50,870 nucleotides of DNA from an uncultured Candidatus Saccharibacteria bacterium (GTDB lineage Bacteria; Patescibacteriota; Minisyncoccia; Phycocordibacterales; JAKAEA01), in the NCBI GenBank assembly GCA_964577595.1, contig CAZNZK010000002.1, positions 1 through 50,870 on the forward strand. Direction: 5' to 3'. Shown in pieces: positions 1 through 50,870 of this stretch (the stretch's first letter is position 1; each line of letters starts with the position of its first letter). A program made the translations under genes and the position numbers. A model generated the notes under the pieces. That model had not been told where the DNA came from. It searched no databases and was given only the letters and a program-made list of their open reading frames with translations.

Positions 1-444
1 ATCCGGGCTGTTTCCCTTTTGACCAATGGAGCTTAGCCCCCACAGTCTAACTGCCAGACTAATGACCTAGAGTATTCGGAGTTTGATAGGTCTCGCGGGC
101 TTTCGCTCTGTCGAGACCTTCCAGTGCTCTACCCCCCTTGGGAACACCTGACGCTAACCCAAAAGCTATTTCGGAGAAAACCAGCTATTACCAGGCTCGA
201 TTAGCTTTTCACTTCGACCCACATGTCATCCGAGAGTGTTGAACGGCTCACCGGTTCGGGCCTCCTGGTGCCTTTCGGCACCATTCACCCTGCACATGGG
301 TAGATCGCTCTGGCTTCGGGTCTCTAGCATTCTACAAACGCACTATTCATACTCGGTTTCCCTGCGGCTCCAGGCTCGCGCCTTTAGCCAGCAGAATGCT
401 AGAACTCGTTGGCTCATTCTTCAATAGGCACGCCGTGACGGAGC

Positions 445-945
445 ACCACTTTTCGCACTATGACGTTGACACTTACTAAAAAACATACTTTCTCTAAAAA
501 TAGTTCACAACAATTTTATCTGGGAAGGATCAATCAACGATTGTTTCTCTCGATGATTAATACCTAACCTCTTACGGAGTTCTTGCCAAGCCCGACCACT
601 TTCTTTGAGCATCTTTTCCCGATGCTTCGCCAGAAATTCATTCTGAAAAGCTTCGTAATAAAGAATCTCCCATGGCATATGCTTGCCCGTAAAACGACCC
701 TTTCCTCGGTTATGTTCCTTTATTCTTCTCTCAATTGAGTTGGAGTAACCGATATAAAAGGTTTTGTCTTTAAGACTTTGCAATATATAGACGTAATACA
801 TACATCATATACTACACATCTTAGATAAAATTTTGATAAATTTTAAATAAATATTATATATCTACAGAAAATTTATCTTGTGTCAATTTTTATATATTGT
901 TTTTAATTAGTATCAGCAACGTCATACCACAGAAAGTGGTACCCC
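445..945 (-). mobile_element. Intervening sequence in 23S rRNA helix 25 carrying an ORF
   Basis: rRNA similarity stops at ~444 and resumes at ~946. The insert ends pair as a long stem: 439-444 with 946-951, 445-452 with 933-940, 459-468 with 917-926. Interior is AT-rich. Confidence 0.85.
505..801 (-). CDS. GIY-YIG nuclease family protein inside the 23S insert
   Basis: YYVYIL...FYIGYS...RR..EH and E..A..RE motifs of short GIY-YIG nucleases; same strand as the rRNA. Confidence 0.88.
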   Translation of the reverse strand: MYYVYILQSLKDKTFYIGYSNSIERRIKEHNRGKGRFTGKHMPWEILYYEAFQNEFLAKHREKMLKESGRAWQELRKRLGINHREKQSLIDPSQIKLL

Positions 946-1003
946 GCTCCGACTCCTTGTAGGCATACGGTTTCAGGTCTATTTCACCGCCCTCACCGGG
1001 CTG

Positions 1004-1043
<40 letters not shown>

Positions 1044-1780
1044 TTCAAAAGTATTTAGCCTTAGCGGTTAGTTCCGCTGGATTCCTCCGAGCCACTCGTG
1101 TCTCGAAGTACTCAAGAACAGTAACAAAAGAGTTGATTCAATTTCGCGTACGGGGCCGTTACCCTCTGGGGCTGCGCGTTCCAGCGCATTCCGCTATTGT
1201 CTCAATTTTTAACTCTCCTCACTTAAAAGTGAAGTTACTGCCTTACAACCCCCAACCGCACCTTCGCCATTCTAAATAAATAGAATGGTAAAGGTGAAAT
1301 TAGGTTTGGGCTCATTCCGTTTCGCTCGCCGCTACTCGGGAAATTCCATTGCTTTCGCATTGGTTTCTATTCCTCTAGGTACTGAAATGTTTTACTTCCC
1401 TAGGTGTGCTCATGTACGTCAAGCGTACATGTCCGCGTCGAAACGCGGGAGTTTCCTCATTCGGAGATCTCCGGATTGTCGGTTGCTAGACACCTCCCCG
1501 GAGCTTATCGCAGTTATGCTACGTCCTTCATCGCCTTTTGAAGCCAAGGCATCCACCGTATGCCCTTGCATTCCCGTCAGGAAATGCAAGAACCACAATA
1601 TTATGCTCTGTTATCTAGAATCAGATACATACTGACCAGACAACAGAAATTGACTTAATTTTACTTACCTGCTCCGCCTCTTACACTAAAAAGACCCCTC
1701 CGAGGCCTATCGTAGGCCACGGAAAGTCATGCAAGGGCGGAATTTAATTTTCAAATCAACAGTCACTCCTGAATCATTAA

Positions 1781-1813
1781 CAAAAAGTCCGCGATGCCGC
1801 GGACATAAGAGCA
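1781..1813 (-). promoter_or_regulatory. rRNA leader: boxA-like TGCTCTTA followed by a GC hairpin and U-tract
   Basis: Minus strand reads TGCTCTTA-T-GTCCGCG-GCAT-CGCGGAC-TTTTTG; E. coli boxA is TGCTCTTTAACA. Confidence 0.5.
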
Positions 1814-1876
1814 CGTTTTTAGCGGCTATTATGGGCGGCGATTGGGGTTTTTGATTAACATATTCAGGTAGCGGCT

Positions 1877-1904
1877 ATTATACCTGAAGTAGTTTTAACG
1901 TCAA
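1877..1904 (-). promoter_or_regulatory. Sigma70-type promoter for the 23S transcript
   Basis: TTGACG-16 nt-TATAAT followed by GC-rich discriminator AGCCGC, the usual rRNA promoter layout. Confidence 0.75.
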
Positions 1905-1936
1905 GCGCTATGGCTCAATTGCGCCGTACCCGGGAA

Positions 1937-2563
1937 TTAGAGGGCAATTTTGTCAAGAATCTTCTCGTGGGGATAGTCAAAAACGTCACGAACCAGCTTG
2001 TCATACATGTCCATGCGATACTTGAAATCGGTCGTTTCAAAGGCGGCGTATTTTATTTCGCGACCCATTTCTGATTCAATTTTCTTAATAATCGTGTCTA
2101 GGGTTGGTTTTTTAAGATTGTCGCCAACTACAAGAAGATCAATGCGGGCATCAAGATTGTGGCGAAAAACGCCAGAAAGGACAACGAGCTTAAGTTTTGC
2201 CGCCCGAGACAAAAGCTTGATTATTTCCCGATTGCGGAACGGACTAACGTAGAGCACCAGATCGCGCAACTGATTGATAAGGCCAAAATCCTGATTAAGA
2301 ATCCAACCATCCACCGTGCGTGAACTTTTCTTTTGTTTTTTACCGAGTTTATTGCTCACTTTAACTTCCTGAGAAACCTTGCGCCGCTCAATAAGCCCCA
2401 CCTCCTCCAAAAGAGCAAGATTGTGCTTAGCGTCCGTCTCAGGAACCCGCGAGCGCAGAGCGGTAGCAACTAGTGTAAATATTTCCTCCGGATTAAATAG
2501 GAAGAGGCGCATGATTTTTACCTTGGTCGCCGAACCGAATAATTTTTCCAGAATTTCTATCAT
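1937..2563 (-). CDS. Hypothetical protein: N-terminal winged helix, C-terminal nucleotidyltransferase-like fold
   Basis: LFGS..KVKIMRLFL.NP wHTH start; LSG...RIDLLVVGD resembles a minimal nucleotidyltransferase. Start placed at second Met (MIEILEK). Confidence 0.65.
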   Translation of the reverse strand: MIEILEKLFGSATKVKIMRLFLFNPEEIFTLVATALRSRVPETDAKHNLALLEEVGLIERRKVSQEVKVSNKLGKKQKKSSRTVDGWILNQDFGLINQLRDLVLYVSPFRNREIIKLLSRAAKLKLVVLSGVFRHNLDARIDLLVVGDNLKKPTLDTIIKKIESEMGREIKYAAFETTDFKYRMDMYDKLVRDVFDYPHEKILDKIAL

Positions 2564-2579
2564 AGGGGTGCTTCTTGTA

Positions 2580-2604
2580 GAAAATGCCCGCTTGAGAGCG
2601 GGCA
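2580..2604 (-). terminator. Intrinsic terminator after rplL
   Basis: TGCCCGC-TCTCAA-GCGGGCA followed by TTTTC on the minus strand. Confidence 0.6.
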
Positions 2605-2613
2605 CGTTCTTAT

Positions 2614-3009
2614 TTATTTTAGTTCAACTTTTCCGCCAGCTTCCTCAACCTTCTTTTTGAAGGCTTCGGCATCTTCTTTCTTCATGCCATCCTTGAGAAT
2701 GGACGGAGCGGCGTCAACAAGATCCTTGGCTTCTTTAAGACCGAGGCCGAGAACTTCCTTAACTACCTTAATAACGGCGATTTTAGCGGCGCCCACTTCC
2801 TTCAAGTGAACGGTAAAAGCGCTTTTTTCTTCAGCGGCTGGAGCACCGGCACCGGCGGCTGGAGCAGCTGCCACGGCGGTCGCGGAAACACCGAAACGCT
2901 TCTCGAATACCTTGACGAGCTCATTGAGCTCTAAAACTGACATCTTTTCAATGCCCTCAACGATTGTTTTGAATTGGGATGGGATTGCTACTGTTGTATC
3001 TTCGGACAT
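2614..3009 (-). CDS. rplL: 50S ribosomal protein L7/L12
   Basis: [17 protein letters not shown], Ala-rich hinge, KIAVIKVVK...[12 protein letters not shown]. Confidence 0.98.
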
Positions 3010-3033
3010 AGTGTTCTAATTAGAATCTAATAA

Positions 3034-3531
3034 TTATGCTGTTTTGATTTTTGCGATTTCGCTCAAAGCTATTACGGCGCGCTGGATGGGGCTGTTGATA
3101 ATATTCACCAACATACCCAGAAGCTGTTGACGCGACGGAATAGTTGCCAAATTAAGCGTAGCATCGCGGCCAATGTAGGCGCTTTCAAAGACCGCCCCCA
3201 AAATAGAGAGCTTGCCTTCATGCTTCTTTTCAAACGCGTAAACCTCGCGGGCCGGAGCCAATACATCACCAATAGTGTAGGCAATGGCTACCTCGCCGGT
3301 TAATTCCGGCATAGTGCCGCCAAGCTTCTTACCGTCGGTAAGTGCTTTGCGAACGAGTGTCTTTTTTGCAACTGTGTAGCCAACACCCTGAGCGCGCAAG
3401 TCGCGGCGCAAGGCAGTGGTTTCCGCTACCGGCAAACCATGGAAATTCACGAAAACCATGGAGGCTGATTCGGCGGCGATTTTGGATACTTTTTCCAAAA
3501 CCTCTTTCTTTTTGTTTTTTGATAATGCCAT
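3034..3531 (-). CDS. rplJ: 50S ribosomal protein L10
   Basis: FVNFHGL.V...LRR.LR....YTVAKKTL; directly upstream of rplL. Confidence 0.96.
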   Translation of the reverse strand: MALSKNKKKEVLEKVSKIAAESASMVFVNFHGLPVAETTALRRDLRAQGVGYTVAKKTLVRKALTDGKKLGGTMPELTGEVAIAYTIGDVLAPAREVYAFEKKHEGKLSILGAVFESAYIGRDATLNLATIPSRQQLLGMLVNIINSPIQRAVIALSEIAKIKTA

Positions 3532-3670
3532 AGAGAACTTCTACGAAGTTAGTGTTTCGACCGACGATGTGCAAAGTGAGAAATACCTCGAGAGGGCTTA
3601 TCCTTTATTAAAAGGAGCCTCTTGTCTTTGGCACACGTGGCACTATCCTACCCTGCCGGAGAGCTTTTTG

Positions 3671-6600
3671 TCAACGTCCCTCGGCCTTAGAGAGCTCATT
3701 CCACATGGCCCGCAAAGCCGCGACGCAGTCCTGCCGCTTCAATACAGAAAGACGCGTAAAGAGCTTTATCTTTGCCAAAATGTCGTCCAGGTCGATTTTC
3801 TGCCCCGCCTTAGCTGGATCAGGCAGGCCGAATAAAGCCGTAATTTTTTTGAGTGAAGTAATATGAGTCGTTAAACTACTACTAGTGGCTGAGCTAATAA
3901 TTTCATCCGTGGTGCCGTCACCATCAAAATCGACACGAAGCATCGGCGCCGTGCTAGATAGATCAAAAGTAGCCATGGATACAGGCAGAACAGGAATATC
4001 GGTAAATTCTGTTTTTGCGCCGCCCTTCGTGATATCAAGCGTAAAAGTTCCAGCCGCTTCGCCCGAAAGCACTACCTTGCCCATTGTGTCAGCAGGCACG
4101 CCAGCATATTTTCCTTCCCCAAATGGTAGGTAATAACTATTCGGAATTTGATTTTGCACGCCGGAAGCCGTTAGCCCAGTGTGATGGCCCTGGTTGTCGT
4201 AAATGTCCAGAGCGACCGGCGAATGAACACTGATTTCCTCCATCGCCCCTGAATTAGTTTTGTAAATCTCAGGAATAGAGGTGGAGATAAATCGAGGTAA
4301 AACTGACAACTTCAGGTTTGTTTTCTGGATAATAGCGGAAAGTAATTTCTCTGCCGGTTCCGCTTCAAGAATGTCGGCATGGCCGCGATTCTCATTAGCA
4401 AAACCATTATATCCAGCTAGGTCAACGTAATAGCTGGTAGCCGATTGGTCGGCAGTGGCGCTCGCAGCAACTACGGTAGTATCGCCCAGCGATGTGAATT
4501 GGGGCTCCATATCTAACACGGGCAATTCCAGAGGATTTATTTGCCGAGCATAGTAACGGCTAGCCGAAAGCGTATTAAGGCCAACCCCGCCAATTTGCAC
4601 AACAAAAATACCTTTTGGGGCTTGCCACGCATTAAGAGTAAGATGCTCGGCGTATGCATTTGTTATCAATAGATTATTAGCCATGGCCAGCAATGGCTGA
4701 TTCCCGATACGATGGTCGGCTGAGCCCGCAAGAAAATTTTCCATAGCAGTCACTGTGGTAATTGCCGAGCCATAGATTTTATGTAGGTTGGAAATAGCGT
4801 CTAGCGACGCGTCAAAGAGCACGGCCGGCCCCATTGCGCTGAAGTATGCGGCCGACGGCAACATCATATATGCGGAAGGCATATTTTGTGCCAGTTGTTG
4901 GGCGGTACTTTCCCCTAACAACCATCCCCAGCCCAAGCTCTGGCCATAACCGGAGAGCAGGGCCGGAATAGCCAGTGATGTTCCCAATTGAGGCACTGCC
5001 ACCATCGCGAGTGTATCCACAAGCGCGCTCTTACCGTCAACTTGAAGCTTGCTGAGTAAAAGCTTTGCCAAAATACCGCCATTACTATGAGCAACGATGG
5101 TTACCTTGCCCGTTTTTGAAGCGCCGGCCAAAGCAAGTACTGTTGGTTCTAGTTTTGCAAGAACATCGGCCAGACGAGTGCCGTCAGCAACAATCGACTC
5201 CGGATCAAGCCGCCAGTCGTAAGGGTATGCCTGCCACGCCGCTATAGTGCCGCTCCGCGCCAAACCATCCAACATGTCGGTAAAATGCTGATAAATATCT
5301 TGATTACTAGCTACCTCATTGCTCGTCTTAATAACGTCTTTGGTATAAATAGAACGTATACTACTGCCGTTTTTATCCAGGAACAATTGATCGTTTTGAG
5401 AATTCAACCCCGGCTCCCATAGCTGATTTTCCGTAACGCTACCTGTCAAACTACCCAGCAACGTGCTTGATGTGGCATAAAGACGACTAGCCTCCAAGCC
5501 GGGAATAAAAAGAACACTGGAACAGCAAGCCTGAGCAATCGGTTGGCCGCCGCTTCCGTTGGTAGGTTTTTTCTGGGTAATTCGTAAACTGCGGCTCGTC
5601 AGCCATGGCGAAAATGCCACATCGTCAGAAACAGCATTACCAGTGCCGCCCACATTAAGCGTTGGGTGATATGGCCCGCTAGCGCTTCCCCACCAATTAT
5701 GAGCGGCCCCCAAAGGCGTAGTGGCACGACTAAGGATTCCATACAGAGAGTTGCCCATAATATAACTATCAACGATTGAACCGTTGATATCACCCCAGAC
5801 TTCTATTCCAGCATTCTGGTTTTTAGTGAACGTGGTTGTTTGGACCGCAAGAGTCGCCCCACTATATGCCTGCACGCCATCATTACTGAAACCACTTACT
5901 GTAGCATCAGCAAGCGTAAGCGTGACCGGCCCAAAAGCCACTACCCCATTGATACCTCCCTCAAAAACGCTATTGGAAATGATCGCCTGCGAATGCCGCT
6001 CGAGCGAGGGATTATTCCAGGCCGGATCATAGATTTCCAGAGCCGTTGCTGACGTGCCAGTGGCATTTCTTATGTCTGAATTAGTGAGAGAAAGTGTGCT
6101 ACCAGAGTACACCGCAACGGAGGGGCCGCTATTGTTGTCAATGCGCGAAAACAAACACTTATCACAATACGCTGTCGCTGAGTTAAAAACAGTTAACCCC
6201 CCACCCTTGCTTTCTTCCGTTACCGTCACATTGTCAGCGGAAAGAACGCTATTTTGATACACAACGACCGCGTCGGTGGCACTGCTACTCACGACCACTC
6301 CTGAAACGCGAGCGGTGCTGGATCCATAAATACTAAGTGCGCCGCGGCTCATGTCTGAAAAAGTAATGTTGTAAGCGTTAAAAGTGCTCCCGTCCAGAGC
6401 AACTTGGCCATTCATGTGACTAAAGCTCGTACTCGCTACTGCCAATGATGTATTAAGGGCAAAAATGCCGCCCCTGCTGTAACGCATTACAGCATTTGTG
6501 ATATTTGAGGGTGAAGCATTAATGAATGCTATGGACCAGGAGTCAGCAGGAGAAGGTGCCGAAGCTGATTTGTCCCCATTGCTGTCACCGCCTACAGTGT

Positions 6601-6946
6601 CGTCAGCAACAGAGGTGAAGTAAATGGGGCTAGCAGTCGTGCTCGTGGCCACCAACGCGCCATTGACCGTTAGGGCGGCATTGGACGCGAATTTCACAAC
6701 AACACCCGGGGCAATAGTGAGCGTAGCACCCACATCAACCGTAACCATGCCAGAAATCACATAGGGACTTCCGGCCTTATTCCACAGCATGTCAGTAGAT
6801 ATTTCACCACTAACCGCGGTTGACCCGGCCGCGTACACCAAAGCTGGCGCAAAGCTCGCACCAACAATGAAAAAACTGCTAATAATTACGAATAAAAGTG
6901 CCCTTGCGGCTGCCGATGGGAGAAAAAAGAGTATGTTTCTTTTCAT
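3671..6946 (-). CDS. Large exported protein: parallel beta-helix repeats plus LCAT-like alpha/beta hydrolase
   Basis: Hydrophobic N-terminus; W.KAGSPY...V.V..GATLTI.PG beta-helix start; NWWG...GP; LFIPG...S, PYDWRL, VAHSNGG nucleophile elbow, GDTTV, HADIL. Start placed at MKRNILFF. Confidence 0.75.
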   Translation of the reverse strand: MKRNILFFLPSAAARALLFVIISSFFIVGASFAPALVYAAGSTAVSGEISTDMLWNKAGSPYVISGMVTVDVGATLTIAPGVVVKFASNAALTVNGALVATSTTASPIYFTSVADDTVGGDSNGDKSASAPSPADSWSIAFINASPSNITNAVMRYSRGGIFALNTSLAVASTSFSHMNGQVALDGSTFNAYNITFSDMSRGALSIYGSSTARVSGVVVSSSATDAVVVYQNSVLSADNVTVTEESKGGGLTVFNSATAYCDKCLFSRIDNNSGPSVAVYSGSTLSLTNSDIRNATGTSATALEIYDPAWNNPSLERHSQAIISNSVFEGGINGVVAFGPVTLTLADATVSGFSNDGVQAYSGATLAVQTTTFTKNQNAGIEVWGDINGSIVDSYIMGNSLYGILSRATTPLGAAHNWWGSASGPYHPTLNVGGTGNAVSDDVAFSPWLTSRSLRITQKKPTNGSGGQPIAQACCSSVLFIPGLEASRLYATSSTLLGSLTGSVTENQLWEPGLNSQNDQLFLDKNGSSIRSIYTKDVIKTSNEVASNQDIYQHFTDMLDGLARSGTIAAWQAYPYDWRLDPESIVADGTRLADVLAKLEPTVLALAGASKTGKVTIVAHSNGGILAKLLLSKLQVDGKSALVDTLAMVAVPQLGTSLAIPALLSGYGQSLGWGWLLGESTAQQLAQNMPSAYMMLPSAAYFSAMGPAVLFDASLDAISNLHKIYGSAITTVTAMENFLAGSADHRIGNQPLLAMANNLLITNAYAEHLTLNAWQAPKGIFVVQIGGVGLNTLSASRYYARQINPLELPVLDMEPQFTSLGDTTVVAASATADQSATSYYVDLAGYNGFANENRGHADILEAEPAEKLLSAIIQKTNLKLSVLPRFISTSIPEIYKTNSGAMEEISVHSPVALDIYDNQGHHTGLTASGVQNQIPNSYYLPFGEGKYAGVPADTMGKVVLSGEAAGTFTLDITKGGAKTEFTDIPVLPVSMATFDLSSTAPMLRVDFDGDGTTDEIISSATSSSLTTHITSLKKITALFGLPDPAKAGQKIDLDDILAKIKLFTRLSVLKRQDCVAALRAMWNELSKAEGR

Positions 6947-6967
6947 ACCCCAAGCATATTCCTGGTC

Positions 6968-7011
6968 GTTAAAATCCTCCTGAAGAAACCTTAAATCTTT
7001 TATGAAATCGC
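6968..7011 (-). repeat. Dispersed intergenic repeat, copy A
   Basis: GTTAAAAT-15 nt-TTAAATCTTTTATGAAATCGC; same length and flanks as copies B and F. Confidence 0.75.
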
Positions 7012-7099
7012 TAGTTGCAAAACAAAATTTAAAAAAATGCAAGTTGACGGCACAGAGAAACTTGCTATCATATAGAGCGTATTCTTATGAAAAATGCCC

Positions 7100-7538
7100 T
7101 TATGGAGTTCTGTCTCCATCGGGGTGTTTTTCGTATTTGATATTAAATTCCAAAATATTCTTGAACTCGTTGAGATATACTATAGGCACCCTGATTTTTC
7201 TCAGAAGAAACGACGCCGCGGCCCGCGGGGAAACAATAGATCGTAATGCTTGTCGATCATTAAGGAAATTTGCTAAACAAGCAAAATCGCCGTCACTTGT
7301 CACGACTACGGCTTGCGACATAGTATCTTCGTAGAAATCTCGCATCTTCCAAATTGCGATAAATAGTGTCATGTCCGGGAACTTTTCCTAAAAACATCTT
7401 GGCAACTTGTATGTCGTATTTTTCAGCCAGCCACACTCTAAATCTCCGATAGTCCAGTTTCCAGCCAACTTCCGAAATCCCGTGATGAAGATTGGTTTCG
7501 TCAATATAGGCGACTCTATTATTAAAAACGGGTAACAT
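7100..7538 (-). pseudogene. NYN/LabA (DUF88) domain protein with an internal deletion and frameshift
   Basis: AYIDETNL...GWKLDY in one frame and AVVVTSDGDF.CL in another; the KGN.D.EL segment expected between them is missing. Confidence 0.8.
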
Positions 7539-7560
7539 ACCGCCACTCTTACACAACACT

Positions 7561-7604
7561 GTTAAAATTCTCATCAATTTTTCTTAAATCTTTTGTGAAA
7601 TCGC
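7561..7604 (-). repeat. Dispersed intergenic repeat, copy B (reference copy)
   Basis: GTTAAAATTCTCATCAATTTTTCTTAAATCTTTTGTGAAATCGC. Confidence 0.85.
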
Positions 7605-7631
7605 GCACTGCACCACAAAAATCAACCAACA

Positions 7632-7661
7632 CAAAAGCCCACTCGTTAGAGTGGGCTTTTG
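7632..7661 (-). terminator. Intrinsic terminator after the cell-surface protein gene
   Basis: CAAAAGCCCACTC-GTTA-GAGTGGGCTTTTG perfect hairpin with A/T tails on both sides. Confidence 0.85.
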
Positions 7662-7715
7662 TTTAGCTAATCTTCTTAACTAACCAAGGTCAATTAAGCG
7701 AGATTCACAAGTAGC

Positions 7716-9722
7716 TTAGAAGGTCGGAGTAATGGCGCCGCTCTTGAAGTTATCGAGACCCCAAGTTTGGACACTGCTGACATTACCACCAATCGGGTTC
7801 TGAACCGTAGTGGAAGCACCAACCAAGTAGAACTGGTAGGTGAGACCGCTGGTCGGAAGAATAGAAGCGCTGGTAACGCTGTTTGCAGTAGCGTTAATAA
7901 CGATAGTATACGTCTGACCTGTGGACAACGGGGCAGAGCTGGAAGACGGTTGCGGAGTGATCGAAGTGATCGAAAGCGTTGACGTCGCAAGGTGCGTCTT
8001 GGCGTTAGCCAAAGAAGTACCGAGGCCGACAGTAAAGTCGGAAGCAACCGGCTGAACCATCTGACCACCCTTCGGAGTTACCGTAACAGTGATCTGGCCG
8101 TTAACAGTAGTGGCCTGACCGCTATAGCTGCCGCCGCTCAAGCTGGCAGAGCCAGTGACGAAGGCGAGCTGGGGTGTAGCAGTGAAGAAGTACTGAGCAT
8201 TACCAGTCAAGCTTGGAGAAGCGTTATAGATCTGGCCAGTTGTACTCTGGTAAGTAACACCTGTTACCGCGAGAGTAACTGTGGACGTACCAACACCCTT
8301 GTTAGTAGTGTCGAACGCCGGAACGCTTACCTCAAGAACGTACGGCTGGGTTGTACCCGAGGCGACAGTAACGTTGTTGAGATTGTTGAATGTAACAGGG
8401 TTGTTACCACTCAAGCTTTGAGAAGCAATGGCTGTGCCGTTCTGAACGAGAGTAACCGTGGAAGCGGCGACAGCATCACCAGTAGCTACCAATGTCGGCT
8501 GAACAGTAATGCTTTGGATTTGAGCATTAGCGTTAGTGGCCTGGGCATTGAAGACAAGAACGGGGACGTTCTGAGCACCGGTGTTTGTATCAACGTAGGT
8601 TGATTGAGACAACGGGTTAGAAGAATCAATACCAAAGGTTACTGTGGTATTGCCCGGCTTGGTGAAGGTTTGGTTGCGAGCAAACGTGGTTGAGTATGTA
8701 CCACCACGGATGTCGTAGTAGTCAGTCACACCAGCGCTAGTTGTTTGAAGACCAGTTGAACCAAAGCCATTAATGACGAGGGTGCGGCTGGTATCAATGC
8801 CACCGTTAGTGCTGAAGCTGACGGTCATAACTTTCGTCTGGCCATTGGGCACAGAGAAATTGAAGCCGGACAAGCGGATGTAGTAATCGCTCGAGGTTGT
8901 ACCTTGAACGAAGTTACCCGTGTTTACGTTCCAAGAACCGAGGACAGTGGAACCATCCCAGAGCTTGATATTGTTGATGAAGTTACCCGGATTCTCAATG
9001 TAAGGAGAGCCGGCGTTAACAGTGTCAGCGACATCGAGGTCGAGGCGCTGAACGCTAACATCGCCGATCTGAGCCTGAGCCTGGAGACCCCAAACAGGAA
9101 CATCAATATTCTGTTGAATATTGGTCTGATTGGAAGGTGTGCCAGAAAGAGTCAGAGTAAGCGTGCCTTCGTTGCTTGTTGAGCTTGAGCTAACAGCAGG
9201 TGTGCAAGTATAACCAACTGGGCAGCTGGTAGCAGTACCAGTTGTGGTCGTAGTGGTTGTAGTTGTACCGCAAGGAGCAGCAGTGGTGGAGCTGAACAAA
9301 GCACCTGGTACGCAACCAGGAACAGTGCTTGTGCCTACGCACGGAGCAGCTGTCATGCTGTTAAATAGAGCGCCAGCTGGGCAACCAGGAGTATTCGTGG
9401 TTGTCGTAGTGGTCGTTGTCACAGAACCGCCAATGGCAGCGCGAGACATCGGACCAAAGAAACCGGTTGAAGGAAGACCAACGCTAGCTTGCCAAGCGGC
9501 AACAGCGGCTTTCGTGAGAGAGCCGAAGTAACCTGTAGGGGCAACGGTAAGGAAGCCCTTGGAGGCAAGGATTTGCTGAAGAGCGGTGACCTGAGCACCA
9601 GTAGAACCAACGGTGAGGTTGGAAGTAAAGGTGGTCTGGGCAGAGGCAGTCATAACAGCGACGCCAAGCGTCAAAACTGTTGCGACGCCGAGAGCTCCGG
9701 CGAAGATTTTGCTTTTAGACAT
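7716..9722 (-). CDS. Secreted peptidoglycan-binding / S-layer-like cell-surface protein
   Basis: Signal peptide; PG_binding_1-like LTVGSTGAQVTALQQIL...TGYFG.LTKAAV.AWQ; poly-Thr linkers; two C-x-x-GALF-x-S-x-TAAPC repeats; beta-rich remainder. Confidence 0.8.
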   Translation of the reverse strand: MSKSKIFAGALGVATVLTLGVAVMTASAQTTFTSNLTVGSTGAQVTALQQILASKGFLTVAPTGYFGSLTKAAVAAWQASVGLPSTGFFGPMSRAAIGGSVTTTTTTTTNTPGCPAGALFNSMTAAPCVGTSTVPGCVPGALFSSTTAAPCGTTTTTTTTTGTATSCPVGYTCTPAVSSSSTSNEGTLTLTLSGTPSNQTNIQQNIDVPVWGLQAQAQIGDVSVQRLDLDVADTVNAGSPYIENPGNFINNIKLWDGSTVLGSWNVNTGNFVQGTTSSDYYIRLSGFNFSVPNGQTKVMTVSFSTNGGIDTSRTLVINGFGSTGLQTTSAGVTDYYDIRGGTYSTTFARNQTFTKPGNTTVTFGIDSSNPLSQSTYVDTNTGAQNVPVLVFNAQATNANAQIQSITVQPTLVATGDAVAASTVTLVQNGTAIASQSLSGNNPVTFNNLNNVTVASGTTQPYVLEVSVPAFDTTNKGVGTSTVTLAVTGVTYQSTTGQIYNASPSLTGNAQYFFTATPQLAFVTGSASLSGGSYSGQATTVNGQITVTVTPKGGQMVQPVASDFTVGLGTSLANAKTHLATSTLSITSITPQPSSSSAPLSTGQTYTIVINATANSVTSASILPTSGLTYQFYLVGASTTVQNPIGGNVSSVQTWGLDNFKSGAITPTF

Positions 9723-10258
9723 AGTAAGAATTTATTAGTAAGAATTATTTATAATAACCGCAAACATGCGACTAAATTGGCTTTGACATCAATAAATCTT
9801 AATCGACATTAAGAAAGACCGATGTTGACTAAATGCCCCTGAAGCCAAAAAAGGAGCGTTTAGTTTTTTGCACTAAATTTCATCTTTTGTTTATCGACAC
9901 AAGATGAAAAATAGTTAGTGAGATTGGGCCTGCTTTTCAGAGTTTCGTTCGTAACAGGACAAAGCGGAAAATTTCAGGATTGAATCGCTGTAAAGAATCC
10001 TATGTAGTTTTCAAATTGCTTTCCTTACAGAATACCGTCGGAATGCAAAAGCCGCCAGAATTCAGACTGTCGGCAGTATAACGCAACGGAATCACCAAGA
10101 AAACACGGTAATACAAGGTTTCTGGGGATAACTCCGTTACGTGGCCATACTCCCATATATATGGGCGAAAGTCAATAACGACCCAAAAACCTGTCCTCTG
10201 TAGAAAATACGTTTCCACAGGAACAAAAGTAACTCATTAAAATCGGCTTTTTCAACAG

Positions 10259-10999
10259 CTATACCAATATATAAGTACTCCAACGGCGATCGCCTATTCT
10301 CTTGATTATTCCCTGCCCTATAAGGCGATTTATTTCCCGCTGGATGGTCTTTTCACTGACTTCGGGGAACAAAGAAGCAATGTCCTTTACATTTCTCGGC
10401 TTGAAATCTCGCAAAAGTCCCTTTATCTTGCTTACTCTCTCTTGGTTATTGTCTTTTGTCGTGTCTTTAATAATGTCTTTTAGATTGTCCTTTATTGCGT
10501 CCTTAATGGGGACATTTGTGTCTTTTATAACTACGGGCGGCACAAGGGATGCCGGGTTTTTTTCTAGCAGAGTTAAAAATGAGTTTTGGGGGTTGGTTGT
10601 GTTCCTATATTTTTGATCTAATTGCGAGATTAGATTAACACTGGCACGAATCTCTTTTTGGATAACAGAGGAATTCATCTGCGACAACAGGCCCGACCAA
10701 AATGCATTGTCTAAATAGGCATACAAAACAGTCAAACTAAGAGACACGTCCTTAAGCTTTTGGGTTGTGATAGTTGGATTTGCCACAAGTAGTGAGCACT
10801 CCTTAAAGGACAGTATGGCCGATTCTTGGATTGTCCTTTTAATAAGAACATTCTCTTCGATGAGACGGGTAACGAGAAAAATGGCCCCACATATCCTTTC
10901 TATCTTCTGATAGAGGAATAGGACTTCTTGGTCGTTGTGGAAAAAAGAGATGTTGTAAAAGACATTGTCCTTTAGGTTCTGATTTTTTTCTGATGTCAT
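10259..10999 (-). CDS. Hypothetical protein: helical N-terminal domain, KD-repeat linker, C-terminal DeoR-like winged helix
   Basis: C-terminal VKDIASLFPEVSEKTIQREI..L...G.I...G.RRW is a wHTH pattern; divergent from ftsK. Confidence 0.7.
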   Translation of the reverse strand: MTSEKNQNLKDNVFYNISFFHNDQEVLFLYQKIERICGAIFLVTRLIEENVLIKRTIQESAILSFKECSLLVANPTITTQKLKDVSLSLTVLYAYLDNAFWSGLLSQMNSSVIQKEIRASVNLISQLDQKYRNTTNPQNSFLTLLEKNPASLVPPVVIKDTNVPIKDAIKDNLKDIIKDTTKDNNQERVSKIKGLLRDFKPRNVKDIASLFPEVSEKTIQREINRLIGQGIIKRIGDRRWSTYILV

Positions 11000-11043
11000 A
11001 AAACCTGTCTTTTGTGAATTAAAATAATGTCTTTAATGTCCTT
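10381..11043. repeat. Array of TGTC(C/T)TT heptamers, including a run at 12-bp spacing
   Basis: Forward copies at 10381, 10450, 10462, 10474, 10486, (10498, one mismatch), 10519, 10832, 10966, 11006, 11028, 11037; reverse copies at 10806 and 10958. Confidence 0.8.
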
Positions 11044-11119
11044 TACATGCTACTGCCATGCATAGAGCTTGTCAAAAACTTTTTCTCTCTACTTGTGGTA
11101 TAATTTTCACCAAGAAACA

Positions 11120-13375
11120 ATGAAAAAACAGAGAAAAACGCGTTCTGAAAAAGATGATGATTTCTTCGGAGACTCTGCCACCGGCCTCCAACAAGAGACG
11201 CTAAAAATTGTGTACGCTATTGTCTGTTTTATAGTGAGCATCTTTTTCATTCTCTCTGCCATAGGCAAGGCTGGGCCAGTCGGCGACACTTCATATACTG
11301 GCCTTAAATTTCTCTCTGGTATTGGCTACTTCCTTCTGCCTATATTTTCTTTTTTCACGGGCATTATTTTTCTCAGCTCCCTGCACCGTCAAAAAATTGG
11401 CTGGATACGTATTGTTACGTTTTTTATAAGCATCGTGGCTTTCCTGGGAATCATCGGAGTAATTTTTAAGAGCGCGCCAGTAGACCAAGCAGGCGGCTTC
11501 ATTGGTTCCATTATCGCCGGTCCACTCGTCCACTTTTTTGACGTGTGGGCTTCTTTGGTTTTTCTGGTAGGTATCGCTTTTATTTCTCTCGTAGTAACCG
11601 TTGACAACCGCATCAGCTGGAAGCGACTTTTGTTCTGGAAAAAATACACCGAGGAAGAGAAGGATGAGGAGGGTTTTATTCTTGACAATCCTGCCCTAGA
11701 ATCTAAAGGACTTGCGGCAGCAACCCTAAAAAAGGGGGCGGTTTTAAGCGAGGAGAATGATGCTCAAAAACCCCTTCCTGAAAAAGCGCCTAGAATAATC
11801 AACCCGGAAAAAAGCTCCGGGGAAGAGTTTGCTGTTAGTAGTCGAAAATTCCTGGGTAAGGTATTCACTCCTCCACCTCTTTCCCTACTTGAAGAAGACC
11901 GTGGTAAGCCGGGTGTCGGGGACATTAAAGCTAATGCCAACATCATTAAGCGTAGCCTACAAAACTTCGGTATTAGTGTAGAAATGGATGAAATCTCCAT
12001 TGGTCCTTCAGTAACCCGCTACGCTCTTAAACCGGCCGAGGGCGTTAAGCTTTCACGCATTGTCGGCCTCCAGAACGACCTGGCTCTGGCTTTAGCGGCC
12101 CACCCAATCCGCATTGAAGCACCGATTCCCGGCAAATCACTGGTAGGTATCGAAATCCCAAATAGTTCCAAAACTACGGTGGGCCTAGGAACACTCCTTT
12201 CTGCCGAAGAATTTCAAACGTCGGAAAAGCCGCTCTTGGTTGCTCTCGGCCGGGGCATTTCCGGAAAAAGTCACTTTGCTAACCTAGCAAAAATGCCCCA
12301 CCTTCTCATCGCTGGGGCCACGGGTTCAGGAAAATCAGTGACTATTCATGCAATTCTCACCTCACTCCTCTATCGCAACTCACCTGAAAACCTGAAATTC
12401 ATCATGATTGACCCGAAACGAGTAGAGTTAACGATGTACAACAATATCCCCCACCTTCTAACGCCAGTTATCACTGACCCGAAAAAAGCCATTCTCGCTC
12501 TGAAGTGGGCAGGTAAAGAAATGGATCGCCGCTACGATATCCTTGAAACGGAAAAAGTGCGCGACATAGAGTCGTACCACAAAAACATCGTCAGCCCGGC
12601 CCTCAAAAAAATCAAAGATCCCGCCGACGAAGAGGCTGAGCTCTTACCAGAAACAATGCCCTATATTGTTGTTGTCATTGACGAATTAGCCGACCTCATG
12701 CAGGCCTACCCGCGTGAATTAGAATCGGCTGTGGTGCGCCTCGCCCAAATGAGCCGCGCCGTGGGTATTCATCTCATCCTTTCCACCCAGCGCCCATCAG
12801 TCAATGTTATTACCGGCCTTATTAAAGCCAATATCCCCTCACGCATCGCCCTGCAAGTAACCTCACAAATTGATTCGCGCACCATTTTGGACACTGGTGG
12901 CGCGGAAAAACTCCTCGGTGCTGGTGACATGCTCTTTATGTCGGGCGAAATGGCCAAGCCAAGCCGCATTCAGTCGGCCTATATTTCAGAGCGAGAACTT
13001 AAAGACGTGGTGAGTTATTTTGTTGACACCTACAGCGACGTGCCACCCTCCGACATCAACCTGACTGAAACAGCAACAGATAAAAACGCCATTTTTGACG
13101 CAACGTTCGGCAGTAGTAACGATGATGACAGCGACCCACTCTACGATGAGGCCCGGGAGGCCGTTGTTGCCGCTGGTAAGGCCTCCACTTCCTACCTTCA
13201 ACGCAAACTCCGCGTGGGCTACGCTCGTGCCGCCCGCCTGATTGACCTCCTTGAAGAAAACGGCGTTATCGGCCCTGGCGATGGTGCTAGACCACGAGAA
13301 GTTCTTGGTGGCAACGAAACTCCGGTCGCCCCTGCCGCCGAAGCAGCCGAGGAAGTAGTATCCGACCCGGCATAA
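11120..13375 (+). CDS. ftsK: DNA translocase FtsK/SpoIIIE
   Basis: N-terminal TM helices; PHLLIAGATGSGKS Walker A; IDELADLM; LSTQRPSVNVITGLIKAN; gamma domain LQRKLRVGYARAARLID. Extended -10 TGGTATAAT at 11095-11103 supports the 11120 start. Confidence 0.97.
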   Translation: MKKQRKTRSEKDDDFFGDSATGLQQETLKIVYAIVCFIVSIFFILSAIGKAGPVGDTSYTGLKFLSGIGYFLLPIFSFFTGIIFLSSLHRQKIGWIRIVTFFISIVAFLGIIGVIFKSAPVDQAGGFIGSIIAGPLVHFFDVWASLVFLVGIAFISLVVTVDNRISWKRLLFWKKYTEEEKDEEGFILDNPALESKGLAAATLKKGAVLSEENDAQKPLPEKAPRIINPEKSSGEEFAVSSRKFLGKVFTPPPLSLLEEDRGKPGVGDIKANANIIKRSLQNFGISVEMDEISIGPSVTRYALKPAEGVKLSRIVGLQNDLALALAAHPIRIEAPIPGKSLVGIEIPNSSKTTVGLGTLLSAEEFQTSEKPLLVALGRGISGKSHFANLAKMPHLLIAGATGSGKSVTIHAILTSLLYRNSPENLKFIMIDPKRVELTMYNNIPHLLTPVITDPKKAILALKWAGKEMDRRYDILETEKVRDIESYHKNIVSPALKKIKDPADEEAELLPETMPYIVVVIDELADLMQAYPRELESAVVRLAQMSRAVGIHLILSTQRPSVNVITGLIKANIPSRIALQVTSQIDSRTILDTGGAEKLLGAGDMLFMSGEMAKPSRIQSAYISERELKDVVSYFVDTYSDVPPSDINLTETATDKNAIFDATFGSSNDDDSDPLYDEAREAVVAAGKASTSYLQRKLRVGYARAARLIDLLEENGVIGPGDGARPREVLGGNETPVAPAAEAAEEVVSDPA

Positions 13376-13378
13376 TTC

Positions 13379-13735
13379 ATGACTATCCACCCCCACAAAA
13401 AGAAAATTGCTTGGGTATCCGGCTTTCTGATAGGCATAGCCTTTTTAGGATATGGCCTTTTTCAATCGCGAAACATTATTATGGGACCACAGATTTCCCT
13501 TGTCACGCCCACTGACGGCTCTTCATTGACCAATTCGCTTGTCACTATCTCAGGAAAAGCCCGCAACATCTCGTTTATTAGTTTGAATGACCGGCCCATA
13601 TTCGTTGACCAGCAGGGCAATTTTAACGAGGAACTAGTTCTTTCCCCCGGTTATAATAGCTGGACGCTCCGCGCCAAGGATAAATTTGGCCGAACAGTTT
13701 CCAAGCAATTTGGTCTAGTCTTAAGAAATTCTTAA
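13379..13735 (+). CDS. Small membrane-anchored Ig-like hypothetical protein
   Basis: One TM segment then P.I....P.DG....V.ISG.A.N.....LND.....D..G.F...L.L.PG.N beta-sandwich pattern. Confidence 0.6.
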   Translation: MTIHPHKKKIAWVSGFLIGIAFLGYGLFQSRNIIMGPQISLVTPTDGSSLTNSLVTISGKARNISFISLNDRPIFVDQQGNFNEELVLSPGYNSWTLRAKDKFGRTVSKQFGLVLRNS

Positions 13736-13759
13736 GCTTTTATTGATGAGAATTTTAAC
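13720..13759 (+). repeat. Dispersed intergenic repeat, copy C (partial)
   Basis: ATTGATGAGAATTTTAAC is the reverse complement of the first 18 nt of copy B; CTTAAGAAATTCTT also matches copy E with one mismatch. Confidence 0.65.
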
Positions 13760-13848
13760 CGAGTTGTTGTAGGATTGGGCCCAGTGTATACTGCGAGCGT
13801 CCCGCACTCCCCTATACCCCAAGATTTATTAATATAATATATACAACA

Positions 13849-14898
13849 ATGCCTAAACACAAAAAAGAACCGGCAGAGAAAAAAGAGATGGGCGCGGCCA
13901 TCAGCCAAGCTATTGACCAAATAAAGACAAAATTTGGCGAGGAAGCCATTATGACCCTCGGCTCCAAACCGCACGTTGATATTGACTCTATCTCTACCGG
14001 ATCCATCGGTCTTGATGCGGCTCTCGGCATCGGCGGCCTACCCCGCGGCCGCATTGTGGAGATTTTCGGCCCGGAATCGTCGGGTAAAACCACTCTTGCC
14101 CTACACGTTATCGCCGAAGCCCAAAAAAAGGGTGGTGTCTGCGCCTATATTGACGCCGAGCACGCCATGGACCCAGAGTATGCCGGTAAGCTTGGCGTAA
14201 AAATCAACGACCTCCTTATTTCCCAACCGGATACCGGTGAGCAGGGATTGGAAATCACCGATAGCTTGGTGCGCACGGGTAAGCTTGACGTTATTGTTAT
14301 TGACTCCGTTGCCGCCCTTACACCCAAGGATGAAATAGAGGGTGAAATGGGGGCCTTTCACGTGGGCAAGCAGGCCCGGCTCATGTCACAAGCCCTTCGC
14401 AAGCTCACCAGCATCGTAGCCCGCTCTAAAACCATCGTTATCTTTATCAACCAAATCCGCATGCAAATAGGCGTAATGTTTGGCAACCCTGAAACCACGC
14501 CCGGTGGCAAAGCCTTGAAGTTTTACACTTCTGTTCGCTTGGATATCCGCCGCATCGCCCAAATCAAAAAGGGCGAAGAGGTGGTTGGCGGCCGGGTGCG
14601 CGTGAAAGTCGTTAAAAACAAAGTGGCCGCGCCATTCAAACAAACGGAATTTGACCTTATCTATAATGAGGGTATCTCTCAACAAGGTGAAGTGCTCGCT
14701 CTCGGAGAAAAAATGGGCTTCATAAAGAAAAGCGGTTCTTCCTATGAGTACGGAGACATCAAACTCGGCCGTGGCTACGATGCCAGCCGCACCTTTCTAC
14801 GCGAAAATCCAAAAGTGCAAGATGAACTTCTGGCAAAAATCCGTGAAGGCCTTAAAGCCGACTCCTCCGTGGCAGTTCATGGTGGTAGCGACGAATAG
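13849..14898 (+). CDS. recA: Recombinase RecA
   Basis: [42 protein letters not shown]. Confidence 0.99.
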
Positions 14899-14957
14899 TA
14901 TAGGATTCCTTTCTCTGGTTGCCTTTTAGACGGAATTCCCGTACACTTTGTTTTACT

Positions 14958-15536
14958 ATGCTTGAATACAGCGAAATCACCGCAAAAAAGTTTATTATTT
15001 ACGAGGGCGACCCCTACGAAGTTATTGACTCGCACGTTTTCCGTAAACAACAGCGTAAGCCGGTCAACGCCACCAAGCTCCGCAACCTTATCACGGGCAA
15101 CATTAAGGAAATCTCCTTTCACCAATCGGAGAAGGTAGATGAGGCGGAAATTGATAAGAAAGAGATGAAATACCTTTACACTAACAAGGGCGAACACTGG
15201 TTTTGCGATGCCAACGACCCTTCCAAGCGTTTTCCTATTAGCGAGGCGCTCGTGGGCACTAAAGTGCGCTTTCTTAAAGCAAAAGACCTCGTTACAGCCC
15301 TCATGTTTGGCGAGCGTATCCTCGGCGTGGAAATTCCCATTAAGGTCGACCTAAAAGTGGTTGAGGCCCCGCCAGCCGTAAAGGGCGACACCGCCAAGGG
15401 CGGCTCCAAGCAAATTAAACTAGAGAACGGGACTGTTATAAATGCCCCGCTCTTCATTGAAGAAGGCGAGGTTATCCGTATCAACACAGAAACAGGAGAA
15501 TACGCAGAGCGCGCCGGTACAGGCAAGGCCTTCTAG
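14958..15536 (+). CDS. efp: Elongation factor P
   Basis: YLY..G....F.D, P..V.LKVVEAPPAVKGDTA, LENG..I..PLFIEEGE.IRINTETGEY. Start placed at MLEYSE. Confidence 0.95.
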   Translation: MLEYSEITAKKFIIYEGDPYEVIDSHVFRKQQRKPVNATKLRNLITGNIKEISFHQSEKVDEAEIDKKEMKYLYTNKGEHWFCDANDPSKRFPISEALVGTKVRFLKAKDLVTALMFGERILGVEIPIKVDLKVVEAPPAVKGDTAKGGSKQIKLENGTVINAPLFIEEGEVIRINTETGEYAERAGTGKAF

Positions 15537-15553
15537 AGAAAAAATGAGATAAG

Positions 15554-15585
15554 AAAAAAATCCCCAACCTCACAGGGGATTTTTT
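15554..15585. terminator. Bidirectional terminator between efp and rpsR
   Basis: A7-TCCCC-9 nt loop-GGGGA-T6 between convergent genes. Confidence 0.8.
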
Positions 15586-15605
15586 CTTTGCATACTACTT
15601 TTATT

Positions 15606-15812
15606 TTACCGAGAAGTATAGGGCAGGAGGCCGAGAAAACGAGCGTATTTAACCGCAGTACTTACCTGGCGCTGATCTTTGGCGCTAACGCCAGTGCGGC
15701 GACTACCAAGAATGCGGCCGTGCGGATTAAGAAACTTCTTAAGAAGCTCGACGTCTTTGTAATCAACGCGCTTGATATTGTTTTGGGAAAAATATGATTG
15801 TTTATTGGCCAT
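15606..15812 (-). CDS. rpsR: 30S ribosomal protein S18 (no Zn-binding cysteines)
   Basis: [13 protein letters not shown]...GRIL..RRTG...K.QR....AVK.AR.LGLLPY. Confidence 0.97.
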
Positions 15813-15824
15813 AGAATTATGCTC

Positions 15825-16307
15825 TTAGAAAGGAATGTCGTCGGGATTGATTTCTTCCGTAGGGTACTCGATAGTATCGGGCTTGTCAACCGCTTGGGCG
15901 TTAGCCGCGGCTTCAGCCATTGCAGCCGACTCCCCTTTGCCGCCCTGAGCACCACCGCCTGGGCCACCGGAAGTGGCGCCGGCACGCGGACCAAATTGTA
16001 CGCGATCAGCGACGATTTCCGTGCGATATTTCTTCTGGCCATCTTTTGCATCCCACGAACGAGTCTGCATTCTGCCCTCTACCAAAACAGAAGAACCTTT
16101 TTTGAGGTATTGGGAGACAATTTCCGCCTGACGCCCAAAAACAACAACATTATGAAAGTCGGCGGATTCCTGACGAGCACCATTTTTATCCTTATAAACG
16201 CGATTAGTGGCTACGCTGAAACTGGCAACCTGGATACCAGATGGGAGAGAACGCATTTCTGGATCGCGAGTAAGGTTGCCGATAATAAATGCTTTATTGA
16301 GATACAT
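15825..16307 (-). CDS. ssb: Single-stranded DNA-binding protein
   Basis: LNKAFIIGNLTRDPEMR; acidic C-terminus DDIPF. Confidence 0.98.
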   Translation of the reverse strand: MYLNKAFIIGNLTRDPEMRSLPSGIQVASFSVATNRVYKDKNGARQESADFHNVVVFGRQAEIVSQYLKKGSSVLVEGRMQTRSWDAKDGQKKYRTEIVADRVQFGPRAGATSGGPGGGAQGGKGESAAMAEAAANAQAVDKPDTIEYPTEEINPDDIPF

Positions 16308-16352
16308 AGGTTGATAAATTAATTACTTAGATATAAGAGCAAGCAACTCTAC

Positions 16353-16865
16353 CTAGATTACCAAACGTTCCAAGGTTTTATCAAGCTCAGCTTCGTCCAA
16401 AGGCTTTTTATCGAGCTTTTTTGCTACTTCTGGGGTAGTTTCAGGCGTTAAATGCTGGCTGGCCGAGGAACTCTCAGCAACAACCGTTTTAAGGTGGGCG
16501 CGAGGAGCGCTTTGCGGCTCATCTTTGACTGTTTTCACAATCATAAAGCGTAAAAATTGCTCATGTTCGTGGCAAAAACGATTAATGAATTCAACGGCGG
16601 TAGCTTCGGCAGTAAACTTTATCCAACCAAAATAGGCCTTATCAAATTTCTTCTTTTGACCGGAAGCACCGTGCACCATGGAATAAGCCAAGGGAATGAG
16701 CTTTGGTGAATCTTCTGAGACGATTTCCGCTTCAGCCTTCGTAATAGCGCTTTTTATTGCCTCTACCTCAGCCGCAACGTGATCTTCGGCAATAGAGGAA
16801 ACTAGCAGATAGCCGAGCTCGTAGAGCTTCTTGCTGTTGGTGTCGGTGGCCTCTTTTTTCGTCAT
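16353..16865 (-). CDS. rpsF: 30S ribosomal protein S6 with C-terminal extension
   Basis: YELGYLL, PLAYS......AYFGWIKF, LRFMIVK; rpsF-ssb-rpsR order. Start placed at MTKKEA. Confidence 0.9.
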   Translation of the reverse strand: MTKKEATDTNSKKLYELGYLLVSSIAEDHVAAEVEAIKSAITKAEAEIVSEDSPKLIPLAYSMVHGASGQKKKFDKAYFGWIKFTAEATAVEFINRFCHEHEQFLRFMIVKTVKDEPQSAPRAHLKTVVAESSSASQHLTPETTPEVAKKLDKKPLDEAELDKTLERLVI

Positions 16866-16948
16866 AGTAGCCACAAGGGTACCACAGGCGGCGTATGAGT
16901 GCAAATGAAATGGCGCTACATCAACACCAAGAACTATATCAACAACCA

Positions 16949-16976
16949 GTTAAAATTCTCATCAATTTTTCTTAAA
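16949..16976 (-). repeat. Dispersed intergenic repeat, copy D
   Basis: 28/28 identical to 7561-7588; overlaps the tatD stop codon. Confidence 0.85.
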
Positions 16977-17756
16977 GAAAAGTTCAAAAGCGTTGTTCAC
17001 CAACGTTTTTTCAACAACGTCAAGAGCCACCTTCTTAATTAGGGCGATTTTTTCGGCCATTTCCCCCACATATAAGGGGCTATTTCGCCGACCACGCTCG
17101 CGGGCGGGCGCGGCATAGGGAGCATCGGTTTCAATCATTATTTTTTCAAGCGGCACAAAGGCAACAACTTCATCATACTGCTTCGTAAAGGTGATTGGCC
17201 CCGTAAACGACACGTAAAACCCAAGTTCAAGGCATTTTTTCGCCACATCCACCGGCGAGGTAAAAAAGTGGAAGTCGCCACGCAAGCGCTCACCGTATTC
17301 TTTTTTCTTTTCGGCGAGCAACCCCAGCACATCCTCATACGCATCGCGACAATGAATAATGAGCGGCTTATCAGCGGCCACAGCGAGTTCAACCTGGCGC
17401 AGAAAACCCTCTTTCTGTTTTTTCTTTTCGTCCTCTGTTAGCGGCCGGCTATAATCCAAACCACACTCGCCAATAGCCACAACTTTTTCTTTGCCAATAA
17501 TTTTCTTCAGTTCCGCAAAATCCCCTTCCGTAACCGCTCCGGCGTCTAACGGATGAAAACCAACCGCCGCCCACAAATTTTCATACTTTTCTGCCAACCA
17601 CACCGCCTGGCGTGATGTTTCCAAACCGGTGCCGACAGTAATAGTAGCTATGTTTTTAGCCACCATTTCGGCAATCACCGCTTCCCTATCCGCCTCAAAC
17701 TGCGGAAAATTCAGGTGGGAATGAACATCAAAATGACGAATGTTCTCGGGCTTCAT
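16962..17756 (-). CDS. tatD: TatD family deoxyribonuclease
   Basis: DVHSHL, GFHP, AIGECGLDY, IIHCRDA, ETDAPY. Start placed at MKPENI. Confidence 0.95.
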   Translation of the reverse strand: MKPENIRHFDVHSHLNFPQFEADREAVIAEMVAKNIATITVGTGLETSRQAVWLAEKYENLWAAVGFHPLDAGAVTEGDFAELKKIIGKEKVVAIGECGLDYSRPLTEDEKKKQKEGFLRQVELAVAADKPLIIHCRDAYEDVLGLLAEKKKEYGERLRGDFHFFTSPVDVAKKCLELGFYVSFTGPITFTKQYDEVVAFVPLEKIMIETDAPYAAPARERGRRNSPLYVGEMAEKIALIKKVALDVVEKTLVNNAFELFFKKN

Positions 17757-17766
17757 AAGGAGATGA

Positions 17767-19209
17767 TTATTCTTTGCGCAAAAAAAGTGCTTCCTCGGGC
17801 ATTTTATTATCCGATACACATGCGGCTATTTTTTTAGCGGTTTCCGGCATGATTGGCCCCAAAAGAGTGGCAATAAGGGCGAGATCTGCTAATAATTCTT
17901 TGATGTTCTTTTCCGCGGCAGGCCTGTCTTCTTTTATTTTTTTAAACGGCTGATTGGTTTGGATACTCTGGTCGGCAGCCGCCACAATCCCCCACACCAA
18001 ATCCATCGCCATTTTTATATTATATTCAGCAAACGCCTCCTGATAATGCTTCGCGATATTCTTCGCGACAGAGCCTCCGGATTTCGAATCAAACACGACT
18101 CCGTTTACCGTCGCCATTTTCATCACCCGGCTCACTAAATTACCCAGGCCGTTAGCCAAATTAGCATTGTAAGCGGCTTTAAATGTTTCCACCGTAAGCT
18201 CACCATCTTCAAAAGGGCTTATTTCCCGGGCAAAATAGTAACGCACCGCCTCCGCGCCATATTCGGCGATTAAATCGGCCGGGTCAATAACGTTTCCGAG
18301 TGATTTACTCATCTTTTTGCCACCGGAAAGAATAAAACCGTGCACAAAAATACTTTTAGGCAGAGGCAAACCGGCAGAAAGAAGCATGGCTGGCCAAATG
18401 GCGGCATGGAAACGAAGAATGTCTTTGCCGATAATATGCATATCGGCGGGCCAGAACTTTTTGAATGTGCTTTCGTCGACACTGCCGTAGCCGAGGGCGG
18501 AAATATAATTTACGAGAGCGTCACACCACACATAAATGACCTGCTCCGAATCGCCGGGCACGGGAATACCGTGCGGGACTACTCCTTTGGGGCGCGAGAA
18601 ACTCACATCTTCCAAGCCGCGCTCCAAAAGAGCTAGAATTTCGTTGCGACGCGTTTCTGGAACGATAGCCAACTCACCGGAACTAATGACATTTTTAATC
18701 TGATCCGTGTATTTTGAAAGCCGAAAAAAGTAATTTTGCTCTTTGATTTTTTCAGCGACAATGCCGTGAATCGGGCATTTGCCGCCTATCAGATCTTTTT
18801 CCGTGTAAAAAGCTTCGCACTCGCGACAATACAAGCCTTCATACTCATGTTTGTAGATATCACCAGCCTCAACGAGCTTTTGCCACATTTTCTGCGCTCC
18901 CGGCCAGTGCTGTTTTTGGTCGGTAGTACGGATAAATTGGTCGTAGGAAATACCCAGCGCGGCGTGTAAAACCTTAAAATTAGCGGTAATTTCGTCCAAA
19001 AAAGCCGGCAAGTCCTTCCCTGCCGCCGCGGCGGCCTTCACAACCTTGCCGGTATTTTCATCGGTACCGGTCAGGAAATAGGTCGCGTCACCTTGCGCAC
19101 GATGATAGCGGGCGAAAATATCACAAAGTGTGGCAGTGTAGGCGTGACCCAAATGCGGTCGAGCGTTTGGATAGAAAATCGGACTGGTGACGTAAAACTT
19201 TTTTGCCAT
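17767..19209 (-). CDS. metG: Methionine--tRNA ligase (short form)
   Basis: FYPNARPHLGHAY, YVWCDALVNY, GKDILRFHA, KMSKS. Confidence 0.97.
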   Translation of the reverse strand: MAKKFYVTSPIFYPNARPHLGHAYTATLCDIFARYHRAQGDATYFLTGTDENTGKVVKAAAAAGKDLPAFLDEITANFKVLHAALGISYDQFIRTTDQKQHWPGAQKMWQKLVEAGDIYKHEYEGLYCRECEAFYTEKDLIGGKCPIHGIVAEKIKEQNYFFRLSKYTDQIKNVISSGELAIVPETRRNEILALLERGLEDVSFSRPKGVVPHGIPVPGDSEQVIYVWCDALVNYISALGYGSVDESTFKKFWPADMHIIGKDILRFHAAIWPAMLLSAGLPLPKSIFVHGFILSGGKKMSKSLGNVIDPADLIAEYGAEAVRYYFAREISPFEDGELTVETFKAAYNANLANGLGNLVSRVMKMATVNGVVFDSKSGGSVAKNIAKHYQEAFAEYNIKMAMDLVWGIVAAADQSIQTNQPFKKIKEDRPAAEKNIKELLADLALIATLLGPIMPETAKKIAACVSDNKMPEEALFLRKE

Positions 19210-19215
19210 TGTAAT

Positions 19216-20484
19216 TTAGAGATGTGTGTATGATTTGAGAACAGCGTCTTCGGGAAGCGGCCCAACGCCGGCCAGGTTTAATTTACTATCCAGAAAAAGC
19301 TCGTTGGCAACACGCTGAATATCGGCAGCTGTGATTTTATTGATTTTAGCAATAAGCTCCGCTGGCTTTTTCAGGCCTTGGCGCAGAATTTCCTGATGGC
19401 CAAAAAATTCGGCAATATGGTCGGAAGATTCGAGCTCCAAAAGCAGACCGCCCGCGATATATTGCTTGATTTTTACTAACTCTTCTTTGCCCACTAATTC
19501 AGTTTTAAGTTTTTTGAATTCCGCCAGAATAGCCTCAATTCCCTCTCCGACGCGTTTCGTATCACAGCCAAGCGACACGGAAAGAATGCCGTGGTCGGTA
19601 AGAGCGTCGTAACTAGCGCGCACGTAATAGCCAATGCCCATTTCTTCACGAAGGCGCTGAAACAGGCGAGAACTCATGCCGCCGCCCAAAATTGAAGTGA
19701 GGACCTCCGCCGCCACTTGGTTTTTATGACCAACAGGATAGCCACGCACCCCAAGCACAATATGACTTTGGTCGGTTGGGCGATGCTCAACAATAATAGC
19801 AGGTGCCTTTTGCTCCTCAACAACCGCCAACTTCGTACTCTTTTTGGTTTTATTCACACCAGCGAGCGCTTTCTTCAAAAGGCCGATGACTTTGGCCTGG
19901 TTGAAACCGCCCGCCACAATAATGGTGGTAGCCTTAGCGACATAGTGTTCAGCATGATAAGCCAGAAAATTTTCGCGCGTAAATGAACGCACGGTTTCTT
20001 TTGTGCCGGCAATGCTCCAACCTGCGGGCTGATCGCCATAGAGCGCTTTCATGAAGAGTTCCTGCACATGACGCTGGGGCATGTCACGATACATATTAAT
20101 TTCCTCCACGATCACACCCTTCTCCTTTTCAATTTCCGCGGCAGGAAAGGTTGAGTTGAGGTAAATGTCGCTCACGACGTCCACAAGCTTCTCCACGTGG
20201 TTTTTAGCCGCTTTAGCCCAGTAGCCTGTGAATTCCTCGGACGTAAAAGCGTTATATTGAGCCCCTAAAGTATCTAATTCACGGCTAATATCCTTGGCCG
20301 CCGGACGCTTCTCCGTGCCCTTAAAGCACATGTGTTCCAAAAAATGTGAAAGGCCACTCGTCTGCTTATTTTCATATTTTGAACCCACTTCCACCATCGC
20401 CAGCACCGTCACCGTGGGTGCGTCCTTCATAGGCACCGTAATAATTCGCAAGCCATTCGGTAATACCGTTCGTTTAATGTTCAT
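19216..20484 (-). CDS. M16 family zinc peptidase
   Basis: HFLEH inverted zinc motif, NAFTS.E.T.Y, LGGGMSSRLF..LRE. Start placed at MNIKRT. Confidence 0.93.
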   Translation of the reverse strand: MNIKRTVLPNGLRIITVPMKDAPTVTVLAMVEVGSKYENKQTSGLSHFLEHMCFKGTEKRPAAKDISRELDTLGAQYNAFTSEEFTGYWAKAAKNHVEKLVDVVSDIYLNSTFPAAEIEKEKGVIVEEINMYRDMPQRHVQELFMKALYGDQPAGWSIAGTKETVRSFTRENFLAYHAEHYVAKATTIIVAGGFNQAKVIGLLKKALAGVNKTKKSTKLAVVEEQKAPAIIVEHRPTDQSHIVLGVRGYPVGHKNQVAAEVLTSILGGGMSSRLFQRLREEMGIGYYVRASYDALTDHGILSVSLGCDTKRVGEGIEAILAEFKKLKTELVGKEELVKIKQYIAGGLLLELESSDHIAEFFGHQEILRQGLKKPAELIAKINKITAADIQRVANELFLDSKLNLAGVGPLPEDAVLKSYTHL

Positions 20485-20597
20485 AGGCAGAAGTGTAGCG
20501 GAAAAACCGCCAAATGAAAAGGCGACGCAAGAGTTGCAAAAATTCCACATTTCATTAGTATGCAGAGAGAATTCACAGAACATTTTGGAGGTATTAC

Positions 20598-21257
20598 ATG
20601 AAAAAACCCAGAATATTGGTTTTTGCTTCGGGGACTCCCGAGGGCGGCGGTTCAGGCTTTCAAGAACTCTTCAGGGCATCAGAAATTGGAGAACTGAATG
20701 CCAAGATTGTCGGCGTCGTTTCCAACCACAAGGATGGTGGCGTGCGCCGGCGAGCCAAGGCGCTAAAGGTACCCTTCAGGCACTTCCCCGGACCATGGGA
20801 TGCCAAAGGTTATGAATGGCTGGCAAAAGATTCACACGCCGACTTCTTCGCCCTTTCCGGCTGGCTTAAAAAAGTGGAGGGGCTTGACCCGAAGACCAAG
20901 TTCAATTCACAAACAGTCTTCGATATCAACCCTGGCCCCTTGCCGGCGTTTGGCGGGCCCGGCATGTATGGCCACCACGTGCACGAAGCCGTCATGCAGG
21001 CATACCAGCTCGGCGAACTCACCCACTCCGAAGTGTGTATGCATTTCGTTACGGGCGAATATGACCGCGGCCCAGTTTTCTTCCGCATCCGGGAAAAAAT
21101 CCGGCCTGACGACACGCCCGAAACCCTTGGTGCGCGCGTTAACAAGTTGGAACACGCCTACCAATCAGCCATCACCAAAATGGTCGTCTCTGGCCAAATC
21201 ACATGGGATGGCATTCACCCCGAATCCCTAGTAGTGCCCGAGGGTGTGTCACGCTAA
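20598..21257 (+). CDS. purN: Phosphoribosylglycinamide formyltransferase-like protein with an altered active-site motif
   Basis: VFASG...GS, VVSN, LSGW, PGPLP.FGG.GMYG..VHEAV, HFV...YD.GP; the NIH motif reads DIN. Confidence 0.85.
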   Translation: MKKPRILVFASGTPEGGGSGFQELFRASEIGELNAKIVGVVSNHKDGGVRRRAKALKVPFRHFPGPWDAKGYEWLAKDSHADFFALSGWLKKVEGLDPKTKFNSQTVFDINPGPLPAFGGPGMYGHHVHEAVMQAYQLGELTHSEVCMHFVTGEYDRGPVFFRIREKIRPDDTPETLGARVNKLEHAYQSAITKMVVSGQITWDGIHPESLVVPEGVSR

Positions 21258-21283
21258 GGAAACTAAGACAAATCCCCAACCAC

Positions 21284-21310
21284 AAGCGATTCCACCAGGA
21301 ATCGCTTTTT
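21284..21310 (+). terminator. Intrinsic terminator after purN
   Basis: AAGCGATTCC-ACCA-GGAATCGCTT-TTT. Confidence 0.8.
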
Positions 21311-21432
21311 TCTTGCTTTTAGAGCAATTTCCCGTAGTATAACCTCCGGAAAGCACCTATTGTAGGTGCTTATTGTTTATGTTTTTTGTCAATTTTTGTC
21401 AGAAAAAATCAAGGCACTGAAAGGAGCCTCTC

Positions 21433-21833
21433 ATGATTACTAGTTTCTTCCGTTTGCTAGCAGGTAATGCTGAGGAGCGTTTCTATGTTGAGACGTCCGC
21501 CCTACTCAATACTGAGGAGCTTGAAAAACTCCGAGGACTCATCGCCGACCCCGCTGAACCAAAAAGAGTCCAACCAGTATCCTTCTACGCACTGGTGGAT
21601 GATGATTCCACTTCGATCGTGGAAATCGGGCCGCGTCTCAACTTTGAGACACCCGACTCTTCCAACGCACTGGCAATCTGCCGGCACATTGGTTTGACGA
21701 CGTGCGTCACCCGCTTAGAACAGGCGGTGCGCTACCCCACCGACAGCGTGGCGATGCAACAACGAGTAATCGCCGAGCATCGTGACCTCATGACCCAGGA
21801 TGTCTACCCGAACGGAATCGTTTCGTTTTCTTT
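21433..21833 (+). pseudogene. purL: N-terminal fragment of a large-type FGAM synthase
   Basis: VEIGPRLNF.T..S.NA..IC...GL....RLE...RY and H.D.MT..VY...I.SF match the N-terminus of large PurL; similarity ends after ~133 aa and the ORF runs on, antisense to the toxin gene, to 21999. Confidence 0.75.
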
Positions 21834-21856
21834 GGGAAACTACTCGAAAATTCATA

Positions 21857-22117
21857 CTATAGTCGGTCATATACAGAATGATCGCCTACTTCGTGAAAAT
21901 AGATCACATTATAATCAAATTCAAAAATTATTCTGTATTTATAACCCACAGAAAAAGACCAAAGATTTCCAGAACCTCCTTGTAATTTGTGAGTCTTGAG
22001 ACGAGAATCAAACGGATCTTGCCTTAACAGATTTTCTTTCTCTTTTACTAAATCTTTTAGAGTTTTACTGAGTTTTTTGTATATCCTACTGAAATGAGGA
22101 GTATATATAATTTGCAC
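21857..22117 (-). CDS. RelE/ParE-family type II toxin
   Basis: I.YT..F.R..KKL, DPF...LKTHKL.G....WSFSV...YRIIF, F..VG.H.VY. Confidence 0.85.
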   Translation of the reverse strand: MQIIYTPHFSRIYKKLSKTLKDLVKEKENLLRQDPFDSRLKTHKLQGGSGNLWSFSVGYKYRIIFEFDYNVIYFHEVGDHSVYDRL

Positions 22118-22332
22118 TAATCAAGATCTTTGAGGGAGTGTAGAATTTTACCCTTTCCAGCTTTTATTTCCTTTTGGCTTTGGCGAATACCACGCATAAG
22201 TTGCTGATACTTGTACTCACGCCATATATGCCTAAAAAACTCGCTTATTGAGGCAAAATTCTCTTCTTTAGCGGCCGATTCGACCTCTTTTTTGGTTTCG
22301 GCCGGCAAGGATATATTAATGATGTTTCTCAT
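22117..22332 (-). CDS. Ribbon-helix-helix antitoxin
   Basis: IINISLP......V...AKEE....ISEFFR RHH pattern; stop overlaps the toxin start. Confidence 0.8.
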   Translation of the reverse strand: MRNIINISLPAETKKEVESAAKEENFASISEFFRHIWREYKYQQLMRGIRQSQKEIKAGKGKILHSLKDLD

Positions 22333-22350
22333 GGTAGTTGTGATAATACA

Positions 22351-22406
22351 TGTAACAATTTGTAATACACTTTGTTACAGTATACATCCCTGAAAATAAT
22401 CGTCAA
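22351..22406 (-). promoter_or_regulatory. Toxin-antitoxin promoter with palindromic operator
   Basis: TTGACG-16 nt-TATACT at 22406-22379; inverted repeat TGTAACAA...TTGTTACA at 22351-22379 covers the predicted start site. Confidence 0.7.
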
Positions 22407-22451
22407 ATACCTCCCCGCGCGTTCCCTGAGCCGCAAGCATAGCAGAGAGGT

Positions 22452-22491
22452 GTTAAAATTCTCATCAATTTTTCCTAAAGGATTTCTTAAG
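22452..22491 (-). repeat. Dispersed intergenic repeat, copy E
   Basis: 22452-22479 is 27/28 identical to 7561-7588. Confidence 0.85.
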
Positions 22492-23494
22492 GTAGTAGCT
22501 CTTTTATGCAATCTGCGTTCAATGTATACGCCCTTATAAACGAATCGTCCACGTGTGCGTACAAAATCCCCTGCCCCTTCCCTGTTTCCACGAATTGGCT
22601 GGCGAAAGTAATAGTTTTCGCCTCAGTATCCTGAATGAAGAGCTTGGGCGATACCCAGTCTATCCTTCCATTTTCATAATCATAAATGAACAGGCCAACG
22701 GAAAACATGCCGTAGACGGTTTTGTCGCCGATTTTCCGGTTGGCCTCTCTACCATTAATGAGGCCGGCGAGTTTGCCTTCGCCGACATCAATAAACTCTT
22801 TTGAAAAAAGCGGCCCAGGTGAAGCATGGCCGGCTATCCAAGGAATGTCGTGCTCTTTAGGGTGAAACGCAATATCGCCAAATTTCCATGGTTTACCCAT
22901 ATCTTCAGCAATAGCTAGCCGTATCACGGAATAATTAAAGTCGGATTCTTTTTTACTCGATTCAACTAAGTTGAAACGAAGACCCTTTTTATTGATTGGC
23001 ACAACAGATAATTCTTTAGCACCACCGATTGTGTCTGCCCGAAGAACAGGCTCGGTCATTTCTAAAGAATCGAGGTTTCTTCCAACAGCATGTCCGAGAT
23101 GAATTTCGTTTTTACTAAAATTAGTTTTGTTTATTAAAGGCAACGTAAAATAAAGATGCAGTAAATTATTTTTAGTATCTATCCAAATATCCGGGTCCTC
23201 TAGGCCGATATATTCCAAGCCTGGTTTTATAAGTCGGCTTAGTACATCGGTTTCTCCGATGATATTTAGTTTCTCCCCTATTTCGAAATGCTCCAAAGAA
23301 TTGCCAGTGACTTTACGGAGCTCGCTATGGTCAACGATGCCACTGACGGCCACATCACCCTCACGATGCGTAATACAACGCACCACGCCCTCCTTGTAGC
23401 CGCTACGCGGATCAAGGGCAATAGCCATCACATGCGTGAATTTTTTGTCCGTATCTATTACCCTACCCTCATGTTGGATATAGGATTTTTTCAC
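22487..23494 (-). CDS. Probable beta-propeller glycosidase/phosphorylase-like protein (GH130/GH43-like)
   Basis: GLEDPD, repeated beta-blade segments, TITFASQF, LYAHVDDSFI; more AT-rich than the neighbours. Family assignment tentative. Confidence 0.45.
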   Translation of the reverse strand: MKKSYIQHEGRVIDTDKKFTHVMAIALDPRSGYKEGVVRCITHREGDVAVSGIVDHSELRKVTGNSLEHFEIGEKLNIIGETDVLSRLIKPGLEYIGLEDPDIWIDTKNNLLHLYFTLPLINKTNFSKNEIHLGHAVGRNLDSLEMTEPVLRADTIGGAKELSVVPINKKGLRFNLVESSKKESDFNYSVIRLAIAEDMGKPWKFGDIAFHPKEHDIPWIAGHASPGPLFSKEFIDVGEGKLAGLINGREANRKIGDKTVYGMFSVGLFIYDYENGRIDWVSPKLFIQDTEAKTITFASQFVETGKGQGILYAHVDDSFIRAYTLNADCIKELLP

Positions 23495-23500
23495 AATTCT

Positions 23501-24847
23501 CTAGAAAATTGTTTTGGCGATTTCGTCAATTTTAATGCGACTTTGCGAGCCGGTGTCGCGGTCGCGCAAGGTTACGGTTTCGTCTTCAAGGGTCTGAAAA
23601 TCCACAGTAATGCACCACGGCGTGCCTATTTCATCCTGGCGGCGGTAACGCTTGCCGATATTACCGTTGTCGTCAAAAGCGATTCTAGCGCTTAAGCCAG
23701 CGCTCTTTTTGTGCTCACGGAGCTTGGCGTAGACTTCCCTAGCCTTTTCAACGAGCGGTGGTTTGTTCTTCAAAAGTGGGAACACAGCAACCGTGACTGG
23801 AGCAACGGCTTCGGCGAGTTTCAAGAAAACACGCGTTTCGCCACCGAGTGTATCTTCGGTGTAGGCATCAGTCAAAATTGCCAAAACAGTACGGTCTACG
23901 CCAAAAGAGGGCTCAATAACATGCGGCACGAATTTTCGCTTCTCTAAATCCTTTTCAGCTTCGTCAAAATATTCCAATGAAACACCACTGCCCTTGGCGT
24001 GCGCCTCCAAATCAAAACTAGCACGGTAGACCAAGCCGTAAAGCTCCTTGCGACCGAAAGGATACTCAAATTCAAAATCAATAGTGCGCTTGGAATAATG
24101 GGCTAAGTCGCCAGGAGCGATTTCAAGCTCGTGCACTTTTTCACGGCGCAAGCCAATAGCTTCCGTCCAGGCCAACATGAGCTTGCGGAATTCTTCAAAA
24201 TGGCGCTCCCAATCATTGGCACGCACGAAATATTCAATTTCCATTTGCTCAAATTCACGCGAACGGAAGAGAAAGTCGCGCGGAGCGATTTCATTGCGAA
24301 AAGCCTTGCCTATCTGTGCCAAACCGAAGGGCAAGCTTGGATGAAAGGAGTCCACCACATTTTTGAAATTCACAAACATGCCCTGCGCCGTTTCGGGACG
24401 CAAATACGAAACAGAAGCTTCGTCAACGGCCGCGCCAACGCTCGTTTGGAACATCATATTAAATTGCTTCACCTCGCCGAGCTTGCCGCCGCAGTCGGGG
24501 CACTTTTTCGCGTCAGCCAAGTGGTCGGCCCGAAAACGGTGATGACACTTGGAACACTCCACCAGAGGGTCGGCAAAACCACCCACGTGGCCGCTGGCCT
24601 TCCACACGTTTTGATTCATTAAAATGGCCGCGTCTATGCCATACATATCCTCGCGCTCCTCCACGAACATTTGCCACCAAAGCTGTTTCAGATTGTTTTT
24701 GAGCGCCACGCCGAGCGGGCCGTAATCCCAGGTGCCAGCCAAGCCGCCGTAAATTTCCGATCCCTGATAAATAAAACCGCGCCGCTTGGCCAACGAAATT
24801 ATTTTTTCCATTATGTCGTTCTGTTTATTATTTTGGGAATTTTCCAT
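23501..24847 (-). CDS. glyQS: Glycine--tRNA ligase, alpha2 type
   Basis: YLRPETAQG.F.NF, FGLAQIGKAFRNEI.PR.F.FR.REFEQME, GNIGKRYRRQDEIGTP. Confidence 0.97.
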   Translation of the reverse strand: MENSQNNKQNDIMEKIISLAKRRGFIYQGSEIYGGLAGTWDYGPLGVALKNNLKQLWWQMFVEEREDMYGIDAAILMNQNVWKASGHVGGFADPLVECSKCHHRFRADHLADAKKCPDCGGKLGEVKQFNMMFQTSVGAAVDEASVSYLRPETAQGMFVNFKNVVDSFHPSLPFGLAQIGKAFRNEIAPRDFLFRSREFEQMEIEYFVRANDWERHFEEFRKLMLAWTEAIGLRREKVHELEIAPGDLAHYSKRTIDFEFEYPFGRKELYGLVYRASFDLEAHAKGSGVSLEYFDEAEKDLEKRKFVPHVIEPSFGVDRTVLAILTDAYTEDTLGGETRVFLKLAEAVAPVTVAVFPLLKNKPPLVEKAREVYAKLREHKKSAGLSARIAFDDNGNIGKRYRRQDEIGTPWCITVDFQTLEDETVTLRDRDTGSQSRIKIDEIAKTIF

Positions 24848-24859
24848 GGGATTTTCTGA

Positions 24860-26779
24860 TTATTGAACAAAACCGTTGCTATTGCCGTATGTTGGATCGC
24901 TGGGAACAGCGGTGGTAAGCGTGCTCCCGGGAGTAGTAACGGGAACATTCACGAATGCGTCGGTGCCGGTAAAGCCAATATTCTCTACGGTATCGGGCGC
25001 AGTGCCAACTTGGCTGGCCATCGGTGTTACCTGTATTTGGAAAGCTACGGAAGCAACCGGAGCGGCGCCACCGGCGGGCAGATCGCCCGGCTTCCAGGTA
25101 ATAACGTTCCTAGTAGCATCAAAAGTAACTGCGGCCGAAGCGGGGCTAATTTGGCCCAACCAGTGCACGTAGGGCGGCAAACTGGCCGTGACTGTGCCGC
25201 CAGAGACTATATTAGAGCTGTTGGTTAATGTCCAGACAACTGTGTAGGTGGTCGGCTGGTCTACTCTAGGCGGCACCGAGCCGGTATTGGTGAATGGGCC
25301 AGTGGAATAAACCGCCCGAGCAAGCAGACCAACAGCCGAAGCCAGGCGGGCACTCGCCTGGGCTGTGGCGGTTACCGGCGCGGCGTCACTAGTAGCACCA
25401 AGCTGTTGACCGCTGGCCGAAGCGGAAAAAGTGATTGAACCATTCTGCAGCGCGGCGAGCAGGTCGGCCGAAAGAGTATTAAACGCAAAATCAAGCGACA
25501 CTTGCTGGCCGGGATTAAGTTGCCCCAAAGCCGGCACAGAAAGCCGGTCCCAACTTAAAGTCTGCGTGGTTTGACGATAGAGGCCATTCTCTCCCGCATT
25601 CACACTGCCCGGGTCAAGGGCGTTGCCACCAACCTGCACGGAAATTTGGGTGTTAAGCAAACTAACAGGAAGATTGTTAGTGACCGTGAGCGTGCCATTA
25701 CCAAGGCCAGGGCTGACCACGGCCGTGCCACCGCTATTATTAAGCGAGAATGCCAAAGCCAGAGGCGAACGCTGAATAAGTAATGTTTGGTTAGCGGCCA
25801 AGTAGATGATGCCAAGCGTTTTGGGATCGTTGGCACTTTGTGTGCCCACCAAAAAGCGCACTGTTTGCTGGTCGTTCTCCTGACCCTGCAAGTAGCCGGT
25901 AACGCTAATGGTTTGCGTGCTACTGGCGGCAATAGACGGGAAGAGCCATTCGGAATTACTATACACAGGTGTCGGTGTTGAGCTGGCAAACTGGAAACCG
26001 AACGGATACTGCGCCGTTACCAACACATTTTGCGGCGGATTGGTGGAATTAGCAGAGAGCGACAGTGTAAAAGTCACTGGCGCGCCGGCGGGCGTTTGAC
26101 TTGGCGCGTTGACGTTCAAAAGAAGCGGTGCGGAACTGATTTGCACATCGTAGACCTGCTCTTTTTTAAAAACACCGTTATTGTTGGGAATTGAATATTG
26201 AAGCGTGGCCGTTACTTCGCCAACGCTATGCTCGGCACCATAGAGCACCATGCGCACATCGTGTGTGGCGGAAGCTCCTGAGTCAATAGTATTTAAAGCG
26301 ACTGTTTCGTGGGTAAAAGCGGCCGAAGTATCGGTGGCTTCGGTTGCGCCCGAAGGATAATCTAAATAGAGCATCGCATTTTGAATGGGCCCAGGATTAT
26401 TATTTTGCACCACCACGCTGAAATCTAAATTACTGCCAGCGGCAATAGAAACAGGGCCGAGAAAAGAAATATCTACGGCACTGGCCGAAACTGTATTGAA
26501 ACCGCGATATACCACAATACCGGCTATGCCGAGGCAAAGCAGAAAAAAAGCCACGGCACCAATAAACACGGCCTTAAAGGGAAAATGACGGCCGGGCCGC
26601 TCGTTGGTGTCGCTAAACATTTCCTCGGTTCCCTGCCAGCGCCTAGGGCCGGAGCTGTCGTCACCAGCAAGCTTTGGTTTCGGGTAATTGGAAATATCCG
26701 GAAAATCCCGGGAATAAATGTCCTGGCCAAGCTGACCAAGCCGATTGTTTTGCGCGCCACCTTCAGGCTTTTGATCCAT
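24860..26779 (-). CDS. Membrane-anchored protein with tandem Ig-like (DUF11-like) domains
   Basis: One N-terminal TM helix followed by Ser/Thr/Gly-rich beta-sandwich repeats; TGGTATAAT 7 nt before the MDQKPE start. Confidence 0.6.
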   Translation of the reverse strand: MDQKPEGGAQNNRLGQLGQDIYSRDFPDISNYPKPKLAGDDSSGPRRWQGTEEMFSDTNERPGRHFPFKAVFIGAVAFFLLCLGIAGIVVYRGFNTVSASAVDISFLGPVSIAAGSNLDFSVVVQNNNPGPIQNAMLYLDYPSGATEATDTSAAFTHETVALNTIDSGASATHDVRMVLYGAEHSVGEVTATLQYSIPNNNGVFKKEQVYDVQISSAPLLLNVNAPSQTPAGAPVTFTLSLSANSTNPPQNVLVTAQYPFGFQFASSTPTPVYSNSEWLFPSIAASSTQTISVTGYLQGQENDQQTVRFLVGTQSANDPKTLGIIYLAANQTLLIQRSPLALAFSLNNSGGTAVVSPGLGNGTLTVTNNLPVSLLNTQISVQVGGNALDPGSVNAGENGLYRQTTQTLSWDRLSVPALGQLNPGQQVSLDFAFNTLSADLLAALQNGSITFSASASGQQLGATSDAAPVTATAQASARLASAVGLLARAVYSTGPFTNTGSVPPRVDQPTTYTVVWTLTNSSNIVSGGTVTASLPPYVHWLGQISPASAAVTFDATRNVITWKPGDLPAGGAAPVASVAFQIQVTPMASQVGTAPDTVENIGFTGTDAFVNVPVTTPGSTLTTAVPSDPTYGNSNGFVQ

Positions 26780-26823
26780 TACTGAAATTATACCACGACC
26801 GAATGGTATAAATACCACGAAGA

Positions 26824-27414
26824 CTATAATTGCGACTCTTTGAGAGAAAAATTGATAGCGGCGAGAATTTTTCGGCGGTTGACGCGAGCCGATTCTAACT
26901 GTTCAGGGCTAACACTACCGGAAAGGAACGGGGTCAAAGACGGCTCGGCACCGACATAGCCGAGGTGGTATAACATGCGCAAGACGACGATTTGTTCAAA
27001 AAGCGGAAGACTCTCGGCGGAAAGTTGGTGCTCGCCAAGAAACCGAAGAGCCGAAGCGACCTCATTATAGAGCGCCTCCGTTTTTTCTTCACCGGGCACT
27101 AAGCGAATAATCAAACGAAAAACCCTGGCGACCATTTCCATCGCTGGTTTATTTGCCCGTTCGCGCCAAAAGATATTCTCCCCCGCCGAAGCGTTTGTGA
27201 CGCGCCAAATGTCGCGCCCGCGCACCAGCGACACTGAAAGCGCGGAAAATTCCTGAAGCGCGTAGCGCAATTTTGATTCACCCCGCCGCACCCCCGTTGC
27301 CGTCGCTCGAATAACCCCAAACTCCGAAGTAAAAATGGTGTAACGCCTGTCGGCCTCCCTACCAGGCAAGCTCTCTAAAACTATAGCCGGCGTGGTGTAT
27401 ATATGGTGCGACAT
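26824..27414 (-). CDS. recO: DNA repair protein RecO
   Basis: EADRRY.IFT...G.I.A.A.GVR..SKL...LQ.F; start overlaps the ileS stop. Confidence 0.85.
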   Translation of the reverse strand: MSHHIYTTPAIVLESLPGREADRRYTIFTSEFGVIRATATGVRRGESKLRYALQEFSALSVSLVRGRDIWRVTNASAGENIFWRERANKPAMEMVARVFRLIIRLVPGEEKTEALYNEVASALRFLGEHQLSAESLPLFEQIVVLRMLYHLGYVGAEPSLTPFLSGSVSPEQLESARVNRRKILAAINFSLKESQL

Positions 27415-30400
27415 TATTCTAAGCTAACTGAAAATTCAAAATTCTCAATGGAAATTTTTTCCGCGGCAGAAAGCTTTTCGGCAAAAACCAGTTCTTTCGC
27501 CCGAGTGATATTTTTAACTTTATCCATAAACATTTTAAGCACGTGGCGACCCTCTGGAGAGGTGGCAATAGTAAGCGTAATGTCTTGACTTGGTAATAAA
27601 CCTTTCTTTTTTCGCAACTCCTGAATGAAGCGAATAAGATCACGAGCAACACCTTCCAGACGCAATTCCGGGGTGATGATTGTGTCTAGCGTCACTAATT
27701 CTGTTTGACTGCTGGTGTATACAATTTTCTTCACATTCAATTCATCCCTCATGAGTTCGTAGAGTTCGTCTTGAAATTCCGGATGTAGTACACCCTCACG
27801 ACCGACAGTCACAGTTGAAAGTGGCTGACGAATTTTGATACCAGCGGCCGCTCGAGCTTCCAAGGCAAGCGAAACGAGCATGCGGGCTTTGACCATGTTA
27901 GTAAGCAACTTCTCATCAGCCTTTTTAAATTCTGGCCAGGTTTCAAGGTGAACACTCTGCGCACCTTTGGCAGACTTCACTTTTTGATATAAATCCTCGG
28001 CGGCAAAAGGCATGAAGGGAGCCAGGAGCTTTGCCAATTCTTCCAACACAAAGCGTGTGGTAGCGAGAGCTTCCTCAGCATTCTCACCCTTGAAACGGTC
28101 ACGGGAGCGGCGAATATACCAGGTGGAAAGGTCGTCAAGAAAATCGCCAAAAGGCCGAGTGGCTTTATCTAATTCATAACGCTCCAGCGCGTCAGTTACC
28201 TCCCCGCCCACTTGTGCCAACCGCGCCAAAATCCACCGATCAAGAATATTTTTGCTTTTGGTGCTGGCCGCGACTTTTCCATCGGAATAGAGCGCGTAAA
28301 AAGCATACACATTGTCCAATCGATTACTGATTTTTTTAACGACTTCATCCAGGCCTTTTTCGGAAAAAGCTAGGTCCTCCGCCTTCACCACCGGCGACGA
28401 GAGCAAGTAGTAACGCATGGCATCGGCACCATATTTATTGAGTACTAAAGAAATGTCGGGGTAATTCTTGAGTTTTTTGGACAGTTTTTGGCGACCTGTT
28501 TCATCCAAAATAATACCGTTGACCACCACATTTTGATAGGGCGATTGACCAAAAAGACCGCACCCAAGAACTAAGAGGCTGTAAAACCAGCCGCGAGTTT
28601 GGTCCTGACCCTCAGCGATGAAGTTAGCCGGAAAACGCGATGGTTCTTTCTGATTTTTCTCCCCATGTTCAAAAGGAAAATGAACCGAGGCAAATGGCAT
28701 GGAGCCGGATTCATACCAAGTATCAAAAACATCTGGCACGCGATGCATCACCCCGCCGCATTTCGCGCAAGGAAACTCAGCTGCGTCCACAAACGGCCGA
28801 TGCAAATCAATAGTGAAATTCGCGTCGTGCGGCAAAGCGGAAAAAGGCACCTTTCGCACCTGCGCATTTTCCATCACCTCATGGCCAAAAGCCAACAACG
28901 GCCCAGCATGACTTACTACCAAGATAGTTTTACCGACGTATTTTGCGTCTATATCATAGAAAAATTCCTTGACCCGTTCCGCGGCGAGTTCTTTAGTTTC
29001 ATCACCGGCCGGAACCACACCGGAATGCACGGTGTATTGCACGTCCCTATTGGAGCGACTCTTGCCCTCAAAGGAAAACGAGCCGAGCTCACGCAAGCGA
29101 TCGTCAAACATGATTTCGCCCTTATAGCCAAGCGTTTCGGCCACAAGCTCGGCGGTTTCCCGAGTGCGCTCAAATGGCGAACTGAAAATGAAATCTATTT
29201 TTGCACCCTCATTAGCGACCAGTTTTTCTGCCGCTTTTACCACCTGCTTGCGGCCTGTAGCAGTGAGTGGGTCTTTATTCTTTTCATTAACACTCACGAT
29301 ATTGGCCACGTTGCTTTCGGCCTGGCCGTGACGCATTACAAAATAGGTATTGCGCTTCATTCTGCCGGCAAGCTCCGCAACAGAACCAATGAATTCCGGC
29401 TCATTGCATTTCTCGCAGATCCATACCGGTAATGGCGCACCCCAAAAACGCGAACGGGAAACGGCCCAATCCTTGGCATTTTTAAGCCAGTCGCCGAAAC
29501 GGCCTTCGCCTATTTCCGTCGGCACCCATTTCACTTTTTGATTCTCAGCAACGAGCTTCTCCTTAAGATCGGTTACTTTTACAAACCACGAAGTGGTTGC
29601 GTAATTTAAAAGCGGCGTGTCGCAACGCCAACAACACGGATACGAATGTTTAATTTTTTCTTTGGCAAATAGCGCGCCATGCTTCGCGAGATATTTAATG
29701 ATTTCAATATCGGTTTTCTGGTTGGCGTCCGGCTCTTCCTTTGTGGGCTTCGGCTTCACCAACAGGCCGACAAAATCGGTCACGTCCTTGGTAAAACGAC
29801 CGTCCATGCCAACAAATTGCGGTGCTGGTAAACCTTCTTTTAATCCCAATTCGTAATCGTCCTCCCCAAAGGCTGGAGCAATGTGCACTATCCCCGTACC
29901 ATCGGTGGTCGTAACAAAGTCGGCGGCCACTACAGTATATTTTTTGGAAGGTGTCGTTTCCGCATCAAGTCGTTTCAAAAACTCAAGATAATACGGAAAT
30001 ACGGGCTTATATTTTTTGCCGACCAATTTCGCGCCAAGAAATTCCTCTTCTATCGTATACGAATCCTTAATAACACCCAGCCGCTCTTTGGCTAAAATAA
30101 CCGTAACGCTCCCCTCTTTTGTTTCCACCCGAGCCCGCACATAGATCACATCGGCGTTTACCGCCAGCGCTGTGTTGTCGGGCAATGTCCAAGGTGTTGT
30201 CGTCCAGGCCAGTAGAAATGTTCCAGGGCCCTCAACCAGCTCAAATTTCACATAGACGGAAATATCAGTGAGCTCTTTATAATTGAGAGCTACTTCCAAA
30301 TTAGAAAGTGTCGTTTCATCGTGCGGGCACAAATGCATTGGCTTTAGCCCCCGGTATATCAAACCCTTTTCCTGGAGACGCTTGAATGACCACCAGATGG

Positions 30401-30872
30401 ATTCGGTGTAGCGCCAGTCCATGGTGAGATAGGCGTCGTCCATGTCTACAAAACGGCCAGTGCGCGGCACGATTTTCTTCCACACGGCATCGTAACGAAG
30501 CACGCTCGCCTTGGCGGCTGCATTGAATTTTTCAAGGCCATACTCTTCAACGGCCTTGCGCGTAGCAAGCCCGAGTTCTTTTTCCACTAAATTCTCAACG
30601 GGCAAACCGTGGCAATCCCAGCCCCAGCGCCGAGGCACATGGAAACCGCGCATCGTTTTGTAGCGCGGAATAGCGTCTTTAATAGTGCCCGCTAAAATGT
30701 GGCCGTAGTGCGGCTCGCCCGTGGCAAATGGTGGTCCGTCGTAAAAAATGAATTCTTTGCCGTTTTTTGTTTGCTCAAGGGTTTTTTCAAAGATTTTATT
30801 GACACGCCAAAATTCCAAAGTCGCTTCTTCGCGTAGAGCTATCGGAGACTTTTTTTCTTCTTCATTGCCCAT
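27414..30872 (-). CDS. ileS: Isoleucine--tRNA ligase (type 2) with an inserted histidine-phosphatase domain
   Basis: FYDGPPFATGEPHYGH, WGWDCHGLP, WTTTPWTLP, DWAVSRSRFWG, FDTWYESG, GQDQTRGWFY, KLSKK; RHG..N insert at ~28850-29355. Confidence 0.95.
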   Translation of the reverse strand: MGNEEEKKSPIALREEATLEFWRVNKIFEKTLEQTKNGKEFIFYDGPPFATGEPHYGHILAGTIKDAIPRYKTMRGFHVPRRWGWDCHGLPVENLVEKELGLATRKAVEEYGLEKFNAAAKASVLRYDAVWKKIVPRTGRFVDMDDAYLTMDWRYTESIWWSFKRLQEKGLIYRGLKPMHLCPHDETTLSNLEVALNYKELTDISVYVKFELVEGPGTFLLAWTTTPWTLPDNTALAVNADVIYVRARVETKEGSVTVILAKERLGVIKDSYTIEEEFLGAKLVGKKYKPVFPYYLEFLKRLDAETTPSKKYTVVAADFVTTTDGTGIVHIAPAFGEDDYELGLKEGLPAPQFVGMDGRFTKDVTDFVGLLVKPKPTKEEPDANQKTDIEIIKYLAKHGALFAKEKIKHSYPCCWRCDTPLLNYATTSWFVKVTDLKEKLVAENQKVKWVPTEIGEGRFGDWLKNAKDWAVSRSRFWGAPLPVWICEKCNEPEFIGSVAELAGRMKRNTYFVMRHGQAESNVANIVSVNEKNKDPLTATGRKQVVKAAEKLVANEGAKIDFIFSSPFERTRETAELVAETLGYKGEIMFDDRLRELGSFSFEGKSRSNRDVQYTVHSGVVPAGDETKELAAERVKEFFYDIDAKYVGKTILVVSHAGPLLAFGHEVMENAQVRKVPFSALPHDANFTIDLHRPFVDAAEFPCAKCGGVMHRVPDVFDTWYESGSMPFASVHFPFEHGEKNQKEPSRFPANFIAEGQDQTRGWFYSLLVLGCGLFGQSPYQNVVVNGIILDETGRQKLSKKLKNYPDISLVLNKYGADAMRYYLLSSPVVKAEDLAFSEKGLDEVVKKISNRLDNVYAFYALYSDGKVAASTKSKNILDRWILARLAQVGGEVTDALERYELDKATRPFGDFLDDLSTWYIRRSRDRFKGENAEEALATTRFVLEELAKLLAPFMPFAAEDLYQKVKSAKGAQSVHLETWPEFKKADEKLLTNMVKARMLVSLALEARAAAGIKIRQPLSTVTVGREGVLHPEFQDELYELMRDELNVKKIVYTSSQTELVTLDTIITPELRLEGVARDLIRFIQELRKKKGLLPSQDITLTIATSPEGRHVLKMFMDKVKNITRAKELVFAEKLSAAEKISIENFEFSVSLE

Positions 30873-30916
30873 AATGGCTCAAATATTAGCACTTTTTTAG
30901 GATTTTTGCTCCAAAT

Positions 30917-30952
30917 AAAAAGACCACCCGCGCATGTCCGACACGGGTAGTC
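30917..30952 (-). terminator. Intrinsic terminator after argS
   Basis: GACTACCCG...CGGGTGGTC followed by TTTTT on the minus strand. Confidence 0.6.
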
Positions 30953-31014
30953 CAGAGAACCGGCGAGGCCGCCGAGCTTCGCCGCCAGAGAGCAAAATCA
31001 CTTCAGATATTCTC

Positions 31015-32781
31015 TCACATCCTTTCCGGCGCGACAATACCGAGAAGCCACAGGCCATTTTTGAGAACTGTACCAATAGCGACAACAAGAGCGAGTTTTG
31101 CCTGTGACGCTTCTTTATTTTGTGCATCAACAATTTTCTCGGTGGCGTACCAATGATTGAATTCACTGGCGAGCGCGGTGAGATAGGTTGCGACGTGCTG
31201 TGGCGTATATTCCGCGGCGGCACGTTCCACAATTTCCGGAAAACGATAGAGCAGGCGGGTAAGAAGTTCGGCGCTTGGTGGAAGAGTGGCTTGAGCGCCC
31301 GACTCAAATTTTTCTTTCTTCGCTTTAGCAAGTAATGCCTGGGTGCGCACAAAAGTATATTGCAGATACGGCCCGGAATCGCCTTCAAAAGAAATAGATT
31401 GCTCCGGGTCAAAAACAACGTCGCGGCCAATAGACTGCTTCAGCACAGCGTATTTAAAAGCGGCAATGGCGATTTGCATGGCAATTTTCTGATCTTTTTC
31501 ATCCATTCTTTCCAGGGCATTCTCGGCAAGCTCGTGTAAAAGCGACTCGCCCGTAACCACGTTGCCAGTGCGCGAGCTCATTTTACTCTCCGCAAAACGC
31601 ATCATGCCGTGGCTTAGATGCTTGGTGCGAGCGGCAATTTCCGGGTAAAGCTCGGCGAGAGCGGCCATAACCACGCGAAAATAATCATTTTGCTCGTTGC
31701 CGGTGATAACTATGGATGTGTCAAAATCGTGAAGTTCAAATTTTTTCTTGGTGAGACCAAGCTCTTTGGCTTCATAAGTAGGAATGCCGTGCGAAGTAAT
31801 AAAAACCCGGTTGTGCAGGCCGGCTTCTTTCCCCTTCTTCTCTCCAGGATAAATTATGGCACCATCACTTTTTTCAAAAATGCCGCGCTCCAAGCCGAAC
31901 TTCACGATTTCCTCGCCAAAAGCGGCAATGTCGGACTCCCAAATCTGGTGATCAAACTTACTGCCCAAAAGCGCAAATATCTCATTGAAATGGTCAATGC
32001 TTGCCCGCTTGCCGAGCACGTAAAACTGACCCACTGTTTCATCGGAATGAGTGTAGATTTTATGATTGAGCGCGATGATTTCCTCCTTCACAGCGGCGTC
32101 TTTTTCATAGGTTTGCACGCCGAGCACGTAGGCCTTGCCAACAAAAGCGATTTTTTCAGCAAGGGGCAATGCGCGAAGCTCGGCAAGTTGCTCGGGCACC
32201 TGCTTGCCGGGGAATTTTTCCGCGGCCAACTTTTGCATACCCCACACAGCCATGGCTACGTTGAGGCCCACGTCGGAGCCATAAGTGGCGCGACGCACCT
32301 GGGCGCCAGAAAATTGTAGAAGCCGCGAGAGCGATTCACCTATAGCGTTACTCATGAGGTGGCCAATATGCAGAAGCTTGAATGCATTCGGATCGGTGTA
32401 TTCAATAATGGTTTTCTCCTTAAGAAGCTCAGTATTCTTGCCAAAATCTGCCGGGTTTTGAAGAATTTCCCCAATGGAATCGGCAAAGAATTTTTCGGTC
32501 AGAAAAAAATTAACGAAGCCAGCGCCGGCCACTTCAATTTTTGCGATTGGCGTATCGTCGCTCTTTTTTAATTCCGCCTCAAGAGCCGCCACGATTTTCT
32601 TTGCCACAGTTTGCGGCTTTTCCCTCATTTTCTTGGTTAAAACCAAAGCAATATTGGTGGAATAATCGCCAAATTTTAAATCAGTCGGATGCTCAAGGAC
32701 TATCACGGCTTCACCCTTTTCAATGCCGGCCGCCGCCAAAGCGTGTTCAACCAGAGAAATTATTTTTTCTTGAATTACCAT
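31015..32781 (-). CDS. argS: Arginine--tRNA ligase
   Basis: FGDYSTN.A, EYTDPN.FK.LHIGH, MSSRTG, FEGDSGPYLQY. Confidence 0.97.
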   Translation of the reverse strand: MVIQEKIISLVEHALAAAGIEKGEAVIVLEHPTDLKFGDYSTNIALVLTKKMREKPQTVAKKIVAALEAELKKSDDTPIAKIEVAGAGFVNFFLTEKFFADSIGEILQNPADFGKNTELLKEKTIIEYTDPNAFKLLHIGHLMSNAIGESLSRLLQFSGAQVRRATYGSDVGLNVAMAVWGMQKLAAEKFPGKQVPEQLAELRALPLAEKIAFVGKAYVLGVQTYEKDAAVKEEIIALNHKIYTHSDETVGQFYVLGKRASIDHFNEIFALLGSKFDHQIWESDIAAFGEEIVKFGLERGIFEKSDGAIIYPGEKKGKEAGLHNRVFITSHGIPTYEAKELGLTKKKFELHDFDTSIVITGNEQNDYFRVVMAALAELYPEIAARTKHLSHGMMRFAESKMSSRTGNVVTGESLLHELAENALERMDEKDQKIAMQIAIAAFKYAVLKQSIGRDVVFDPEQSISFEGDSGPYLQYTFVRTQALLAKAKKEKFESGAQATLPPSAELLTRLLYRFPEIVERAAAEYTPQHVATYLTALASEFNHWYATEKIVDAQNKEASQAKLALVVAIGTVLKNGLWLLGIVAPERM

Positions 32782-32800
32782 TTAGAATTTTTTAACGGAT

Positions 32801-33229
32801 TTATTTTCGGCCGGTGCTACCGAACTGACCCTTGCCGCGAGCGGATTCAGTCAGCGTATCAGTTTCCTCAATTTTAGCAATTTCCACGGGGAAAATGAGC
32901 AGCTGGGCGACCTTGTCGCCTTTCTCTACGGTATATGGCTTGTCGCCCAAGTTAACCAAATGCACGTTATATTCACCACGAAAACCAGCATCAAAAACTC
33001 CGCCCATAGTGTGCAAATTCGCTTTACTAATACTCCCCTTATCTTTAATGATGCCTGCGTAGCCGTGCGGGAATTCAATAGCTATACCATTATAAAAAAG
33101 GTAATGTTCGCCCGGCGCCAGGGTTTTTTCTTCCATGGAATAAAGGTCTAGGCCGACATCGCCCGGGTGGGCATAGCTCGGCACTTTAGCCTCCGGCTTC
33201 AGCTTTTGAATTTTAATAGTGATTGACAT
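32801..33229 (-). CDS. dut: dUTP diphosphatase
   Basis: DVGLDL, GVFDAGFRGE, GDKVAQL, RG.GQFGSTG. Confidence 0.95.
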   Translation of the reverse strand: MSITIKIQKLKPEAKVPSYAHPGDVGLDLYSMEEKTLAPGEHYLFYNGIAIEFPHGYAGIIKDKGSISKANLHTMGGVFDAGFRGEYNVHLVNLGDKPYTVEKGDKVAQLLIFPVEIAKIEETDTLTESARGKGQFGSTGRK

Positions 33230-33307
33230 GAAAAGAATTCCGTCTTGTGTCGCACAATTTTACCATTTCTTCAGAAATATTTCATCGGGTGGTGAAATAA
33301 TTACGGG

Positions 33308-33826
33308 ATGGAGAAAAATGAATCAATTATTCCTCTTGAACGAATTGCCCACTCTATTTTTATTATCCGTGGGCAGAAAGTGTTACTAGATAACGATCTG
33401 GCCTTATTATACGGAGTTTCCACTAAGCAGTTCAATCGTGCAGTACAAAGAAACTTAGGGAGATTCCCAGCCGATTTTATGTTTCAACTCACACCAGAAG
33501 AAACTAAACGTTTGAGGTGCCAAATTGGCACCTCAAACAAACGGGGCGGACGACGTTATCTTGCCTATGCCTTTACAGAACAAGGCGTCGCCATGCTTTC
33601 AAGTGTTTTACGAAGCAAACGAGCAATTCTGGTGAATATTGAAATCATGCGAACATTTACTCGATTACGGCAAATTCTAGCTACTAATAAAGACTTAGCC
33701 GAAAAATTGGCGGGTTTAGAAGAAAAATACGACAAACAATTAGACATAATTTTTGAAGCACTCAGAAGGTTAATGGATCCAGGAAGGTCTTTACACAAAG
33801 GCCCGATGGGTTTTCAGCCATCTTGA
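33308..33826 (+). CDS. ORF6N (KilA-N-like) domain DNA-binding protein
   Basis: I..IRGQKV.LD.DLA.LYGV.TK..N.AV.RN..RFP.DFMFQLT.EE; PYAFTEQGVAMLSSVL.S-type motif (YLAYAFTEQGVAMLSSVLRS); C-terminal coiled coil. Confidence 0.92.
   Translation: MEKNESIIPLERIAHSIFIIRGQKVLLDNDLALLYGVSTKQFNRAVQRNLGRFPADFMFQLTPEETKRLRCQIGTSNKRGGRRYLAYAFTEQGVAMLSSVLRSKRAILVNIEIMRTFTRLRQILATNKDLAEKLAGLEEKYDKQLDIIFEALRRLMDPGRSLHKGPMGFQPS
33510..33538. repeat. Perfect palindrome inside the ORF6N gene (encodes LRCQIGTS)
   Basis: GTTTGAGGTGCCAA-A-TTGGCACCTCAAAC, 14-bp arms. Confidence 0.9.
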
Positions 33827-33942
33827 AGTCACAAATTACGACTTCAAGATGACATCTTTGCGCCTTAAAATAGAGGTTCGAATCTTTGAGGTGCCAAACT
33901 GACACCTCAAACTTGATATCACAATTTGTGATCTCAAGTTTG
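33820..33942. repeat. Tandem array of four variant copies of the ORF6N palindrome
   Basis: Units at 33820-33850, 33843-33868 (degenerate), 33885-33911, 33908-33942; most follow TTGA-N7-A-N-T-N7-TCAA. Confidence 0.85.
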
Positions 33943-34138
33943 CAATTAGTACTGATCTTGCTGTAGTATCAATCCCAACATGCTTTGCACTAAGAACATT
34001 CAAACGTGGTCTGGCTTTGTACCCGCCATCCCCCACCTTCTATAAACAGGGCGGTTTTACACTAATTTAAAACAATCAAAACTGCCCTTGTCGGGTGGTT
34101 TTTTGTTCTTTTGGCTGTTCTTTTAGAAAGGAAAAATT

Positions 34139-34762
34139 ATGGAATACCGCGCAGTTGGAAATCGGTGTGCGGCAAACCTTGGTTCAATGCGCCTACCAGT
34201 GACGCATAAAGAAGCGCTTGCCATTCTCGTGAGTAAAGGATTCGGAGTTTTGGAGGTTGACTTGGTGGCCCTCGCTCGTCAATGTATTATGTCTTCAAAA
34301 TATCGACGTAGTGCAAAACCTTCCGAAGCGCCTGCGATAGTAGATTGCTCAAGCTTCATTAAGTGGCTGTATGCCCAACGTGGCATATGGCTTCCGCGCC
34401 GATCAATTCAACAACGCGATTGGCAACGAGATATCTCCCCTATTCCATTTCGTGAAATTATACGAAACGACGTTGTCTTTAGTTCCGGATGGATTGATTA
34501 CTACCACAACGACCCGTCGGATGGTGTGGGGCACGTCGGCCTCGCCACTGGAGAAGGAACAATTATTCATGCCGCCAATAAAAAAGTGGGTGTTGTAGAA
34601 ACCTCAACAGAAAAGTTCGTTGATGAAAGTAGGTTTCGCGGAGTTCGTCGTTACATTCCCAAAGGCGAAGATGTTCTCACTTTTGAAACCCCACCTGAAC
34701 GGGAAATTGAGACTGCGGATGATATACGATGGATCATCCTGCAATCTATCCCCAAGCATTAG
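34139..34762 (+). CDS. NlpC/P60 family cysteine hydrolase
   Basis: DCSSF..W.Y....I.LPR.S, GHVG..TG.GTIIHAA (Cys-His-His). Confidence 0.85.
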   Translation: MEYRAVGNRCAANLGSMRLPVTHKEALAILVSKGFGVLEVDLVALARQCIMSSKYRRSAKPSEAPAIVDCSSFIKWLYAQRGIWLPRRSIQQRDWQRDISPIPFREIIRNDVVFSSGWIDYYHNDPSDGVGHVGLATGEGTIIHAANKKVGVVETSTEKFVDESRFRGVRRYIPKGEDVLTFETPPEREIETADDIRWIILQSIPKH

Positions 34763-34771
34763 TTCTTTTTC

Positions 34772-34800
34772 AAAAGCCTCGGCGAGAACCGAGGCTTTTT
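34772..34800. terminator. Bidirectional terminator between the NlpC/P60 gene and glyA
   Basis: AAAA-GCCTCGG-6 nt-CCGAGGC-TTTTT. Confidence 0.85.
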
Positions 34801-34812
34801 CTTATTTTTCTA

Positions 34813-36003
34813 TTATGCTGATTTTCCCTTCCTCAAAACCGCGTCAATTTTAGCGGCGATTTTTTTCATGTCGCTCTCCTTGCGGCCGCGGGTGGTTTCA
34901 GCGGCGGAGCCGAGACGAATACCGGATGGATCCATGGGCGAACGAGTTTCGCCAGGAATAGTGTTTTTATTGACGATAATATCTGCCTTTTCCAGAAGTT
35001 CACTTGCCTCTTTGCCGGAAACGCCCAGGCCGTTGAGCCATGTATCCACAAGCACTAGGTGGCTGTCGGTGCCGCCGGAAACAATTTTCCAACCCTTTTT
35101 GCTTAATTCGTCGGCCAGAGTGGCGGCGTTTTTCACTACCTGTTTGGCATATTTTTTAAATGCGGGAGTAGCCGCTTCTTTGAGCGTCACGGCCACAGCG
35201 GCAATTTGGTTAAGATGTGGGCCACCCTGTAAACCCGGAAACACAGCTTTATCAATTTTCTTATCTAGCTCGCGTGCATCTTTGCGTACAAAAATAATAG
35301 CTGAACGCGGGCCACGAAGTGTTTTGTGCACCGTAGTAGTAACCACATCAGCATATTCAAACGGCGAGGGGTACGCACCGCCAGCGACAAGGCCAGCAAA
35401 ATGCGACATGTCTACCATGAGCGTCGGCTTCGGCGTAATGCCGTCAACAATTTCGCGGAATTTCTTGAAATCAATGCGACGTGGGTAAGCCGTGAAGCCA
35501 GCCACAATAACATCCGGCTTCTGCTCGGTGGCGATCTTCTTAATGTCATCGTAATCAATTTGCTCTGTTTGGCTATGGACGCCATAGGGCACCTGCACCC
35601 AGAATTTACCCGTAGCTGAAACTTTATGACCATGGGTTAAATGACCGCCGTTATCGAGTGACATGCCCATGATTTTTCCACCCGGCGGCACCAGTGCCAA
35701 ATACACTGCCAAGTTGGCAGGCGAACCCGAAAGTGGCTGAACATTCACGTGCCATTTGTCGGCCTTCAAACCGAAAAGTTTCAAAGCCCGCTCCTTTGCC
35801 AAATCCTCAATTTTGTCTATAAAAACCTGTCCGCCATAGTAGCGCTTGCCGGAATAACCTTCGGCATACTTATTGGTGAGCTCCGAGCCGAGAGCTTTCA
35901 AAACATCGTCGGAAACGTAATTTTCCGAAGCAATCAAATTAACCACTTTTTTCTGCCGCGCCTTTTCGCTTTTTATGAGTTTTTCTATCTGTTTGTCTTT
36001 CAT
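34813..36003 (-). CDS. glyA: Serine hydroxymethyltransferase
   Basis: LIASENY, NKYAEGY.GKRYYGG, GGHLTHG, TTVHKTLRGPR, FPGLQGGPH. Confidence 0.98.
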   Translation of the reverse strand: MKDKQIEKLIKSEKARQKKVVNLIASENYVSDDVLKALGSELTNKYAEGYSGKRYYGGQVFIDKIEDLAKERALKLFGLKADKWHVNVQPLSGSPANLAVYLALVPPGGKIMGMSLDNGGHLTHGHKVSATGKFWVQVPYGVHSQTEQIDYDDIKKIATEQKPDVIVAGFTAYPRRIDFKKFREIVDGITPKPTLMVDMSHFAGLVAGGAYPSPFEYADVVTTTVHKTLRGPRSAIIFVRKDARELDKKIDKAVFPGLQGGPHLNQIAAVAVTLKEAATPAFKKYAKQVVKNAATLADELSKKGWKIVSGGTDSHLVLVDTWLNGLGVSGKEASELLEKADIIVNKNTIPGETRSPMDPSGIRLGSAAETTRGRKESDMKKIAAKIDAVLRKGKSA

Positions 36004-36067
36004 AAAATTCTGTGTTTTATTTTGGACTTTTGTATGCCCACACTATAGCACATGGTAAAATCGGGAA

Positions 36068-36982
36068 ATGATAAAACCATACTCTGAAAGAACAGTCGAT
36101 ACCCAGTATCAGGATTTGCTCCGAGAAATCCTAGCTAAAGGTATTCGTACACCTAGCCAGCAAGGCGTTGACGCCCTCACCCTCATTGGCCCCAAGCCGC
36201 TTCATTTCAAGCTTGAAAACGGCTTTCCACTCATTACCGAAAGAAATATGGCTCCTAAAATCTCTGAGAAACTCCCAGTAACTATTTGGCAACAAGCTAT
36301 CGGCGAAATACTAGGCTTTGCCAATGGCGCACGCACCCAGGAAGAATTGGAAAAATTTGGCTGTTATTGGTGGCGTTGGTGGGTTACCAAAGAAAAATGT
36401 GAGAAGCGTGGTTTGAAAGAAGGTGACCTGGGTCCTGGTTCCTACGGCGCCGCTTTCCACGACTTCCCCACTGCCGACGGTGGTGCCTATAACCAGTTCA
36501 AAAATATTATTGAGCAAATAAAAGAAGAGCCGCAACTGCGCACTCATTTTATTACCCCATGGATTCCCCAATACACCATCCGTGGCAAAGGCAAACAGCA
36601 AAAGGTGGTGGTTGCTCCTTGCCACGGCTGGATTCACTTGCGAATCATTGAAAACAAGCTCACCTTGCACATGTATCAGCGCTCGTGCGACGTCCCCGTT
36701 GGCCTTCCTCAAAACCTCATCCAGTATGCCGCGCTCACGTTAGCAATCGCAAAAGTAACCGGCCTGGAACCCTACGAATACGTCCATAGTTTTTCTGATG
36801 CGCATATTTATGTTGACCAACAGCCCTCGGTAGAAACCATGCTCGCTCGAGAAGCTCGCGCTCTGCCCACGCTCACTTTAAAATCTGACAAAAAAGATTT
36901 TTTTGAATTTAGGCACACCGACTTTGCCCTTTCCGACTACAATCCGCACCCTGGCATCAAGGCCATTCCGGTTGCTATTTAA
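36068..36982 (+). CDS. thyA: Thymidylate synthase
   Basis: LG..YG, PCH catalytic Cys, YQRSCD...G.P.N, DAHIY, YNPHP.I...VA. Confidence 0.92.
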   Translation: MIKPYSERTVDTQYQDLLREILAKGIRTPSQQGVDALTLIGPKPLHFKLENGFPLITERNMAPKISEKLPVTIWQQAIGEILGFANGARTQEELEKFGCYWWRWWVTKEKCEKRGLKEGDLGPGSYGAAFHDFPTADGGAYNQFKNIIEQIKEEPQLRTHFITPWIPQYTIRGKGKQQKVVVAPCHGWIHLRIIENKLTLHMYQRSCDVPVGLPQNLIQYAALTLAIAKVTGLEPYEYVHSFSDAHIYVDQQPSVETMLAREARALPTLTLKSDKKDFFEFRHTDFALSDYNPHPGIKAIPVAI

Positions 36983-37003
36983 ACGCCGCCAACCCAACTC
37001 CCC

Positions 37004-50870: not shown

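Follow-up and report, generated by a model that had tools for sequence, protein, structure and literature searches.

A conserved DNA palindrome inside ORF6N genes, with copies beside them, as a putative cis site of the encoded protein

The 50,870-nt stretch of DNA that we analysed (the window) contains an ORF6N-family gene with a perfect palindrome in its coding sequence and three related units downstream. The in-gene palindrome lies at a position shared by ORF6N genes of more than 15 phyla, and the constraint on it acts at the DNA level, so that DNA symmetry is conserved rather than the peptide. The best-supported reading is an alternative already listed in the original prediction, namely that the units are putative ORF6N binding sites, including one in the protein's own gene; judging from sequence, we put at roughly 0.45 the probability that the palindromes are cognate cis sites of a dimeric ORF6N protein, with one copy inside the gene. 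The features of the window are listed below.

33308..33826, + strand: ORF6N-family gene, 172 aa (Pfam PF10543, PADLOC PDC-S05, PHROGs, AlphaFold2 model)
33510..33538, no strand: in-gene palindrome, perfect 14+1+14, inside ORF 33308-33826
33819..33851, no strand: downstream unit 1, perfect 12-nt arms CATCTTGAAGTC / GACTTCAAGATG with a 9-nt spacer
33844..33868, no strand: possible decayed unit, weak (12/18 consensus positions, 6/12 pairs in the best register)
33885..33912, no strand: downstream unit 2, 93% identity to the in-gene copy
33908..33942, no strand: downstream unit 3, 17+1+17 arms, 94% complementarity
34078..34102, + strand: terminator-like hairpin, then a T run (consensus scan only)

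ORF6N proteins are very common in phages, plasmids, defence islands and bacterial chromosomes, and a palindrome that is fixed in position, read in two frames and accompanied by flanking copies is a testable handle on what they recognise. The original prediction knew of no description of this arrangement, and none was found in the literature searched: no paper tied ORF6N or KilA-N to a palindrome, and the core sequences were absent, the sole hit being an unrelated CRISPR table.

Assignment of ORF 33308-33826 to ORF6N was upheld by its PF10543 match (E = 2.8e-33; 114.5 bits against a cut-off of 27.8; residues 16-100 covered), ORF6N being the sole family matched in the family profile search. The protein also matched three profiles of the PADLOC candidate defence family PDC-S05 (E = 2.7e-56, 1.9e-54 and 1.4e-37) and "anti-repressor" families of PHROGs, and its gene is neighboured in the window by genes for a dUTPase and an NlpC/P60 protein. 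At least 8,000 relatives were scored in the protein search, all with E < 1e-5; identity between phyla was about 65%, and a search for E. coli relatives found none. The AlphaFold2 model (mean pLDDT 75) has an alpha/beta domain at the N-terminus, and two long helices make up the C-terminal part. Placing the motif LRCQIGTS on a structure model had been proposed as a check; it straddles the boundary between helix 63-73 and the low-confidence loop 74-86, a position that tolerates up to three extra in-frame units, which makes the peptide an unlikely candidate for the functional part. A sequence search of the PDB returned nothing relevant, with no ORF6N structure or DNA complex, and Foldseek found weak winged-helix, MerR, MarR and Dachshund likeness only (all E > 0.1). 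ORF6N is a small and probably dimeric protein of DNA-binding type. A second, decayed ORF6N gene 3' of the array was considered and rejected, as a six-frame, full-sensitivity profile search of 33801-34145 gave palindrome peptides only.

Within the window gene, the codons for LRCQIGTS do form the perfect 14+1+14 palindrome that had been described; its core (33512-33536) encodes residues 69-76, and its predicted fold reaches -22.6 kcal/mol for RNA and -15.1 for DNA, with z close to -8. Downstream, three of the four units originally proposed were recovered. The consensus register of unit 1 (33823-33847) overlaps the stop codon (33824-33826), and its fold is -17.3 kcal/mol (z = -7.95); the two mismatches of unit 2 read as A.C on the plus strand but as G.U on the minus strand; and the consensus register of unit 3 (33913-33937) begins 27 nt after that of unit 2. 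The fourth, reported at 33843-33868, is at most a decayed relic, scoring below the detection threshold that gives 0.6 false hits per 1.28 Mb. Each unit was predicted to fold far more stably than shuffles (z between -5.5 and -8.3), and the array as RNA folded to -52.9 kcal/mol on the minus strand versus -48.5 on the plus strand. A wider scan for the palindrome had also been suggested; across all 50,870 nt the degenerate consensus found exactly four sites, the in-gene copy and units 1-3 and nowhere else (0.02 expected from shuffles), and the exact in-gene sequence with up to three mismatches found only the in-gene copy and 33886-33910 (0 expected). If the hairpin at 34078-34102 is used as a terminator, the ORF6N message carries the three downstream units in its 3' UTR. 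The units themselves were not called by an intrinsic-terminator scan, which called the in-gene palindrome on the minus strand only. A known RNA family or tRNA-like element was also rejected, since the RNA searches gave nothing for the units: Rfam 15 covariance models had zero matches in 33200-34200 even at E <= 1, and at gathering score the whole window gave rRNA and tRNA only.

The same palindrome recurs throughout the family, with the consensus TTGAGGT-NN-CAA-N-TTG-NN-ACCTCAA; the unit can also be written as TTGANNTNNCAANTTGNNANNTCAA, beside which stand diverged self-complementary forms. Among 204 distinct ORF6N genes, drawn from more than 15 phyla, a scan that assumed no consensus placed the strongest palindrome of each gene at one shared position, 10-40 residues N-terminal of FTEQG, in 191, and the window copy lies at the homologous position. 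These palindromes had 10-16 paired bases versus 6-8 in codon-shuffled genes, and members at 33-50% identity also kept a palindrome although its sequence had changed. Moreover, one DNA core is read in two frames, as L[RK]SQ[IF]VTS in 165 genes and as E[LV][VI]xN[CF]Dx[LF] in nine (for example AACTGGTCACAAATTGTGACCAGTT), so that what these two subfamilies conserve is DNA symmetry and not the peptide. At the centre of the palindrome A and T interchange, so that Ile or Phe is encoded. Only two genes, L010 and L073, had wholly lost the in-gene palindrome, and good upstream units were present at each.

Codon usage and covariation place the constraint at the DNA level. The 107 distinct in-gene units had on average 10.3 of 11 Watson-Crick stem pairs, versus 4.5 under synonymous resampling, and 92 of them exceeded all 200 simulations. 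Leu was encoded by TTG in 83/92 units (background 18%), Arg by AGR in 75/78 (27%) and Ser by TCA in 85/91 (15%), and this rare-codon bias persisted in loci at 59-69% GC. Compensatory pairs altered the protein: AGG with ACC (Thr) against AGA with ATC (Ile), codon 3 Ser/Cys/Phe/Tyr with codon 6 Val/Ala/Gly, and TTG to TTA or CTA with Ser to Leu. The statement in the original prediction that this segment varies among homologues is right in that differences exist, but they are compensatory and the palindrome is kept. The covariation score was 0.354 versus 0.135 in shuffles, with none of 500 shuffles as high, and complementarity reached into non-conserved flanks. Here a "conserved protein motif" is plainly dictated by a constraint on the nucleic acid, a natural example with a bearing on motif interpretation, on codon-optimising of ORF6N genes and on annotation.

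Comparable arrays at other ORF6N loci, which the original prediction had proposed to look for, were found, mostly upstream of the start codon. In 1.28 Mb of ORF6N loci we detected 252 units against 0.6 expected: 183 in-gene, 36 upstream (31 within 160 nt of the start) and seven downstream, so that upstream of the start codon is the commonest place for extra copies and a downstream placement like that of the window is rare, as are units that lie over 400 nt away from any ORF6N gene. In-frame tandem runs of two to four units occurred inside genes, flanking arrays had up to seven to nine, and 27 nt was the commonest step both inside and outside genes. The plus-strand units of the window do share one frame, as had been claimed, but spacings of extragenic units elsewhere were multiples of 3 in 10/34 cases, the chance rate. 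Units of one array differed at positions 5-6 and 8-9, and each was still self-complementary (about 93% Watson-Crick). Across phyla (Campylobacterota and Legionella plasmids, Bacteroidota-type phage contigs), non-coding units kept TTGAGGTC[A/G]CAA, and TTGAGGTCRCAA was likewise retained. Some rare variants were common to the in-gene and flanking units of a locus (TTAAGG in L333, TCGAGATGCC in L335, AAAGAT in L189). Whether in-gene variants match their own array was a further check put forward originally; at positions 8-9, 18 of 32 matched versus 12.6 expected (P about 0.02), a weak match that shared descent can explain, and the idea that a gene's own palindrome and the units flanking it are matched in specificity was rejected on these grounds. 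Stand-alone units occurred occasionally on phage and plasmid DNA, including some replicons without a detected ORF6N gene. ORF6N was the only recurrent neighbour of the units: in homologous loci, the genes at 73 positions upstream and 70 downstream were heterogeneous housekeeping genes, with only a few HsdM/HsdS and Fic genes, and a conserved partner gene was discarded.

On the reading that we favour, the palindromes as putative ORF6N binding sites, one predicted cis site would lie some 200 nt from the start of the gene, where the coding sequence specifies a permissive surface loop, which would make gene and site inseparable when the solitary gene moves between genomes. Further sites would accumulate beside the gene, usually 15-160 nt before the start codon and, in the window, between the stop codon and the terminator-like hairpin. 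ORF6N would bind these sites and control its own expression or form a nucleoprotein complex on its own locus, and it could act in trans on the rare stand-alone copies of phages and plasmids. The locus survey showed that the units are tied to ORF6N genes and multiply locally, and the conservation of non-coding units across phyla calls for a conserved, sequence-specific partner; we infer that ORF6N is the binding partner and that autoregulation is the outcome. Should ORF6N prove to bind its own gene, a mobile gene would have in this a compact means of taking its regulation along. About 84% of genes with an in-gene unit had no unit within 200 nt upstream, and classical promoter-operator control is therefore not general. 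Since every unit is self-complementary despite the differences within arrays, an extra ingredient beyond dimer sites is needed: an extruded hairpin or cruciform may be what is recognised, or one arm may serve as the template for correcting the other during replication.

Several observations sit awkwardly with a plain operator role. Neither the within-array differences nor the flank complementarity is required by a homodimer on duplex half-sites, the window array lies 3' of the gene, and some stand-alone units are on replicons with no ORF6N gene detected.

Known systems offer partial parallels. The parS centromere sites inside or beside parB/spo0J are conserved palindromes bound by the encoded protein, with more copies nearby. 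Here too a palindrome lies inside the coding sequence of its putative binder and is conserved at the DNA level, copies are found nearby, and site and gene travel together; unlike parS, however, the protein is not a ParB, its binding is predicted, and the units vary yet stay self-complementary and form tandem arrays that include in-frame copies. Auxiliary operators or roadblock sites also occur in coding regions (lac O2 in lacZ, gal OI in galE). They share with the ORF6N units a palindromic (here putative) protein-binding site in coding sequence with promoter-proximal copies, whereas the ORF6N site sits in the gene of the putative regulator itself, has been conserved from phylum to phylum and influences the amino-acid sequence, and most ORF6N loci lack a promoter-proximal copy.

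A bolder proposal, which we regard as doubtful, is that ORF6N genes are self-contained modules of a gene plus an internal cis site, in which the protein would specifically recognise the hairpin or cruciform carried in its own reading frame. DNA structure and protein loop would have long co-evolved, even across the change of reading frame, and the site would be amplified into arrays through hairpin-mediated slippage. If this were true, a solitary, horizontally moving, defence-associated gene would gain a control or nucleation site independent of its surroundings, a kind of genetic element not yet described.

The units might instead act as hairpins or cruciforms in single-stranded DNA or RNA, with an ORF6N partner unnecessary, which we consider unlikely. 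Such hairpins might stabilise the 5' or 3' end of the mRNA, take part in processing, block antisense transcription or, on mobile DNA, signal replication or transfer. The strong covariation, the extension of complementarity into non-conserved flanks and the self-complementarity of array units that differ from one another all fit hairpins; every near-gene unit could be on the ORF6N transcript (5' leader, coding sequence or 3' trailer), those of the window precede a terminator-like hairpin, stand-alone units lie 5-18 nt 3' of the stop codons of unrelated genes, and locus L281 has at least nine units beside iteron-like direct repeats. Yet a purely structural element should drift, contrary to the constancy of TTGAGGTCRCAA in non-coding units across phyla; the tight tie to ORF6N genes is left unexplained, and Rfam gave no match. 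No T runs follow the units, stand-alone ones included, which are thus not canonical intrinsic terminators, and a terminator reading was dropped. Mismatches on the sense strand showed no excess of G.T over A.C, and no G.U enrichment, which argues against a sense-RNA hairpin, whereas their modest A.C excess and the better fold of the array as minus-strand RNA speak for the hairpin explanation. Hairpin-forming sites within or just before a gene are known from rolling-circle origins inside rep genes (pT181 repC, phiX174 gene A) and from IS200. Gene size is similar and the product acts on the site (putatively so for ORF6N), but ORF6N has no known nuclease motif, conserved element ends were not found, and a 2,955-bp Segatella plasmid has a separate Rep gene. 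A transposon with conserved ends was likewise rejected: when 153 genes were compared with their 800-nt flanks by all-against-all blastn, similarity ended inside the coding sequence, except between near-identical contigs.

That the palindrome is a selfish or expansion-prone repeat from which the gene gains nothing, comparable to REP or Rickettsia palindromic elements, seems to us quite improbable. Such a repeat would occupy a permissive ORF6N loop, spread locally by slippage and keep its symmetry via template switching between arms. The in-frame tandem units, the flanking arrays of seven to nine, the shared 27-nt step, the A/T flips of the centre and the low-confidence, insertion-tolerant host loop agree with this, and the original suggestion of a small self-duplicating palindromic element survives to that extent. 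Against the selfish-repeat reading, copies are scattered neither through unrelated genes nor through the rest of the 50-kb window. Moreover, the position in the gene is fixed in 191/204 genes, including those at 33-50% identity and those that read the palindrome in the other frame, and the palindrome has been kept despite its cost in rare codons and amino-acid replacements, a persistence that points to selection; L010 and L073, where it is lost, have flanking copies. REP elements with a RAYT transposase gene (REPtrons) are short palindromic units that flank the gene of the protein presumed to act on them. The ORF6N gene is similarly flanked, with occasional copies elsewhere; unlike REPtrons, family profiles gave no HUH/Y1 transposase match for the protein, the units are not dispersed within the window, and one lies in coding sequence. 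Rickettsia palindromic elements insert palindromic DNA of about 100-150 nt in frame within genes, and the extra in-gene ORF6N units are likewise in frame at a structurally permissive place, but ORF6N units measure 25-31 nt and belong to one gene family and one fixed position, and in that family they are ancient.

Type III toxin-antitoxin systems (ToxIN) have a short-repeat array upstream of the gene for a phage-defence-linked protein of about 170 residues. Loci with upstream arrays resemble this layout, and transcribed hairpin units might hold ORF6N, as a candidate defence effector, until loss of the RNA in phage infection frees it. We judge this very improbable: the ORF6N repeats are divergent palindromes, not near-identical direct repeats, an upstream array is absent at most loci and one unit lies inside the gene, the sense strand lacks an RNA-type wobble signature, and the protein belongs to an unrelated family, with no ToxN/AbiQ-type match in the family profiles. 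The PDC-S05 match would suit a defence effector, and one PDC-S05 representative was reported in a preprint to lower plating of T7, T5 and T4 (10.1101/2024.09.26.614923); the member assayed had a RhuM domain, and hence may belong to another subfamily than the window protein.

Finally, the idea that the downstream units are silent donor cassettes rewriting LRCQIGTS by gene conversion or inversion, also raised originally, is hardly credible: the units are related to the in-gene motif, can be read as variant peptides and in the window share one plus-strand frame, but an independent assembly of the organism carries gene and array base-for-base identical, the 90%-identity cluster of the window protein consists of one sequence, present on 7 contigs, a further nine ORF6N clusters with 75 proteins have 2 of 193 variable columns in the 8-residue motif versus 8.7 expected from its length, making the motif less variable than the remaining protein, arrays elsewhere usually lie upstream of the start codon without triplet phasing, matching of in-gene to flanking variants is weak, and the differences between homologues preserve the palindrome. 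As the original prediction had noted, no recombinase or reverse transcriptase adjoins the gene in the window, and none recurs among the neighbours at homologous loci; neither an adjacent reverse transcriptase, recombinase or invertase, nor a hypervariable target, nor donor copies in register was found. The minus-strand ORF 33836-34036 matches no family and is a by-product of the palindromes; arrays of such units create spurious ORFs and break assemblies.

Analysis of the sequence confirmed the palindrome inside the ORF6N gene and the three related downstream palindromes described in the original prediction, the first of the three starting at the ORF6N stop codon.

Features of the ORF6N locus in the window
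33308-33826, + strand: ORF6N-domain gene (PF10543 profile match, E = 2.8e-33)
33510-33538: in-gene palindrome, perfect (14+1+14), holding codons 69-76 (LRCQIGTS)
33819-33851: downstream unit 1, perfect 12-nt arms and 9-nt spacer
33885-33912: downstream unit 2, 93% identity with the in-gene copy
33908-33942: downstream unit 3, 17+1+17 arms
34078-34102: terminator-like hairpin and T run, 3' of the array

Searched with a degenerate consensus, the 50,870-nt window gave four sites (0.02 expected), namely the in-gene palindrome and the three downstream units, all of which folded far better than shuffled sequence; the array folded slightly better as minus-strand than as plus-strand RNA. The fourth unit originally proposed (33843-33868) fell below threshold and is a relic at best, and the minus-strand ORF (33836-34036) stands as a reading frame without any family match. 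Since the terminator-like hairpin lies beyond the array, the latter would belong to the 3' trailer of the ORF6N mRNA. A profile search in all six frames of 33801-34145 detected no remnant of another ORF6N gene after the array. A 642-nt contig of the same organism (L002, ENA contig k141_1139088) broke off precisely at the stop codon of ORF6N, the start of downstream unit 1; short-read assembly seems to have been broken by the palindrome array.

Conservation applies to the symmetry of the DNA rather than to the peptide. Across 107 distinct in-gene units, Watson-Crick pairs made up 10.3 of the 11 in the stem, compared with 4.5 under synonymous resampling with the codon usage of each locus itself. 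Units used Leu TTG (83/92), Arg AGR (75/78) and Ser TCA (85/91), codons that are rare in background usage, also in loci with 59-69% GC. The arms compensated each other despite residue changes: AGG/ACC (Thr) alternated with AGA/ATC (Ile), codon 3 (Ser, Cys, Phe or Tyr) was matched by codon 6 (Val, Ala or Gly), and TTG became TTA or CTA together with Ser to Leu. Covariation scored by pair counting reached 0.354 (0.135 shuffled) for in-gene and 0.326 (0.156 shuffled) for extragenic units; none of 500 shuffles attained the observed value in either set, and the signal was gone once the partners were slid. In the majority frame 165 genes encode L[RK]SQ[IF]VTS, and in another nine the same DNA core is read in a second frame (e.g. 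AACTGGTCACAAATTGTGACCAGTT as ELVTNCDQL). Pairing, codon bias, compensation, covariation and the second reading frame therefore identify the protein "motif" as the shadow of a nucleic-acid element, a constraint of DNA over protein that is unusually clear, family-wide and directly testable. An AlphaFold2 model (pLDDT 75) placed the motif where helix 63-73 ends and a poorly defined loop (74-86) starts, and this position in ORF6N takes up to three additional in-frame units.

We confirmed that the observation extends to the whole ORF6N family. Relatives of the window protein, at ~65% identity, number in the thousands and span many phyla, and loci were sampled from viral contigs, metagenomes, plasmids and genomes representing more than 15 phyla. 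A near-universal in-gene consensus, TTGAG[G/A]T-NN-CAA-N-TTG-NN-A[C/T]CTCAA, occupied a constant place ~200 nt into the ORF6N gene, and a unit scan at a threshold giving 0.6 false hits per 1.28 Mb found 252 units in 1.28 Mb of loci. In 191 of 204 distinct genes, a consensus-free scan located the strongest palindrome 10-40 residues before the protein motif FTEQG, with 10-16 paired bases vs 6-8 in codon-shuffled genes; distant members (33-50% identity) retained a palindrome at the equivalent place with a different sequence. The searchable literature yielded no description of the palindrome, and the feature appears to be an undescribed cis site lying within the gene of the protein presumed to bind it.

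Among the first 209 loci, 183 units were in-gene, 36 upstream (31 of them within 160 nt of the start codon) and 7 downstream, three of which were those of the window, while 26 were in fetched stretches lacking an ORF6N gene. A search of metagenomes for pairs of adjacent units gave 80 loci, with in-frame tandem copies within genes in 52 (spacing a multiple of 3 in 61/63), upstream arrays of up to seven units in 20 (spacing a multiple of 3 in only 10/34), window-like downstream arrays in 5 (loci L233, L271, L286 and L252/L288) and no ORF6N gene in the fetched stretch in 7. Both genes in which the in-gene palindrome was wholly lost (loci L010 and L073) had good upstream units. Thus, the 3' array of the window, for which the original prediction had proposed to seek counterparts at other ORF6N loci, is a rare, not unique, layout of a common theme.

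We favour, with a probability of about 0.45, the reading that the units are putative cognate binding sites of ORF6N, one copy being kept in the gene, as had been one of the options initially raised. Four findings lead to it: non-coding copies across phyla retain the sequence TTGAGGTC[A/G]CAA, which demands a partner that is conserved and sequence-specific; the sole recurrent neighbour of the units is the ORF6N protein; rare variants are common to in-gene and flanking units within a locus (L333, L335, L189); and the protein is modelled as an alpha/beta N-terminal domain, weakly resembling winged-helix, MerR and MarR proteins, with two long helices after it that would suit dimerisation. We infer that ORF6N would bind the units, its own gene's copy included, and that the internal site would be a control or nucleation site travelling with the solitary ORF6N gene. 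This gene was found between housekeeping genes in many phyla, without conserved ends.

Binding sites alone leave unexplained the strict self-complementarity of each unit, given that the units of one array differ, and the complementarity reaching into non-conserved flanks; both point to the units forming hairpins or cruciforms, which would be either what is recognised or a route of arm-to-arm templated correction, and a structural role in place of ORF6N sites is a live rival. An RNA-type wobble signature was looked for on the sense strand of unit stems and none was found. Among stem mismatches of extragenic units in sense orientation, A.C exceeded G.T (24 vs 10, 15 vs 10 and 6 vs 4), a trend shared by window unit 33885-33912; this excess may stem from an effect specific to one strand or from greater degeneracy of the gene-distal half-site. 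That the units are a selfish repeat is also a live rival to ORF6N sites. Stand-alone units close to the consensus were found on phage contigs of Bacteroidota type and on plasmids of Sulfurospirillum and Legionella. They often follow the stop codon of some unrelated gene by a few nt, and they lack a T run. The closest analogues of the units are parS sites inside parB/spo0J, auxiliary operators in coding regions, REP elements around RAYT genes, in-frame Rickettsia palindromic elements, replication origins inside rep genes and type III toxin-antitoxin arrays; when tested, the units lacked defining features of the last four. Cassette diversification from silent donors, the headline of the original prediction, is rejected: an independent assembly of the same organism was identical across gene and array, the 90% cluster of the window protein was one sequence on seven contigs, the motif had 2 of 193 variable columns in nine other clusters vs 8.7 expected (one of the two being a trivial Ile/Phe flip at the palindrome centre), and recombinases and reverse transcriptases, already noted as lacking beside the window gene, did not recur beside ORF6N genes in the surveyed loci.

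On a Sulfurospirillum plasmid (L339 2001-2028, beside a Sir2-family gene) and a Legionella adelaidensis plasmid (L340 2001-2028), a near-consensus unit lies 12-18 nt past the stop codon of a DNA polymerase IV and an AbiEii toxin gene, respectively, with no ORF6N gene nearby in the annotation. One lineage of low-GC phage-like viral contigs (L086-L131) carries the stand-alone unit TTGAGGTCTCAA[A/T]TTGAGACCTCAA (e.g. L089 13137-13161), 5 nt past the stop of a 631-residue gene and ~45-55 nt ahead of a small gene beginning MSEEQ; the fetched stretch of this lineage contained no ORF6N gene. In L281 (650-1520), one of the seven metagenome loci without an ORF6N gene (13-kb stretch), a ~1.1-kb non-coding region holds at least nine different self-complementary units and then at least six iteron-like direct repeats of the 'TTGATACCA' type; it adjoins a small gene pair resembling antitoxin and toxin, and could serve a mobile element of Bacteroidota as its origin or transfer region. 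The annotation of two Segatella copri plasmids (L331, NZ_CP152354.1, 2,955 bp; L332, NZ_CP152486.1, 4,140 bp) comprises a replication initiator, an ORF6N gene and nothing else, and the sole long palindrome of each plasmid is inside its ORF6N gene.

In PADLOC, the window ORF6N protein gave a match to the candidate defence family PDC-S05. One representative of this family, bearing a RhuM domain, is reported in a preprint (10.1101/2024.09.26.614923) to protect against phage, which is a lead. At three loci (L028, L062 and L334), the ORF6N gene lies within a type I restriction-modification operon, with the methylase on one side and the specificity gene on the other; the order in L334 (Treponema) is methyltransferase, winged-helix gene, ORF6N and specificity subunit.

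Elsewhere in the window, a partial 23S rRNA match (1-1579, - strand) covers only model positions 1-1032 over 1,579 nt, and the 5' third of the gene therefore has ~550 extra bases, possibly an insertion or intron like those known from uncultured bacteria with small genomes. Rfam identified a tRNA at 50364-50445 (+ strand, 49.4 bits), and ARAGORN zero tRNAs in the whole window. At L001 1-565, which corresponds to the window region upstream of the arginyl-tRNA synthetase gene, the neighbouring 1,152-residue class I tRNA synthetase gene has a His_Phos_1 histidine-phosphatase domain match between its synthetase domains.
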